Position numbers and translations under genes: made by a program. From the IMG/VR virus record IMGVR_UViG_3300033491_000001: DNA of 64,000 bases. One strand, 5' to 3'. Source of the stretch: a virus. Shown here piece by piece: positions 1 through 64,000 of the stretch (the first letter of the stretch is position 1; the number at the start of each line of letters is the position of its first letter). The notes beneath the pieces were generated by a model. It searched no databases. It had not been told where the DNA came from and saw only the letters and a list, made by a program, of their open reading frames with translations.

Positions 1-927
1 TGCCCAAATCTCTGTCGGAGAAAGAACCCTCCATGCTTCGTCAATCAATTTTGATGCTTCTTCCAGTTCATCTTGAGTCGGATAGTGTGCAAAGTCGAAT
101 TGCATGACGAAATCTGCTGACGATTTGATGAACGGATTGCGTTTGTCTGCGTAAACTGGGCGCTTCGCAGCCAACGGCGAAGTTACAGATGCTGATGCTC
201 CAAGCCCTCCCGCTGAGTGTTTTACCACAAAGAACCCACATTCTCCCATTACATCCGCAAGTTCCTGCCCTTCAAGCCATTCATCAATTACCTCCATCCC
301 TAACCTTCTCGCGGTCGTAACGAACTCTTCGAACTCGGATGCAACCCAGTGAGGCGCAAACGGGTGCAAAGTCGTGATGAACCGTGCTTTCCGTTTGTGC
401 TCTCGCGCGTAAGCGAGAATTGTCCAACATCCTTTCGTGCTGCCATAGAAGCCAAAGAAACCGACTAAGTCTGGATCTGGTTCAGTTCTCGGAACGAATG
501 GATAAGGTTGCTGCAATGGCATTGGAATCTCAATCGCTTGGCTGATAGGAACTGCCTTCCTATCAAAGGCAACGAACGCAATCACATTTCGAACTGGTTC
601 GACCATGATGTAATCGTGCACAATTAGGACTATTGGAATTTCCAACTTCTTGAGTTCAGCGGCCCAGTTTGGATGCTGCCAGAGAAAGTTCGGATGCCAA
701 TGGACATAGGCGAAATCGAGATTCTCCGCGCGCAGTGGTTCGGTCAATAGTTGGCAGTTGAGAACTCGTGCTTGTTGGACTGCAGTCAGATGGACACCAC
801 ACCGTTTTAGAGGATTAGCGATGACTGCGAACTTTACCTTTGGAGACTCTGAAAGAGAAAGGCTATCAACAGAACCGCCAGAATGATCAAACACAGAAGG
901 GTCATGAACTTCTCTAACGGCATGCAC
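1..927 (-). CDS. GT-B (GT4-like) glycosyltransferase, runs off window start
   Basis: Not in the ORF track; translated by hand from GTG at 927 with GGAGGTG 7 nt upstream, open to base 1. Motifs NPLKRCGVH, IVLIVHD, PDPDLVGFFGFY, SASVTSPLAAKRPV parallel the C-terminal half of 3056..4966. Confidence 0.75.
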   Translation of the reverse strand, partial: MHAVREVHDPSVFDHSGGSVDSLSLSESPKVKFAVIANPLKRCGVHLTAVQQARVLNCQLLTEPLRAENLDFAYVHWHPNFLWQHPNWAAELKKLEIPIVLIVHDYIMVEPVRNVIAFVAFDRKAVPISQAIEIPMPLQQPYPFVPRTEPDPDLVGFFGFYGSTKGCWTILAYAREHKRKARFITTLHPFAPHWVASEFEEFVTTARRLGMEVIDEWLEGQELADVMGECGFFVVKHSAGGLGASASVTSPLAAKRPVYADKRNPFIKSSADFVMQFDFAHYPTQDELEEASKLIDEAWRVLSPTEIWA

Positions 928-1013
928 TCGTTAGCACCTCCTGTTAGTTCGAGCGAAGCCAAGTTGAATTATAGCAATCTGAAGATACAAGCGCAAGAAT
1001 TGTCGTCCAAGCG

Positions 1014-1042
1014 TTGCTTTGGCAGTCCAGTCGTGCTAAATT
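1014..1042 (+). promoter_or_regulatory. sigma70-like promoter for the GT operon
   Basis: TTGCTT-N17-TAAATT with extended -10 TG. A divergent TTGAAG-N17-TGTAAT overlaps it on the minus strand. Confidence 0.45.
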
Positions 1043-1093
1043 ATTACAACGGGAATACAAGAATTCTTCAATGAAAGGAGAGTCAGGGAAGAT

Positions 1094-2161
1094 ATGCACA
1101 TCTTTCGCGTGAAGAATGAAGTCTACGATCCAGTGTTCAAGTGTTTCCTTCAACCGGGTCGTTGGTATCTTGCGGAATCTCAAAACGCCACTCCAATGGT
1201 CTTTGGGCAGCCTTCTGCGCTGGAAGCGAGGTTTCCCGGAGTTGAACTGAAGCCGCTTAAATGGGAGGAATACGGCTTCAGGACAGTTCCACGCTACGAT
1301 GACCCAAACGAAAAGGTTTGGGTTATTCGTGCAGGTGGTTACGGCGATTTATTCTATTTGCTCCCAGTGATGAAGGCTATCGCTTCGAAGATTAGAGAAC
1401 CCGAACGAAACCTCGTTCTCCAGACTGCAATGGACCCGTTTCCGTCTGAAGTTCCAATGCGATTCGTGCACTTTCCATCAACGCTGGACGAAATTCCTCG
1501 TGATTTCGCTGTGCTGAACATGGAAGACATTCCGGGCGAGATGGAGAATGAAGGTGCAGGGAGCTCGACCGCCCGATACGCCAGACGGGCTGGTTTGAAT
1601 GAGAATGACCTTGACTTCACTGGCTTATTTCCAAAATGGCTGGAAGAGAAAGGCGTTGAGAAATGGCGTGAGTGGTTCGGCAGCAGACGACCGAGAATCG
1701 TTATCGCTCTGACAGCTTCTGCTGCCACCCGTTCAGTTCCAACAGCGCTCCAGATTGCTCTTACGCTCCAGAACCGCGCTGCTATTTACTTTGCGAGCCC
1801 ATCTAACATGCCACTGCCATTCCCTTGTGGAAACATGCCGCATCCAGAAGACTGGATGGCACTTGTTGCTGCTGCCGATGGCGTTATCGGCGCTGACACT
1901 GCGCCAACGCACCTTGCCATCATGCTGAACAAACCAACATTGGCAGTTTTTGGAGCGATTCCGTCACACCTGAGAATTCCTGAACGGTTCAGGAACGCAG
2001 ACTGGCTAACAGTTCTGGACATTGAGATGGGCAAACCATGCCCGTGCCATCTAAACCGCCCGTTCTGTCCAGTGACACAGCAGCCACTCTGTTTTGCTTT
2101 GACTGCAATGACAGAGAAGATCGTGCAGAAAGCCATGGAATGGCTTACTATGCTGCTTTGA
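1094..2161 (+). CDS. GT9 family (heptosyltransferase-like) glycosyltransferase
   Basis: VWVIRAGGYGDL N-terminal motif; WMALVAAADGVIGADTAPTHLAIMLNKPTLAVFG; C-terminal CPC...C...C typical of GT9; AGGAG RBS. Confidence 0.85.
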   Translation: MHIFRVKNEVYDPVFKCFLQPGRWYLAESQNATPMVFGQPSALEARFPGVELKPLKWEEYGFRTVPRYDDPNEKVWVIRAGGYGDLFYLLPVMKAIASKIREPERNLVLQTAMDPFPSEVPMRFVHFPSTLDEIPRDFAVLNMEDIPGEMENEGAGSSTARYARRAGLNENDLDFTGLFPKWLEEKGVEKWREWFGSRRPRIVIALTASAATRSVPTALQIALTLQNRAAIYFASPSNMPLPFPCGNMPHPEDWMALVAAADGVIGADTAPTHLAIMLNKPTLAVFGAIPSHLRIPERFRNADWLTVLDIEMGKPCPCHLNRPFCPVTQQPLCFALTAMTEKIVQKAMEWLTMLL

Positions 2162-2173
2162 GGTGGAAACAGT

Positions 2174-3028
2174 ATGAACTGGCTTTACACGAAGCGCTCG
2201 ATTTTGCAAGGGACTATCCAGCAGGACATTCAATCGCTTGATAGGTTCGATGTCATTTATGTCGAACTTGGTGAACTGCTTCAAAGCAACTCAAGGTCGT
2301 GGTTGTTTGTGCAGAAGATGACGAGCCATCACAGGCTCGTTTTGTGGGCTAATGTCCAGCGGGACTCTCGTCCACACTGGCTTGCTCATTTCGCAATGGC
2401 TTCTACTGTTGCTGACATCGTAAGGCGCAAAAAGGCAAGTTTAGTCCTGCACACTCCGACCGATCCAATCTACCTTGATTGGGCAGGCAAACTTGGTGCT
2501 AAGTGCATTCAAACTTGGCTTGCTTTTCCGTTCGCAAGGCAGTCTGGAACGGTTAAACGCGCTCCTGTAATTGCAGGGAAACAATGGAAACTGTCGGCTA
2601 ACGGTTCAGCGTTCGATGGATTACTTAAGGAAGTTGCCAACTCTGCCATCATGGTCTTTGGTCAACACGACGACGCCGATGCAAGATTAAGCAAACTCGC
2701 CGCTGCAAGTTCACTCAAGCACATTCCAATAATGCTCAAAGATGAAAGCACTTTCTGGCGGACTGTGACGCTCGGAAGGAAGGACTGTTCAATCTACGCA
2801 TCAGTTCCGCTTGCGCTCGACGGAGACGCAATGACATTGCTTACAAACACTGCGGTCAAGAGTTGGAGAAAATTCAGGCGAACTTGGCTTCAAGCGTGGT
2901 CATCTTGGGCTGAGAGAATGCGAGAATTCTGGGATGAACAAATTCTGCGTGAAAGGTTCGCAGATGAGGTCGAACTTATCCTTCCAGATGACTTAACTCC
3001 GATCCATCACTTTTACCTTCAAGCCTGA
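2174..3028 (+). CDS. hypothetical protein, possibly a degenerate GT-B glycosyltransferase
   Basis: 284-aa ORF with RBS between two GT genes; function suggested by context only. Confidence 0.55.
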   Translation: MNWLYTKRSILQGTIQQDIQSLDRFDVIYVELGELLQSNSRSWLFVQKMTSHHRLVLWANVQRDSRPHWLAHFAMASTVADIVRRKKASLVLHTPTDPIYLDWAGKLGAKCIQTWLAFPFARQSGTVKRAPVIAGKQWKLSANGSAFDGLLKEVANSAIMVFGQHDDADARLSKLAAASSLKHIPIMLKDESTFWRTVTLGRKDCSIYASVPLALDGDAMTLLTNTAVKSWRKFRRTWLQAWSSWAERMREFWDEQILRERFADEVELILPDDLTPIHHFYLQA

Positions 3029-3055
3029 ACTGCGCAGAAAGAGGTGCACTGTTGA

Positions 3056-4966
3056 ATGGCACAAGACAAGGTGATTGGAGAACAAATCGTCGTCTATCAA
3101 CCATTCATCTACCGTCGTCATTCTGGCTACGGTTGGAAAAGCGAATGCTTGAAGTTAGCATTTCCGAATGCTCGGGTAGTAACCGACTGCTCAATTATCA
3201 GAGGCTTCGATGGCGTCGTGATCGCGCTGAGAGGCATAACTTCTGAGAACGCTTTCTACAGACCGCCATTCTACTATCCGAAGGAGATCGCAGCGTTGTC
3301 GACGGTCAAGGGAAAAGTCATCCTTTACACTTCGTGGGAGTTCGACACACTGCCAGCTTCAATTTCTAACTTGATTCCGCGAGCCGACATTCTCGTCGTC
3401 GTCTCCAAGTTTATGACAGAACTCTTTCCTGATTCTGACTGCCGCGTCATCAGACCGCCAGTCAAAGACCTGCCATACAAGGTGAAGTCTGGTAGAACCT
3501 ATCGCATCGGCGGTTTGATTCATCCTGCGCGCCGAAGGAACTTGCAGGCATGGGTCGAACTTCGGTCAATTCTGCCGAGAAAATACAGGATAGTTTGCGT
3601 CTGCGCTCCAGAAATCAAGTTCGACAAAGAAGCTAAATCGCTTCTCGAGAAAGCTGCAGATGAATTGCTGTTCGACCTTGATGACAGTCAACTTGCTGAA
3701 TTCTACCATTCACTCGACTGGTTTATCTCATTCTCAGCAGGAGAAGGCTATGGCTTGCCCGTCCGAGAAGCGTTGCGCTGTGGAACGCCAGTGCTCGTGC
3801 CGATCCACACTGGCTACGAAGAACTTGCAGGTCTACCAGGAGTTGTTCCAATTCCGACAGTTCGCAAAGCTGGCATAAATCATGAGTGTTGGCATGGCTT
3901 CGTGCACTTGCCAGATGTCAGGAAGGCTGCTGCAATCATAAGGGAAACTGAACCGCCTCAAGTGCCAGAGCGTCTGCCATTGCAGACTGTCGATGGCTAT
4001 GTCAAGCAATGGCAAGAACTTGTGAAGCCATTGATAAAGCGCAGTCAAGACAGAAAACTCGAAACTATCGGAGATGACCAAATTGTCTGGCTCGTAACAA
4101 ACACTCATCCGTGCGGTGTCCGTGAAGCTGCAACTATCTGGGCGGAAAGGACGAACTCAATCGTCGTTCCAATGATGCACGCGTTCAGGTTAGGTAAGCC
4201 AAAGTTGGTCATCATTCCGTATCATGTTGGTTACTGGGAATTCTACAGGTGGCACTTGCCGTCAGTCGCTAAACAATTGAAGTGCCCAATCGTCGTCTGG
4301 GCACATCGGGAGTTTCAATACGAAGACGAAGCCGTGTTCATGACAAGCCTTGCGGACGCGATTTGGGTCACAACCGAACGGCTGTTCAATCGAATGAACG
4401 CTGATGGAATTTTGCCCAATCCAATCGGAGATCCGCCGACAACAAATCCCGAACCTAATCTCATTGGTTCGTTTGGCTTTTACAAGCACGAAGCAGCGAC
4501 GCTTCTGAACGAACTTGCATTGCGCCTTCCTGAGTTTCGGTTCGAAGGTTATTGGACTTCATCGCCATTCTTCAGAGACCCAGTTCCAATGGAACTGCTC
4601 CAAAGAGCAATAGACGAAGCACCTTCGAACTGCCAACATTTCGTCGGACCGTTCAAGCGAGGAGAATTGCACGAGAAGTTGTCTCGTTGTTCAGCGTTCA
4701 TCATCTGGAACCCGCCGCATGCAGCTGACGGAGAAATGTCTGCAAGGATCGCACTACTACTGAGGATGGGCAGACCGATCTTGGCTAACGATAATTCTCC
4801 GCTTGCACAACCGTTCAAGAAATTCATCCCTTTGGTCGCAAGGTTCGATGCAGAGTATCTAACCTCTTTGCTTCTCGGACCGCTTGACCCATTCGTGCCA
4901 GTGAATGTCCCATCACTCGAAGAAGAAATCTCAATCTTCTGGAAACTTGTCGAACCTCTGCTGTGA
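3056..4966 (+). CDS. tandem two-module GT4-like glycosyltransferase
   Basis: FYHSLDWFISFSAGEGYGLPVREALRCGTPVLVP (E-x7-E signature) in module 1. A second GT-B-like module (HPCGVRE, LIGSFGFY, SARIALLLRMGRPIL) follows. Confidence 0.85.
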   Translation: MAQDKVIGEQIVVYQPFIYRRHSGYGWKSECLKLAFPNARVVTDCSIIRGFDGVVIALRGITSENAFYRPPFYYPKEIAALSTVKGKVILYTSWEFDTLPASISNLIPRADILVVVSKFMTELFPDSDCRVIRPPVKDLPYKVKSGRTYRIGGLIHPARRRNLQAWVELRSILPRKYRIVCVCAPEIKFDKEAKSLLEKAADELLFDLDDSQLAEFYHSLDWFISFSAGEGYGLPVREALRCGTPVLVPIHTGYEELAGLPGVVPIPTVRKAGINHECWHGFVHLPDVRKAAAIIRETEPPQVPERLPLQTVDGYVKQWQELVKPLIKRSQDRKLETIGDDQIVWLVTNTHPCGVREAATIWAERTNSIVVPMMHAFRLGKPKLVIIPYHVGYWEFYRWHLPSVAKQLKCPIVVWAHREFQYEDEAVFMTSLADAIWVTTERLFNRMNADGILPNPIGDPPTTNPEPNLIGSFGFYKHEAATLLNELALRLPEFRFEGYWTSSPFFRDPVPMELLQRAIDEAPSNCQHFVGPFKRGELHEKLSRCSAFIIWNPPHAADGEMSARIALLLRMGRPILANDNSPLAQPFKKFIPLVARFDAEYLTSLLLGPLDPFVPVNVPSLEEEISIFWKLVEPLL

Positions 4967-4968
4967 CA

Positions 4969-7050
4969 TTACTGGTTCTGCTTGTAGGCAATCGCACTCA
5001 CAACCGTTGAATATTCCCTTCCGATTTCGTGCTGGACACGCATCACGACGAAGTCATACCTGTGAAAGTTCATCGGGTTGGGATTGGCGAATTTGATGAT
5101 ATCTCCGGGTTTGATGCCAATGAAGAGCGGTGTCACAAATTCAATCTGGAACGGCGAAACGAACAACCTCTGGCTCATCCAGTTTCCGAGAATTTGAAGC
5201 CAATCAGAAGGGACTGGCTTGTCGAACAAGACGAACGCAGGAACTGCAATGGGCATGTAGCGGTCAGAAGTCGGAACCATGAACGCTTCAAGGTCTGCCC
5301 AGATACCAATGACATCGGCGTTGGTGTAGGCATCAACGCCATAGAGAATCAAAATGTTTCGCCTGTCATAGTCGCTGACATCAAGTCTTAATCTACTGAC
5401 ATAGAAGTCGGAATACCGCAGCAGAACATCATCGGACGGCCACAGTGCGATCCAAACGCTTCCTACAGGTTCCCACTTTGGCAACGCGATCACTGTGCCG
5501 TAAATCGTCCAATCAATTCTCCATCCGTTCAGTTGCGCGATCTTGTTGAAGAAATCGAGCGCAGTTTCACCAAGCTGCGGACGCCAAGCAAAGGTTGTCT
5601 TTCGTTCGCCGTAGAACTCTGGAAGCAACGGAACATCGGCAGCCATCGGATGTTTGAAGAATGCCATCGAGAATCGAGACAGGAAGTCCCTCGCTGCGTC
5701 AGATGAGCGCCAGTAATCGTAAGAGACCGGCATATCAATCGTCATTCGTTTCAGTAGCGCCTGATTGTCTTCAAGTGAAACCGAGACTCTGACTGCGTTC
5801 TGTTCGACATTGACCGAATAGCCAACGCGAGCGCCAACATATAGAGTTCCTTGCATCGGAATGTTCAGGCGATACCGTGAAAGAGGATAAGCAATCCACT
5901 GGTAGTTGCTCCAATCTGTCAGCCTGAACGGATTGAGTTCAAGTTGCGCAGAAGCTGTAATTGCGTCCGATGTCAGTTCAGCGGTGTAACTGACATGCTG
6001 GATTGGTGCGCTGTAGGAAAACGGAGTCGGCGGAAAGTATCGAGTAGTTCCGATGACGAGCTTGGAAATCAAAGGAAGTTGCGTCTCAGTCCACGAAATG
6101 CTGAGGTTGATGTTGCCACGCCAGTCAACGGATGTCTGCAGATTTGCGTTGTAGTAACGGCAATGTTCTTCAATCCAAGTCGCACCGGGAATTGGAAGGG
6201 AAGTTCCTGCGAGAGTGAACAAACGATAAGTAGGGACATTGACGAACAGCCGCATCCAGCACTCTGACAGATTCCAAACAGTCCCAGTTCCAGTCTGAAT
6301 TGGGAAGGCGTCTATCCAGATTGAACCAGCGTTCACGCTGCCGACAACAGGATCTCCAAGCCAGGAGAGAAAGACGGGATTCTCCGACAAACCTGTGATG
6401 AAGAGGCAATACTCGGTTCCGGAAGCTATTTGTGCAGTTCCTGCGACGGGTCGATAGTATCGCGTAGACCTGTGCACACGACGCCCAAACGAAATCGTGA
6501 ACCTCAAGGGCGTGTAATCCAGAGCTGTTCTGTGCGTGTGACCGTAGGCAGTGAAAGTGTTCGTCCAAATTTCGGTGCCGTGATACATTAAGTTGACATC
6601 AAGTTTGTCCGTCCAGTTGTAAATGTAAAGCACCAACGACCTGTCTGGCGATAAAATGTAGCCGAACTCGTGCTGCGGTCTAAGGAGAAGTTCGATTGTG
6701 ATCGAGGTGAAATAATTCAATCCGCCAATGGATTGCGTCGGATGAACCACAAGTGTTTTGTAGCCATAGGGCAAGAGGCAAAAGTAATCTGTCACTTCGT
6801 AGTTCGGAGTTGCAACGACTGAGCCAGAAGCATCGAAGATGGCATAAGTTCCGCCGACTATCGGGCAGATCCAAGTTCGGTAGTCTGGGACCCAAACATC
6901 TTCAGCCCACCGAACAAATGAACCTCTAAAGTAATCCAACGGCAACTCGGTCCAATAATTCATTGAGCCGAACGGAAACAGCGTCACAGAAGTGCTTACT
7001 GGCGGTTTGACGCCTTGAATTAGCCAAGGAAACCGAGTCTCAATTGGCAC
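4969..7050 (-). CDS. tail tip / baseplate-hub-like protein
   Basis: Downstream of the tape measure; C-terminal half resembles hub proteins (ETALDFFNKIAQLNGWRIDW...YDRRNILILYG; GDIIKF...VVMRVQHEI). Confidence 0.55.
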   Translation of the reverse strand: MPIETRFPWLIQGVKPPVSTSVTLFPFGSMNYWTELPLDYFRGSFVRWAEDVWVPDYRTWICPIVGGTYAIFDASGSVVATPNYEVTDYFCLLPYGYKTLVVHPTQSIGGLNYFTSITIELLLRPQHEFGYILSPDRSLVLYIYNWTDKLDVNLMYHGTEIWTNTFTAYGHTHRTALDYTPLRFTISFGRRVHRSTRYYRPVAGTAQIASGTEYCLFITGLSENPVFLSWLGDPVVGSVNAGSIWIDAFPIQTGTGTVWNLSECWMRLFVNVPTYRLFTLAGTSLPIPGATWIEEHCRYYNANLQTSVDWRGNINLSISWTETQLPLISKLVIGTTRYFPPTPFSYSAPIQHVSYTAELTSDAITASAQLELNPFRLTDWSNYQWIAYPLSRYRLNIPMQGTLYVGARVGYSVNVEQNAVRVSVSLEDNQALLKRMTIDMPVSYDYWRSSDAARDFLSRFSMAFFKHPMAADVPLLPEFYGERKTTFAWRPQLGETALDFFNKIAQLNGWRIDWTIYGTVIALPKWEPVGSVWIALWPSDDVLLRYSDFYVSRLRLDVSDYDRRNILILYGVDAYTNADVIGIWADLEAFMVPTSDRYMPIAVPAFVLFDKPVPSDWLQILGNWMSQRLFVSPFQIEFVTPLFIGIKPGDIIKFANPNPMNFHRYDFVVMRVQHEIGREYSTVVSAIAYKQNQ

Positions 7051-7092
7051 TTCAAATCACCGTTTGCAAGCAAACTCAAGCTCCTGTTAGAT

Positions 7093-10000
7093 TCACTTCT
7101 CCTGTCCGGTCAAAAGCTTCCAATACCACTTTGGAATTGGCTCGAATGCCCAGTCCTCAACGCCAGAGGGTGTCAGCACGAATGAATAGACGCCGCGAAC
7201 CGAGTAGACATAGACGACGATCCTGCCATCATCGTAAGGAATGCCATCGACGCCAATAATCGGTTCTCCCATCCACAGCGGGCAGTTCCCGCCATCCTGC
7301 GTGAAGTATGGCACGGTTTTGCCAAGCACATCATATCTTGCGTGTCTCGGCAGCAGCAACACGCTTGTGTTGCCGAGCGTTACGATTTGCTTCACAAAGA
7401 TCGCCTCCCTGTCAAGATAAGTTGCAGTTCCATAGAGCGCTAAGACTTCAAGCGGATCTGGAATTCGAACCATCCTTCCAGCAGGCAGCTCTTCAACCCA
7501 GCCTCGGTTTGGAATCAGCAAGCGAGCACGGTTGTTAGTGAAGCTAAACCATCGATTGTAAGCCAGACCTGCCCAATTGTAGTCGTCATAGAGCGGTGGA
7601 CGCCACAGAATTGTTCCAAACCTCCAGTCTTCATTGAAGACTCCGTAAATGTCGAGAGCTTGGCTGAAGTGTCTGTAAGGGTTTGTGCCACGATAGTTCC
7701 AAACATAGAGTTGAAGATAAGCAGGGTCTATAGGCCAGTAACTTGCGTAGACTATCGTTGCTTTGAGTTTCCCAGACAGGAAATGATCTCCATCTTCGCC
7801 GTTTCTGGAAATGTAGCGCTCAAACCATTCTGGTACTGCAAGCCCTTCCTGCTTAGCCCACTTATAAAGGCTTCCAAGACCGACAATCTTTGCACCGCCG
7901 CTGATGAATGGTGCCGGAACAGGATAGGCTTTGTCTGGGACCTGAATAGTTGCCCACAAATTGCTTCCAACTGCATGAAACGGTGGACCAGAAGTTTGAA
8001 ATTCGTGCTCGGTAATAGTCTCAGGGAAAGTTTCATTTGGATAACCAGTCACGAGAGCATCAAAGAAATCAGAAATTGACTTGATTATGCTCTCAGACTG
8101 CCAGAACCAACGGACGAACCTGTAGGTTGCATTTGGCTGAGCTATGAGTGGGCTGAGTGGATTGATGTTTATTCGCAGACACGTCGGAAGAAATTCGCCA
8201 GGTGTTGAAGCATCACACATTGTCCTCCCGATAACTATTGGAATTGCAGCCGTTCCTCGCACACTGAAGCTTGCGAAGCTGTCTGGACACCAGAATTCGA
8301 TTGATGGATGTATCCAGTTAGATTCTGGAATAGTTCTAGGGTCAGCAAGAACCGGAATTGCCCACACATGTGGATACATTCCTCCAACCGGAGAATCCTG
8401 ACCGCGACCAGTGCGATGTTCGAAGAAAGTTAACGGCTTCGTAACTACACACTCGACGAATTCCATGTTCACCTTCGTCTTGATCCGTAGATGAACATCG
8501 CTGATGATGTTCGAATGAATATCACGCTCGTTTTTAAATCTGCGTTGAATGAAGCGTTGCAGGGAGGGCATTATGTTGTAAGGATCATTACCTTCAGCGT
8601 TGTAGATTGGTGTTGGAATCATCCATGAACCGGCGAAGACTACGCGGTAATGAAACGGCGGGAAGGCGTCAATGTCAATGTAGAAGTCGCCGGTTGGGTC
8701 ATTCCACGCACGATTTATCGTAGAGCCAATAAACACAACCGGAGGACGCGGAGATCCCGGGTGTGTCAGGACGGTGATGTCCTCGTAGAAGAACCTGTGT
8801 GGCTTTTCCAGGTCAATCACACGATTGTTCGGCAAATTCGTGTAGACAGGGATTGGGTCTTCGATCTTAATCGGCACGCCAGTACTGTCCCATCGCAAGT
8901 ACCAGTGATACGGGTCTACAAGCTCCCAGAGTTCATCTTCCATCGATAATGACCACGGATCTAACTCGAATGGAACTGGCACTAACCAACGCAAGCCGCC
9001 ACTGAGCGGAACTATCGCAAGTGGTTGGCAACCCTCGAAAGACACAGCGCCGTCTCGACGCTTGAAATAAACGGCATCGAAGTTGTAGGCATACAAGCTT
9101 CTGTAGCGAAACTTAACTTCCCATCCATCTTCCATTTCATTCGTAACATAGCCTCCGAATGGTCTGTAAGATTTGATGTTGCACGCCGTGAAAGTCGCGA
9201 CTTCCTCACTTCTCGATTCTTCTGGCGTGACCACGAGAGCGTCGGAATAATCGGAGATGAGAAGAAACCTGTCTCGATTTGCGAGGTAGTAAACCCAGTC
9301 GATTAGCACATTCAGTAAATTGCTGTAAGACTGCGGGCGAAATTCCACGCGTTGTGGATAGGCGAGAACAGCTTGGTGAAGCAAAACAGAACCGCTTGGA
9401 ACATTAGTCGCGATCCAGACTTGGAATAAAACTTCGCTGCCGTAATACTCAATCACATAAGCTGGCGGAATCACTGCACCATAATCGACCTCGAAGATAT
9501 AAGAACCTCTTCGCTCATAGACATAACCTGCCACAAATGCTGGAACATCGAACCATTCGACTGCATCGAACGGTGCAGGATTGAACATTCTCCTCATCGC
9601 CAATGGGTCTCCGGGCTGAGGGTATTTGTGTCGCTCCGCAGTTGCACTGACGCTGATCGAACCAACCTTGAGGAAACCTGCCGCTAAAACCTTGCCTCCG
9701 GGCTTAATGACGGGATCGAAATACTGGTAACGTTCGTCGTCAAACAGATGGTAAGGTTTCTCAGCTCGCGTCCAAGCCCATAACCAAAGCGTGCCAGTCC
9801 AGACAGTGCTGACATAAACACCACCCATACCTCCGATGTAACCTCTCATTACTGGAAAGAACTCGCCAACATACTTAGGTGCAGTCGGCAAATGAATGAG
9901 TTCCTTATCGATGTAGTTCTTCGCGGTCATCAGTTCGTCGAAACTTCTATCTGGAAAGTCTTCCATCGTCGCCCACGCGACAAGCGCTTCAGTCCCAACC

Positions 10001-10461
10001 CAGACATACGGGTCGTAGCGCACAATGAGAGGATCGCGAACAAGATAGGCAGGAAGTTCAGGATTAGCCCATTGAAGCCACAAATAACTTGCCTCACTTC
10101 TCGGAACACGGGTGAGACCAACTTGCTGAATGCGGAAATAGTGCATTGAGTAAGGCACACCAGCCCAACCGAACATCGAACCGAACGCGATGTTACCGAC
10201 AAAAATCGTCCCGTAGTAGTAAGTGCCGAGGAACAATTGAAGTGGCGGTCCAGAATATTGAAACCACTGATAGTCGTGGTCATAGGTTGCGTAGTTGAAA
10301 GTGACGATGTAATCGGAGAAGAATGGAACTATCGCGACAAAGTTGCAACCCTCTGGCGCATTGACGCCGCCAATCCAAGTTCCGAGATGGAAAAAAGTCC
10401 AATTCAGCTGCGCTGCTACAAACGCAGTGCCGCCAATTGGGTGACCAGTCGGAACTACCAT
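7093..10461 (-). CDS. large minor tail (tail tip) protein
   Basis: 1122-aa aromatic/Pro-rich ORF immediately after the tape measure gene; function from position only. Confidence 0.55.
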   Translation of the reverse strand: MVVPTGHPIGGTAFVAAQLNWTFFHLGTWIGGVNAPEGCNFVAIVPFFSDYIVTFNYATYDHDYQWFQYSGPPLQLFLGTYYYGTIFVGNIAFGSMFGWAGVPYSMHYFRIQQVGLTRVPRSEASYLWLQWANPELPAYLVRDPLIVRYDPYVWVGTEALVAWATMEDFPDRSFDELMTAKNYIDKELIHLPTAPKYVGEFFPVMRGYIGGMGGVYVSTVWTGTLWLWAWTRAEKPYHLFDDERYQYFDPVIKPGGKVLAAGFLKVGSISVSATAERHKYPQPGDPLAMRRMFNPAPFDAVEWFDVPAFVAGYVYERRGSYIFEVDYGAVIPPAYVIEYYGSEVLFQVWIATNVPSGSVLLHQAVLAYPQRVEFRPQSYSNLLNVLIDWVYYLANRDRFLLISDYSDALVVTPEESRSEEVATFTACNIKSYRPFGGYVTNEMEDGWEVKFRYRSLYAYNFDAVYFKRRDGAVSFEGCQPLAIVPLSGGLRWLVPVPFELDPWSLSMEDELWELVDPYHWYLRWDSTGVPIKIEDPIPVYTNLPNNRVIDLEKPHRFFYEDITVLTHPGSPRPPVVFIGSTINRAWNDPTGDFYIDIDAFPPFHYRVVFAGSWMIPTPIYNAEGNDPYNIMPSLQRFIQRRFKNERDIHSNIISDVHLRIKTKVNMEFVECVVTKPLTFFEHRTGRGQDSPVGGMYPHVWAIPVLADPRTIPESNWIHPSIEFWCPDSFASFSVRGTAAIPIVIGRTMCDASTPGEFLPTCLRININPLSPLIAQPNATYRFVRWFWQSESIIKSISDFFDALVTGYPNETFPETITEHEFQTSGPPFHAVGSNLWATIQVPDKAYPVPAPFISGGAKIVGLGSLYKWAKQEGLAVPEWFERYISRNGEDGDHFLSGKLKATIVYASYWPIDPAYLQLYVWNYRGTNPYRHFSQALDIYGVFNEDWRFGTILWRPPLYDDYNWAGLAYNRWFSFTNNRARLLIPNRGWVEELPAGRMVRIPDPLEVLALYGTATYLDREAIFVKQIVTLGNTSVLLLPRHARYDVLGKTVPYFTQDGGNCPLWMGEPIIGVDGIPYDDGRIVVYVYSVRGVYSFVLTPSGVEDWAFEPIPKWYWKLLTGQEK

Positions 10462-10498
10462 TCAGACCACCAACCTTCTCTATTGGCGCATCTGTGGA

Positions 10499-13400
10499 TT
10501 AGAAAATCGTCCTGTATGTAAACCCAGCAAGCGTTCGCTGCGCTTGCTGGAGTGCTTGCTGAATTCCGACTGAGACATCTTGAGCCGAAACATGGATGGT
10601 GAAGTTGAGCGTCGAAACGCCACCGAGCGCTCCTGTTCGCATGAACGCCCAAAGTGCCGGTCCTTCGGTGATCAGGAACTGAGAAAGTCGCTCTAGGATC
10701 GCATAAAGCGACAGACTGACAAGCTCTGTGCGGATGTTCCGAAGTTTCTGCTCGATGTCATCGAGCGATTTCGCGACTTGCAACTGCGCTTGGAGCAGTT
10801 CAAGCCAAACCTTAGTCCCAAATGGAACGAAGGACATTAATTCTCCAAGTTGCTGCAGCCTACCAAGATAGAATTGACGCAACCAGTTAAGAAGGTCGAG
10901 AAATTGAGTCCTCGCTTGATCCATAGACATCGCAACAAATGAAGGTAAGTAACCTCGTTCAATCCACGAACCAATTGTATCTGCAAGGTCACGGAAGTAA
11001 TTGACTAAGTCTTCTGGCTCAGGGAAAAGGACACGCCAGACATTCATGATTTCTCGCTCTGTTCTCAACCTCGCAATGAATGCATCCCAACCTCTTCTGA
11101 AGCTCAATAGAAGCCGTTGCGTGAATAATTGCCTGAGCCTATCAAGCCCAGTTGCAAGCATTACTGGCATCATCCTGACTCGGCTTACTAAATCCGACAT
11201 ATACTCTGTCCCAAGCTCGCTGAAAATGTCTCGTAACTCTCTGAAAGCAGCACCAATGCCTGCAATGGCGACTCTGAGGTCAAGACTAAGCCTCAACGCT
11301 TGCGCGAGCGATTCGTAACCTCGCTGCATGTATGTCGCTGCTTGCTGCGTCAGTCGCCCTGTTCGGGCGACGATCTGCATCGCCGCGGTCATGTATCGCG
11401 CATACCGCTGCATGGCAAACCCTGCAGCTTGACTTCGAGCGACAGTAGAACTGTAAGCATCTCCGAGTTCTTCGAACTGATCAGCAAGCGACGAAGTAAG
11501 TGACTGCAAATTCTCAAGCGTTGCAGGCATTGTCAATGGTCTTCTCCTAAGTTGTTGCCATGCCCAATCCCAAGCTCGTTGCTGGGCAATAATTGGATGG
11601 ACTCCAAGCCTTACCATCATCAGATACCGCAGTTGCGCTTCCTGCATGACGGTCTGGTGGTATCTGCTTTCAGCTTCGAGTGCACGGTCGACTGCAAACC
11701 TAAGCGAATCATAGCTGTCTATGACGGACTCAATTGCGTCCTCCATCGCTTCGAATCGCGATTTCGCAACTTCTTCCCTCATCTGCCTTATCCTGCCAAG
11801 TTGTTCAAGCACTTCTCGCCCGAGCTTTGCCAGTTCTGACCTGACTTCGGCAAGAGCCTCCGGAGTCGTAGCCATGAAGTTCTCTGAAGTCAATAATTGC
11901 TGCAGTCGTTGAATGTGGACGCGGATGTTCTTTGCATCTTCGCCGACAAGTTCAAATGCGTCTGCCAGCTTCTCCAGCGCTTCTTTAGGTCTAAGAGCAG
12001 GGCGTCCGAGAATTTCGAGAACATTCATGAATGCCGCAGACAAGTTGTTCGCGGCATCGACTGCTTCTCTTGTCAAATCTCCAGTCAAATCAGACATAAA
12101 ATCGCTCCATGCTTGTTGTGCTTCTGCTAATGCCCTGAACGGAGCAGTTAGCGCCTCAAACTGCGCACGCGCAAGTGCAAGAAGTCGCTCTCTTACTTCC
12201 CGTGGGTCAAGGAGCTCTATCGCTCGGCGATGAAGTTCTGTAAGCCTTTCGTTCAGGTCATTGAGTTGCTCTCTAATTGGGTCAAACACACTTGCCTTTA
12301 ACTGATCGGCGTTCATGACAGACGCAAGTTCCTGCATCGCTTGCAGGAACTTTTCGCGATTTTCTGTTGGAGCTTTGAGGACTGCATCGAGAATGTTCCC
12401 AAATTTTTGACCAGTATTGATCGCGTTATTGAGCCATTCAATAAGCGAGTGGAATGCAACGCGCTGCTCTGGAGGTAATGATTGCAGTTGGTCTCTGATT
12501 TGTCTGAAGTTGCTCAAAATTGAATTAACACTTGGACCAATTCTGAGCAACTGCGTTTCAAGTTCAGGTGTAACTCGCACCCATGGTTTGTCGGGTCTGT
12601 ACACGGTTTCCCACGCTGACAAACTGAGATTACGAAGTTCCTTTGCAGCATCAGCGATTTCCGCTGCAGGAACTCTCATTGTCTCGCTTAGAGCGAGAAT
12701 TGCCTGTAACCTGTTGCTGACTTTGTTAAACTGTTCGAGATTGATGTAAAGGTCTTCAAGCGATGACCTGTAGAAAACTGCAAGTTCGCCAATCTGATCC
12801 CACTCTCGCCCAATTCCGGGCGGAGCGACCATCGGTCCTTCTGCACGCGCAGCTCCGAGCATAGACTGCAGTTCCGACAATTTCCCAGCAATTTGATTAC
12901 GAAGACCTATCAACTGAGTCGTCTGACTCGCAATAGTGTCGTGAATTGAGGCAAACGCGACCGATAATGCGTCTGTCGAACTTTCGATTGAAGCCTTCAT
13001 TTCGCGCGCAGCGAGTTCCTGTTCAGCGCTCCATGCATCCCATTGACTTTTCCAGTAATCAACGAGACGACGCCATGCAGACTTGATTTCGCCAAAGAAA
13101 TTGCGACTAAGTAATCCCTTAATTGGAGCGATTAAAATCATGTCGATGATGCCGTAGATCGTCCGAGGAATCATTCCAAACACGAATCTTCGGAAGAAGC
13201 TCAGAATTCCCTTCACTTTGAGTATCTGTCGCTCGCCCAAGCCAAGCACTCTTCCAATGTCTTCAACTGGAATTGCGTCAGTCAAAAGGGCAAGGAACAC
13301 TCCAGCAAGCCACATCCTGAACCCGATCGACAAGATTCTCCCTAATCGCTGCCACGCTCCAGCAATTCGAATTCGCCGGAAGATGTCTATGCCGATCGTC

Positions 13401-16400
13401 AATTGTGGAAGTTTCGCTAATTGCGCTGTTAGTGGCGCAAATGCCTGTTGCAAGTCTGACCCGAGTTTCCTGAGCCGTCTCCGGATAGTCTCAAGGGCTC
13501 GCGTGACTGCACCAGGAACATACATGAATGGAACACCGAAGACAGCATGCAGTCCACTCAGAATTGAAAGCAGTGCAGATCTGAGCCATGGAGCCAGAAA
13601 TCGACCGATCCGAAGTAGCGTTGGTCGTCTCTGCAGCCACAACACTATATTTCGAGCGCGTGTGCCGAACCATCTGATCAGGTTCACAAATCCGCCAACG
13701 ACATCGGACAGAAACTGACCAACCCGCGACAGTAGTCGACCAAGCCAGGTTGGCTCGGTAAGTTGCTTTGACGATTCGATGGCTTCATCTAACCGTTTAC
13801 CGAGGGCTGCTTGTTCGGCTAAAGCTTGCACAAGACCAGCAGTAAGCATTTGAACTACTTGCGATGCTTGCTCTTCAGTCAAACCAAGGGCAATGAGATT
13901 ATCATACAGTCCAGAAACGCCCTGCCTTCCGAAGAATGCCATTAGCCCTCTATGCACTCCGAACACTGACCGCGCGATGTTTCTGAACTGTTGGATTAAG
14001 ACATCACTGTTGGGAAGTTGCGCTAGCTGCGCTTCGACAGTCTTGACGAATGCAGCCGAATCTCGCAGCAGCCCACCAATGAGGTCTGGCATGTCCATTC
14101 CAAGATTGAGGAGCGCCTCTCGAAGCTCTGCCATCCCGCCACTCCTGAACTTTCGAATCGCCTTGAACAAGTCAAGAAGAGCCTGTCTCGGTCTACCACG
14201 AATCTGTTTGAGTTGTGCAAGTGCTCCTTGAATCTCTGTAGTAGCAGCGATACCAAGCATCATGCCAAGTTGCTGTTGCAGTTTCGGAATTTGAGCCATC
14301 TCCTCTGGTGTCGCAATGCCGAGGAATCGTCTGGCTCGTAACTTTGCAAGTTGGTCTGAAATTCGCTTGATAATGGAACGCATGTCACGCCTTCCGGGAA
14401 TAACCTGAACCGCAGAAGCAAGGCCAAGACCGAACCTAAAAGACGCAGAAATTAAGTCGGAGACGCCGGAGAAGTAGATCGAAACTTCGTCGGTGAGTCT
14501 TTCAAAGAACCGCCTGAACCTATCAACCCGATTAGGAAGCCGCCTCGTGGCTAAACCGACGATCGCTCCGAGGTTAAACTGCATCGTCTCTAAAAGCGCA
14601 TCTGCTGGAAGAGACAGCGTTCCCATAAACAATGCACGAAGCATCGGAGGAAGATTGGATGACCTCATTACGCTCTGAACCTTGCGCTGATATTCTGCAA
14701 GAAAAGGCAAAGCCTCGATGTCCGCAGCATTAACCGCTTCTTGAACTGCTTTGTAGGTCTGATTAGCCAGTTGAAAGAATTGTTGAAGTGTCAAGTCAGG
14801 TGCGATGCGACGAAAATGCGAAAGCACCTCTGCAGCGCGACCAGAGATCCGCGCTGCATGCATTAGTTCCGGTCTTCGCATGAAGAACGAGAAAATTTGC
14901 TGCTTTACTGCATCCTCCATCTGAGCACTAATTTCATCAAACTTTCTCAGGAACAAAGACGCAGCACGAGCCCTATCCTGCAAAGTCATCTGGAAACCAA
15001 GCATCTGCAGTTCGGAAGCAGTCAAAATCTCGTCTTGGATTGCAATGCCTTGCGAAATCGCCGACTTTACTTTCGCCCAGAACTGTTCGAAGTCGCCCTT
15101 AAACTCTGTTTCCTTGATGACCTTGAACAAGCGAGGCTTCAGCGCCGTCTTGAGCGCTGCAACTGTCTGAGGTTGTAGTTGAACTTGCGCAACAGCATTG
15201 ATGAGCGCATCAAGGAGAGCTTCAGGGATGTTTCGGAATGACTCGATCAGATACTGGTAAGCACGATCTTGTAGGTAAGTTACCAAATAGTCTCTGAACC
15301 GCAACGGAGTTGGTCTAACAGGACCAAGTCCAAGCCCGAGGAACAAGAACTGCTGGAGCGGAATTCCAAGCCTCGCTACTGCACCTGCGATTGACCGATG
15401 GCGCATGGCAATTTCCTCTGGCAGAACCTGCAACAACGGCGGTATTCTCCTTGCACGACGCCAGAAAACAAGCGGCTGTGCCATCGCTGATGCCAACTCG
15501 GAAAACCTCAACTCTTGGCTAAGCCAAGTCGCCATGCGCTCCAACCCGCCGGGAAGGAAAAACGCTTTCAAACCTTCAACGAAACCTCGCATCGGAACTC
15601 GAAGCGCTGAAAGCGTCAGATTACCGAGAGATGCTTGGAGCCGATCAATGACCATCAGGAAGTGGCTTCCAATTGTCGACAATTCAAGGAATCGACCTGC
15701 AAGCCACGCAAGACTTGAGATCACAAGCGTGATGCCACCGAATAAAGCACCAAAACCGATGACCATCTTGGAAATGGCACGAAGTAACGGCGAGTCTGAA
15801 ACAGTTCTAACAAGTCCTGCGAAAGCTTCAGCAACAGTAAGTTGAAGCCGAAAGAGAGGTTCAACCATGAGAGTCATAGAATTCCTTATCGTAGCTATTG
15901 CTACGCGGAACCTCTGGGCTGGAGTCTGAGCCAGAGCTCGATATTTCTGCTCGGCGTATGACGCATTTTCACCGTGCTGCCTTAACTCTCTGGCATGCTC
16001 CCGCAGTGCGTCAGTTCCCTGCTGGACAATCGCATAGAACGCTCTCTCCGCACGCTCACCAAGTAGCAACCGAATCGCCAACTCATCAGCGTTCGCAGCA
16101 AGAAGATCAATAATATCTGCAAGATTTTGTGCTGATGGACGAAGTTGATGCCAATCGATGCCAAGTTTCGCAAGCTCTCTTCTTGCTTGCGCTGTCGGCG
16201 CTTCTAACCGAATTAACATCCTCGCTAAGCCAGTTCCTGCAATAGACGCTCTGATCCCTGCATCGTGCAAGAGCATCAGTGCAGCAAAGAGGTCGTGCAG
16301 TGGGACTCCAAGCTGACCAGCGATTGGACCAGCATACTTGATTGCGTGCATGACATCTTCGATGTCCATCAGTGACCGGTCAAGTGCATACGAAAGTTCG

Positions 16401-16933
16401 GAGGTTATCATCCGCGCGAACTGGCGAGTGATCGGCATTCCGAGGTTGCGCATTATAGCGAAGGTCATCCGAACTGTCTCTGCAAGGTCAGCACCTGAAG
16501 TTTCTGCGAGGTTCATTGCCTCTGGAATTAGCGCAGCAGCTTGAGTGATCGTCATACCCGCTCTGGCTGCTTCAAGGAACGCAGCTGCAACTTCTCCGAG
16601 TGATTGTCCATACCTGCGCGAAGCCATCGCTGACTGTTGAAGGATTTCATTCGCAACTGCGGATGTGGCGGCGAACTGACCAGTCGCAACGGCAGCGAGA
16701 GCAGCCATCTGTTGCGCGGAGACTAAGGCAGATGCGAGCTGCTGCGCTCCGACCGCCAGCATACCAAGCGAGAACAAACCCATCGCGCCCATTGCGTAGA
16801 CTTCCGCGGCAGCAGCACGCATCGCCGTGAGCTCGGCAGGAAGTTGCCCGAGCTCACCACGAAGCTGCCTTATCGCAAGCGATGTCTGGTAGTTCGCTGT
16901 GATCAGGAACGGAATTATCAGTTCGCGCGGCAT
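10499..16933 (-). CDS. tail tape measure protein (TP901-like core)
   Basis: 2144 aa, Ala/Leu/Arg-rich and helical. TMP core LSYALDRSLMDIEDVMHAIKYAGPIAGQLGVPLHDLFAALMLLHDAGIRASIAGTGLARML; follows tube and chaperone genes. Confidence 0.95.
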   Translation of the reverse strand: MPRELIIPFLITANYQTSLAIRQLRGELGQLPAELTAMRAAAAEVYAMGAMGLFSLGMLAVGAQQLASALVSAQQMAALAAVATGQFAATSAVANEILQQSAMASRRYGQSLGEVAAAFLEAARAGMTITQAAALIPEAMNLAETSGADLAETVRMTFAIMRNLGMPITRQFARMITSELSYALDRSLMDIEDVMHAIKYAGPIAGQLGVPLHDLFAALMLLHDAGIRASIAGTGLARMLIRLEAPTAQARRELAKLGIDWHQLRPSAQNLADIIDLLAANADELAIRLLLGERAERAFYAIVQQGTDALREHARELRQHGENASYAEQKYRALAQTPAQRFRVAIATIRNSMTLMVEPLFRLQLTVAEAFAGLVRTVSDSPLLRAISKMVIGFGALFGGITLVISSLAWLAGRFLELSTIGSHFLMVIDRLQASLGNLTLSALRVPMRGFVEGLKAFFLPGGLERMATWLSQELRFSELASAMAQPLVFWRRARRIPPLLQVLPEEIAMRHRSIAGAVARLGIPLQQFLFLGLGLGPVRPTPLRFRDYLVTYLQDRAYQYLIESFRNIPEALLDALINAVAQVQLQPQTVAALKTALKPRLFKVIKETEFKGDFEQFWAKVKSAISQGIAIQDEILTASELQMLGFQMTLQDRARAASLFLRKFDEISAQMEDAVKQQIFSFFMRRPELMHAARISGRAAEVLSHFRRIAPDLTLQQFFQLANQTYKAVQEAVNAADIEALPFLAEYQRKVQSVMRSSNLPPMLRALFMGTLSLPADALLETMQFNLGAIVGLATRRLPNRVDRFRRFFERLTDEVSIYFSGVSDLISASFRFGLGLASAVQVIPGRRDMRSIIKRISDQLAKLRARRFLGIATPEEMAQIPKLQQQLGMMLGIAATTEIQGALAQLKQIRGRPRQALLDLFKAIRKFRSGGMAELREALLNLGMDMPDLIGGLLRDSAAFVKTVEAQLAQLPNSDVLIQQFRNIARSVFGVHRGLMAFFGRQGVSGLYDNLIALGLTEEQASQVVQMLTAGLVQALAEQAALGKRLDEAIESSKQLTEPTWLGRLLSRVGQFLSDVVGGFVNLIRWFGTRARNIVLWLQRRPTLLRIGRFLAPWLRSALLSILSGLHAVFGVPFMYVPGAVTRALETIRRRLRKLGSDLQQAFAPLTAQLAKLPQLTIGIDIFRRIRIAGAWQRLGRILSIGFRMWLAGVFLALLTDAIPVEDIGRVLGLGERQILKVKGILSFFRRFVFGMIPRTIYGIIDMILIAPIKGLLSRNFFGEIKSAWRRLVDYWKSQWDAWSAEQELAAREMKASIESSTDALSVAFASIHDTIASQTTQLIGLRNQIAGKLSELQSMLGAARAEGPMVAPPGIGREWDQIGELAVFYRSSLEDLYINLEQFNKVSNRLQAILALSETMRVPAAEIADAAKELRNLSLSAWETVYRPDKPWVRVTPELETQLLRIGPSVNSILSNFRQIRDQLQSLPPEQRVAFHSLIEWLNNAINTGQKFGNILDAVLKAPTENREKFLQAMQELASVMNADQLKASVFDPIREQLNDLNERLTELHRRAIELLDPREVRERLLALARAQFEALTAPFRALAEAQQAWSDFMSDLTGDLTREAVDAANNLSAAFMNVLEILGRPALRPKEALEKLADAFELVGEDAKNIRVHIQRLQQLLTSENFMATTPEALAEVRSELAKLGREVLEQLGRIRQMREEVAKSRFEAMEDAIESVIDSYDSLRFAVDRALEAESRYHQTVMQEAQLRYLMMVRLGVHPIIAQQRAWDWAWQQLRRRPLTMPATLENLQSLTSSLADQFEELGDAYSSTVARSQAAGFAMQRYARYMTAAMQIVARTGRLTQQAATYMQRGYESLAQALRLSLDLRVAIAGIGAAFRELRDIFSELGTEYMSDLVSRVRMMPVMLATGLDRLRQLFTQRLLLSFRRGWDAFIARLRTEREIMNVWRVLFPEPEDLVNYFRDLADTIGSWIERGYLPSFVAMSMDQARTQFLDLLNWLRQFYLGRLQQLGELMSFVPFGTKVWLELLQAQLQVAKSLDDIEQKLRNIRTELVSLSLYAILERLSQFLITEGPALWAFMRTGALGGVSTLNFTIHVSAQDVSVGIQQALQQAQRTLAGFTYRTIF

Positions 16934-16937
16934 AGTC

Positions 16938-17210
16938 CTACCTCCGCGCTCTCGCTTTCTCTAACGCCCATTCTTCTGCTTCATGTCGAAGCTGCTGTGC
17001 GAGAAACCAAACAATTGGATGCCACCTGTCATGGTGCTCCTTATCAAGAACTGCAGCAAGCTCCATGCAAGTGTTGAACATCAGCAAGACCCACTTGAAC
17101 ATCTCATCACTGATCTCCGGGCATCCCAGAACTTCCTTGCTCCAGTAAATCTGTGGAGTTCTGATTAGTGCCCGGAAACAGTTCCAACAACGCATTGACT
17201 CCAGCTGCAA
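16938..17210 (-). CDS. tail assembly chaperone T-like ORF overlapping upstream chaperone
   Basis: Short ORF between chaperone and TMP, overlapping the chaperone 3' end in the +1 frame (G/GT arrangement). Confidence 0.5.
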   Translation of the reverse strand: MQLESMRCWNCFRALIRTPQIYWSKEVLGCPEISDEMFKWVLLMFNTCMELAAVLDKEHHDRWHPIVWFLAQQLRHEAEEWALEKARARR

Positions 17211-17649
17211 CCGCTTGAGTTCTGCCAGAAAGCGTCATCAATGTCGTGATGATCACAGTCATCAGCGCTGGAGTTGCATTGAAAGCGCTGTCGTCAGAGA
17301 ACAAATCCGTTGGAGTTAGATTGATGACTGGCATGTCTGGAAGTGGCTCTGCATTGTAAATTGCCTGCACGAAATTGCCGTCGTCGTCTTCCGCAGGAAG
17401 CCTGAATGCAGTGATGATCGTTGGCAGAGACCTCAACAGACGCTCAGAACTCTCATAACCACCAAGAAACAATTCCGCTGCCATCTGCAGGTCAAGCCGT
17501 TCGGCAAACCTCGGTATTCTGATCTCGATGAAGAACCTTTCATCATCTCCGAAAGGAATCCTGATAGGCGTGCGACGAACGGAACGGATGGCTACTCTAA
17601 GGGCACGAAGCGCTTCTTGACGATCGAAAGATTGCTCCATAACCAACAT
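17107..17649 (-). CDS. tail assembly chaperone (G-like)
   Basis: 180 aa between tail tube and TMP; AGGAGG RBS. Confidence 0.65.
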   Translation of the reverse strand: MLVMEQSFDRQEALRALRVAIRSVRRTPIRIPFGDDERFFIEIRIPRFAERLDLQMAAELFLGGYESSERLLRSLPTIITAFRLPAEDDDGNFVQAIYNAEPLPDMPVINLTPTDLFSDDSAFNATPALMTVIITTLMTLSGRTQAVAAGVNALLELFPGTNQNSTDLLEQGSSGMPGDQ

Positions 17650-17678
17650 CGCCTCCTTAGTCAGCGTTCAATGCGTCA

Positions 17679-18623
17679 TTAACCAGAAACCGTAAAGTTG
17701 TAAGGCGCATAGATAGTTCCAGCGATGATCGGAGCGAGACCTCTGAAGTCGATGGTGACTTGTTCCAGTGAAGTCTTGTCGCCACTGGCGTTAACTTGGA
17801 TTCGCTCTGGATACGCCCTTCGGACAACGAGTTTAGCCTTCTTAGTTCCACGAGCAAGCAAAACTCCAAAAGCAAACTCTGAACCGCTCATAATTTGGAA
17901 GATCTCGTTGTTAACTGGGTTAGGCAAATACATGACCAAGTTTCCAGTCACTCGAACAACCGTAGTCATGACATCAATTGGGCGAATGTCGCCGAATGGG
18001 ATTAGCTCGTTCGCATCAATTGGGTTGAACTCAAGGTTGACCTCAATGGACTGAATGTACTGATTTGCCCAGTGGTTTGTCCCAAATGCGGCATCTGCGA
18101 TGTCTTGAACTCCACCTGCAACAACAGTGCCAAACACTAAAGTTTCTTGACGCACGAATGGTGGAGTTGTTAATGCGATGACTGACGCAGGAGCGCTCGA
18201 CGAGATTGTTGCCATTCGACCTTGAACCGTGAATGTAACCTGAGGCAAGTCTCGTCTGGAGAAAGAGAACCGTGCTCCAGTGACGCGACCATCGGTCAAT
18301 TGCTTTGTGTAGCGGTTACCGATGCCAACGAGAACCGTCACATAAGGCGGTTGCATGTCAGCTCCAAGAGTGAGGACTCCGCCGAGCGTAGAAAGCAAGT
18401 CTGGGTGCAAGTAGACAGGCAAATCACCCTGTGCCCATTCGCCACGCTTAACGCTCCAAACATCAAACCACTGACCATCAGGCAGCTCCGAATACTGGAT
18501 GTCCCATTGAGGCTCAATGCTCTCGCCACCAGCCAGCGGCAACGCAGTCGTGATTGTCGCTGCCGTGCCCTTCGCCGGTTGAACTGCGATCCCAGCGAAT
18601 GAGAAGTTACTGCGAGCATACAT
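17679..18623 (-). CDS. major tail tube protein
   Basis: 314 aa beta-rich, FAGIAVQPAKGT N-terminus, canonical position; GAGGTG RBS. Confidence 0.8.
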   Translation of the reverse strand: MYARSNFSFAGIAVQPAKGTAATITTALPLAGGESIEPQWDIQYSELPDGQWFDVWSVKRGEWAQGDLPVYLHPDLLSTLGGVLTLGADMQPPYVTVLVGIGNRYTKQLTDGRVTGARFSFSRRDLPQVTFTVQGRMATISSSAPASVIALTTPPFVRQETLVFGTVVAGGVQDIADAAFGTNHWANQYIQSIEVNLEFNPIDANELIPFGDIRPIDVMTTVVRVTGNLVMYLPNPVNNEIFQIMSGSEFAFGVLLARGTKKAKLVVRRAYPERIQVNASGDKTSLEQVTIDFRGLAPIIAGTIYAPYNFTVSG

Positions 18624-18747
18624 GTTGTCTCACCTCATGATCGAACTATCGGGCTTCCGGTCTCCTGTTCCAGTTGACAGCTGCCAAGAAATCTGTGCAA
18701 TTCCAGTCGCAGTCGTCTCCTATAAATATTATCACGAACGAATAAAA

Positions 18748-19218
18748 TCAGATAACCTTCCCTCCAAGATAAAGTTCAGCTCCAAACATGACCACTACCG
18801 AGGTGCAGTCTGGTGCTCGTTCAGCGATGATCGACTCAACATCGCTGATGAAGGTAACCCTTGCAGACGGGACAATCCGAACCGAACGACCAGAATCAAG
18901 TTCGATCAAGCAAAGTTCGTGGTTTTCTCCGAACAGGCTCAGCAGAAGAGTCTTAGCGAGTTCAAACTGAACTGTCTGTGGCGGTTTGCCTTTCCTGTCG
19001 ACGACGGCAATGATCTGGACGCCAACGACAAGCCTGTCCAATGGAACGGTTAAGTCATCATGACCGACTTCAGGTATCCCAATTCGTGCGTATGGAGCAG
19101 ATCGTGGCTCTGACCGTGCGTTCAAGTCAGCGATTTCTGGCTCTGTGCCAGTGAACTCTACCAATGCATTTCTGACCCGCTCTTTAATCACCGACAGGAA
19201 CTGTTCCAAGTCTGTCAT
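18748..19218 (-). CDS. tail terminator/completion-like protein
   Basis: ATG at 19218 with GGAGG RBS; position just before the tube gene. Confidence 0.55.
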   Translation of the reverse strand: MTDLEQFLSVIKERVRNALVEFTGTEPEIADLNARSEPRSAPYARIGIPEVGHDDLTVPLDRLVVGVQIIAVVDRKGKPPQTVQFELAKTLLLSLFGENHELCLIELDSGRSVRIVPSARVTFISDVESIIAERAPDCTSVVVMFGAELYLGGKVI

Positions 19219-20864
19219 CACAGTTTCCCTCCAAGTTTGTATCCTGATGCTGCGAAGGTCGATGCCACTCGAGTCCATTCCTTTTCTGCGAGCGTGATGA
19301 ATGCCGTCGCAGCGTTGAACATCTCTGTTTCAAGGAGCTTCTGCCTCTCGGCAATCTTTGCGAGAATTCGCTCGATGTAAAGGGATGCTCGTTGCCCTCT
19401 GACGCTCTTCTTGCGAATCGGGTGCGGTCTTATGGTGATTTGATAAGTCAGAACTTTGCGTTGTCGCTCCCTGATTTTCCTGATCTCGGCGGTGTGGTGA
19501 AGCCTCATAGTGAAGCGCGGGTAACCTGATGGCATCATCACTGGAATGCGAACCTTCCCGAATTCAACTCGCGTTGTGCGCCTTCCTCGTCGATGCACTA
19601 CCCTTCCCTGCTTTGTGATCGAGAATGGATGATACCGTGTCCCGCCAGTCTTGCTAATTGAGATGTGCTGCTCTCCGAGGATGTCTGGTCTCGACCTTGC
19701 TCCGAAGAGCCACTGGACCTTTGACCACCATTCAGGGTCTGGGTCTTTCAGTGTCAGAAACGGAGAGGTTGTCGGCTCGATCGTGCCGTGGAAACCATAC
19801 TGAACGACATGCCAATAAGGCGCTTTCTGTGTGTCGAAGCCCATGAAAGCACCTGCAAACCCTTTCTTGCCAATTATCGGCATGAAAACTGCGTGACCGG
19901 TCATGAGCATCTGTGCCAGTCCCTGACCACCAAGAGACTTGCGACCCATCGGTCTCGCTGGAAACCATCGACTAACAGATGTGGGTTCTACGAAGAAAAT
20001 GTCGTTCACTGCCTTCTTGAACAACATCTCCAACCTACGACTGAGGTATTTGGCGATTATTTGGTGAGCCACTCGTTCGAGTTCTTCGAACCGCAGTGAT
20101 CGCATCCGCCTTGTGTTCTTATCTCGAATTCGGACGCCTTTTGCCGAGATTTCGACCTCGCCAAACAATCCCTCAAGTTGTGCCCTTACAGCCCGACCGT
20201 AGGTCTCATCGTTTGCTAATCCAGCCAGAACTGCCTTTAGAAATGGTCCAACTGCGCCAACAGTTGAGAAATCAACAACGATGGAGAAACTCTCAGGGTC
20301 TGGAAGGCTCAGGGCAACCGGTCGAATCATCTGCAGGAAAGTCGGGATTCTAAATCTCGCACCACGATACATGAACTTTGAACGCTCTGTCTCAATTGCT
20401 CGCCTGAGTTTGTAAGCATGGTCAGCAGCAAGGTGCATTATCCTCTCCGCTGCTCGTTCGATGTCATCGATGTCCGCACCTACAAGCGAGAACAAACGCT
20501 TGAACGCCTCAATTCTGGGCAACGAAGCTCTTAGATCTTGCGCAATCGCCTCTGGTGAGATTCGCAGTAGTTCGAGAATCTGATCAAGCTTGCGTTCGGT
20601 AAGTTGGGTCACCATCGGACGAAAGAAACCGACTACATGACCTGGTGGAAGCCTACCAATGTCGCCAGCACGGAGATAGAACTGGCGAAGTATCGGAAGC
20701 ATAGGAGTTGCAATCTTGCGGAAAGTGTTAGCATACATCGTCCTGACTCTGTGTGCACCAGTGCTTCTTGCATACAAGCCTGACCAGTATTTGTAGAAAA
20801 TTGGCCACTCGGACTGGATTTTCCTTGAAATAACTCTTCGTGCGGGTTTCCGAGGCAAGTTCAT
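19218..20864 (-). CDS. enlarged HK97 gp10-like neck/tail-completion protein
   Basis: Position between head closure and terminator; APYWHVVQYG resembles the gp10 (W/Y)xxxxE(Y/F)G motif; very basic, 548 aa. Confidence 0.45.
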   Translation of the reverse strand: MNLPRKPARRVISRKIQSEWPIFYKYWSGLYARSTGAHRVRTMYANTFRKIATPMLPILRQFYLRAGDIGRLPPGHVVGFFRPMVTQLTERKLDQILELLRISPEAIAQDLRASLPRIEAFKRLFSLVGADIDDIERAAERIMHLAADHAYKLRRAIETERSKFMYRGARFRIPTFLQMIRPVALSLPDPESFSIVVDFSTVGAVGPFLKAVLAGLANDETYGRAVRAQLEGLFGEVEISAKGVRIRDKNTRRMRSLRFEELERVAHQIIAKYLSRRLEMLFKKAVNDIFFVEPTSVSRWFPARPMGRKSLGGQGLAQMLMTGHAVFMPIIGKKGFAGAFMGFDTQKAPYWHVVQYGFHGTIEPTTSPFLTLKDPDPEWWSKVQWLFGARSRPDILGEQHISISKTGGTRYHPFSITKQGRVVHRRGRRTTRVEFGKVRIPVMMPSGYPRFTMRLHHTAEIRKIRERQRKVLTYQITIRPHPIRKKSVRGQRASLYIERILAKIAERQKLLETEMFNAATAFITLAEKEWTRVASTFAASGYKLGGKL

Positions 20865-20871
20865 TCCTCCT

Positions 20872-21186
20872 TCAAGTGACCAATCGCAAATACTGTAGGT
20901 AGATTTCGTAAAGCCAACCTTCTCCGCTTGGGTCTTCTGGCAAAGCAGTTACCTGAAATTCATCGCCCGTGTCAGTTCGGACAATTCTGTCACCCGGCTC
21001 GAACCTGAACGAGCCAATCGCCTCTTTGCGGACATAAAGGACATAATCAGCATCAGACGGGACTAAATAGAACGGACGAGCCATCGTCCGAACGGACTGA
21101 AACCAACCGCGAAATTTCCCTCTCAGGACACCGTCTCTGTAAACTTCGAATTCGTGTCTGTCGATGATCGCAGGGAGCGAAATCAC
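20872..21186 (-). CDS. head closure protein
   Basis: 104 aa; FEPGDRIVRTDTGDEFQVTAL...LYEIYL typical of head-closure proteins; position. Confidence 0.6.
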   Translation of the reverse strand: MISLPAIIDRHEFEVYRDGVLRGKFRGWFQSVRTMARPFYLVPSDADYVLYVRKEAIGSFRFEPGDRIVRTDTGDEFQVTALPEDPSGEGWLYEIYLQYLRLVT

Positions 21187-21905
21187 AGCCGACCACCAGC
21201 CCTGAGCATCCTGTAGGCTATCCGCTCAAGTTCACGAGACTTGGCAGCTAAGTCCTTTGCGGATTTGAAACTGAACGACACCGCACCAACTCGGATTGAA
21301 TCGTAGATGCTGCTTTGTTCGTTAGAGGCAGCCTTCAAGTAAGCAGCGGCGACCAAGTAAGGAAGCGCTTCATAAACTATCGGAGATGCAGCTGCGATAG
21401 CGTAATGGACTTCGATTACTCTCGCAGAGACTGCGAAAATTGCCCTATTGCTGCTGTCTGGAACGGTCAACTGCTCATCTCCAGCATAGATTTGAGAATT
21501 CACGACGCATGCAGTGAGTTCCTCACCATCTATGACGAGTCTGTTAACTTCGGCAATTGGCTGATGCAGCCACCAACGACCAGATGGATCATCGTAGATC
21601 AAAATGACATGCTCACGACGAGGAAGCCCAAACGATAGAGCCTGCAGTTTCGCTGTTTTGACGAACGGCATTAGTGCTAACGGAGACACAAATGGCAACA
21701 ACTTTTCAGAAGTTGCGTTGGCTAACAGGCTTTCATCATCGTCAGTGACATCAATGGGCTGCAGACTTGAAATTGAAGTTCCAGTGAAGTATTGGTAGAA
21801 CGAATGACCGTATGGGTCTTCTGAGCGAGTTCCGATAAACACAGGAAACGAGACTGGCGGCACGCTTACCCAGACGGGAATAGGTGCATCACTGATACGA
21901 ACCAT
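21183..21905 (-). CDS. head-tail adaptor
   Basis: ATG at 21905 with AGGAGG RBS; C-terminal YEALPYLVAAAYL...SIRVGAVSFSF adaptor-like; follows MCP. Confidence 0.6.
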   Translation of the reverse strand: MVRISDAPIPVWVSVPPVSFPVFIGTRSEDPYGHSFYQYFTGTSISSLQPIDVTDDDESLLANATSEKLLPFVSPLALMPFVKTAKLQALSFGLPRREHVILIYDDPSGRWWLHQPIAEVNRLVIDGEELTACVVNSQIYAGDEQLTVPDSSNRAIFAVSARVIEVHYAIAAASPIVYEALPYLVAAAYLKAASNEQSSIYDSIRVGAVSFSFKSAKDLAAKSRELERIAYRMLRAGGRL

Positions 21906-21954
21906 TCCGTTAGCCCTCCTTGATGCGTCAACCAGCCGACTATCGGTGTTCGGG

Positions 21955-21997
21955 ACGGCGACCGCAGCCAGCAATTACGCTAAACTGCGGTCGCCGT
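21955..21997 (-). terminator. GC-rich stem-loop after the major capsid gene (attenuator/mRNA stabiliser)
   Basis: Perfect 13-bp inverted repeat ACGGCGACCGCAG / CTGCGGTCGCCGT with 17-nt loop; no U-tract. Confidence 0.55.
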
Positions 21998-22017
21998 TAG
22001 ATTGCTTGTCAGTTCGA

Positions 22018-22980
22018 CTAACCAGCAGGCGGAATAATAGAAATCATGGATTGCCAGTAGCGACCAGGGACTGTTAATGCTACGACCCAAAGAAAGCCCT
22101 GCGCAATAGTCAGTTCAGCTCCTGGAATGTCAATTCGAAGAGGCATCTCATCGCCGAGGTAGCGTAAGTGAATGGACGGTCCATCATCAGTTGGAGTATC
22201 TGGGTCAAGGAGGAAAGCGAAGCGTTGGTTTGTTGAAGGGAAAAGAGGATGCACAATGGGCTTGATGTTCCCGTATGGAGTGGGAATGGGTAATTCACCA
22301 GTCAACCACTTAGCCTGTCCCTCAGGTCCGATGCCGTAAGTCTTTGCAAGTTCCCTCACAACATTCTCAATATCGATGCTGGACGCATACAGCTCCCGCG
22401 GGATACCACCAGCAGACCTAACGATCCGCGCTGCTTCAACGACAGCATCATAGGTAAGTGCCTCTGCTTGGAGCGCTAAGACATTGCTGCTCGGGATCAG
22501 AGTCTTGAGACCATCCATGCTGTAATTGTGATTGTCTGGGTTATGCGCTCCGAAGAAGGCATCATATTCGACAGTGATTAACATGTCCCGAAGGGCAGCA
22601 TTGACGCGGCGCTCATGTTCGCTACCGAGGTTCTTACCAAACAGTTCAAGAGCGCGGTTTGTTTCAGCCTTAATGGCATAGACACCGTAAGGCACATCAA
22701 CGCGTTCTCCTGATTCCCATTGGAATGTGGGAAAAGAAGTCTCGGAGCGCCAGTTCAAAGCTTTCGTCCTACCGAACCTTGTCTTTGCTGCATAGAAACT
22801 GACAAATTCTCCACCGTCTCCCTTAATGCGATCAATGCGCTTGAGCAGCAATGGCTCGGTCATGCCGTCAAGCAATACCATTACGACCGAAGTAACTGGC
22901 GTCCAGAGGAATTCAGTTGTTGGAGTGATCCCTGCAGCCTGCAAGCTCTCGGTAACTTTTTGTTCGAGTCGCTCACTCAT
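22018..22980 (-). CDS. major capsid protein (HK97 fold)
   Basis: 320 aa from ATG 22980 with GGAGGTG RBS; ITVEYDAFFG...SMDGLKTLI pattern; after scaffold, before neck genes. Confidence 0.8.
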   Translation of the reverse strand: MSERLEQKVTESLQAAGITPTTEFLWTPVTSVVMVLLDGMTEPLLLKRIDRIKGDGGEFVSFYAAKTRFGRTKALNWRSETSFPTFQWESGERVDVPYGVYAIKAETNRALELFGKNLGSEHERRVNAALRDMLITVEYDAFFGAHNPDNHNYSMDGLKTLIPSSNVLALQAEALTYDAVVEAARIVRSAGGIPRELYASSIDIENVVRELAKTYGIGPEGQAKWLTGELPIPTPYGNIKPIVHPLFPSTNQRFAFLLDPDTPTDDGPSIHLRYLGDEMPLRIDIPGAELTIAQGFLWVVALTVPGRYWQSMISIIPPAG

Positions 22981-23085
22981 GTTTTGCACCTCCAGATTTT
23001 CGTTGGAGCTGTCGTTTACTTTCCAGTTATCCCGAGGGGCTATCTGGCTTCCCAGAGGTTGATTTCAATTGTCAGAGTGCTTCGA

Positions 23086-24222
23086 TCAATCGCGATCGAT
23101 TGGGATAGGTGCTGCTAAAAGTTTCTGGGCTTCTCGGATCAACACCTTGCGCTCCCGATCGGATGCTGAAAGCCACCTGCGCCAGAGGTCTTCTTCGTTG
23201 TCTTTCTTGCTGCTTGATGCGGCGAAGGAGGAGACACGCCTGCGGGTTTTGATTGCGCTTTCGACAGCTTCTATGCGTTGCATGAGTTCTTCGATTCGAC
23301 CTGCAATTGGTGCGATCGCTTCCTGAAGGATGCTCGCGAACCTGTCGTCAATCATCGCTGGCTCGCTTTCCTGCGATGAAGATGCTGCAAGTTCGTTATT
23401 GCCAGAATCGGAAGCCTCCATGATCGTTTCATTTGGCTGTCCTTCGGCTACGGCGGCTTGATCTGAACCTGCAACCTGACTGGCTTCTGAAGCTTGTGCG
23501 GATTGTTCTGCATCTTGATTACCAGCTGCATTGTCTTCTGTCTCGGCAGCAGATTCGTTCTCTTGCAGTTTCGCAGCCATAGCCATTGCACCGAGCGATT
23601 TGATCGCTGCTTCAACAGCAGCACGAAGAGCGAAAGTCGCATCGAACATCTTTCCGACAGGAAGGGCATACTCGCCTTGCATGACAACCTGCGCAAATCC
23701 GTTCCACGCGTTCTTAAGCCGCTCTGCTGCTTCGGTTGCAGGCAAAACTTGTTGAGTGCCGAGAGAAACAGTAACAGCAAGGCGCATCTCTCGGAAGACA
23801 TCAACTGGTGCTGCGAACTCTTGTGCGTTGATCCCAAGTGCTTGAGCAATTCGCTCTTTCAGCTCCTTGATTTCACTGGATAACTCGTCATCGGAAACTT
23901 CATCGAGCAATTTCTCAAGTAACTTTGAAGTGTCATACAAGAGCTGCACTGCTACATTGGCAGGGACACCATAGGCTGGCGGGTAACCGTAAGCGGGCGG
24001 GTAGCCGTAGGCAGTCCCGTTGCTGCATGTTGCTGATTCCTTTTGCTCTGTCTGCTCGCCGTCATCAGCAGACTTAACTTCCTCAGTCTCTGTCGCTTGA
24101 GCGAGAAGTTTCGCTAACTTCCCGAGAACTCGCTTGATGAGCGGATCATGGTGCTCTTGTTCGTCAGGCACAACCTGCGCCTTCGCGATAGTGGCTGCAA
24201 CTTCGTCTGGCAACGCAGCCAT
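23086..24222 (-). CDS. capsid scaffolding protein
   Basis: Acidic, Ala/Glu-rich, coiled-coil-like with low-complexity linker; directly upstream of MCP; own promoter and TAAGGAGG RBS. Confidence 0.6.
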   Translation of the reverse strand: MAALPDEVAATIAKAQVVPDEQEHHDPLIKRVLGKLAKLLAQATETEEVKSADDGEQTEQKESATCSNGTAYGYPPAYGYPPAYGVPANVAVQLLYDTSKLLEKLLDEVSDDELSSEIKELKERIAQALGINAQEFAAPVDVFREMRLAVTVSLGTQQVLPATEAAERLKNAWNGFAQVVMQGEYALPVGKMFDATFALRAAVEAAIKSLGAMAMAAKLQENESAAETEDNAAGNQDAEQSAQASEASQVAGSDQAAVAEGQPNETIMEASDSGNNELAASSSQESEPAMIDDRFASILQEAIAPIAGRIEELMQRIEAVESAIKTRRRVSSFAASSSKKDNEEDLWRRWLSASDRERKVLIREAQKLLAAPIPIDRD

Positions 24223-24289
24223 CCCAGAGTTACCTCCTTACAGTTGCTCAACAAATCCCGTTCCAATGCAATATGCTTCATTCGTGAAT

Positions 24290-24319
24290 ATTATAACAGC
24301 AGTTGCTCAGCGCCGTCAA
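24290..24319 (-). promoter_or_regulatory. sigma70 promoter for scaffold-capsid operon
   Basis: TTGACG-N18-TATAAT on the minus strand. Confidence 0.7.
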
Positions 24320-27300
24320 TATCTCTCCAGTTCCTGCCATTCGTCAAGTGTTTCTAAGCGTTCCTGAACTTTGCGCTTGCTTTCAGCGAGTTCAGCGATG
24401 TGTTCAAATTGCTCGAGAACAATTGGGACAACATCCAAGTTGAGGATGACATATTCATATCTTCTCCCTTTCCACTCACGCTTCGCCTGCGCTGGCGTGT
24501 GCGTCAGAACATACGGAAGCTGCCCATCGCCTTCAGGATACCAGAACTGCCAGTATGGTCCTTCTCCTCCGATTTTCGGTCCTTGACCTTCAAGCAACCT
24601 AACGACCCATTTCCCGTCTCTCGGCTCAACATTATCGTCCCACTCTTCAAACTTCATCCAGAACTCGTGGTAATCAGGTCTTTGAACTCCAAACCAAACA
24701 ACACCATTGGCTTTCCACTCAAACATTGACCATGTCGCCTTCGTTGAACCTACAGCGCCGGGAGGAGCCCAAAGCAGTGGCTCTCTCTCAGTCACAACCG
24801 TCAGCCAGACATAGGGTTGGCGGGCTTTCTTAGTGGCGACTATCCTATCGCCATCTTCGTTGTTGATGAACTTGTCGCGAAGAACCGGTGCGATAGTGCC
24901 ATCAAGAAACTGAAGCGCGACGGCAGGAGTGAACAGCGTCCATCCAATAAGTTGTCTGGAAGGAGCTGCAGGATTGACGATTCGCAAGTCACCATGAACA
25001 CTCGCGACATTGACTATTCTATCTTCAAGTTCATCGATGATCTTGTCAGGTGGCAAATCTTGACTGAGATTGTCTGATAGAACCTTAGAAACATCTTTGC
25101 GTTCGTCAGATGCTTTCTGTGCAAGTTTGATGAGTTTGTCGAAGTCAATGGTCAGCCAATAAACTCCGAATGTCTTGACCAGTTCACGCCAGATTTGTTC
25201 ACGCTCATCGTCGTCAGCGTTTTTGAGTTTCTTCAACATCGAAGCAATTTCTTTGCGTTCGCTGTCGCTCCATAAGCCTCTGTAGTGGCGCATGTAGACG
25301 AACTCGTAACCTTGTTCGAACTTTTTGACATCATGGGCGACCTTCATTGGGTCTCCAAGCCTCTTCTCTTCTTCGAGTCGCTGCTCTTCATGTGTCAATT
25401 CCTCTTCTTCGCTTATTTCTGCTGCTGCCAGTGGCGCAATGGCTTTCTCCCGAATTTTCTTCGGAAGTTCTGGCAATTCGTAGTTGCCGATCAGGTAGAT
25501 CTTCAACCTGTGATAGGGCAATCTGCTACCTTCCTTGTAAATGTCTTTGTTCGGCATGGTCAGCCATGGAACTGAGACAATCGCGTAGTCCAACTTCCTG
25601 TAGTGCCACTTACCCGAAGCTGCTTGAAACTTCTTGGCGAAGCTCTCATTAAGCAACAAAATTCTGCCACTCAACTGGTCACAGGCATCTATAAACCGCT
25701 CAAAATCCTCCACACTCCATCCGAATTCGTAAAGGCCTTCGCCTTTCTCAGTTTGTTCTGAAACCCAAGGAGGGTCTGCGAAGAAGAAAGTCTGAGGGCT
25801 ATCGAACTTAACCATCGCATCGAAAGCATCCATACAGTAGATTGAGACTCCGTCAAGCCGTTGCTCCCAAAGGGAACATCTCTCCCAAAATCGCTCAACC
25901 TCTTTTCGCCAACCATAACGCATGCTCTTAGACGAGTTATACTTGCGCTTGTAACCGTAACCAGCTCCGCTGTAGAAAGTTGTGTAAGCAAACGCGTAAG
26001 CCCTTTTGATGCCGTTGTCATTGAAGTCGCCATTTATGAGGGCTTCTCGGAGGTCATCCCATCGATCTTTGTTCGGACTCCAAGTGAACCTTCGCAACTT
26101 GACCCAGTCTCCACTCTTCACAACTTTCAGGAAGTTGATGACATTTGGGTCTATGTCGATCAAGACTTCTTTCTCGCCGGGTTTGCGTCTTTTGAGCCTG
26201 AGAATCCCGCAGTTAACGCCAGAGAAAAGGTCAACATAGGTGTCATAGTCGTCTGGAAGGAGAGCGACGCATGCACGAACGATAATTTGAGCAAAGCCAA
26301 GCCCGAAGACTTTCATTAGCCTCGGAAGCATCTTTCGATCCCAGTCTGGAACATTTTCATCGCTTTCGCTGTCATAGCCTTCATTTTCGTCCTCTTCCTC
26401 TTTGCGTGCGGCAACAAAGACTGAACTTTCAACCTTATTGCCAGCTAACTTCAACTTCCCGTCGACTACTGTGACACTCGGAACTTCTTGACCCGATGCC
26501 AAAATGAGTTCCGTGACCCTATCCCAATCCGCAACTTCCGATGGGTCATCGACACCAGCACGCAACGCCCTCGAGTGCATCCATGTCAGGTGAACGAAAC
26601 CATCATCATCGGCAAACCAGTTAAGGCTTATCGGAGCGACTTCAACGACATCGCCAAGTTGAAGTTCCTGTTCGAGTTTGATCGCGTAAGTCTGACCATA
26701 AGCGAGTTCTCCGACATCTCTATTGGGAAACCGTTCGTCCATCGTCCAGAGCCTGTGGTCATCCCTTCCACGCCACTCACTCTTCGACGCCACCTTGCCA
26801 GTAACTGGGTCTTCCTCACCTGCACGAACATATCGAAGTTCAAGGTCACTTGGTGTAAGCGTCCGCTTGGACTCGATTGGAATGAGCGTCTTTCCGTCGG
26901 GTCCGAGCACTGCACAGCGGAAAATGTAGGTTTGCGACTCCTTGAATGCTTGCTTCCAATTGTCAGGATCAGTATTAGGTGGGAAGACTTTACTTATGCC
27001 AATGATGAGGCACTTAATTGACTTCCAACGCTTGTATTTCGCCCAATTCGTTGAACGACCATCAAGTTCGTAGACTGAATTGGCATCTTTGATCATCGCT
27101 CCTTCTGAACCAGTGTAAGACGCTGCCCATTCGATTGCCTCTGCAGCCTCTTCAACCGATCGCACGACTTTCTGTGGCGTCAGGATTATCGTTTCTGGAG
27201 GGCTTGAAAGGAGTTGCTCAAGTTTCTCTCGTCGTTCGTGCAGCGGAAGGTCTGTCAGGTCTTCTCCATCAAGGTAAAGCAGGTCGAAAGCACAGAACCG

Positions 27301-27699
27301 TATCGGTTCAGTTATCGGTTCTTTTCCGACAACGACCTTCATCATGTCAGGTCTCATGACTGGCTTGAACTTTCCATCAACTATCCGACCAAGCAACAGT
27401 TCACCATCAATGATCGCTGAGCGATCACCAAGAAGTTTCACAACTGCCTGCTCTAACTCTGGGAGAATTTCAGCACGGTCGCGTTGTCTATCTTCAGTAA
27501 ACGCGTGGAAGTTCTCGCCGTCATAGTGCACAACGAGCCGAACTCCGTCCCATTTCGGCTCTACGACAACATAGCTGCCTTCGTCAAAGATCGGTTTGAT
27601 GAAATTTTCGATGACTTGGTCTAAGTCGTCGAACTCATAGTGACCGTAACCTTCGGCGGGTTTCAACGGTTTGACGGCTTTGCCCGGTCTGACCTGCAT
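24316..27699 (-). CDS. ATP-dependent DNA ligase fused to Dam-like methyltransferase and LigD phosphoesterase-like domains
   Basis: EPKW(49)DG motif I, IIDGELL, FCAFDLL, EGAMIK, WAKYK. Methylase motifs YVDLFSG and FFFADPPW. C-terminal FVYMRH...HGDLR...GWTL...DGKWVVRL. Confidence 0.85.
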   Translation of the reverse strand: MQVRPGKAVKPLKPAEGYGHYEFDDLDQVIENFIKPIFDEGSYVVVEPKWDGVRLVVHYDGENFHAFTEDRQRDRAEILPELEQAVVKLLGDRSAIIDGELLLGRIVDGKFKPVMRPDMMKVVVGKEPITEPIRFCAFDLLYLDGEDLTDLPLHERREKLEQLLSSPPETIILTPQKVVRSVEEAAEAIEWAASYTGSEGAMIKDANSVYELDGRSTNWAKYKRWKSIKCLIIGISKVFPPNTDPDNWKQAFKESQTYIFRCAVLGPDGKTLIPIESKRTLTPSDLELRYVRAGEEDPVTGKVASKSEWRGRDDHRLWTMDERFPNRDVGELAYGQTYAIKLEQELQLGDVVEVAPISLNWFADDDGFVHLTWMHSRALRAGVDDPSEVADWDRVTELILASGQEVPSVTVVDGKLKLAGNKVESSVFVAARKEEEDENEGYDSESDENVPDWDRKMLPRLMKVFGLGFAQIIVRACVALLPDDYDTYVDLFSGVNCGILRLKRRKPGEKEVLIDIDPNVINFLKVVKSGDWVKLRRFTWSPNKDRWDDLREALINGDFNDNGIKRAYAFAYTTFYSGAGYGYKRKYNSSKSMRYGWRKEVERFWERCSLWEQRLDGVSIYCMDAFDAMVKFDSPQTFFFADPPWVSEQTEKGEGLYEFGWSVEDFERFIDACDQLSGRILLLNESFAKKFQAASGKWHYRKLDYAIVSVPWLTMPNKDIYKEGSRLPYHRLKIYLIGNYELPELPKKIREKAIAPLAAAEISEEEELTHEEQRLEEEKRLGDPMKVAHDVKKFEQGYEFVYMRHYRGLWSDSERKEIASMLKKLKNADDDEREQIWRELVKTFGVYWLTIDFDKLIKLAQKASDERKDVSKVLSDNLSQDLPPDKIIDELEDRIVNVASVHGDLRIVNPAAPSRQLIGWTLFTPAVALQFLDGTIAPVLRDKFINNEDGDRIVATKKARQPYVWLTVVTEREPLLWAPPGAVGSTKATWSMFEWKANGVVWFGVQRPDYHEFWMKFEEWDDNVEPRDGKWVVRLLEGQGPKIGGEGPYWQFWYPEGDGQLPYVLTHTPAQAKREWKGRRYEYVILNLDVVPIVLEQFEHIAELAESKRKVQERLETLDEWQELERY

Positions 27700-28363
27700 A
27701 AGTCATCAACTCATGCCCAATAACCGCAGCTACTGCAGCAACGATGTCTTCCATTCTCGCGATAGGGTAATCAGCGAAAGCAGCCATCACGGGTGATGAG
27801 CAAACGGCAACGACATACTTTCCCATTGATGCAGCAATTGCTGCCACAGCGATATGAAGTGAACCCATAGATTCATCGACCACAACATATTGCGCTCCGT
27901 TGATCCCTGTTAGAATCGCTTCCTTGATGTTGTGTTCAATGGAACGCTTTTGGAAAATTGACGACGCATGCGGGTGCGACTTAAGATGAAGTTCCAACAT
28001 CGAATCGTCTCCAACTACAGCCATTGTCTCAAGTTGTCTCCTGACAAACGGCTCGATGAGCGGCGCGTATATTGTCGGCTTCTCGTTCACGATCTTAAGT
28101 TTCTCATCAGCAACGATCCTAAGTTCCCTGAGGTTCGTGTCCGGCAGGACAACAGCGTCGGTATCGACATCAACCGTGCCGACGATTACTGATGCATGCT
28201 GGATCGAAGTTGCCACTTGAGTCAACCCGTAACGCCAACCGAGGAATGTTCGTATGAGTTTCACCTTTTCTGGATTTGCCCTGACGGACGGCGCAAAGAA
28301 AACAGAATCTTCCCTTTTTCCAACTTTCGCTTTCTCGGTCTTCGCAGGAACTGCTTCCATCAC
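27635..28363 (-). CDS. hypothetical protein, C-terminus weakly SIS/sugar-isomerase-like
   Basis: 242-aa ORF coupled to both neighbours; VVVDESMGS...AASMGKYVVAVCS..MAAFADYPI resembles the SIS fold end. Confidence 0.5.
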   Translation of the reverse strand: MMEAVPAKTEKAKVGKREDSVFFAPSVRANPEKVKLIRTFLGWRYGLTQVATSIQHASVIVGTVDVDTDAVVLPDTNLRELRIVADEKLKIVNEKPTIYAPLIEPFVRRQLETMAVVGDDSMLELHLKSHPHASSIFQKRSIEHNIKEAILTGINGAQYVVVDESMGSLHIAVAAIAASMGKYVVAVCSSPVMAAFADYPIARMEDIVAAVAAVIGHELMTYAGQTGQSRQTVETRRRLRSL

Positions 28364-30234
28364 TGCACAACCTCCTTTGCTTTGGATGCTTTATTCGAGA
28401 GCATAACAATTCTGCCAGCATCGTAAACGGCTTGCGAGTCTTGGAGAATGAACGGCGGTTTCGGCGCTTCTTTCGGTGACCAGATCACACGCCACTTCAC
28501 TAACGGCATGACAAGTGCATCGGAGATTTTCTGAGCGAAACTCAATCTCCATGGGAATGGCAGTTCTGCAACCTTAGTCGCGTTCCACCACAAACAATCT
28601 GCAACCATCCATGTCCCATCAACCCACCAGACTTCTGCGGTCAGAGTCAGACACGATGGGTGTCTTTCAGAAATGTTCAAAGCAAATGTGATAACTTCGT
28701 CTTCGTCTGTGATGATCTCGACTGAGTTTCCGTCCGCCTTCAACAATCCACGCCGCTGCGGGATCATGTCAGTGCAATAAACGCAAGCAGGATAGACATC
28801 AAGGTCTCCGAGCGACCGCATGCGCGCAGACAGGAACGAATTCAAATCACCATCAACCCTAACAGTCGAATGTGGCGCAAGTTTCTCAGGCTCGTTTATC
28901 GGGATAATTGGACGACGAGGGCGCTTCACGAGGACGAGATCGTAAACTGGAAAGGAGAGCCCTGCTGGTTTGTCGGTTATGGTGATGTGAACTTCTTTGT
29001 CCGTGCTGACTTCACGGGCGACCCTTTCCAGTTTACCGTTATCGCAGATGAGCAAGTCCAAATCTTGGCTGAACGGAGTAAGCAGTGAAGAACCAGTGAC
29101 AGCGATGTAACCAGGCACGACTATGACATCGGGAAGCGAACTCAAAACTTCGTTAGCAAGAGTGAACTTTGATTTAGCCTCAGATGCAAGTGATGCCGGA
29201 AGTGGCTCTGAGAAAACCTTCGGAACTGAAAGCAAGATTGAATCTCCAACTCTCGCAACTGCAACAATGGCAACTATTTGGTCTTTGCATTGCAGCGCAA
29301 CTGGAAGACCTTCTGGAACTTTCGGGAACGAATCCAACTCAATGGGCTTGTGTTTCTCTGCGCTCTTAATCCACGACTTAACTTCCTCTTCATCATCGTG
29401 CACCCAGACATCAACGAAACTGTTAAGGACTTCGTCTGTAAAGAACTTGAAAGCTTGCTTTGAAAGGCTCTCCTCGTTCAAAGCTTTCGCATAGCCCTCT
29501 CCACGCCTATGCTGGACATGCCTTGCAAGCATTTCATCTGCGATCCTTGCGTGCATCTGGACAACTTCAGCAACAGTCCAGTTACTTATCGTCCCACCTC
29601 GCATGAGCGTCGCGTAGTAAGCGTGCATGATCCTGTGATCATCGAGCAGTACCTTAAGTTCAACCTTTCTCGGATCGTATGTTCGTTTGTCTGCAATGGC
29701 TGCAAGTGCGGGCATAAGGTCTCGGTAAGCGGCAAACTGAGCCCTGAGAAGCGCCCAACCTGTCGGTTGGAAACTCAAGATACGGTAATGGTCTCCTTCA
29801 TCCTGCAAGACCACATCGGTCATTTCCCACGAAACTGCAAGTTCTTCGTTTGCTGCAGCCCGCCTGACATTCTCAACCAAGTCCGCAAAATCAATGTCCC
29901 AAAGATAACCGCTTCCGATGATCATCCCGTCCTTCTTGAGGACCGAAGTTATCGTTCCAATCGAGTAAACCCTCTTTTCGCCTCGTTCATCAGTCTCCCA
30001 GTGCGCTGTCAAATCCTCTGTTGCGTGTAAAGGAAGTCCAATCAATTTGTCGAGGTCAATAGTATCGAGCGCTCTTCGATCAATAACGACTGGTTTGTCA
30101 GCGCCTGATGGCGGAGCAATCGACCTGACATTCGCCCTGAAAAGGACTGCCTTCACTGGACGCTTGTTAGGAAGCGCTTTCTCAGAAAGTTCAAGTTCTA
30201 TCGGAAACGCGGCACGGGCTAAAACGATGTCCAT
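28360..30234 (-). CDS. prohead protease fused to nucleotidyltransferase-like and degenerate ligase domains
   Basis: N-terminal GLPLHA...H and LAVSWEM (His/Ser of HK97-type maturation proteases); VTGSS-x6-DLDLL pol-beta NTase motif; C-terminal WMVADCLWWNATKVAELPFPWRL; follows portal. Confidence 0.65.
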   Translation of the reverse strand: MDIVLARAAFPIELELSEKALPNKRPVKAVLFRANVRSIAPPSGADKPVVIDRRALDTIDLDKLIGLPLHATEDLTAHWETDERGEKRVYSIGTITSVLKKDGMIIGSGYLWDIDFADLVENVRRAAANEELAVSWEMTDVVLQDEGDHYRILSFQPTGWALLRAQFAAYRDLMPALAAIADKRTYDPRKVELKVLLDDHRIMHAYYATLMRGGTISNWTVAEVVQMHARIADEMLARHVQHRRGEGYAKALNEESLSKQAFKFFTDEVLNSFVDVWVHDDEEEVKSWIKSAEKHKPIELDSFPKVPEGLPVALQCKDQIVAIVAVARVGDSILLSVPKVFSEPLPASLASEAKSKFTLANEVLSSLPDVIVVPGYIAVTGSSLLTPFSQDLDLLICDNGKLERVAREVSTDKEVHITITDKPAGLSFPVYDLVLVKRPRRPIIPINEPEKLAPHSTVRVDGDLNSFLSARMRSLGDLDVYPACVYCTDMIPQRRGLLKADGNSVEIITDEDEVITFALNISERHPSCLTLTAEVWWVDGTWMVADCLWWNATKVAELPFPWRLSFAQKISDALVMPLVKWRVIWSPKEAPKPPFILQDSQAVYDAGRIVMLSNKASKAKEVVQ

Positions 30235-30236
30235 CG

Positions 30237-31178
30237 TCAGTCACCTCTTTCTGGCAACGAAACCGAAACAGATGCACCTTCTGGCAACAATCGCTCCAGT
30301 TCCGATGACAACTGCGAGAAGAACGAAACTAACGAGTAAGGTAGGATGCCAGATTCGTCAACGCAGCCACAAATTCTTCGCAAAATCGCAACCTGAGTGT
30401 CATAAAGGCTTTGTGCGAGATCAACTGATGCTCGCTCAGATTTTGACAAGTCTTCAATTATCGGCTTCTCTTCAGCGCCGTGTGAGTAGATGATGAAACT
30501 ATCGTAATCGTCTTCAGCCTGCTCTATGACCTGCCGTCGCCTCTGAAGCAGGTCATCGGTCGGAAGTGTTTCCTGAGTGACTATCAGGACATCGGGTTTC
30601 TTGAACGGAGAAAGTTCATAATGGACGCGCCCATAGAAAGAAAGGAAGAACAGAAATGTCTGCGGGATGACTTCTGGGACACTTACTCCATAAAGGGCTG
30701 GGTTAGGACAGAACGGAACGCACCCAACTTTGTCAGTGACATCCAAGTCGTTTGGCAAAACTATCTTTGGCGAACCGTCGTCTTTGAGCGAAATCGTGAA
30801 CTGGGTAGGGTCAGCATACAAAACCGCTTCATCGATAACCTCGAATGTAGCGAACCCAAACACAAGCATGTCAAGGTAAAGCATTTGAAGCAAAGTTTGG
30901 TCTAAGGCGAAGGTGTCGTTTGGAAGCGAGACGATGACTTTTGCCTGCGATGCGAACGAGGCAGCATCAAACGCTGCAACAGCAAACTCAGGGATTAGCG
31001 TGAACAGAGAACGCTTCACGGACGGTCTCGGTATCAACCGTCCAGTCATTGCCGTCTGGACGAGGCTGCGCATTATTGAGTTGAGCGCCCGTCTGAACCC
31101 ACGAGAACCCGGAACTGGTTGTCTGCGCGCATCCGCTATCTGGTCAGCAAGCAGCACGGCATCATCACCGCCTTCCAT
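30237..31178 (-). CDS. portal protein (short, divergent)
   Basis: Between TerL and protease; LYLDMLVFGFATFEV...YADPTQF resembles the portal motif; only 313 aa. Confidence 0.5.
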   Translation of the reverse strand: MEGGDDAVLLADQIADARRQPVPGSRGFRRALNSIMRSLVQTAMTGRLIPRPSVKRSLFTLIPEFAVAAFDAASFASQAKVIVSLPNDTFALDQTLLQMLYLDMLVFGFATFEVIDEAVLYADPTQFTISLKDDGSPKIVLPNDLDVTDKVGCVPFCPNPALYGVSVPEVIPQTFLFFLSFYGRVHYELSPFKKPDVLIVTQETLPTDDLLQRRRQVIEQAEDDYDSFIIYSHGAEEKPIIEDLSKSERASVDLAQSLYDTQVAILRRICGCVDESGILPYSLVSFFSQLSSELERLLPEGASVSVSLPERGD

Positions 31179-31851
31179 ACGGCTTACTTGACTTTCTGTC
31201 CGTTTGTGTCTCAGGCTTCACATACCTGACTGGGTTGCAGTTACTGGAAAGCGTCAGGACTGGGTAACCTGCCGCTAACGCATTGTAAAGCAGAAACGCG
31301 CCCGGACGAGCCCTGACGAGGATCGAGCCAAACCACCACTCATGGTAGCCAACAGAACGAGGGACATCTTCTCTAACAGCAATGCAGTCCATCTGCAACC
31401 GACCAAGCTCAACGATGATTGGAGCAACAAGCGGCATGAGTATCGCATCAGAAACAAGAATTCTCGGTTGCTTGTAACGCCCAATGATCGCATAGGATTC
31501 AAACCACTTGAGAAGCGAACCGTTCGCTCCAATGAACCACTCCTTCGGAACAGCATAAGGAGCTAATATGAGAATTGGCTTGCCAATTGTCCTCTCAAGA
31601 AGTGTATTATAGGCAGCACCGTAGGATGAATTGGAGACTGGGACGAACTGGACAGCATCATCTTGCATCAAGTTGCTGAAATCGGAAGGTTGAAAACGGC
31701 TTTGGTAATAGCCGACAATGATCTGCGAAGAAGGCGCTGACTTTCTCCATTCGGATAAGGTCAACGATAACGCTTCTGCGTGCTCTTTTGTGTAGAGGTG
31801 AGTCACGATCATCAGGTTCGACAAGTCAAACATGGCATCACCACGCTCCAT
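31165..31851 (-). CDS. GT-A (GT2)-like protein, probably degenerate
   Basis: LMIVTH...IIVG...SNSSYGAAYNTLLERTIGKPILIL follows the GT2 N-terminal pattern (N.GyaaA.N.g...a.g.yi.fl); no DxD. Confidence 0.5.
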   Translation of the reverse strand: MERGDAMFDLSNLMIVTHLYTKEHAEALSLTLSEWRKSAPSSQIIVGYYQSRFQPSDFSNLMQDDAVQFVPVSNSSYGAAYNTLLERTIGKPILILAPYAVPKEWFIGANGSLLKWFESYAIIGRYKQPRILVSDAILMPLVAPIIVELGRLQMDCIAVREDVPRSVGYHEWWFGSILVRARPGAFLLYNALAAGYPVLTLSSNCNPVRYVKPETQTDRKSSKPYGRR

Positions 31852-31886
31852 CGGTTAATGTCTTCATGATAGTATAGCACGAAAAT

Positions 31887-33500
31887 TCAAATGTCCGAAT
31901 TCCAATTCATTCCTGCAATGCGGGAGATAATGTAGTCGAGAAACTCTTCTTCGGTCTCGAAAGCACGCTTTGAGCCTTCCTTCTCGTCTGCTGCGAACCC
32001 GCTGTAACTGGACGGGTGAATGTCAACGATTGTCTTCGCAAGCCAAGCCATCTTAAGTGCGTCAAGGAAGTGTGCAGTTTCTCCGATAACCCATGTGTGG
32101 TACATTCGTCCTCTCAACGATGCAAACGCCTTTCTAGCTCTAAGTATGTGCCCAAAGAGTTCCTCTAATCGCCTGCTTCGGAGAAAACGAATCCCGTTGT
32201 TCTGGATTGCTCCGAATAACTGATTGAAGGCTTGGACATTGTTGTAAACTACCCTGCGCTTATCGACTTGAATGTCGCCAGTGACATTGTGCGGTGCACG
32301 GGCTAATGCGAGCCTCGCTTCTGCACCTCTCGCTACAAGTTCGTCACGAAGCATGTAGTTATCGCCCGGTGGAAGTTCATCGATGAGGGTAAGTTTCGGC
32401 TTGAAGATCATGAGTTCGTCCAAAGCGGACTGCCAGTCGGATTGGACTGAGAGGCGAACGACCTGCGGCGGGTCCGTGAGAGCGATGTATGCGATATGGA
32501 AGACTTTGCCGTAATCAACTCCAGCGACTACAGGGACTGACTTTGGCTCTTGCCATTCGTTTTCTGGCAAGACCATTCGAACTAAGTCCGAGAACTGGAT
32601 GCGGATTGAGACGACATATGGAATCCCGATGACGCCCGGATAGAACCTGCTTGCGTCCCGCTTTTGCTCCATCTGTTTGAACCACTCCGCAGACCTCTCG
32701 CTGTCGTAGATCGTCGAGATTATGAACCCGTCTCTGTCCGCTGACGGGTTGAGTGCAACATAGAAGCCAGATTGCCGAACTGCAACTGCATCTGGGTCGT
32801 TAGGATCGAGTGGTCCGCTGCAGATCAAGCACCTAAAAGTCCACCGTTTGCCAGTGTCGTCAAGGGTTATGATGCGCTCATACTCGCGAGGATCAAGCGG
32901 AACTGTCCTGCCACAGGAACGACACTTGACATGCCAGATGAACATCTTCGTTGCAGCGACAACGGACTCTATGCCACTTTCTGTGCCTGATGGGATTGAA
33001 AGCTGCAGAATCATCCCTTCTTCCGACGCGAGCAGTCGGTCTTCGAAGGTGTCTCGTGTCGTTGGGTCGAGGAAAGAGAATTCGTCGAGGATTAGAAAAT
33101 CAGCGGTGATTGAAATTGCCTGAGTGACTTTCTGACCGCCGGTGAAGTGAATTATCCCGTTGAGGATGCCTTTTGTATCGACGCTATCTGGACGAGGTTG
33201 TATGCCCATCGCAGTCAAGATTGGATCAACTTTGCTGAGCACGAATTTCTTGACCACTGGCCACGAGGACAGGACATACATGACATCGAGTTTCCTGTGC
33301 ATGCACTCGTAGATCGCTCTTGCGATTGCGTAGGTAGAAATTCCAAGTTGTGACGCTTTCTGGATTGCGACGAACTTTCTTTGCCGCAGCGGATAGGCAT
33401 AAAGGGCAAGAAGGTGTGGCTTGAACACGAACGGTCTTCCTTTTGGAAGTTTGAAGCTCTTTAGGAACTCAAGGAACTCCAAATCAGGCTGCCATAACAT
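31887..33500 (-). CDS. terL: terminase large subunit (lambda gpA-like)
   Basis: QKASQLGIST Walker A, FLILDE Walker B, CxxC..CxxC insert, AGVDYG and HFLDA nuclease motifs. Confidence 0.9.
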   Translation of the reverse strand: MLWQPDLEFLEFLKSFKLPKGRPFVFKPHLLALYAYPLRQRKFVAIQKASQLGISTYAIARAIYECMHRKLDVMYVLSSWPVVKKFVLSKVDPILTAMGIQPRPDSVDTKGILNGIIHFTGGQKVTQAISITADFLILDEFSFLDPTTRDTFEDRLLASEEGMILQLSIPSGTESGIESVVAATKMFIWHVKCRSCGRTVPLDPREYERIITLDDTGKRWTFRCLICSGPLDPNDPDAVAVRQSGFYVALNPSADRDGFIISTIYDSERSAEWFKQMEQKRDASRFYPGVIGIPYVVSIRIQFSDLVRMVLPENEWQEPKSVPVVAGVDYGKVFHIAYIALTDPPQVVRLSVQSDWQSALDELMIFKPKLTLIDELPPGDNYMLRDELVARGAEARLALARAPHNVTGDIQVDKRRVVYNNVQAFNQLFGAIQNNGIRFLRSRRLEELFGHILRARKAFASLRGRMYHTWVIGETAHFLDALKMAWLAKTIVDIHPSSYSGFAADEKEGSKRAFETEEEFLDYIISRIAGMNWNSDI

Positions 33501-33520
33501 CAGTGTCTCACTCCTTCGCT

Positions 33521-36500
33521 TCAGTCTATCCCGAGATCTAAACTCACTTGCGTGATTGAAATCGACAATTCGACAGACTTGAGGAGATCAACAGACACTG
33601 GAATCATTAACCGTTGGATAAGACCAACGAACGGAGCAGTTTCTGCTTCAATTTGTGTCACAGACTCAACTGCACTTAACTGAACCTGAGTGATGGGCTG
33701 CTCGGTAGTTGTTACTCGAATAGTTTCACTAACAGAACCTGAAATCTGAGTAGAACCTGATTCAGAAGCCACGATTTGTTCTGTCTCTAATGCAGCAATC
33801 TGAACTGACGGCGACGCAGAGTCTGTTGCAATGATTTGCGCTGTAGTTGATGCAGAAACTTGCATCTCAACAGATGGCTGTTCAGAGGCGCTGATGCGCG
33901 TAGTTTCGGAAACTTGTGGAATGATCGTTGGCGCTATTACTTCGTTTGTAGATGCAATTGCTTGATCTGAGACAGCAACTTCTATCTGAGTCAATGGCGT
34001 TTCGGAAGCCCTCACAGATTCTTGCTGTGTGAAATTAATCGCAATGCCGACAGACTGAGACTCAGACGCAACAACTTGGACGGTTTCTGAGACCTGTGGT
34101 CGCAGTGTAGGAATGACAGACTCAGCCGATGAAATGCCTGCTGAATCCGCAACAGAAACGCCAAGCTGAGTTGACTGTGCTTCGGAAGTTTGAATCGCTT
34201 CTTGTTGGACGATCTGAGCAGCGATGCTTGTGCTTTGCGATTCAAGTGTAGTCACTTGCATTGAATCGCTGACGAGCAGTTGAAAGCCTGTAAAGACATT
34301 GATGCCTTCGCTTGCAAGAACTTGTTGGCTTTCAGTTAATGCAAATGAGATAACCGGAGTTGCTTGCTCAGCCGTTGAGATTACCAAGCTTTCCGAAACG
34401 TCAACGCCAACCTGCACGGTTTGTAATTCGTCGGCAAGAACTTGTGTTAGGTCAGAAGCTTCAACAGAAACGCTTGAAAGGACAGATTCAAGGGTTGAAA
34501 CTCTGACGGTCTCCGATGTAGATGCAAGAAACTGTGGAAGAACGCTATCTTGCACTGAAGTCTGCATGACTTCCGAGACAGAAGCTTGTAATGACGACTG
34601 GATTGCTTCGCTTGCGATGATTTGAACCAATTCAGACGGAAGCAGGCTAAACTGTGACATCACAGAATCGGCCGACTGCAACGATGCTGCATCATTAACG
34701 GTCGAAATTATGCTTGGACTGACCTGCTCAGAACTTGAAATTGCAGCATTGATCGCTTGTTGAATCGCAAGCTGAGCTTGAATTGTTTCTCCAGCTAATA
34801 CGCCCATCTGGTCACTGACTTGAATGTTCACAATGTCGCCACTACCACCGCCTCCGCTGCCGCCACCAAGGCTCATAACTTGCAGACCTGCGATAGTAAT
34901 CGGGTTTGCCGTCTGCCAGAGCCTCGCGAGAATTCTTGCCACCCAAATGCCTGCATCTGGAGGTGTCCAAGTGATCTCAAAACTTCCAACTTGAGTAAAT
35001 TCTTGCCGAAATTCTGGCGTGTCATAGAGAAGCGGCTCTTTTCCGTAGCGATAGATTTCGACAGCAACTGTCTCGTTAGTTCCAATCTGCGTAATTGTTC
35101 CTGCCATAAAGATTGGACCGAGACCTTGAAAGACCCACCAAGCAATTATCGGACCCATGCTTACCGTTCCATAGTAACCAACGACAGTCGGGTTCATGTA
35201 GAAATCGAAGGTTTGGTAATCGGGTTGCGCAGCATCCCAACGATTCTTAGCCCAACCATGAAATCCAATAAATTCAAGGGCATTTGGATGCTGCACAGTC
35301 CCGACAGTAAGTCCGGAAATTTTGACCGAACTGACCAAGCGAGCTAAAGAACCAAAACGAACGTCCCATTGTGTGTGGTGAACGGCGGCACGATTATATA
35401 TCGAACCAATTGTAAGTTGCTCGATGTTCCAATAACCTACAGGATGATGAACGATGCCACCAGCTGGATAGCCACCATAGGCGCTTGATAAAACTGGCAC
35501 AGACAAATTGTAGAATCTGCCAAACATCTGCATTCCATGAGAAGCATTGTAGATACTTGATAGATCACCAGTCAGCCTTACATGGCAAGTCCCGATCACT
35601 GACAATCCTTCAATAATATTGTCAGCCCAAACATCATTGCTAAGTGAAAGCAGAGGTGCATTGACATAACTGTAGATCGTGACATCATAAACTCTGCATT
35701 GTCGAGCTCCGTTCAATAAGATATTCGTGTGCGTGCTATTCAGATGAAGCTTCAAATTTCTGAAAACATTACGGAAGCCCTGAATATACGATCGATTATT
35801 ATTGTCATTGTAGATTTCCAAATTCTCGAAGTAAGTGTTAGAACAGTTAACACCATTGCCATTGACGATTTTACAATTTTTCACAGTGATAAATGATGGG
35901 CAACTGTTGCCTCCAGGATCGATGAAGATGCAGTCTTCTATGAGTGAGCCTAGGTTTGGTGAAGAAATCCCAGTAATGCCGTATGCTCCGCCGTGTGACA
36001 CGCATCGACGCCACGTGTTGTTGCCAGCAAAAGTTAATCCATATCGCGGGTTATGCTGACAACAATCTTCAAGAACGCAGGTTGCACTGCTTGGCATTCC
36101 AGTAACCCATCCGTGTGGTGAGCCAGCAGAGTCTCCATTGCACCATTGCCAATAGAATGTTCCACCGCCAGTTTTAAAATAGATGCCGTCGTAGTCATTT
36201 GCGGTCATTCTGAAGTTTCCGCAGTATTTGAAGGTAGCATTCGTTAGATTGCCGCCGCTGCCGGATGCTGACGGCATAAACAGTGGCAAACGAGTGAAGA
36301 ATGTCCCTATGAAGAGAAAGTTCGTGCCAGCGGCATAGTAAGTATTGTTTGATCCAAACTTCAAAATGTCAATTGTGAATGTCATCAAAAGTGCGGTAAC
36401 CCTCGGAAAACCAATTCGTTCGCCCGTTCTGTTCCACGGTGAACGCGGCACTACAACAGTTCTGGTCGATTGGTCGTAGTCAAGAACTGGCACTGGGTCA

Positions 36501-37948
36501 GCGCTGAGAACAACCAAAATGTCACCTTTGCGCAATGGAATTCCATTCTTCAGATAAAGCCGAGGCGGATTGACCGATGCGTCCGTTTCAAACCAATCCC
36601 AAGTTCGGCGAGTTTCGCCATAGGTCCTGAAGTAAGTAGGTTGAATAGTCCCATTGACAAAGAGTTGTGCTTTCTGCGGATATGTTATCGCATAACTTTC
36701 TGAACCAACCTGCAATGTCCCAGTTCCAGCGATATTTGCATTTACTTTCAACGCAGTCCAAGTCAGCGTTCGGAAGTAAACTGCTGGCGGAGGTGCAGCG
36801 TATTTCCTGACAGCAATCCAATCCCACTGTGCCACACCATAGATAGTGCTCAATTGAATGTAGCAGCTTCCAGAAGTGTATCGGTCTTGCGTTGTCGTTG
36901 AGTTGACCTGAATGTCCCACTCATAATACCTGCTTGCACTGGTCAGCCATTCAATTGTGAAGCGAGTGAAGGATTCACGAGGAGCATAACGGCTGAAGTA
37001 TTGATAGGTCGTGGAAGAACCACCACTTACTTTGAGATAGTACTACCGAATAGAGCTGTCTCCAGCAGAACGATACTGCTCATTATATCCATGTCCAACA
37101 AGATCGCTACCACTTCCGCCGTTAGTCTGTGTAATTTCATTCCACATTTCGTCACCGCTAACATAACGCCACCGCCCATCGACAATGAACGGCAACGCAA
37201 AAGCCGTTTTAGAAACAATCCCTGCTCTCGTGCTAGAACCGCTGTTGATTTCAACATAGCCGTTTCCAACTGTAACGCTCCAAGAACCAGTTCCGGTCCA
37301 TCTCGCAGCAGTCCATTTGTTTTCATCAAGCGCAGTCCCAGAAAAATCATCGAAGAAATCAAAGACGGAGTTTCCATCCGAAACATCAGTCGCATCTGGG
37401 TTGCCATAGAACAGGTAAAGCGTGACGACTGAGTTAGCAGGAATTGAAGACACTTTGACATAAATCTTCGTGTTCCACATGTTCTTGGTGTCCGGGTCAA
37501 TCCAAATCGGAAGCAAGTTGCCGCTTGAATCTGTCACTCGAATATCGCCACAGTCAGAACGCATCTTGCCCTGTGAAATTAAGTAAGCAGTGTTCAAGCG
37601 AATGATGATCTGGAAGTCAGTCAGCGATGTCGATGAGAATGAATTGTCCACATAGACCGTTCGCCTATAACTCCATCCTGAAAGCCAAGGAGTTCCAGAA
37701 GTTTCTTCACCAACTTCTTGGTAACTTGGATTATTCAGCGATGGAATCAAAAGCGTTCCATTGATGGTCAGACCAGAAAGACCATTCGGAAAGCCTGACA
37801 TATCTGCATCGAAAACTATCGTGTGCCCAGATTGAATAGTTACGCTGTCGCCTTCTTTCGGCGGTCGCGTCGCTGGGCTGCCATCCATCAGCCAACTTGC
37901 CGGGTCTGACCAGTATCCGAAAGTGACATTGGAAGTGAACGATGCCAT
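33521..37948 (-). CDS. giant fibre/adhesin: G8-like + DUF2341 + beta-helix + 20-aa repeat shaft, interrupted by one in-frame TAG (37043-37045)
   Basis: Track ORFs 37043..37948 and 33521..36853 are in the same frame. The 63 codons between them are open (YYLKVSGG...CYIQ). QWDWIAVRKY, the usual closing motif of DUF2341-associated domains, lies after the stop. Confidence 0.8.
33560..34830 (-). repeat. ~20 imperfect 20-aa S/Q/V/E/T/A repeats
   Basis: e.g. QVSETTRISASEQPSVEMQV / SASTTAQIIATDSASPSVQI / SVSETIRVTTTEQPITQVQL. Confidence 0.75.
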
Positions 37949-37981
37949 AAACTGTCACTTATCTCATGAACTATCATACTG

Positions 37982-38332
37982 TCATAAAACAAGCTCCTGC
38001 GTCACAGGCGGCGTGCCGGACTCGCCAGTCTCCGGCAAAGTTTGTTCTTCAGGCAAAACAATTAACGGTTGTTCTGGAATTTCTGGCGCTTCGTGAACTA
38101 TGTAAGTTTCAGATGGCATTGTCGCAGATTGGGTGACACAGACAACATAGGTTGGATTATTGACTGGCGTTAGCCGAGCCCAAGTTCCTTGCGGACCGAA
38201 GACAAGTTCGAGAATTATCATCTCTTCGCGATTTCGGTCGCTCCAGACGACAGTTACAGTATCAGACTCAGTATCCCATTCGATCGCTGTCACTTTACGG
38301 TTGGGCACTTCTATTCGCTGCGCTTCCGACAT
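37982..38332 (-). CDS. hypothetical protein
   Basis: 116 aa, GGTGAGG RBS, within the fibre operon. Confidence 0.6.
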   Translation of the reverse strand: MSEAQRIEVPNRKVTAIEWDTESDTVTVVWSDRNREEMIILELVFGPQGTWARLTPVNNPTYVVCVTQSATMPSETYIVHEAPEIPEQPLIVLPEEQTLPETGESGTPPVTQELVL

Positions 38333-38555
38333 CTCGCCTCACCCTGCCTATCAATGCAGGCTTGCCTTTCTCTTTCACGACACGAACTTCTTCCTCTTCT
38401 TCAATAGTCTTCCCACCTTGACCTGACTTTCGCCTTCTAATCACAAGGCGGGCAGCGGATCGCGACTTCCCAAATGCAATCGCAGCTTCCGCAGCATCTT
38501 CAGGGTTCGGATCGAAATACCGAACACCTCTGTCAGTCCAAACTAACCGAGCCAT
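38295..38555 (-). CDS. hypothetical basic protein
   Basis: 86 aa, GGTGA RBS. Confidence 0.5.
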   Translation of the reverse strand: MARLVWTDRGVRYFDPNPEDAAEAAIAFGKSRSAARLVIRRRKSGQGGKTIEEEEEVRVVKEKGKPALIGRVRRDVGSAANRSAQP

Positions 38556-38569
38556 CTAAATCACCACCA

Positions 38570-39097
38570 TCACGATTGTCGGCTCAAGGTCAAATCGTAG
38601 ATAACAGAAACAGTATCATCTGCACCAACAGTCTTTGGCGTTGACAGCCGAACTCGAGCGAACAAGTTGTTACCTGCACTGTCAGAACAAAGCCCAATTG
38701 AACCGATAGTTCCATCAATCGCTCCTTGTGACCAACTTGCCTGCCAGCGTGCTTGCCGTGCAGTTGGTCTTGAAACCGTCGCTGCCTGCGCCCACTTGTT
38801 CGTTCCGGGCATAGTTGTCTCGTTCGGGTCTGGAGTCGTCGTGGCGTCTGAAAGGACGATGTAACCAATGGAAACCGGGCTGGAGTTGATTAGGTTGCGG
38901 ATGAAAATGTCCAAGCCGAGGTCAGTGATGAGGTTCTTGATTTCGATGATCTCACGCTCTCTTTGACCATCTCTGTTTCGCTCAATAATCAGGTAGAAGA
39001 CGCCACCACCTTGCAGTTGCAGCTCCGTCGAAACAGGAATCAACTGTTCTTTGTGCTCTCCTTCGTTCGTAACTTGCTCAGTTCTGACTTCGCCCAT
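38570..39097 (-). CDS. fibre-attachment/baseplate-like structural protein
   Basis: KNLITDLGL...GYIVLSDATTTP...TIGSIGL...LFARVRL..PKT..DTVSVIYDL pattern of fibre-anchoring domains. Confidence 0.55.
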   Translation of the reverse strand: MGEVRTEQVTNEGEHKEQLIPVSTELQLQGGGVFYLIIERNRDGQREREIIEIKNLITDLGLDIFIRNLINSSPVSIGYIVLSDATTTPDPNETTMPGTNKWAQAATVSRPTARQARWQASWSQGAIDGTIGSIGLCSDSAGNNLFARVRLSTPKTVGADDTVSVIYDLTLSRQS

Positions 39098-39163
39098 CGG
39101 TGATCACTCCAGCATCAAGTCGAAACATCCCGACTGGCTAAACAGTCTCCTTCCCTATCTGAA

Positions 39164-39505
39164 TCAATCAGTAACACGCCCGACTACGACTGCCTTCAAT
39201 GGCGGGCTTGGAATGTTCCTGACAGTCCCATCTGGCAATGTCAACATCAAGTCAAATGAAACAATAGTCCCTTCCCTCAACTTTTCCGTCTCAGTGCGCG
39301 GAAAACGAAGCCTGATTTTGCCGTTAGTTAAGTCATCAGGTTCAACAATCGCTTCAAACAACATAATCCTTCCCGGCTCAGACTTTACTTCGCACTTTAT
39401 CTGAATGTCGGATAAATTCACTGGAATCCCACCCGCTGAGATAGTGACCAAAAATTCCTCATCGTTGCCCTTGACGATGCGAAGTTCCTGATGCTCGCCG
39501 CTCAA
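39164..39505 (-). CDS. BppU-N-like baseplate protein
   Basis: LRIVKGNDEEFLVTI...PVNLSD...NGKIRLRF..TETEKL...FDLMLT. Confidence 0.55.
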   Translation of the reverse strand: MSGEHQELRIVKGNDEEFLVTISAGGIPVNLSDIQIKCEVKSEPGRIMLFEAIVEPDDLTNGKIRLRFPRTETEKLREGTIVSFDLMLTLPDGTVRNIPSPPLKAVVVGRVTD

Positions 39506-39900
39506 GGTTCATCACCATCCTCTTCAGCAACGACAGGAACTAACGCCCTGCTAAGCTCGGGCTGCTCAAGAGGTATCGAAGAAACTGCAGAAACCATCGC
39601 AACTGTAACTGCATCTCGCTCGTTCATCGCTCGCATCAACGATGTCAGCGCTATGGCAAGCTTCGCTTCTACATCCGCAAGTTTCGCAAAAGCATCAACA
39701 AGTTGATGGACATCCCTTGAAGTCTTGACCTGAACCTTACCGCTTGCAATCGCATCGTCAAGCATCTCTTTCAACCGAAGCCTGAGTTCCTGAAACTGCG
39801 AAAGCGTGTCTACAAACTCAGCCACTTTGCTGTTCAGTTCTTTCTGAATGTCCCTCAACAGCGTTTTCGGCATCGCTATTGTCGACGACGGTGTTCTCAT
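39502..39900 (-). CDS. helical hypothetical protein (terminase small subunit candidate)
   Basis: ATG 39900 with GGAGG RBS; coiled-coil character; TerS role is a guess. Confidence 0.4.
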   Translation of the reverse strand: MRTPSSTIAMPKTLLRDIQKELNSKVAEFVDTLSQFQELRLRLKEMLDDAIASGKVQVKTSRDVHQLVDAFAKLADVEAKLAIALTSLMRAMNERDAVTVAMVSAVSSIPLEQPELSRALVPVVAEEDGDEP

Positions 39901-40393
39901 CGTTGACCCTCCGTTCGACAGGAATTGGGTCAGGAAACTGCTCACGAATGAACTCGAAAAATCGCCTTCGCTTTATCGGGTCTAACACAAGCCACCACCA
40001 AACCCTCGTCGGAACTTTACCGCAAAGCCAAACCATTTCCTCAGGAAAGTATAACTCATCCAAAGCAACTCCGGTAGTGAAAAGATACTCGATCGGGCTC
40101 GATGTCCTTTCACTTTGCCTAGAAATGGTAAACTTGCCGAGTTTGTTGAAGCGAGCAACAAATAGCGTCGTCAGAAATGTCGCAGCAATCCTGTCTTTGG
40201 TCTGCAACTCTTGCGCATATTCGGTAAGTCGCTTCATGAGCATAACCGATACTTCTCCGATGGCTTTCAAAATCGCCTTCCTAAGTTCTTCTGGCAGCAG
40301 CATCCAATAAAATCTTGACCTGCCCATCATCGCAACCGAAGTCTTCGTTGAAATATCATCGCTCGGTCGGTTTGAACGCTTTGACCGCGCCAT
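39818..40393 (-). CDS. hypothetical protein
   Basis: 191 aa, GGAGG RBS. Confidence 0.55.
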   Translation of the reverse strand: MARSKRSNRPSDDISTKTSVAMMGRSRFYWMLLPEELRKAILKAIGEVSVMLMKRLTEYAQELQTKDRIAATFLTTLFVARFNKLGKFTISRQSERTSSPIEYLFTTGVALDELYFPEEMVWLCGKVPTRVWWWLVLDPIKRRRFFEFIREQFPDPIPVERRVNDENTVVDNSDAENAVEGHSERTEQQSG

Positions 40394-41072
40394 TCAACAC
40401 TACCTCCTTCATCCCTGTCGCTGTAGTTTGCTTCTTGAGAAAACTGGCAAGCGAAAGAACTGTCCGAAAGACGAATTCGTTCCAATTTCTGTCAGGTGTG
40501 CTCAGAAATCTCTTTGCACGATCGACCATGAACGCAAAGTCTTCGTAGTCTTTGGCAAGTTCAGTAGGCTTGATGAACTGGGCAAGTTTGTAGTAAGGTT
40601 CTAACACGCCAGCGATGTCGAGGTTGAAAGAAACTGGAGGTTGCTCAGGAAAGTCTCTTTCGCAAACTTTCCTTGCAACTTGCTCGTAAACTCCGTTGGG
40701 AAATTCGGACAGGTAAAGGTAGCCTCCAAGCTTTCCGAGCGCTTGCAGGCAAATGGAATCAAAGAGTCCTTCAGACTTGGAAATGACAACAAATCTGATG
40801 TTGTCCGAAAGGTCGAGGTCTAGTCCAGTCGGGACAGCATACATCGTCGCTGCACCGTAGTAGGTAGGAACTTTGATTGTCTTTGTGAAAACTCTAAGGT
40901 GGGCTGGGATGCAAGTTTTCGCTCCAGAAACGAACTCATAAAGCCTGAAAATGCCATCGTCGTAGAAGCGAGCCAGAATTTTCGCTTCTTCGGTCAGAAA
41001 TGAAGAACTCTCTGGGAAAAGGTACGAAATCTTCATCGGATGAACCCGTTTCCCGTTTTGTATGTAACGCAT
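40356..41072 (-). CDS. hypothetical protein
   Basis: 238-aa ORF; real start probably MKISY. Confidence 0.55.
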   Translation of the reverse strand: MRYIQNGKRVHPMKISYLFPESSSFLTEEAKILARFYDDGIFRLYEFVSGAKTCIPAHLRVFTKTIKVPTYYGAATMYAVPTGLDLDLSDNIRFVVISKSEGLFDSICLQALGKLGGYLYLSEFPNGVYEQVARKVCERDFPEQPPVSFNLDIAGVLEPYYKLAQFIKPTELAKDYEDFAFMVDRAKRFLSTPDRNWNEFVFRTVLSLASFLKKQTTATGMKEVVLNGAVKAFKPTER

Positions 41073-41143
41073 GCTTTCAAACCTACCCTCCAGAATAAAT
41101 TATCGCACTTCTTCGGACATTCGTCAAGACTTGAGAAATCGGA

Positions 41144-41340
41144 TGCAACCAACCTGCCAAGTTGCGACTTGGAAGACCTGCAACCAATCAGCAAAATTAC
41201 AACCGAGCCGGTCTGGAAGCCCTTGCAACCAATCAGTGGATAATCAACCGAACCGCACTGGAGGTGCTTTGCAACCACTCAGCGAAGCATCAACCAGCTG
41301 CGGGAGGGTCTGCAACTAATCAGCCACGCATCAACCGCCC
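41144..41340. repeat. five ~35-46 bp-spaced degenerate repeats TGCAACCAATCAG (iteron-like)
   Basis: Copies at 41144, 41179, 41224, 41270, 41311. The last four each have a second CAACC ~20 bp downstream. AT-rich tract at 41520-41600. Confidence 0.7.
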
Positions 41341-41814
41341 TTGCTTGAATTGCAGGAATAATCGCAGGAATATCACAGTTTGAAGCCGTTTGTCAACGCT
41401 TTCTAAGTCGTTTCCGCTTCGATTCTCCGTCCAGTTTCGTGATATTTTCTTGACTGGCGGTCGAAAGATCTGTCAATTAGCTGCCCAAACTCAACCTCTG
41501 GTTGAAGTTTGGCTGTTACTGGTTAAACAATTTTGTTATATTCTCTTTCTTTTAAATTCCTCCGTTAAATACGTCTAAAGAATCCATTAGAATGTTAAAC
41601 CAAACACAGCGAATCTTCAACCAAACTCGACTCTCACCTGCCAGTTCAAACGAAATTCTGACCATGCAAAACCATTCTTCCTGCGCAACCACGCCGAAAT
41701 AAATCTCAGACGCAATTGCCAGCAAGCGGAAATCAGAATTTACTCAAATCGCAGACGAAGTTCGCTGTGAGGGTTTCAACACAGGAAGCCAAATTGAGAG
41801 GCTTATGTCAGCGG

Positions 41815-43200
41815 TCAGTAGTCTGGAATGTAGAATGTCCACGCTGGACGAGTGGCGTTGAAAAGCGTCCTGAAGAATTCGGTGAACTCTTCCTCCAGCC
41901 ACCTGAATTTTTTCCAAGCAAGATTGTGAACCGTTTCAGCTGATTGTTTGTCTCCATAGACCATCGCCTTCAGACCATTGAAGCCGAAGAATTCGTAAGT
42001 CCAGCGCAGGAAAATCTTGACCGTTTCTTCGCCAGACTGAAACTTCGACTTCAACTGCTCAATCGCATCCTTAGGAATCGGAATGTGAAGCAACTTGTCT
42101 TTCAGAACCGAAGCAACAATTCTAACGCACTCTATTTTCTTTTCCCGCATCTTCCAGAAAAGTTCCTCGTTCTTGTCAAGAAGCCTCCTGTAACTCGCGT
42201 TCAACGCTCGTGTCAGCAGACTGTTAGGCTTCGGAGACCAGTATGTCGGGTAAATCTTGATGTAATTCTCGGTCAACTTCGCTCTCCTGAAAATGTTGCA
42301 CAAAACCCTGCGACGAGCCTCGTAGTAAATGGCGAACATAGGATTAACGGTCTCGTTTTCCGTGTCCCACCATTCGCTTTTCTCCCAATCTGCCTGCGAC
42401 GGTCCATCGGCGTGAAGCCTGACATATGTCCTCTGCAGGTCATCGCTCGTGTCAATTAGGGCGCTGCTTATCAGTCTCTCCATCCGATCGAGGAATTTTT
42501 CAATGTCCCGGTCGAACACATCAAAGAGTTTGCGTTTGATCGAGTCGATTTCGTAGACGCGAGACTCGGCTACATATTCCATGATATTTCCTCTATTGCA
42601 GATTTGCGTGAACGGTCTTTTCTGCTGCAAAGCCTTGAACCCTTTCACCAGCACAGTTCTCAATGACCATTTGCTCATTTCAACCTGATCGAGATTGTAA
42701 CACGCCTGAAGCACTTCATAGGGCACGCACACGATCTTCCCGATCTTATCGAGTGATACATTGTGTTGCGCTAAGCCAGCGATCACAAGCCGCTTGCCCT
42801 TGTCCGACATTCCAGTGATGTCGACATACAAGACTAACTGGATTTGGTCAATCCCAAGGTTGAATTCTTCCTTCAGAAACTGGAAAAACCCGTAGCATGG
42901 AACAACACACCAAATTCGCCGCTTCTCTGAAATCGCCAGAGGAACTAATGGCACTGCGTAATATCGAGCAACCTGAAGCATCAACACCGAAGCTTTGTCG
43001 TAGCCAAGCAATTTCGCTAACCTATTAAGCGGAATTAGCGGGATGAGTTCATACCCGTAACTTTTGACCGCGCTGGAGAACAGGTTCGTTACCCTGCCCT
43101 CAGTCGTCCCGCGAACCCATTCCTTGCCATCATGATAGTGCGTCAACCACTCACGCCTGACAAAATAAATCCTAAGCTGAAACCGCTCTTTCGCTCCCAT
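41815..43200 (-). CDS. large hypothetical protein
   Basis: ~461 aa from ATG 43200 with GAGGTG RBS and its own promoter; no motif recognised. Confidence 0.7.
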   Translation of the reverse strand: MGAKERFQLRIYFVRREWLTHYHDGKEWVRGTTEGRVTNLFSSAVKSYGYELIPLIPLNRLAKLLGYDKASVLMLQVARYYAVPLVPLAISEKRRIWCVVPCYGFFQFLKEEFNLGIDQIQLVLYVDITGMSDKGKRLVIAGLAQHNVSLDKIGKIVCVPYEVLQACYNLDQVEMSKWSLRTVLVKGFKALQQKRPFTQICNRGNIMEYVAESRVYEIDSIKRKLFDVFDRDIEKFLDRMERLISSALIDTSDDLQRTYVRLHADGPSQADWEKSEWWDTENETVNPMFAIYYEARRRVLCNIFRRAKLTENYIKIYPTYWSPKPNSLLTRALNASYRRLLDKNEELFWKMREKKIECVRIVASVLKDKLLHIPIPKDAIEQLKSKFQSGEETVKIFLRWTYEFFGFNGLKAMVYGDKQSAETVHNLAWKKFRWLEEEFTEFFRTLFNATRPAWTFYIPDY

Positions 43201-43242
43201 AGGTCGCAACACCTCATTTCCAGTTATCTATTCCCGTTTGTA

Positions 43243-43271
43243 ACTATAACACGCCACGACAAAGATTTCAA
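43243..43271 (-). promoter_or_regulatory. sigma70 promoter
   Basis: TTGAAA-N17-TATAGT. Confidence 0.65.
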
Positions 43272-43304
43272 CCTATCGGCATAGCAACGAGCAGAGAATT
43301 GGCA

Positions 43305-44048
43305 TCAAAGTTTCTCCAGAAGCTCCTGCAGCGGCGGTCTAAGGACATTCCTGATTATCCGAGCAGCAATGGAAAACGGAGCTTCTTCACGCAACTCTTC
43401 GACCTCGTTTTCGCTTTCATCGACAGTTAAGACCCGAACCAAGAAGATTTCCTCGCCTTCTTCGACACCTACGCGACTAACTTCAATCACCTTGTGCTCG
43501 CCATCAGACTCAGTGTAATCTAACCGAGCCGTGTCTCTTGCACGATCAAGGAACAAAATGTAACTTTCATGCCTGCCGAGAAAGTCATGAAGCAAACCAA
43601 CAAAGTCAACGAACCAGTGCTTAAAAACTCGAACATGCTGCTTAATTGGCTTTGGCTTCTTCTCGGCAAGCCAATTGTAAACAAGTCCTACAGGTAGGTT
43701 CAATGCCTTAGCAATCCTGTTGTAAGACCAGCCACGCTGATGCAACTCTTTCGCAAGTGTCTTCAACTTCGCCTTAGACACTTGCTTCCGACGCTGCATG
43801 TTCAGCGTCAACGCACGCTCAATCCTCTCATCTTCATCAGTCACAGTGATCTGAACATACGGGACTTCAATCCCAAGTCCCGTCGCAATCCTGTAGCGAG
43901 TGTGACCATCAATGATGTAGCCATCTTGGTCAACAACGATCGGAACCTGCACGCCACGCTGAGCAATGTCTTCAGCAAGCTGCTCATACTCCTCACCTTC
44001 CAGCGGCGGCAACAATTTCTCGATCTTCGGATCGATCTTGATCTCCAT
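43305..44048 (-). CDS. ParB/Srx N-terminal domain + HTH protein
   Basis: LLPPLEGEEYEQLAEDIAQRGVQVPIVVDQDGYIIDGHTRY; HTH GWSYNRIAKALNLPVGLVYNWL. Confidence 0.9.
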   Translation of the reverse strand: MEIKIDPKIEKLLPPLEGEEYEQLAEDIAQRGVQVPIVVDQDGYIIDGHTRYRIATGLGIEVPYVQITVTDEDERIERALTLNMQRRKQVSKAKLKTLAKELHQRGWSYNRIAKALNLPVGLVYNWLAEKKPKPIKQHVRVFKHWFVDFVGLLHDFLGRHESYILFLDRARDTARLDYTESDGEHKVIEVSRVGVEEGEEIFLVRVLTVDESENEVEELREEAPFSIAARIIRNVLRPPLQELLEKL

Positions 44049-45021
44049 ACTGCAATGCACCTCCATTCATTGGATTTATTTGCTTCCTAAATTCGTTTGC
44101 AATCTCATGAACCACGACTAAGTTATGCAATGCGCGACAGTCGAAGTCATCTAACTGCGTTGCATTTTTGCAAAATGGGCAATCATGACCAGAAAACTCC
44201 TTGACTTTATGAAGCAGTTCGTCATTGAGAACAAGATTGTTCATGATTGCTCTCGGCGTTCCAAACCTGCGTTTGACACTAAGCCCAAAGAAGACTTCAT
44301 GAAACGCTGCAGCTTTACGCCAACTTGCGCTGTCGAAACTCTCAACTAATGGTGCTGCAACGAAAATCTTCTCCAAACTCGTAGGGCTTCCTATGCCGAA
44401 AACATGAACCTTCATGCCAAGCGATAACGCTTCCTCGGTCATCGCTCTAAGAACAATCATCGACCTGCTGCTTACATAGTTCACGCTCTCGTCTTTACCA
44501 GCAGTCTCAAAGCTCCCAAACGCAACATACCTGACACCGAGCGAATGCCACCAGCGAACGCCTTTGATAACCTGCACAACAGACCTGCCGTGAACAACAC
44601 CAATCGGCTCACCATGCTTTGGCAGCAACTTCAAAAACCGCTCACCTGCAAGCAAGGTGTCTTTGACCTTTCTGGCAACTTCTTCGTCGGAATCCTTCGT
44701 TTTCGGAACATTGTCAGGCAGGACAAAGTAATCTGCCCAATCGTGTTTACGCCAGACATTCGCCAAACGAACGCACAGTTTCTCGAAACTTTCAATCTGA
44801 CCGCATTGGACTTGATAACCGCCAGAATCGAACATTACAACTTCGATGTCACCTCGTTCGCGTAATTCAGAAACTGCACTGATCAGGTGACGCTTAGCAA
44901 CTACTGGCGTCACGATTACACGCTCAAATGGATTGAAATTCAGGTTCACGCTCCGAACCAGTTCGACATATTTCCTAAGTTCGGCACCATCCATCTTGAT
45001 TGCAGCGAAAAGCTTCCACAT
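43993..45021 (-). CDS. tRNA-guanine transglycosylase / DpdA-like protein
   Basis: MFDSGGYQ, LPDNVP, IGVVHG, HVFGIG, ESFDSASW (both catalytic Asp present); C-terminal HDCPFC...LHN zinc site. Confidence 0.85.
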   Translation of the reverse strand: MWKLFAAIKMDGAELRKYVELVRSVNLNFNPFERVIVTPVVAKRHLISAVSELRERGDIEVVMFDSGGYQVQCGQIESFEKLCVRLANVWRKHDWADYFVLPDNVPKTKDSDEEVARKVKDTLLAGERFLKLLPKHGEPIGVVHGRSVVQVIKGVRWWHSLGVRYVAFGSFETAGKDESVNYVSSRSMIVLRAMTEEALSLGMKVHVFGIGSPTSLEKIFVAAPLVESFDSASWRKAAAFHEVFFGLSVKRRFGTPRAIMNNLVLNDELLHKVKEFSGHDCPFCKNATQLDDFDCRALHNLVVVHEIANEFRKQINPMNGGALQYGDQDRSEDREIVAAAGR

Positions 45022-45043
45022 TGGATTGTTCCTTCACTTGCGT

Positions 45044-45475
45044 TTAGCCTCCTGTTAACCTGCGTTCTTCCATCTCAGCCACGAAATTTTGCCACTTTTC
45101 GTCACCAACACGAATGTATAATCTGCCACCAATTTTGATTGTCGTCAGTTTCCTGCGCGCAACTACATTCGCCCACTGGTAACTCTTACCGAACATCTTC
45201 GCCAGCGCAGAAGTCCTGACATAGCCTCGGTTCTCAAGAAGAAACTTCACAAACTTCGTCCGCAGTCGTCGCTTGTCGTCAGTGATTTTCGGAAATTCAC
45301 CTGCGATTTTTTCCGCAGCATAGCGAATATCTTCGTCAAGCAATAATGCTCTTGCTTGAAATAAATCAATATAATGATTGTGCAAAAGTTTCAAAAGACC
45401 AACTTTATACAAAACACGCAAAACTTTCCAATCGACACCAAATAAATCTGATACTTTCTTGACTGTCAACAGCAT
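45044..45475 (-). CDS. MerR/excisionase-type HTH protein (two HTHs)
   Basis: LLTVKKVSDLFGVDWKVLRVLYKVGLL and YVRTSALAKMFGKSYQWAN. Confidence 0.7.
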   Translation of the reverse strand: MLLTVKKVSDLFGVDWKVLRVLYKVGLLKLLHNHYIDLFQARALLLDEDIRYAAEKIAGEFPKITDDKRRLRTKFVKFLLENRGYVRTSALAKMFGKSYQWANVVARRKLTTIKIGGRLYIRVGDEKWQNFVAEMEERRLTGG

Positions 45476-45504
45476 ATTAAGTTCACCTTACTCTCGTGAA
45501 TGTA

Positions 45505-45533
45505 ATTATATCGCAGGAAAAGTTTCGTGTCAA
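45505..45533 (-). promoter_or_regulatory. consensus sigma70 promoter for HTH-TGT-ParB operon
   Basis: TTGACA-N17-TATAAT, perfect consensus. Confidence 0.85.
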
Positions 45534-45704
45534 GGGTGGCTATATATCTGGCAGAAGTAAACTCGCCTTGAAGTGGTGGCTAAAAGAAAAGTCTGGTAAG
45601 CGTAGGGCGGGCTTACATCGTCGTCATCGTGGCTATCTTAGTTAATGGCTATCGGCAAAGATGCCGATAGCAAAAATCCTAAGGGTAAAGGAGGTTGACG
45701 CAAA

Positions 45705-46277
45705 ATGATGGGACAAATTGAGATTTTGCGGCAAGTGTTAGAGGCAAAAGGAGTCAATCCAGAAGAAGTACTCGCAGAGGTTAGACGCAGGCAGGACATT
45801 GTCGGTCTCTTGACGGAGGTTGGCAAGAGGGTAGCAAAAATTGTCGGTGAATTTGGTCTGGTCAGGATGGATGTAAAGGTAGAGGACGGTAAGGTGACGG
45901 TGTGGTGGGATGACGGGACATTGGCGGAGAAGGTAGAATTGTCATTGACGCACAATGATGATGATGCCAAAGACGGCAAGAGACGCAAAGATGCCAAAGG
46001 ACCAGCAATTGCCGACAAACTTGCCACAGCAGCAAAACGGTACGGTATTGAATTGAAAGAATGGCAGGTCAGGTCAATTGCCTTCCACTTCCCACAAATT
46101 GCCAAATCCCTCATCAAGGAGACCAAAAATGGCATCTTGCAAGATGCCGATTTTCGGGATGCAGTCAAGATGTATGCTGAATGGCATCCCGAAAGGAAGG
46201 GTGAATTGCCACAGGACATTTTGACGCAGAATGATGCCGAGACGCAAAATGCCGAAACGCAAAATGCTACGGCATGA
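45705..46277 (+). CDS. early hypothetical protein
   Basis: AAAGGAGG RBS; 190 aa; followed by terminator. Confidence 0.75.
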   Translation: MMGQIEILRQVLEAKGVNPEEVLAEVRRRQDIVGLLTEVGKRVAKIVGEFGLVRMDVKVEDGKVTVWWDDGTLAEKVELSLTHNDDDAKDGKRRKDAKGPAIADKLATAAKRYGIELKEWQVRSIAFHFPQIAKSLIKETKNGILQDADFRDAVKMYAEWHPERKGELPQDILTQNDAETQNAETQNATA

Positions 46278-46286
46278 TGCCATCAA

Positions 46287-46329
46287 GGGTAGCCGATAGC
46301 CACAATCGGCTATCGGCTACCCAATTTTT
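46287..46329 (+). terminator. intrinsic terminator
   Basis: 15-bp stem GGGTAGCCGATAGCC/GGCTATCGGCTACCC + AATTTTT. Confidence 0.75.
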
Positions 46330-46331
46330 CG

Positions 46332-46353
46332 GCAATCGCACCATAGTGGGATT
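46332..46353 (+). repeat. dispersed CRISPR-repeat-like dyad, copy 1
   Basis: GCAATCGCACCATAGTGGGATT. Confidence 0.85.
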
Positions 46354-46392
46354 AGGACGCAAAAAACTACACCAAAAAGGAGGTAGAGAAGT

Positions 46393-46722
46393 ATGATGAC
46401 GCAGTGGACGCAAAAAACTCAGAAGTGCGAAGTGCTGGACGCACAGTGGAACAAGTACTCACGCTTTTGGGTACTGCAGGTACGCAGTTCCAGTGGGAAA
46501 GAGTGGACGGTGGTGTTCACTCACTGCCGTGGCTATGAAGATGTAGAATGGAGAGTACTGACACGAGACGAAAACGGCTACTGGGAAAGGCACAGCAGAG
46601 GGTTTATCACCATTCCGCACAGAAAAATGGTCAAGATTTACCCACAAACGGTACATGATGCCATCAAATTCTTCCACAACACAATCCTGCCACACATCTT
46701 GACACACTTCCCTAAATTCTAA
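46393..46722 (+). CDS. early hypothetical protein
   Basis: AAGGAGG RBS; 109 aa. Confidence 0.7.
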   Translation: MMTQWTQKTQKCEVLDAQWNKYSRFWVLQVRSSSGKEWTVVFTHCRGYEDVEWRVLTRDENGYWERHSRGFITIPHRKMVKIYPQTVHDAIKFFHNTILPHILTHFPKF

Positions 46723-46739
46723 CACCAATTGCCATCAAG

Positions 46740-46780
46740 GGTAGCCGATAGCCGTTAGGGTTATCGGCTACCTTTTTTTT
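46740..46780 (+). terminator. intrinsic terminator (duplicate of 46287)
   Basis: GGTAGCCGATAGCC/GGTTATCGGCTACC + T8. Confidence 0.8.
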
Positions 46781-46834
46781 GATGCCACAAAAATAGACTA
46801 CACCAAAAATGGCATAGCAAGGTGATGACAAAAA

Positions 46835-47215
46835 TGGCAAGGCAAGGCATCAAGGCAAGGACGCAAGGCAAGGCATCAAGGCAAGGCATCAAGGCATCGG
46901 CAAGGCAAGGACGCAAGGCATCGGCAATTGCCATCGGCATGCCATCGGCATGCCATCATCGGCATCGGCAATTGCCATCGGCAAGGCATCGGTCGGCAAG
47001 GCATCGGTCGGCAAGGCATCATCGGCATCGGTCATCGGCATCAAGGCAAGGCATCATCGGCAAGGCATCGGCATCATCGGCATCGGCATGCCGTCAAGGC
47101 ATCGGCATGCCGTCAAGGCATCGGCATGCCATCATCGGCATGCCATCGGCATCGGCAGGACGCAGCAACAGGACGCAGGACGGCAGGACGAAACAGCAGC
47201 AGAGATGCAGCAAAG
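46835..47215. repeat. low-complexity GGCA/GGCATC/GGACGC tract
   Basis: ~380 bp built from GGCAA, GGCATC, GCCATC, GGACGC units. Confidence 0.9.
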
Positions 47216-47286
47216 TGGCACAAGATTTTAAAGAGTGTTAAGATACGCAGTTGTGAAAATTTTTTGGAATGAGTTTAAATCTACTA

Positions 47287-47309
47287 CAATCGCACCATTG
47301 TGGGATTGA
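47287..47309 (+). repeat. dispersed dyad, copy 2
   Basis: CAATCGCACCATTGTGGGATTGA, overlapped and followed by a perfect 28-bp palindrome 47308-47335. Confidence 0.85.
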
Positions 47310-47364
47310 CATTGTGCAGAATTCTGCACAATGTCTTGACACTACAACACGGAGGTGTGCGACG

Positions 47365-48072
47365 ATGAAGGTCAGTGCAGAAGTGCTGGCGAAAGTGTTG
47401 AAGGCAAAAGGGCTTAGTGACTCGGAAATTGCAGAAGTCCTTGCCACTGCGCAGATGACTGCGAAGACTTCGCAGTCATCACGCAGGAGTAGGGCAAAGT
47501 TGGTGAAGTCAGGAAAACTTGACGAGGCGACTATGGAGCAGTTTAGGCAGCAGTTGCTATTGCGAGAGTGGGAGAGGCGAGTGCGAAGTCATCCGAGGGT
47601 TTTCGGCGTAGATTCAGTGCAAATTTCAAGTAATCAATCGGTAGTTGTGTTCAGGCAGGGTGACGCAGTGATTGAAATTACACTGCGTCATGGGTCTGGA
47701 CGCAGTGCACCGTATAATCGCAGGTTTATCGCACAGAAATTGCCGACTATCAGAGCACAGAAAATTGAAATTGTGCGCATGGTAGTCAGCACTGCGGAGA
47801 AAACGGCAGTGCTGGCAGTAGTTGGTAGTCAACGAGGCGTAGTGTTGCCAGAAAGTGAAAGGCGATGGTTGATGACTGCGTTGAGTGAAACAGTGCAAGT
47901 TCGTTGTGGCAAGTGGCAGGCAAAATTGCCAAAACTGGAGTGGCAGCAGATAGTGAAGTCATGGAGGTGCAAGTATCCAGTGATAGAGCGGCGATGGAGT
48001 GAGTTAGAAGTCAGTGCTGATGGTGAAAGGTGGTTTAGAGTGTCGCAGTTGATTAGCACTAAAGCGCACTAA
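47365..48072 (+). CDS. early hypothetical protein
   Basis: GGAGGTG RBS, ATG 47365. Confidence 0.7.
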   Translation: MKVSAEVLAKVLKAKGLSDSEIAEVLATAQMTAKTSQSSRRSRAKLVKSGKLDEATMEQFRQQLLLREWERRVRSHPRVFGVDSVQISSNQSVVVFRQGDAVIEITLRHGSGRSAPYNRRFIAQKLPTIRAQKIEIVRMVVSTAEKTAVLAVVGSQRGVVLPESERRWLMTALSETVQVRCGKWQAKLPKLEWQQIVKSWRCKYPVIERRWSELEVSADGERWFRVSQLISTKAH

Positions 48073-48097
48073 TGCGAACAATAGTAGTGCTGCAGAG

Positions 48098-48141
48098 ACG
48101 GCACGGCAGGCGACTGCAGTCTGCCGTGCCGTTTCGTTTTT
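48098..48141 (+). terminator. intrinsic terminator
   Basis: ACGGCACGGCAG/CTGCCGTGCCGT + TTCGTTTTT. Confidence 0.65.
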
Positions 48142-48160
48142 GCAGTGCTGGTTGTAGGTG

Positions 48161-48180
48161 GCAATCGCACCACAGTGGGA
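48161..48180 (+). repeat. dispersed dyad, copy 3
   Basis: GCAATCGCACCACAGTGGGA. Confidence 0.85.
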
Positions 48181-48246
48181 TGGAGTGCGCACAGGCATGT
48201 GATAGGTGCGCACTCCTGAAAATTTTGTGCATGGAGGTGTAGGAAA

Positions 48247-48501
48247 ATGCAACGCACAGTGAATTTTGGCGATTTTGCAGTTGAAGTCAAGCAGACAGAA
48301 CTTGGGCATTACACCATGACACTTCGGTGCAGGTGTTGCTGGGACAGTCGGCAGTGGGCAGCGATTTACTTGTGTGAGGAGAAGTCGCAGTTGCGTGAAG
48401 GTTTTAGAGACCTGCTGCGAGACTTCAATGAGCACTGCAGGCGCAGGCATCTTAGAGCAGCGACTGAACTGCGACAGCGATTTAGTCGGCTGCTGCACTA
48501 A
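48247..48501 (+). CDS. early hypothetical protein (Cys/His-containing)
   Basis: GGAGGTG RBS; 84 aa. Confidence 0.65.
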   Translation: MQRTVNFGDFAVEVKQTELGHYTMTLRCRCCWDSRQWAAIYLCEEKSQLREGFRDLLRDFNEHCRRRHLRAATELRQRFSRLLH

Positions 48502-48552
48502 CGAGTGGAAGCCTGCGCCAGTGGTGTTCAATCCGCACTGGCGCAGGCGACT

Positions 48553-48576
48553 GCAATCGCACCATTGTGGGATTGA
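48553..48576 (+). repeat. dispersed dyad, copy 4
   Basis: GCAATCGCACCATTGTGGGATTGA. Confidence 0.85.
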
Positions 48577-48641
48577 GGAGTGCGCACAGGCATGTGATAG
48601 GTGCGCACTCCTGAAATTTTTTGCATGGAGGTGTAGTGGAG

Positions 48642-48941
48642 ATGTTGCGATTAGAAGGAGTGCTGCAGGACGCAGACGAAGTGATGGAAGCGTTGGCAGA
48701 TGGTGCAGTTCTGAAGGCGATGCATCCCTATTACAGTGAAGTGCACTGGGCAAAGCGAGTTGGTGATGCAGTGGTTGAGAGAGTCGTTGACTCGGCGACT
48801 GGTGAGATTTTGCCATCGGCATCCTTCCGTCCACACTTCTACGCACTACTTGTAGACAATGCGATTGAGACTGGATGGCTTTTCTGCGTAGTTGGTGAAG
48901 ATGTTGATGTCACACGACTGTTCGGAGGTGAGCAGGAGTGA
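48642..48941 (+). CDS. early acidic hypothetical protein
   Basis: GGAGGTG RBS, ATG 48642. Confidence 0.65.
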   Translation: MLRLEGVLQDADEVMEALADGAVLKAMHPYYSEVHWAKRVGDAVVERVVDSATGEILPSASFRPHFYALLVDNAIETGWLFCVVGEDVDVTRLFGGEQE

Positions 48942-49159
48942 AATTTGCAGAACTGGTTGCTGAGGCACTTGGGTGGTTAATTATTGCAGTGCTGCGCACA
49001 GAGTTTGGTGCGGAGATTAGTGACGAAGAAGCGAAGGCAGAAGTGCGGAAGTTGAGAGAGTCTGTGCGGTTGGCAGTAGAGCAAGGCAGGTATGACCAGA
49101 TAGGTCTGCCTGCGGAACTATGCGAGGCTGAAATTGGAGAAGTCATTGCACTGAGTTAG
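48938..49159 (+). CDS. early hypothetical protein
   Basis: GGAGGTG RBS, coupled GTGA overlap. Confidence 0.6.
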   Translation: MKFAELVAEALGWLIIAVLRTEFGAEISDEEAKAEVRKLRESVRLAVEQGRYDQIGLPAELCEAEIGEVIALS

Positions 49160-49620
49160 TGGCTGCGGTAGATGCCTGCGGGCGGGCGACTGGCTGTGCG
49201 ACTGGCTGGGCGACTGCCAGTGGTTGCCTGCCTGCGGGCGACTGCCTGCGGGCGACTGCCTGCGGGCGACTGCCTGCGGGCGATTGCCTGTGCCTGCGAG
49301 TGGTCGCAGGCGAGTGGGCGCAGGCGAGTGTGGGCGGGCGGAACAGACCCACTCGGTAGGAATAGAGTGCGGCGTTCGGAAAATTTTTTGAGTGCCCTTT
49401 GGCTGCCAGTGCTGCGCAGCAATCGCACCATTGTGGGATTGTTGCCTGCGGGCGAGTTCTTGCGGGCGAGTTCCTGCGGGCTGCCTGCGGCTGCGCCTGC
49501 TGCGGGCTGCCTGCGACGGCTGCCTGCGCCACTCGCCTGCGGGCGGGCGAGTGAGGGCGAGTGCGGGCGAGAACAGACCGCACTCGCAGCAGTAGAGTGC
49601 GGGCGTTGGGAAAATTTTTT
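49160..49620. repeat. low-complexity GCCTGCGGGCGA tract
   Basis: CTGCCTGCGGGCGA x4 in tandem at 49228-49283 plus many degenerate copies on both sides of dyad copy 5. Confidence 0.9.
49419..49441 (+). repeat. dispersed dyad, copy 5
   Basis: GCAATCGCACCATTGTGGGATTG. Confidence 0.85.
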
Positions 49621-49638
49621 TCTACGGAGGTGAGCAGT

Positions 49639-49992
49639 ATGGATGTTAGGAAATTCGTCAGTGCGGTGTTGGCAGATGCGAAAATTCACAGGAGTCGTTG
49701 CGAGTTCAAGCAGTTCGAAGAAGACTATGCGCATGTAGTCATTCATGGCGATGTCAGCAGTGCTGAGTTCACAGTTTTGCGGCGTCATGATGGACTGGTA
49801 TGGGTGCAGGTTTGGTACGCAGGGTTGAAGTTAGTAGTGTATGCACCGCCAGAGTTGCTTTGGCAAGAGCCAGTCTACGAGGACATCGTAGACGCAGTTT
49901 GGAGGGCGAAAGACTGGGAGTCGGAGGTGATTGATTGGGCAGTGCTGGTTGACGAACTGGACGATGCGACTGCTGAATTGCTGCAGTCTTGA
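49639..49992 (+). CDS. early acidic hypothetical protein
   Basis: GGAGGTG RBS, ATG 49639. Confidence 0.65.
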   Translation: MDVRKFVSAVLADAKIHRSRCEFKQFEEDYAHVVIHGDVSSAEFTVLRRHDGLVWVQVWYAGLKLVVYAPPELLWQEPVYEDIVDAVWRAKDWESEVIDWAVLVDELDDATAELLQS

Positions 49993-50023
49993 GAATTCAG
50001 TTGGCAGGGAAGGAGGGATTAGC

Positions 50024-50230
50024 ATGAAGCGAGTTCTACGCTGCGAGTTTCCGACTCTCGGAAAGCCGAAGTTTAGGAAAAAGGCTCGTTGGTGTGTTGC
50101 AGGATACTTTGATGGGCGACTGCAGTTCAGCATTCGTTTCTGTTCGCAGCACTTGGAACAGTGGATGGAAAGGATGGAGAAGGCAGAACTGCCAGACGAG
50201 TGGAAGTTTGAGATCCAGGAACTGGCGTAA
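50024..50230 (+). CDS. early hypothetical protein
   Basis: AGGAGG RBS; 68 aa. Confidence 0.55.
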   Translation: MKRVLRCEFPTLGKPKFRKKARWCVAGYFDGRLQFSIRFCSQHLEQWMERMEKAELPDEWKFEIQELA

Positions 50231-50270
50231 CCTACCAGTGGCGGCGAGTTCACCACTCGCCGCCACTTCT

Positions 50271-50290
50271 GCAATCGCACCATTGTGGGA
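50271..50290 (+). repeat. dispersed dyad, copy 6
   Basis: GCAATCGCACCATTGTGGGA between hairpins 50237-50267 and 50292-50322. Confidence 0.85.
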
Positions 50291-50346
50291 TGCAGGCAGG
50301 CGGAGAAATTTCGCCTGCCTGCGAATTTTTTTAGGAGGTGAGTGCT

Positions 50347-50619
50347 ATGGAGCGTGTAGTGGTTCACTACCATGTTGATGTATTTGACACTGCGAGCAAG
50401 CCGTTGTGGAGCACTCGTGCGTTGCCGAAGAGTGCAGCGGAGCGAGAGTTTAGGCGACTCATCGATGAGTACAGGAAACAGGTTGGGAAGTTCGTCGTCA
50501 GAAAAGCCACTGATAGAGACCGAGAAAGAGGCTTTGTTGGTGCAATCAGGTTAGCAATTAACCACGAACTGGTGGTCGCACTGACGAAATGCGACTGTTC
50601 AGAAGGTTATCGGCATTAG
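50347..50619 (+). CDS. hypothetical protein
   Basis: AGGAGGTG RBS. Confidence 0.65.
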   Translation: MERVVVHYHVDVFDTASKPLWSTRALPKSAAEREFRRLIDEYRKQVGKFVVRKATDRDRERGFVGAIRLAINHELVVALTKCDCSEGYRH

Positions 50620-50671
50620 TGGCAGGGACGGCGAGACAGGGAGTGGAGGCGAAATTTTTGAGTGGAGGTGA

Positions 50672-51217
50672 ATGCGTATGAAGTTTCGCAAAGTGAAAGT
50701 CGTTCTGCATGATGAGCGAAGTGGGAAGGTGTTAGAACTGCATGCGACACCATTCAGTCTTGATGGTGGCTGCATTGAGCCACGCAGTGGTGTGTTCCTT
50801 GACGCAATTGTGCATTATGCAGGCATGAAGTTCAAGCAGTCGGCGACTATCACGAAGCCTTACAGTTTCGACGGACCTCAGGATGCCGAAGCAACTGCAA
50901 AATTAGTCATCGCTGACTTTCTGCGTTGTCTGGCGTCGTTAGAGAGGTCGATGCGAGTTCCACCAGAGTGGGATCACGATGCAGAGTGGCGCATTTATGT
51001 GCAGGCGAAAGCGTCCCATCTCTATACTGCTGCACAGGAGAAGCGCTTTCCACTGGATGTCTTAGAAGTTGCTGCAGAATTTGGGCAATTTTGCGGACTG
51101 TGCCGCTTTGTCTACTTGTATTTCTGCTCCACGAATGCGTATTATGCTGATAGACTGCGAACTGCCATCGAGCAGTTCGAGAATGATGGTAGTCGGTTGT
51201 TCACTGCGGCTTTGTGA
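50672..51217 (+). CDS. hypothetical protein
   Basis: GGAGGTG RBS; 181 aa. Confidence 0.65.
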   Translation: MRMKFRKVKVVLHDERSGKVLELHATPFSLDGGCIEPRSGVFLDAIVHYAGMKFKQSATITKPYSFDGPQDAEATAKLVIADFLRCLASLERSMRVPPEWDHDAEWRIYVQAKASHLYTAAQEKRFPLDVLEVAAEFGQFCGLCRFVYLYFCSTNAYYADRLRTAIEQFENDGSRLFTAAL

Positions 51218-51478
51218 TTACTTCTTCGCCTTCTGGAACAGGTAGAAAAGCCAGAACCTTTCGCCGCCGACAGTAATTTCCATTGCACGCTTTGCTTTTG
51301 GTGCAGTTGGTGGCGGAGTAGGTTCTGAGCGCACCCAGATGTCTACCTTCTGACCAACTATAGGCATATCAAACTGGACATCTGGGCGTGGGTCGGCTGC
51401 GTACTGACGCAACTTCTTGAGAGTCTGCTGAAGTGCCCACATTTTCACCAAGTCAAGCACCAATGGCAGTGGCAGCAT
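51218..51478 (-). CDS. lone minus-strand hypothetical protein
   Basis: GAGGTG RBS; abuts the upstream gene's stop; divergent from the RHH gene. Confidence 0.55.
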   Translation of the reverse strand: MLPLPLVLDLVKMWALQQTLKKLRQYAADPRPDVQFDMPIVGQKVDIWVRSEPTPPPTAPKAKRAMEITVGGERFWLFYLFQKAKK

Positions 51479-51536
51479 GACTAATCACCTCGCAAGTAAT
51501 TTATTCGTGTGTAAAATTTTAGCACGGAGGTGACCT

Positions 51537-51770
51537 ATGATGAAGGAAATTCGTGTTCAATTAACTGAGCCGGAAATGGAGTGTCTGAAGGAGATGGCAC
51601 ATCAGGCTGGGATTAGTGTAGAAGAAGCAGCACAGCGAGCAATTCGTTATGTCATCAAAGAAGTCGTGTCTATCAACCCGCAGTTCTATCAAAGACTTCG
51701 CTCCCAGATGTTCTGGGAGCACTACAGACATTTGAACGAAGTCTTGCGCAGGAACGGAGGTGGGCAGTGA
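51537..51770 (+). CDS. ribbon-helix-helix (CopG-like) regulator
   Basis: KEIRVQLTEPEMECLKEMAHQAGISVEEAAQRAI. Confidence 0.65.
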   Translation: MMKEIRVQLTEPEMECLKEMAHQAGISVEEAAQRAIRYVIKEVVSINPQFYQRLRSQMFWEHYRHLNEVLRRNGGGQ

Positions 51771-52057
51771 TGGCGAAGGTTCTGAAGAAGGCAAAGCACT
51801 GGGCAAGGCGACTGCGTGAAATTTTCGGGCTTACCTGTGGCGCAGTTGCGACTTTCGCTGCGGGACTAACGATTATTCTGGTAGTAGTCGTCTTTTCTCT
51901 TGTTGGTGCGTTGATTATCCTGTCGGTGAAACTTTTATGTCTGCCGTTAGTCATTCTGGCATCTCTCGTCTACCCAGATGACCGAAACTATTCACTGCCT
52001 GAGCGGGTTGTAGAAGATGTGCGTGAATGGTGGCGACTGATGCATGCCGAAGTTTGA
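51770..52057 (+). CDS. small membrane protein
   Basis: Long hydrophobic stretch GLTIILVVVVFSLVGALIILSVKLLCLPLVILASLV. Confidence 0.6.
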   Translation: MAKVLKKAKHWARRLREIFGLTCGAVATFAAGLTIILVVVVFSLVGALIILSVKLLCLPLVILASLVYPDDRNYSLPERVVEDVREWWRLMHAEV

Positions 52058-52140
52058 ATAGTGCAAGAGAACACCGCACCGTGCAGGTTTTTTTCATGAG
52101 CCTGTGCGGTGCGGGATTTTTTTGATGGAGGTGAGTGGTC

Positions 52141-52413
52141 ATGACGGTGCAGGAGATTTTGCACTGGAAGCAAGAGTTGAGGCGAGTGATGCAGGAGTTT
52201 CTTCAAGTTTGGCAAAAGTGCCCGAAGTGTGGTGCGAAGTGGGCAGACATTGCTTGGGACGCAGAAAGTGACCACGAATCTCTCCTTGTTGAATGTCGCA
52301 GTGGTCACCTGTTTAGAGTCGATGAACAGTTCTGGTTATTTGACTACGACGACACAGGTGTCTATGCGCCGTCGGAGACTGCGATGGCGGAGGTGAGTGC
52401 GCATGCAGGATGA
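52141..52413 (+). CDS. Zn-ribbon hypothetical protein
   Basis: CPKC...CRSGH. Confidence 0.55.
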   Translation: MTVQEILHWKQELRRVMQEFLQVWQKCPKCGAKWADIAWDAESDHESLLVECRSGHLFRVDEQFWLFDYDDTGVYAPSETAMAEVSAHAG

Positions 52414-52810
52414 GCGCAAGAGCGTGTGCGTGCTTTTCAGGGAAGTGCAACACATCTTTCCGCCAGTGATGCGCAACGAGCCTGACCTGCGGAAGATGCT
52501 CGTCTCCAGTGCGCATTTTAGAACTCCCGAAGGAGACGACATTGAGTTGTACCAGACTGCCACACGGGAATTAGCGTTGCTGATTACTTCGGAGAATTTC
52601 AAGCAGGAAGCAACGCAGGAACAGGCAATGAAGATCTTGCGCAAGGCAGTCGCAAATGGAGTCTTCGATGAACTGCTACTTGCGATGACTGTGTTGAAGT
52701 GGCTCAAGCCACTCATACTGCAAACTGCAGACCATGCTGCACAGCGAGAAGCAAAATACCTTGAACTTCGCCTGATTGCTGGCGAAGTTCAGTGCGGAGG
52801 TGAGAAGTAA
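52403..52810 (+). CDS. hypothetical protein (paralogue of next gene)
   Basis: GGAGGTG RBS; ILRKAVANGVFDELLLAMTV. Confidence 0.6.
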   Translation: MQDERKSVCVLFREVQHIFPPVMRNEPDLRKMLVSSAHFRTPEGDDIELYQTATRELALLITSENFKQEATQEQAMKILRKAVANGVFDELLLAMTVLKWLKPLILQTADHAAQREAKYLELRLIAGEVQCGGEK

Positions 52811-52832
52811 TGAGAGTTAAAACGGAGATGTC

Positions 52833-53231
52833 GTGTTTGAGTGGTCGGAGGCTGGGAAGTATCTGCCGCCACGGATTGCGATGCACGGCTACACGGTGAT
52901 GGCGATTCTCGGTCAAAACACCAATTTAGAGTTCAAACTTGGCAATGACAGGATTGCGTTCGTCACTGACGAACGAGACATCTACATCAGGGTGATTCCC
53001 TATTCGGGTCATTCCTACCAGTCGCTTTCCGAGTTGATTGCTGCGTGTGAGCAAATTTTGCAGAAGGCGACACAGGAAGGAGTGTTCAGCGAACTTGAGA
53101 CTGCGGTTACAGTAGCAGTCATGCTGAACTCCTACTTTGAGCGACTGGCGCAGCGTGTAGTTAATCGCACCAATGCAGACATTTGGGCTGCGATTAGAAG
53201 CCTGCAGGCGAAGTTGCCGCAAGGGCAGTGA
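52833..53231 (+). CDS. hypothetical protein
   Basis: ILQKATQEGVFSELETAVTV shared with previous gene. Confidence 0.55.
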   Translation: MFEWSEAGKYLPPRIAMHGYTVMAILGQNTNLEFKLGNDRIAFVTDERDIYIRVIPYSGHSYQSLSELIAACEQILQKATQEGVFSELETAVTVAVMLNSYFERLAQRVVNRTNADIWAAIRSLQAKLPQGQ

Positions 53232-53321
53232 AGTCATTGTAGTAGCGAGCAATAGCCGTGCGCCAGTGCCAAAGAGTGCTGGCGCACGGCTGTTGAATTT
53301 TTTGACTGGAGGTGAGCGTCT

Positions 53322-53618
53322 ATGAAGTGTCCAGTGTGCTTACAGAAAGTCGAATTAGTCTACTTTGCCGAGGAGAGAGTGCACAAGATTGCAGTTGAAG
53401 ACGGTGAGTTTCAGTTGTTTGAGAACATCAATGTAGAGCCGACTGAGATGATGATTTTCCACACTGACGAGAACGAAGACCCGTGCGTTATTACTGAAGA
53501 TGAGTATGAGCACTTCATTGAACTCCTGCAATTTCTGCTGCGAAAAGTTCCGCAGCCTGCGCCAGAAATTGAGCACTTATTCTCCGAAGAAGAACTGAAA
53601 GGAGGTGGGCAATCATGA
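53322..53618 (+). CDS. CxxC...H...C Zn-binding protein, tandem paralogue A
   Basis: MKCPVC...EIEHLFSEE. Confidence 0.65.
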   Translation: MKCPVCLQKVELVYFAEERVHKIAVEDGEFQLFENINVEPTEMMIFHTDENEDPCVITEDEYEHFIELLQFLLRKVPQPAPEIEHLFSEEELKGGGQS

Positions 53619-53923
53619 AGTGCCCACAGTGCGGAAAGGAAGTTAGGCGAGTCATTGTAGAAGAGCGGACATTCCACAGAGTTGACTTTGATGTCACTGG
53701 TGTTCGCAGGAGAGTGCGTTGGAATGTTGATGGCGAGACACTCGGACTGATTATTAGCCACAGAGAAGGTGACGAAGTGTGCACTTTCACTCCCGCCGAC
53801 GATGAACACCTGCTGGAACTGCTGGCAAGTTGGCTTCTCAGCGAAGAGGACTACATTGACCCAGCAATTGAACACCTGTTCACCGAAAAGAGCGAGGTGG
53901 TCAGAAGTGTTGAAAGCGAGTGA
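53615..53923 (+). CDS. CxxC...H...C Zn-binding protein, tandem paralogue B
   Basis: MKCPQC...AIEHLFTEK. Confidence 0.65.
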   Translation: MKCPQCGKEVRRVIVEERTFHRVDFDVTGVRRRVRWNVDGETLGLIISHREGDEVCTFTPADDEHLLELLASWLLSEEDYIDPAIEHLFTEKSEVVRSVESE

Positions 53924-54101
53924 TGGTTCAGTTTGGCTGCCAGTAACGGTGTCATCTGCGCCGTGCGAAATTTGCAGGCGCAAGAGTAAGTCGGTTGTCT
54001 ACGAGTGCACCGAAGGCAAGTGGGCAGGCGTGCGTGTAGTTGCCTGCCCAGAGCATGCAGAACGGGCGATTGAGCGATTTATTGCTGGAGGTGATGAGTG
54101 A
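53907..54101 (+). CDS. small Zn-finger protein
   Basis: CEIC...CPEH; GTG start after GAGGTG. Confidence 0.5.
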   Translation: MLKASDGSVWLPVTVSSAPCEICRRKSKSVVYECTEGKWAGVRVVACPEHAERAIERFIAGGDE

Positions 54102-54457
54102 TGTTTGCGAAGAAAGTGGATGCGAAGACTACTCCAATTGCTGAAGTTTACGACAACTGGGAGAAAATCTGGATGGGAGAGCGAGAAATTAGACGCTTTC
54201 TCGCCTACACTGGACTGTCAGCACCGCCTTACAACCTGCGAGTCGAGCACTTCCTGAAATTTCCGTTCCTGCGTGGCATTTCTGCGGGAAAGTTCATGCG
54301 CAAATTGCAGAAGTTGGGAGTGACTTGGAGTTTCAACCGAGATGTTGTGCGTCGTGGTGTTCTTCAAGCAGTGGGCTACAAGTGGCGGGACATTGAAGAG
54401 TTTGAGCACATGCGAGTTTTTGGTCGCAAGGAGGTGAGTGCACATGCGGGCATTTAA
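54098..54457 (+). CDS. hypothetical protein
   Basis: GGAGGTG RBS. Confidence 0.6.
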   Translation: MMFAKKVDAKTTPIAEVYDNWEKIWMGEREIRRFLAYTGLSAPPYNLRVEHFLKFPFLRGISAGKFMRKLQKLGVTWSFNRDVVRRGVLQAVGYKWRDIEEFEHMRVFGRKEVSAHAGI

Positions 54458-54968
54458 GGTCGTGCGCTACTTTGGTGGCGGACCAGTTTCGCTGGACGGC
54501 GAAGTTGAATTTACTGAAGGTGGACGGCACACTGGTGTTTTCGTAGTTGAGTCGGATCTAGAACATGCCCTCTACAGGACGAGAAGTTTAGCGTTTATTT
54601 TTCACCGTGTTGTGCTCTACGAAGTGGACGCCGAACTCTTGAGTCGGCAGCCAGAACGCTACCCAGTTCTCGGTGCGCCGACACAACTGCGTCGGCGCTG
54701 GAAAGAATTGATGCTGGCAGGGAAACTTGAAGAGGCTGAACGCTTGTTTGAAGGCGAACTACAAATCTACACTTATCCGCTTACCTACGAGCGAATTGCC
54801 TGCGCAGTGACATTGCTTCGTCCGCTTATTGTCTGCAAAACGAGTGTGGCTCTGTTTGAGAAGCCGAGAGTAGCCACAGTTCTCGCGCCAGAGATTCTGG
54901 AGGCTATGGAAGGCATCTACCGTGACTGGGAGGTGCATGTGCATGAGGGAGATACAGTCAGCGTTTAA
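54444..54968 (+). CDS. hypothetical protein (ART-fold-like?)
   Basis: AFKVV...GVFVVESDLEHA...LYEV. Confidence 0.55.
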   Translation: MRAFKVVRYFGGGPVSLDGEVEFTEGGRHTGVFVVESDLEHALYRTRSLAFIFHRVVLYEVDAELLSRQPERYPVLGAPTQLRRRWKELMLAGKLEEAERLFEGELQIYTYPLTYERIACAVTLLRPLIVCKTSVALFEKPRVATVLAPEILEAMEGIYRDWEVHVHEGDTVSV

Positions 54969-55392
54969 AGTTGTAGCGGTCGTCAAGACTGAAGGTTCGC
55001 CACTGTATGCGTCTCTTTTAGGTCGCACTCCACGAATCTACGCAAGTGGACTGTGGCATAGAGATGGACCATTTTTTCTGTGCAAAGACTTGGAATCAGC
55101 AAGACAATTTGCCCAGACTATCCTGCCAAGATTTCAGCACTTGGCGATACTGCAAGCCGAGTGCATTCCAGTGATGCCCAGACCGAGGTATGTTCCAGTT
55201 TGGTATTCCAATGCGTTTGAGCGCTTGCAGTGGCGCAGTCTAATTGTGCAAGATGTGGCTGCTGCTGACCGATTTCTGCTGCAAACGGGCATCCCTGAAC
55301 ATTTGCAAGACTGGGAAATTCTTGCCTACGAGTTTCGCCTGATAGGCGAACCAATCGTTGAATTTCTGCGTGAGAAAGGAGGTGAACAGTGA
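54943..55392 (+). CDS. hypothetical protein, paralogue of previous
   Basis: AFKVV...GPFFLCKDLESA...ILQAE. Confidence 0.55.
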   Translation: MREIQSAFKVVAVVKTEGSPLYASLLGRTPRIYASGLWHRDGPFFLCKDLESARQFAQTILPRFQHLAILQAECIPVMPRPRYVPVWYSNAFERLQWRSLIVQDVAAADRFLLQTGIPEHLQDWEILAYEFRLIGEPIVEFLREKGGEQ

Positions 55393-55802
55393 TGGACAGA
55401 GAGAAAGTGCTGCAAGCGCTCAAAGAAGCCCAAGCAGAGTACGACATTAAGGACTTGGACAGGTTCGTCAGGACTGCTTGGGAGGAAGGTGACGCTTTGC
55501 AGGCGCAGTTTGTCGCAGAGATGATTGAGCGTGCAGTTGAAATTCTGTTTGAACGGCACTTTCTCTGGGTGCACATCGTAGAGTCGGAAGATTGTGAACT
55601 GTGGCTTCCAGATGGTTGGTACTCCTTTGTCGCTGTGCACCCAGAGACTGGTCAATGCTTGACCTTCCTTAATGACCCAGTTTACAGTTGGAAGTCTGCG
55701 AGTTTCAGGGCACGCATCAGGAGTGCTGATGATGCCGTTGACGCAGTGATGAGGCTCGTTGAACTGATTGAGCAAAACCTGAAGAGTCGTGCCGTTGAGT
55801 AA
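55392..55802 (+). CDS. acidic paralogue family member 1
   Basis: YSFVAVHPETGQCLT...DDAVDAV. Confidence 0.7.
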   Translation: MDREKVLQALKEAQAEYDIKDLDRFVRTAWEEGDALQAQFVAEMIERAVEILFERHFLWVHIVESEDCELWLPDGWYSFVAVHPETGQCLTFLNDPVYSWKSASFRARIRSADDAVDAVMRLVELIEQNLKSRAVE

Positions 55803-55826
55803 ATTTTTGCGATGGAGGTGATGTCT

Positions 55827-56270
55827 ATGGAGTTAGAGCAATTGACCTACACCGAGGAACAAATCAAGCAGGCGATTGAGGAAGTCTGGCAGGAACTGCT
55901 GCAGGAAGCTGACGCCGAAAATTACTCGCTCGAAGAATATCTCGAGGACTACCGCAAATACTGGGATGAGCCAGATTTTCCTAACGACATCCCAGAGTTG
56001 ATTATGCGCACTGTCGAGAAAATCGTCGGAAGCCCGCTATCATGGTACTGCGAACTGGTTCGAGATCCTGCGGGTTTCACTGGCGAATACTCATTCGTTG
56101 TAGTTGATCCAAAAACGCAGAAGTGCCTGACCTATCGTGAACACACCTTTGATGGCGTGAATGTTCATCGCTTCATAAATGTTGCTGGGACTGTTGTCAA
56201 CTATGAAGACATCGTCCGACTGGTCACCAAGTTACTCAATCAAATTCAGTCTGCGTTAGCCGATGCGTAG
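55827..56270 (+). CDS. acidic paralogue family member 2
   Basis: YSFVVVDPKTQKCLT. Confidence 0.7.
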   Translation: MELEQLTYTEEQIKQAIEEVWQELLQEADAENYSLEEYLEDYRKYWDEPDFPNDIPELIMRTVEKIVGSPLSWYCELVRDPAGFTGEYSFVVVDPKTQKCLTYREHTFDGVNVHRFINVAGTVVNYEDIVRLVTKLLNQIQSALADA

Positions 56271-56285
56271 AACGCAGCATTGCAG

Positions 56286-56322
56286 GCGCCGAGACGAACT
56301 TCAGCGTCTCGGCGCTTTTTTT
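56286..56322 (+). terminator. intrinsic terminator
   Basis: GCGCCGAGACG/CGTCTCGGCGC + T7; related copy at 56771-56812. Confidence 0.75.
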
Positions 56323-56352
56323 GCACAAATCTGCGAAAGGAGGTCGGAGTCT

Positions 56353-56751
56353 ATGGAGCGTGAGGAGATTATCGCTGCACTTGAGACTGCGTTTGCCGAA
56401 ATTTCTGGCGCTGAGTATGAGGACGAGCCAGAAACTTTCGCTGAATTTCTCGAGTCGTTCAAGAAATTCCGTGACCCAGATTTTCCCGTTTACTGGATTC
56501 CCTACACGATTGAGGAAGCAGTTGAGTTGCTCACTGACAGGAAATTCGGCTGGCACGAAGACCCTCTCAAGGACGAGTGGAGTTACACTGGCGAATTCAG
56601 TTTCATCTGCGTCGATCCTGAGACACTCAAGTGTCTGACCGCAGAACGCTCAAACGGTAGTTGCACAGTCAGCGTAGTGTTTCCAATTCTCAACATTGAC
56701 GATGCTGTGCAGGCTGTTGAGTATTTCCTGCGATTAGTGCAACGAGCGTAG
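56353..56751 (+). CDS. acidic paralogue family member 3
   Basis: FSFICVDPETLKCLT...DDAVQAV. Confidence 0.7.
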   Translation: MEREEIIAALETAFAEISGAEYEDEPETFAEFLESFKKFRDPDFPVYWIPYTIEEAVELLTDRKFGWHEDPLKDEWSYTGEFSFICVDPETLKCLTAERSNGSCTVSVVFPILNIDDAVQAVEYFLRLVQRA

Positions 56752-56840
56752 TTCTGCGTCGCCGGAAAGTGCCGAGACGCAGGATGAAGAGTCCGTGCGT
56801 CTCGGCGTTTTTGTGAATTTTGGACTGGAGGTGAGCAGGC

Positions 56841-57371
56841 ATGGCACAACAAACGCTGTCAAAGCGAACACTGCCGAAACGGGAAAGAGCCTTCTGGCGC
56901 AGGGTGCAGAAACTCGTTTTGCCGCAACTTGCAGGAAAAGTGTGGTTTCCGAGTTGGTGGATGAGCAGGACTGTCCCAGAAGGGTTCAAAGAGTTTATGT
57001 TGGACAGATTTGCGTCGGAGATGCAGTCTGATGAACAGAGTGCGCATGCGTGGTCTCTCTCCGTGTGTGAGATTGTTCGCTATCTGGTCAACTGCCCAGA
57101 AGCCCAGTTTGAAGTGCTTTACAACTACCCATCCTGTGATGGCTTTCCGTACCTGCTTCTGAGTCGAAGCGGAGAGGTGCTCGGACTCGTGTCAATCTAT
57201 CCAGTAGACTACTACGAAGATGGTATTGCCAATTGGCGGGAACTGCGGGATTTCCTGCTGAGAGTCGCCGATTCAGTTCGGGCAATTCTTGAGAGTCAGA
57301 ATCACGATTCTGCAGCACAAGCATCAGGAGGTGGTGTGCGATGCCAGAAGTCTGGCAAGTCTACGAAGTGA
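56841..57371 (+). CDS. hypothetical protein
   Basis: GGAGGTG RBS; 176 aa. Confidence 0.6.
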   Translation: MAQQTLSKRTLPKRERAFWRRVQKLVLPQLAGKVWFPSWWMSRTVPEGFKEFMLDRFASEMQSDEQSAHAWSLSVCEIVRYLVNCPEAQFEVLYNYPSCDGFPYLLLSRSGEVLGLVSIYPVDYYEDGIANWRELRDFLLRVADSVRAILESQNHDSAAQASGGGVRCQKSGKSTK

Positions 57372-57651
57372 AGAGTGTTGATGCACTTCTTCGAGACATT
57401 TGCGGAGAGTGGAACAAAGTCTTCGGAGACTCAAGAACGGTTACTGGCGAGGTCGGTTTCGGCGATTGTGGGAGCATTGTGCAACTGAGAGCGAATTCTA
57501 TAAACTGGCAAACGAACTTCACTTGACATGCTACGGCGAAGAACTGACAAGAGAACGGTGGTCAAAGGCATGGCAGCATCGGACTATTCTGCATCCTAAC
57601 TTTGATGAAGCAGTCAATGAGTTCGCTAACGCTGTTATCGGGTTCTATTGA
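57341..57651 (+). pseudogene. apparently frameshifted hypothetical gene
   Basis: ATG 57341 with RBS; one extra T at ATTTG (57398-57402) would join it to ORF 57400..57651. Confidence 0.35.
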
Positions 57652-57718
57652 TCTGTGACGACATCGCACAGTGACAAAATTTTCGTGCGAACTAAGAATG
57701 CACAGGAGGCACACCAAA

Positions 57719-58327
57719 ATGCACGGTCTCTTCGTCACTTTTGAAGGCATCGACGGCAGTGGGAAAACGACTGTCGCTAATCTGGTCGCTGCTCATCTCC
57801 GACGACAAGGCTTAACTGTCCTGCTGACATCCGAACCGCACACTACTTTCATCAAGCAATTTCTGATGACAGTCAACGAACGAACTGCGTGGACGGAAAC
57901 TTTCTTGTTTCTCGCTGACAGAGCCGAACATGTAGCGAAAGTAATCAGACCTGCTCTGCAGCGTGGCGATGTAGTTTTGTGCGACCGCTTCACTGACAGC
58001 ACTATCGCCTATCAGGGTTTCGGACTCGGACTGCCAGTCGAGCAACTGATGCAACTCAATGACACTGCAACTGGCGGACTTGTTCCGAACCTGACTATTC
58101 TGCTGGACATTGAGCCAGAAATTGGGCTCAGAAGGTCGCAGCGAAAGACTATCTTTGAGCGAAGGTCACTGGAGTTTCACGAACGAGTTCGTTACGGCTA
58201 TCTGTGGCTGGCAAGCAGAGAACTACACAGAATCAAAGTCGTAGACGCTTCTCAGCCACTTGAGTCAGTCATAGAACAAACGCTGCAAATCCTGACCTGC
58301 AGCCTCCAGTCGTTAATGCTACGCTGA
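57719..58327 (+). CDS. tmk: thymidylate kinase
   Basis: FVTFEGIDGSGKTT P-loop, SEP, LFLADRAEH, VLCDRFTDSTIAYQG, PNLTILLDI. Confidence 0.95.
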   Translation: MHGLFVTFEGIDGSGKTTVANLVAAHLRRQGLTVLLTSEPHTTFIKQFLMTVNERTAWTETFLFLADRAEHVAKVIRPALQRGDVVLCDRFTDSTIAYQGFGLGLPVEQLMQLNDTATGGLVPNLTILLDIEPEIGLRRSQRKTIFERRSLEFHERVRYGYLWLASRELHRIKVVDASQPLESVIEQTLQILTCSLQSLMLR

Positions 58328-58459
58328 ACCGTCAGCGAATTTTCTGCGACTGCGAAATTTCGTTGCGCAGTACAGTCGTCGCCTAATAATAATATGTCGT
58401 TTATAATATTTAGGAAGATAAAAGAAAAAAAGAATAACTAACGAAAGGAGGTATGTATT

Positions 58460-58930
58460 ATGGAGCGACTGCGACTGTGGCTTAGTCTCACGCAGGACGA
58501 GAAGTTTGCTGCTGCCGAGAGGGAACTGAAGAACGCGATTCTCGACATCCACGAAGACTTCGAGGAAGAGTGGTCTCTTTCTCGCAGTGTTGAAGACTTT
58601 GCGCCAGATGGGCTCGCTGAAATTGTCATCCAGACTGTCGAGGCTCTGCTTGGCTTGCAGTGGCGATTGGAATGGGACTATGGCGCCGATGCAGATGACA
58701 TGGTTTTGAGCAGTGGTGCAACCACTTACTGGTTCAAAGTTTCTGACCCAGAAACTGGTTATGTGCTGACGCACAAGACTTCCGGCATGACTGGCGAAAG
58801 ACTCCGCTACTTTAAACTCATCGAGACTTTCCGTGATGCAGTTCAAGCAGTCGTTGACCTTGCAGACATCATTGCCAAGAAATTGCCTGTTGTGCGCAGT
58901 CAAGTTTCACTCATCAAGGAGGTGAAGTGA
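58460..58930 (+). CDS. acidic paralogue family member 4
   Basis: FKVSDPETGYVLT...DAVQAV; AAAGGAGG RBS after an AT-rich promoter-like stretch. Confidence 0.7.
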   Translation: MERLRLWLSLTQDEKFAAAERELKNAILDIHEDFEEEWSLSRSVEDFAPDGLAEIVIQTVEALLGLQWRLEWDYGADADDMVLSSGATTYWFKVSDPETGYVLTHKTSGMTGERLRYFKLIETFRDAVQAVVDLADIIAKKLPVVRSQVSLIKEVK

Positions 58931-58931
58931 G

Positions 58932-59231
58932 ATGGCATACAGGATGATTGTGATGAGTGAGAACGAGTTCAGGATGATGGTGCAGGACTGGGTCGGTTTG
59001 TTGAACGATGAGGAACGAGAGAGCACCGAGGCGTTGCATGAGGCGCTGCGTGGACTCTTCTTCCTGACCTGCGAACATGACACGCAGGGAATTATCGTCT
59101 GGAAAGGCAACATGGGTCGCTATCCGACTGAGCTTATCTGGATTGAGGACGCAGAAACTTTCGTTGAGCACGCACTCAAAGAAGCAGGCTTAACAAAAGA
59201 GGTGATCAGTCATGGCGAGGCTGTGCACTAA
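58932..59231 (+). CDS. hypothetical protein
   Basis: 99 aa, GGAGGTG RBS. Confidence 0.6.
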   Translation: MAYRMIVMSENEFRMMVQDWVGLLNDEERESTEALHEALRGLFFLTCEHDTQGIIVWKGNMGRYPTELIWIEDAETFVEHALKEAGLTKEVISHGEAVH

Positions 59232-59521
59232 AGAACGAAAAAAGAAGTGGGATCTACACGGTCAAGTGTTCCTGCGGAGACCCTGAGTGTCCGATGCAGT
59301 TGCAGTTTATCCCAGACAGGCAAGGAAACATCGTTCGGGTCTGGTTCACATCGCCAGAAGAGCGAGGCTACTGTATGCGCCTGACAGTCGGCGGCGTCCT
59401 TGAACTTTTTGAATGTCTGTTGCGCGCACTTTCAGACCTTGCGACAGAGGAGGTGGTCATAGATGACCGAGCAGGAGTTGAAAGCGAGAATTGCGGAAAT
59501 TGTGCAGAATGTCGTCCGTGA
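59212..59521 (+). pseudogene. apparently frameshifted hypothetical gene (A6 run)
   Basis: ATG 59212 with GAGGTG RBS; removing one A from 59238-59243 gives MARLCTKERKRSGIYTVKCSCGDPECPMQLQF... Confidence 0.45.
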
Positions 59522-59807
59522 AAATCCTTGCTACGACTACGACCAACTCTGGCGCGCAGTGATTTCCGAACTCAGCTTCTTTGCGCAGGTGGGTTATCTG
59601 CGCTTCAACGGAAAGCGCATCAAACGAGTTACTGGCGTTGAAACAGAAGATTTCTACCTTGCCTACCTCTACACTGACATCGAACGAGACGATGAACAGG
59701 GCTTGTTCGGCTACGGCTACGCCTACAACCTCACTGACCCTGACCTTTCCGAAGCAGGCTATCTGTTCACTCCGAGGCGAGTTGAGGACTGGAAGGAGGC
59801 GAGATAG
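59463..59807 (+). CDS. hypothetical protein
   Basis: GGAGGTG RBS; 114 aa. Confidence 0.6.
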   Translation: MTEQELKARIAEIVQNVVRENPCYDYDQLWRAVISELSFFAQVGYLRFNGKRIKRVTGVETEDFYLAYLYTDIERDDEQGLFGYGYAYNLTDPDLSEAGYLFTPRRVEDWKEAR

Positions 59808-59808
59808 G

Positions 59809-61395
59809 ATGGAGCGAGAAGAACTCATCGCTCTGCTTTCAACCTACCTTGACTTACAGCCAACCTACCGCAAAGACGAGTTGAGAACTCTTTGCCCATT
59901 TCACGCAGAAACTCAGCCATCATGCTACATCAACATCGAGAAGATGATCTACCATTGTTTCGGGTGCGGGAAAGCTGGAACTGTGACATCAATGCTGAGA
60001 GACCTTGGCATTCAACTGGACAGCGAGCGAGCTGAAGCAGTCTCGGTGTTGGAAGTGCTATCGGCAGCGCATGCTTTCTTCCGTCAGCAGTTGAAGGCTC
60101 GACTTAGAAACCCGCAAGACCCAGTCTTAGCTTTTCTCCTTCGCACCGACAGATTGCAGTTTGTTGAACTATTTGAACTTGGCTACGCACCGCCAGAAAG
60201 AGACGCACTGTTGAACGCGCTCAGTCGCTTTCCGCCAGAGTTGCTCAAGCAAAGCGGTCTTTTCTCGGACTCGCTTTACCCGTTGCTGCAGAACAGGATT
60301 ACGATCCCGCTGCGTGATGAACGAGGCAGGATTGTCGCTTTCGCAGGACGAGCCATCTCGGATGAGCAGAAACCGAAGTTCATCAACACTCGCAACACTG
60401 TGCTATTCCAGAAGAGAGCATTTCTGGCGTTCGCTTATGAGGCTGTGCAGAGAATGACGCAGCAGAACTCTTCAAAGCGAGACTCGCCTAGGCAAAAATT
60501 GCTCTATGTCGTTGAAGGCTACTTTGATGCGATGCACTTCCTCATCAACGGCGTCCCTGCAGTCTGCGTGATGTCCACTAACTTGACGCTTGCGCAAGTG
60601 GCACTTCTCAAGAAACTGCACGCGCAGCATAGGAAGTTTTTCAAGGACGCTGAGATTGTCCTGCTGTTTGATAGCGACCCTGCAGGAATTGAAGCTACCG
60701 CAACAAGTATAGCGATGCTCACTACACTGATTCCGCCATCGGTTCTGAAAGTTCAACTTCTGCCAAAAGGGCGAGACCCTGACCAACTACCAATCTACGC
60801 GTTCAGCAACATTAAACGATTTGACCCAGTTTCCGGCTTCGTTGAAGCAGTCTGCAGAGCAAAACCTTCGCCAGAGAAAGTTGCACGGGCACTTCTGATC
60901 TTTCCTGACGAGATGCGTAAAACTCTGTCCAAAATGCTTGATGAGCGCAGACGAGTTTTAGGAATTGCCTATCTGCGGTTAGTGTTCAGCTTCTTTGGCA
61001 ATTTGCTGAGGCGAGCAGCCAGAAGACTACCGAGCAAACCTTTCAAGTTTGACCTTTACACTATCGCAACTGCTGCAGTCATTCAGGGTAAACTTGAACT
61101 TGACCAACTCGGAGAACTTGTAGACGAGTTTCCAGAAAACCTGCGGAAACTGCTGACTACGCCGCTTGAGCAATTAACCCGGACTGAACAGGAGCAATAT
61201 GCGAAACTCGCATTCATGCCTTACTCACTTCTGCCAGATGAGATCATCAAGGCACTACTGAAAGCGTCCAAGAAGCGAAAACTTCTTAGCATCGTTCAGC
61301 GCCTTGATAGTGCAAGTGAAGAAGAACTCCTTGCGCTTAGCAAGGAGTTCGACGAAGCGCTTTCGGATTTCCTGTCGCTGACTGACCAGTTCTGA
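59809..61395 (+). CDS. dnaG: DNA primase (DnaG type)
   Basis: CPFH...YHCFGCG zinc finger, RITIPL...IVAFAGR, KFINT, VVEGYFDA and LFDSDPAG Toprim motifs. Confidence 0.92.
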   Translation: MEREELIALLSTYLDLQPTYRKDELRTLCPFHAETQPSCYINIEKMIYHCFGCGKAGTVTSMLRDLGIQLDSERAEAVSVLEVLSAAHAFFRQQLKARLRNPQDPVLAFLLRTDRLQFVELFELGYAPPERDALLNALSRFPPELLKQSGLFSDSLYPLLQNRITIPLRDERGRIVAFAGRAISDEQKPKFINTRNTVLFQKRAFLAFAYEAVQRMTQQNSSKRDSPRQKLLYVVEGYFDAMHFLINGVPAVCVMSTNLTLAQVALLKKLHAQHRKFFKDAEIVLLFDSDPAGIEATATSIAMLTTLIPPSVLKVQLLPKGRDPDQLPIYAFSNIKRFDPVSGFVEAVCRAKPSPEKVARALLIFPDEMRKTLSKMLDERRRVLGIAYLRLVFSFFGNLLRRAARRLPSKPFKFDLYTIATAAVIQGKLELDQLGELVDEFPENLRKLLTTPLEQLTRTEQEQYAKLAFMPYSLLPDEIIKALLKASKKRKLLSIVQRLDSASEEELLALSKEFDEALSDFLSLTDQF

Positions 61396-61502
61396 CGCAA
61401 ATTTTGAGCACACAACTAAGCGAACGAGCCGCCCGACTCAAGAGAAACTGGGTCGGGCGGTTTGATTTTAAGCACCAAAAAACTTCAACGGAGGTGGTCG
61501 TT

Positions 61503-62186
61503 ATGAAGAAGCTTTCCTTTGCCACTCTCGAAGGCGTCACCGTCACCATCAGCGTCAACCCTGCTGGGTTCGTTCGGGTCGAGGCTTTCGGCAAATCTCG
61601 CAGCATGGCACTGCCGAAGTTCGCCCGTGCACTTCATGCCAACCCGAGCGCAGTCAGCGCCGAGCCACTTGAAGGCGCTGTCAAGCTCAGGCTTGGCGAC
61701 GGTTCTGTCTGGATTGTCTTCGCCGACACGCAACACATCTCCGAAGTCCCTGCCACAGTCGCAGAGGAAGAATTCGCGGAACAGCCAGTTGCTGCTACCC
61801 AGCCACAAACTCCAGCACCTACTCCTGCATCGGACGGTAACGGGAACGGCACTACGCAGAAATCGCCCAAAGTCGGCAGCCGCAAGGCAGCGTTCTTCCA
61901 AGCACTCGCCAGCGTCCTCGCTGCACGAGGCTTGTCGCAGGACGAAATTCAGGACATCATTGCCAACCTGTCTGCAACAAAGCGGCGCAACGGTGGCAGG
62001 GAACACATCGACACTTCAACTCCAGAGGGCAAACTCCTCGCTGCGGCACGAAGGATGTTCTTCTACCTGAAGCGCCAGTCTGTAACCTACTGGGAAAGCA
62101 AAGGTCCAAACCTGAACATTTTCTTTGATGGTAAGCGAGTGACCTTTGAGTTCCCTGACGGATACTCCATCTCCTACCCGCAGTAA
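61503..62186 (+). CDS. hypothetical two-domain protein
   Basis: GGAGGTG RBS; Pro/Thr linker; followed by terminator. Confidence 0.65.
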   Translation: MKKLSFATLEGVTVTISVNPAGFVRVEAFGKSRSMALPKFARALHANPSAVSAEPLEGAVKLRLGDGSVWIVFADTQHISEVPATVAEEEFAEQPVAATQPQTPAPTPASDGNGNGTTQKSPKVGSRKAAFFQALASVLAARGLSQDEIQDIIANLSATKRRNGGREHIDTSTPEGKLLAAARRMFFYLKRQSVTYWESKGPNLNIFFDGKRVTFEFPDGYSISYPQ

Positions 62187-62202
62187 AGGTTGAATTGACC
62201 GC

Positions 62203-62243
62203 TGCCGAGCGCCGGCAGTGACACCGGCGCTCGGCATTTCTTT
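62203..62243 (+). terminator. intrinsic terminator
   Basis: TGCCGAGCGCCGG/CCGGCGCTCGGCA + TTTCTTT. Confidence 0.7.
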
Positions 62244-62256
62244 CTCTCATCCGTCA

Positions 62257-62285
62257 TTTACATTCACGGATAAATCTGCTATACT
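62257..62285 (+). promoter_or_regulatory. sigma70 promoter
   Basis: TTTACA-N17-TATACT with extended -10 TG. Confidence 0.75.
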
Positions 62286-62309
62286 TCAGAGCGTAAATGT
62301 TGGAGGTGA

Positions 62310-62615
62310 TTGGCTATGGTGTTGCAGCAATTGTTGCGGTTGCGAGAGATGAGAGAGGAAGAACTCAGGCGGAAGTTCTTTGAGGTGGTCGGACTCGAGG
62401 AAGAGGACGACGATGTCCGTGTTGTCGTCAGGTTGTGTGACAGACCTGAATTGCTTGAAGTTTCCCTCCATTGCAAACACTGTGGTTATGAAGCCCTTCT
62501 CGCTGTTCTCCTTCCAGAAGACCCTGAGTCATGGCGGGAGAAAGTCGTTGCGTCTGCAGGTAATGCCGTCGAGCGCTTCAGGTCGCACCCGTGCAAGCGG
62601 TTGGTGCGAGTTTGA
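62310..62615 (+). CDS. hypothetical protein
   Basis: GGAGGTG RBS; CKHC motif. Confidence 0.6.
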   Translation: MAMVLQQLLRLREMREEELRRKFFEVVGLEEEDDDVRVVVRLCDRPELLEVSLHCKHCGYEALLAVLLPEDPESWREKVVASAGNAVERFRSHPCKRLVRV

Positions 62616-62640
62616 CTTTTGACGGCGGAGGTGAGTTCGC

Positions 62641-63681
62641 ATGGAGGACAAGAGCAAACTGTTGGTGGCTTTGCGCGACAGTGTCGCTAATCGAATTCAA
62701 TCCTTGTTCGCTTCAGTCGCGCAATCAGACCAGCCACGCCTGCGGCTTTCAGCCATCGGTTTGTGTCCGCGAGCGACAGTCTTGTCTGTGAGGACTGGAG
62801 TAACAGCGGACTTAACCGAGGCTGCGGGTATCCTTGCTGCAGGGCATTTGTTCGAGAATTTCATCGCTGAAGCGTTTGAAGGCGAGGAGATCTACCCGCA
62901 GTTTGAAGTTGAACTCGCAGGCGTGAAAGGTCACATTGACTTTTACTTCCCGCAACGAAAGTTCCTGATTGAGTGCAAAACTATTGCAGCCGCAAGGTGT
63001 TCTCCTGAATTTCTTCCAGTCGAGCATCATGTCGTCCAAGTTCACGCTTACCTCTCAGCGCTGTTTGAAATGACATCGGAAGAGCACTATGCCGCTCTCG
63101 TGTATTTCCCGAGGGAAAACCCGAGGCTCTTTCAAGTCTTCACCTTCGCCTATGACCCAAGTTGGCACTCCGAACTTGTCCTTCGCATTGAACTTCTCAA
63201 ACACGCCATAGAAACTGGAGAACTTCCTCCAATTCCTGCTAACTATGACGCAACGAAGTTTCCGTGCAGGTGGTTCTCGCGGATTTCTCGCATGGTCGTT
63301 CAGTGTCCATTCTACGAGCAATGCTGGCAGACGAAGAAGCAGGAGCAAGAAGAGCCTAAAGTGTCAGAAGAGGGAAATGAGGAAAATCTTCCAGTCTATG
63401 ACATGCCTGACGAGATTGAGGAAATCGTTGCCTTGTTGCACTCCATCCGGACGCAAAAGAAGTCTCTTGAAGAGCAAGAGAAGGCAGCACGCCAACAACT
63501 TCTTGAGAAGGTTGGCAAAAAGCGAGGGCGATGGGTCGGAAAAGAGTTCGGATTGCAGGTTCATGACGAACAACGCCGAACTCTCGACACCAAAGCCCTT
63601 GCTAAGGTCGTGAACCTCGATGAATACCGCAAAGTCACTGTCGCCACGGTCGTCGACGTTTGGCGACGGTTGAAGATTTGA
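62641..63681 (+). CDS. Cas4-like PD-(D/E)xK exonuclease with Fe-S cysteines
   Basis: LSAIGLCPR, GHLFE, GHIDF, IECKT, QVHAY, CRW...CPFYEQC; C-terminal coiled extension. Confidence 0.85.
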   Translation: MEDKSKLLVALRDSVANRIQSLFASVAQSDQPRLRLSAIGLCPRATVLSVRTGVTADLTEAAGILAAGHLFENFIAEAFEGEEIYPQFEVELAGVKGHIDFYFPQRKFLIECKTIAAARCSPEFLPVEHHVVQVHAYLSALFEMTSEEHYAALVYFPRENPRLFQVFTFAYDPSWHSELVLRIELLKHAIETGELPPIPANYDATKFPCRWFSRISRMVVQCPFYEQCWQTKKQEQEEPKVSEEGNEENLPVYDMPDEIEEIVALLHSIRTQKKSLEEQEKAARQQLLEKVGKKRGRWVGKEFGLQVHDEQRRTLDTKALAKVVNLDEYRKVTVATVVDVWRRLKI

Positions 63682-63720
63682 AGCACTGAGTTTGAAACGC
63701 TAAGGAGGAGGTGCATGTTT

Positions 63721-64000
63721 ATGGTTCAAACTCTCACCGTTCAAGAAGCGCTCAGCGAAATTGGACTGAAGGTCTTGGTGTATGCTCCAGCAGGTGCAGG
63801 CAAAACCACGCTCGCAGGGACATTGCCACCACCTGTGTTAGTGCTTGACTTTGAGGGCGGTATTCTGGCTTTGATGGGTAGACCGAACATTTCGGTCTGC
63901 CCTGTGAGAAGTGGCGAAGAATTACTGCAAGTGGTCAAGGAGTTGCAGTCCGACACAACTTTCAAAAGCGTAGTTTTTGACGGGTTGTCGATTTTCGTGA
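63721..64000 (+). CDS. AAA_24 / Sak4-like recombination ATPase, truncated by window end
   Basis: KVLVYAPAGAGKTT Walker A, VLVLDFEGG, SVVFDGLS Walker B; follows the exonuclease. Confidence 0.8.
   Translation, partial: MVQTLTVQEALSEIGLKVLVYAPAGAGKTTLAGTLPPPVLVLDFEGGILALMGRPNISVCPVRSGEELLQVVKELQSDTTFKSVVFDGLSIFV

Follow-up and report, generated by a model that had tools for sequence, protein, structure and literature searches.

Solitary CRISPR repeat units ahead of phage early genes as probable mimics of a Cas6 substrate

Six short intergenic sequences within 4 kb of virus DNA, one ahead of each of six early genes, reproduce most of a host CRISPR repeat. They were analysed in the whole 64,000-nt stretch of IMG/VR record IMGVR_UViG_3300033491_000001 (the window). 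Judged from their sequence, they are probably phage-borne solitary CRISPR repeat units (SRUs), that is, Cas6-substrate mimics of the SRU/Racr type. The hot-spring phage copies the repeat of a CRISPR system that itself holds spacers against it. Most likely the units soak up or exploit Cas6, a counter-defence of a kind already described in phages.

Organization of the six units

A search with the motif GCAATCGCACCA-YW-GTGGGAT finds six matches in the window, all on the + strand (Table 1). Five are exact, whereas the copy at 47286 begins with A instead of G; apart from the start of this copy, previously put at 47287, the earlier description of six sense-strand intergenic units holds. The chance expectation for the motif is 0.01, and six copies occurred in none of 100 shuffles. 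The units are spaced 954, 875, 392, 866, and 852 bp apart, and no seventh copy is present in the window even when three mismatches are allowed. Every unit has a stop codon upstream and a Shine-Dalgarno sequence (SD) and start codon downstream, and forms part of a 5' leader, 40–200 nt ahead of the start codon. The dyad folds as CAAUC.CAC[NNNN]GUG.GAUUG, imperfect as first noticed, with a G.G mismatch.

The window encodes tail, terminase, and primase genes; the units thus lie on virus DNA without cas genes nearby, and no homologue of the host Cas6 was found in the window. All six units are solitary in that no repeat or partial repeat occurs within ~100 bp. They do not make up an array or mini-array (at least two repeats with a ~60–80-bp period), the nearest copies being 392 bp apart with genes between them.

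Table 1. Repeat units, flanking elements, and protospacers in the window. Cut, predicted Cas6 cleavage site.
Feature	Position	Strand	Remarks
Protospacer	32256..32292	+	in terminase gene; 36/37 match to a metagenome-array spacer with the mimicked repeat
Upstream terminator-like hairpin	46287–46322, T run to 46329	+	abuts SRU1
SRU1	46332..46352	+	loop CATA; cut 46350/46351
SRU1 leader		+	A-rich, without downstream hairpin; SD 46377, start 46393
SRU2	47286..47306	+	first base A; loop CATT; cut 47304/47305
Downstream hairpin, 14 bp	47308..47335	+	3–4 nt past SRU2 cut; SD 47351, start 47365
Upstream terminator-like hairpin	48095–48135, T run to 48145	+	5' of SRU3
SRU3	48161..48181	+	loop CACA; cut 48179/48180
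Downstream hairpin	48182–48216	+	stem GGAGTGCGCAC; 2 nt past SRU3 cut
AAAATTTT tract	from 48219, element ends 48226	+	then SD 48233, start 48247
Upstream hairpin without T run	48511..48548	+	4 nt 5' of SRU4
SRU4	48553..48573	+	loop CATT; cut 48571/48572
Downstream hairpin	48577–48611	+	after SRU4; near-identical copy of SRU3 downstream hairpin
A/T tract	from 48614, element ends 48622	+	then SD 48627, start 48642
SRU5	49419..49439	+	loop CATT; cut 49437/49438; within a 480-nt non-coding stretch
SRU5 leader	49440..49621	+	GC-rich, repetitive, structured; ends AAAATTTTTTT; then SD 49626, start 49639
Protospacer	49612–49647		33/36 match to a CRISPR spacer
Upstream hairpin without T run	50237..50267	+	3 nt 5' of SRU6
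SRU6	50271..50291	+	loop CATT; cut 50289/50290
Downstream hairpin, 13 bp	50292–50323	+	2 nt past SRU6 cut
AATTTTTTT tract	from 50324, element ends 50332	+	then SD 50334, start 50347

The units are embedded in a module with the order strong hairpin, unit, strong hairpin 0–3 nt past the predicted cut, A/T tract, strong SD, and gene. The four upstream and four downstream hairpins that the earlier note had listed were all recovered, as were the three A/T tracts ahead of GGAGGTG. The stem of the hairpin downstream of SRU6 is invariant in 16 relatives. A sigma-70-like promoter was not found directly upstream of any of the six units, and SRU1 and SRU3 come after terminator-like hairpins with T runs; transcription through the units is therefore an assumption.

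Correspondence to a host CRISPR repeat

The unit motif equals positions 4–24/26 of a real 30-nt CRISPR repeat, GCAG/GTCG-CAATCGCACCANNGTGGGATTGAAAC/G. A repeat of this shape had been guessed from the window sequence, and a genuine 30-nt array repeat with the unit core was found; one Caldatribacterium variant carries the guessed 5' end, GTTTCAATC. Matching array repeats end in ATTGAAAC/G, recur with a period of 65–67 bp, and come from hot-spring Armatimonadota and other MAGs, with large arrays in Armatimonadota of a Fervidibacter-like type. The units are identical to the array repeat over 21–26 of 30 nt (70–87%), and SRU5, with its GCAG prefix and TTG suffix, shares 26 of 30 contiguous positions. 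They fall short of a SRUFinder 'full match', which asks for at least 90% repeat coverage (PMC10651486), owing to the missing 3' part of the handle. In all window units the 8-nt crRNA handle is short of its final 4 nt: handle positions 5–8 differ from AAAC/AAAG in 6/6 of them and in 5 units of two other phages, and do so by search design in 92 solitary metagenome units.

Candidate host MAGs with the repeat have one cas6 each; they also carry a type I-B operon and, of type III, Cmr2 or Csm1, and one array with the repeat lies 2.8 kb from cmr2; the hosts thus possess the CRISPR type to which the units correspond. A host array with the unit core, on which the earlier proposal hinged, does exist, and spacers against the phage are present in metagenome arrays built of the mimicked repeat. 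Of 1341 unique spacers of such repeat arrays, 12 reach a match of at least 80% to the window; the two best cover 36/37 and 33/36 positions, and CCW flanks the protospacer on the 5' side in 7/12. Arrays with a CATT loop appear to be transcribed in the same hot-spring communities, as seen in RNA-library contigs in which DNA carry-over is possible. The phage region is covered at 90–99% identity by contigs of four hot-spring RNA libraries, which carry no strand or end information and may likewise stem from DNA carry-over.

Conservation and spread

In relatives that are 70–88% identical to the window, the unit core diverges by 0.9%. Among 32 non-ascertained unit sites, 27 are exact and 5 have a single change, and each copy is conserved individually. 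Loop positions 3–4 vary freely, the G.G asymmetry of the dyad is kept, and conservation ends at GGGAT, 2 nt beyond the canonical Cas6 cut. The downstream stems and the SD are as invariant as the unit itself and no compensatory changes were seen in the relatives compared, so that concerted evolution or module spread may inflate the apparent constraint.

The unit and its architecture also occur in phages without protein similarity, as judged on the fetched parts of their genomes. An SD-led ORF starts within 250 nt downstream of 58/61 and 22/31 units, against 6/61 and 8/31 in the reverse-orientation control.

Proposed action on host Cas6

SRUs copy the part of the repeat upstream of the Cas6 cleavage site, plus 2 further nt. 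Early rightward mRNAs would carry them as part of the transcript, and the sole host Cas6 would bind the small stem-loop and cut at GUGGG|AU, as the conservation of the stem-loop and of two nucleotides past the canonical cut suggests. Abundant early transcripts with up to six sites each could then compete with pre-crRNA for Cas6. The lone Cas6 presumably serves type I-B and type III effectors alike, and such competition would amount to a Racr-like anti-CRISPR effect. Cleavage would also free the downstream cistron with a 5'-OH end 2–4 nt from a strong hairpin and leave an upstream piece ending in hairpins; with hairpins at both new ends, the pieces should be stable. Lacking the final 4 nt of the handle, the downstream RNA should not load into Cascade or Csm/Cmr as a guide.

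The stem-loop of a Racr is essential whereas its 8-nt handle is dispensable, and RacrIC1 and AcrIC5 share one transcript (PMC10651486). A type I-B Cas6b cleaves a single repeat, leaving a AUUGAAAC tag (PMC3479195). Cas6-1 of S. solfataricus illustrates that a Cas6 serving several effector complexes can be multiple-turnover (PMC4041471), in which case a stoichiometric sink would be weak. A further argument against a sink is that effector complexes already formed stay untouched. As to the selected effect, we lean tentatively towards a Cas6 sink, regard mRNA maturation as possible but doubtful, and leave the remainder to both together or to something else.

The CRISPR reading of the earlier note is thus supported by the repeat identity, the hosts, and the targeting, and its two mechanisms fared differently. 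Release of hairpin-capped mRNAs by Cas6, together with titration of the enzyme, is a candidate function that fits the anatomy of units and hairpins, whereas jamming of Cascade is disfavoured, as discussed below.

Alternative explanations

It is possible, although we think it rather doubtful, that Cas6 is the phage's own processing enzyme, the selected role being maturation and stabilization of early mRNAs and the anti-CRISPR effect incidental. The placement of the hairpins speaks for this. Base pairing begins 0–3 nt past the predicted cut in 67 of 87 distinct downstream contexts, and the mean folding energy of the next 50 nt is -20.0 kcal/mol, whereas shuffled sequences average -10.6 and the stretches that follow chromosomal full repeats -8.4. 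At the family level, strong hairpins starting 0–3 nt past the cut account for 16/20, and upstream hairpins ending 0–2 nt before the repeat for 14/23. The hairpin sequences of different modules are unrelated, yet the modules share the order hairpin, A/T tract, SD, and start. The hairpin overwrites the handle position, which would explain the loss of the handle, and each copy is conserved on its own. Cas6-made 5'-OH ends are more stable than 5'-PPP ends (PMC10651486), and turnover by a multi-effector Cas6 suits an enzyme in this role. In one host MAG, full repeats stand directly 5' of the host's own genes. On the other side, no natural phage that matures its mRNA by means of Cas6 was found in the literature, phage gene expression would hinge on a dispensable host gene, and the unit is present at only 6 of ~30 rightward genes. 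The hairpin sandwich could equally present a decoy, and in a compact genome any intergenic element falls near an SD.

Were thermophilic phages to have turned host Cas6 into their own mRNA-maturation enzyme, which we hold to be a doubtful but not idle possibility, the handle-less, hairpin-clamped repeat would be a portable intercistronic processing and stabilizing module that moves with early-gene cassettes between phages. It would then be a natural counterpart of synthetic Csy4 insulators and T7 RNase III sites, and at least one host lineage may make related use of full repeats 5' of cellular genes.

Less probable still, and in our view unlikely, is that the units are DNA-level recombination sites, short homology boxes for the exchange of early-gene cassettes, like the PeSLs of T4-type phages or integron attC. 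Joints in relatives fall exactly at units: upstream of SRU3 is joined to downstream of SRU4 with cassette 48247–48501 absent (L181, L201), upstream of SRU4 to downstream of SRU6 (L251), and upstream of SRU5 to an SRU4-type hairpin (L189, L194, L198). Similar joints occur in RNA-library contigs, and the window encodes a RecE/Cas4-like exonuclease at 62641–63681. However, a conserved 20–60-nt box of any kind would yield such junctions as a by-product. Nor would recombination sites account for why the units equal a host repeat, lie strictly in sense orientation, combine a free loop with a fixed stem, and have their conservation boundary at the Cas6 cut.

The earlier model in which 40–55-nt Cas6 products pose as crRNAs, enter Cascade, and jam it now seems very improbable, although SRU3, SRU4, and SRU6 do have a hairpin and U-rich tail downstream. 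All copies have a degenerate handle, with positions 5–8 altered, and a stable hairpin occupies the stretch in which a guide would have to lie. In several module families the T run after the hairpin is absent, so that no small RNA end is defined there. The handle-containing product of RacrIF1 is by itself not inhibitory (PMC10651486).

We give least credence to the unit as a promoter recognized by an RNA polymerase or sigma factor of the phage, or as an operator for the regulator encoded at 45044–45475: a contiguous 21-nt conserved box ending in GGGA bears a superficial likeness to T7-type promoters, and the rightward genes have no sigma-70-like promoter that could be found, but the box is the host CRISPR repeat, its asymmetric G.G dyad is conserved, the same unit recurs in phages without protein similarity in the fetched parts, and the large ORFs tested (a subset of the ORFs) yielded no RNA polymerase domain, which led us to reject the promoter and operator alternative for the unit itself, a promoter of a phage single-subunit RNA polymerase included.

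Implications

Viral solitary repeats and Racrs are already established, and the basic idea of Cas6-substrate mimicry is not new. This case adds an unusually modular, many-copy form, with up to six hairpin-clamped units per genome, each ahead of an early gene. This form is common to phages without detectable relationship, marks cassette junctions, and raises the testable possibility that phages employ Cas6 to mature their mRNAs besides titrating it. Repeat mimicry and spacers of the same CRISPR system against the phage together give a complete, cultivation-free picture of an arms race. The variation among units amounts to a natural mutational scan: positions up to the Cas6 cut and the 2 nt beyond it are fixed, the loop is unconstrained, and the remaining handle is dispensable. 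This pattern predicts what a thermophilic type I-B/III Cas6 needs in its substrate. Since each unit covers 70–87% of the repeat, the family may escape catalogues that require 90% coverage. A thermostable Cas6 with its short hairpin-clamped site could serve as an RNA-processing part.

Relation to known systems

The closest relatives are viral SRUs and RNA anti-CRISPRs (Faure et al. 2019, as cited in Camara-Wilpert et al. 2023, PMC10651486). As in the accounts given there, lone host-type repeats lie in intergenic phage DNA without cas genes nearby, the host has a matching system, the stem-loop is kept while the handle is dispensable, and, as with RacrIC1, a transcript can be shared with a protein-coding gene. 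The present units differ in their number, with six in 4 kb and each early gene concerned having its own, in the truncation of the handle in every copy, and in being clamped by strong hairpins. A functional Racr is taken to be a small ncRNA with its own promoter just upstream, whereas no adjacent sigma-70-like site was found for any unit here. The hairpins abutting units upstream would hinder a Cas7 filament of the RacrIF1 type, and the clamping argues against one. The putative target is the type I-B/III Cas6 of thermophilic Armatimonadota.

Viral crlRNAs or Cracr arrays (Liu et al., bioRxiv 10.1101/2024.10.29.618823) are likewise multiplexed CRISPR-derived phage elements that exploit host Cas proteins. 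They are built of repeat and spacer, with the handle intact and the guide matching cas or toxin promoters, whereas here the handle is truncated, a hairpin takes the guide position, and no second repeat lies within 390 nt. The ncRNA60 of Saccharolobus solfataricus, cut by Cas6-3 (PMC4041471), is also a non-CRISPR transcript with a repeat-like sequence that serves as a Cas6 substrate. Unlike the units, it is a single-copy host RNA whose 5' end remains handle-like and which is taken up by the Csm complex.

Two further comparisons concern likeness of working or of placement. The RNase III sites between T7 early genes and synthetic Csy4/Cas6f insulators resemble the units in working, not in membership, a host endonuclease site between cistrons leaving hairpins at the new ends; here the enzyme would be Cas6, an immune-system nuclease, and cleavage is predicted. 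The PeSLs of T4-type phages are promoter and stem-loop modules ahead of early genes, at the junctions of shuffled cassettes. They share with the units a repeated regulatory stem-loop 5' of early genes that also marks cassette junctions, but combine it with a promoter and are not derived from CRISPR.

Solitary repeat units in the early region

The window is phage DNA, with genes for a tape measure protein, terminase, ligase-methylase, and primase. A pattern scan for GCAATCGCACCA-YW-GTGGGA gives six matches in it, all on the plus strand, where 0.01 is expected by chance. Each of these solitary CRISPR-repeat-like units (SRU1 to SRU6) follows a stop codon and precedes the next SD and start codon; the earlier note likewise describes six intergenic copies on the sense strand. 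Five of its coordinates stand; the second, placed at 47287, is off by one, the first base of that unit being the A at 47286. The hairpins and A/T tracts that it listed as flanking the units are present. The SRU3 and SRU4 modules, each made of unit, hairpin, and A/T tract, are near-identical duplicates.

Solitary CRISPR-repeat-like units found in the window by the pattern scan
Unit	Start	Strand	Module (unit, hairpin and A/T tract)
SRU1	46332	+	
SRU2	47286	+	
SRU3	48161	+	48161-48226
SRU4	48553	+	48553-48622
SRU5	49419	+	
SRU6	50271	+	

Searching Rfam, including its CRISPR-DR families, with window 45000-51500 and thus with the units returned no family at E ≤1 except two chance miRNA matches. Neither the nine early proteins adjoining the units nor the regulator has a PHROGs match; none of the six compared with Pfam has a match there, and neither of the two compared with the Atlas has one. 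Because these proteins belong to no recognisable family, an acr or aca neighbourhood is neither shown nor excluded.

Non-coding low-complexity tracts (46822-47200, 49160-49400, and 49440-49600) adjoin SRU2 and flank SRU5 on both sides. One is made of GGCATC/GGCAAG words and the others of 14-nt GCCTGCGGGCGA-type repeats, and a similar AAAATTTTTT motif stands at the end of each. The depth of RNA-library contigs is highest at 49306-49572, a value confounded by transcribed CRISPR arrays with the shared repeat.

Identity with a host CRISPR repeat

An exact-pattern scan for the unit core through one genome per prokaryotic species gave at least 117 loci. Most of the matches listed belong to arrays of 65-67-bp period in MAGs from hot springs that bear the label Armatimonadota or Fervidibacterota; for a few the label is Caldatribacterium, Anaerolineae, or Chloroflexota. 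The likeness to CRISPR repeats drawn in the earlier note is therefore real: the core matches the genuine repeat of hot-spring MAG arrays. The repeat in these arrays spans 30 nt, with a variable 4-nt start (GTCG, GTAG, or GCAG) followed by CAATCGCACCA-NN-GTGGGATTGAAAC/G. It ends 3' in the AUUGAAAC tag, which is what type I-B Cas6b leaves on crRNAs (PMC3479195). The phage units correspond to positions 4-24 of this repeat, SRU5 with its flanks agreeing at 26 of 30, and unit and array repeat have a small stem-loop fold in common.

Three candidate host genomes each encode one Cas6. A full type I-B operon is present in one of them and Cmr2 or Csm1 in all three, with one array 2.8 kb from cmr2; type I-B and type III effectors thus probably share a single host Cas6. 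No phage-encoded Cas6 was found in the window by tblastn with host Cas6.

In several host arrays (L219, L231, L237, and L241) the trailer-end repeat is itself handle-less and ends ...GGGATTGAGGG, similar to the 3' flank of SRU4-type phage units. These repeats may hint at the source of the phage units.

Spacers against the phage

The 994 unique spacers of GTDB MAG arrays match the window at 29 of 36 positions at best. For metagenome arrays with the GCAG/CATT repeat variant, 1341 unique spacers were compared with the window and 12 match it at ≥80%. One spacer matches the terminase gene (32256-32292) at 36 of 37 positions and another matches 49612-49647 at 33 of 36. Judged by these alignments, the metagenome arrays are much stronger evidence of a host link than the MAG-array spacers, and their matches are convincing. 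Directly 5' of the protospacer on the spacer-sense strand, seven of the 12 best have CCT or CCA, which we take to be a type I-B-like PAM; these flanks suggest a CCW PAM for the host type I-B adaptation machinery. The crRNAs would be complementary to mRNA for nine of the 12 best protospacers, which is not significant. Csx14/CARF and Cmr1 genes adjoin one metagenome array with this repeat variant. Window DNA occurs in at least six hot-spring metagenomes, and four hot-spring RNA libraries, whose runs were used as contigs, contain arrays with the mimicked repeat.

Conservation of the units and their hairpins

The handle is the 8-nt 3' part of the repeat that stays on the crRNA as a 5' tag after the Cas6 cut (GGG|AT). 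Its last four nucleotides are absent in all six window units, and the handle end is also missing in five units from two further phage contigs, both complete or nearly so, whose compared parts have no protein similarity to the window. A metagenome scan for handle-less units gave at least 92 solitary ones; among the units listed, 61 lie in 34 contigs with 70-88% identity to window 44.7-56.3 kb. No DNA relative of the window was found among GenBank phages, nor were relatives found in IMG/VR with two proteins of the unit region. At sites in the 34 contigs that were not used to find the contig, 27 of 32 units listed are exact and five have one change. Units in the listed relatives diverge by 0.9% and their flanks by 10-30%; positions 3-4 of the loop are free to vary, and conservation runs as far as GGGAT, 2 nt beyond the canonical cut.

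Most units listed (58 of 61 and 22 of 31) have an SD-led ORF beginning within 250 nt downstream, against 6 of 61 and 8 of 31 in the reverse-orientation control. This orientation bias points to a role at the RNA level.

The units are tightly clamped by hairpins. In 67 of 87 distinct downstream contexts of the units listed, the first paired base lies 0-3 nt past the predicted cut, and the mean folding energy after that cut is -20.0 kcal/mol, whereas shuffles average -10.6 and the stretch behind full repeats of chromosomes averages -8.4. On a count by sequence family, 16 of the 20 strong hairpins on the downstream side begin 0-3 nt past the predicted cut, and 14 of the 23 on the upstream side finish 0-2 nt before the repeat. 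Looser spacing upstream than downstream, expected as an argument for processing, was dropped on this family-level count, both sides being tight. Hairpin sequences are unrelated between modules, and the order of hairpin, A/T tract, SD, and start is constant.

Several relatives have the upstream side of one unit joined to the downstream side of another, the gene between being absent; some lack the 392-bp cassette between the SRU3 and SRU4 modules. The stems downstream vary no more than the unit does: all pairs of unit and downstream hairpin are invariant, so that covariation is absent and uninformative. Part of the conservation may come from gene conversion or from modules that spread recently.

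Proposed function

The conserved part of the unit is what a Cas6 needs for binding and cutting. The part by which Cascade or a type III complex would load the downstream RNA is absent, with a hairpin in its place. Since the one part is kept and the other replaced, the units are most likely Cas6 substrates, on the assumption that transcription runs through two terminator-like hairpins. We lean towards the view that Cas6 binds and cuts them with benefit to the phage.

If the units are Cas6 substrates, the selected effect may, tentatively, be that of a Cas6 sink. Cas6-1 of S. solfataricus turns over (PMC4041471), and a stoichiometric sink would be weak if the host Cas6 did so too. The evidence partly favours cleavage itself as the point, by which hairpin-capped 5'-OH mRNAs would be released; 5'-OH mRNA ends are reported to be more stable than 5'-PPP ends (PMC10651486). 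Such mRNA maturation is a somewhat less likely candidate for the selected effect than the sink. The alternative in the earlier note, that the units are promoters or operators, is rejected: in a consensus scan none of the units is preceded by a sigma-70-like site, and no phage RNA polymerase is found among the large ORFs searched (Pfam, PHROGs). The scan does find a perfect TTGACA-17-TATAAT promoter at 45505-45533 on the minus strand, facing the putative HTH regulator gene (45044-45475), and nothing comparable for the divergent rightward early genes.

Relation to known elements

As Cas6 substrates, the units have their closest known counterparts in viral solitary repeat units (SRUs) and RNA anti-CRISPRs (Racrs). 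They agree with four of the five SRU criteria tested and fall short of the 90% coverage rule of SRUFinder. In RacrIF1 the stem-loop is essential and the handle dispensable, and RacrIC1 is on one transcript with an acr gene (PMC10651486); the units therefore fit the SRU/Racr kind. In contrast to Racrs, they lack a promoter of their own and are six in number, and, unlike in RacrIF1, the hairpins upstream of them would stand in the way of a Cas7 filament. They are neither mini-arrays nor crlRNAs. Neither their core nor the two IMG/VR sample numbers are found in the available part of the supplementary text of the Racr paper (PMC10651486), which is weak evidence. New to us are units that are handle-less and hairpin-clamped, stand one to each early cistron, and mark cassette junctions in thermophilic phages.

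Repeats in host-lineage genomes and other phages

The Fervidibacterota MAG ERB_15_1 has 40 repeat-core matches, only eight of them in an array. Some 25 repeats, perfect over the full 30 nt, occur singly or in pairs and are scattered across many contigs. A same-strand ORF begins ≤90 nt downstream in 19 of 26, and the distance from the repeat to an SD-led start codon is often 0-30 nt. Such scattered repeats are almost absent from Ca. Fervidibacter sinensis. Those of ERB_15_1 could reflect Cas6- or Cascade-dependent host gene regulation, or be scars of a repeat-spreading process. At one locus (L153:431-560, the same as L005:526-660) two full repeats stand 35 nt apart, and the 35-nt 'spacer' copies, at 33 of 35 positions, what directly follows the second repeat, namely SD and start of a RapZ-like gene. 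The pair of repeats is either a tandem duplication of repeat and leader or a self-derived spacer.

The IMG/VR contig L001 (4780 nt) is a phage fragment with large terminase and portal genes, at the end of which a leader-like sequence is followed by at least three full GCAG/CATT-variant repeats with spacers. These repeats form a CRISPR mini-array of that family carried by a phage, and the contig comes from the same sample series as the phage contig G005.
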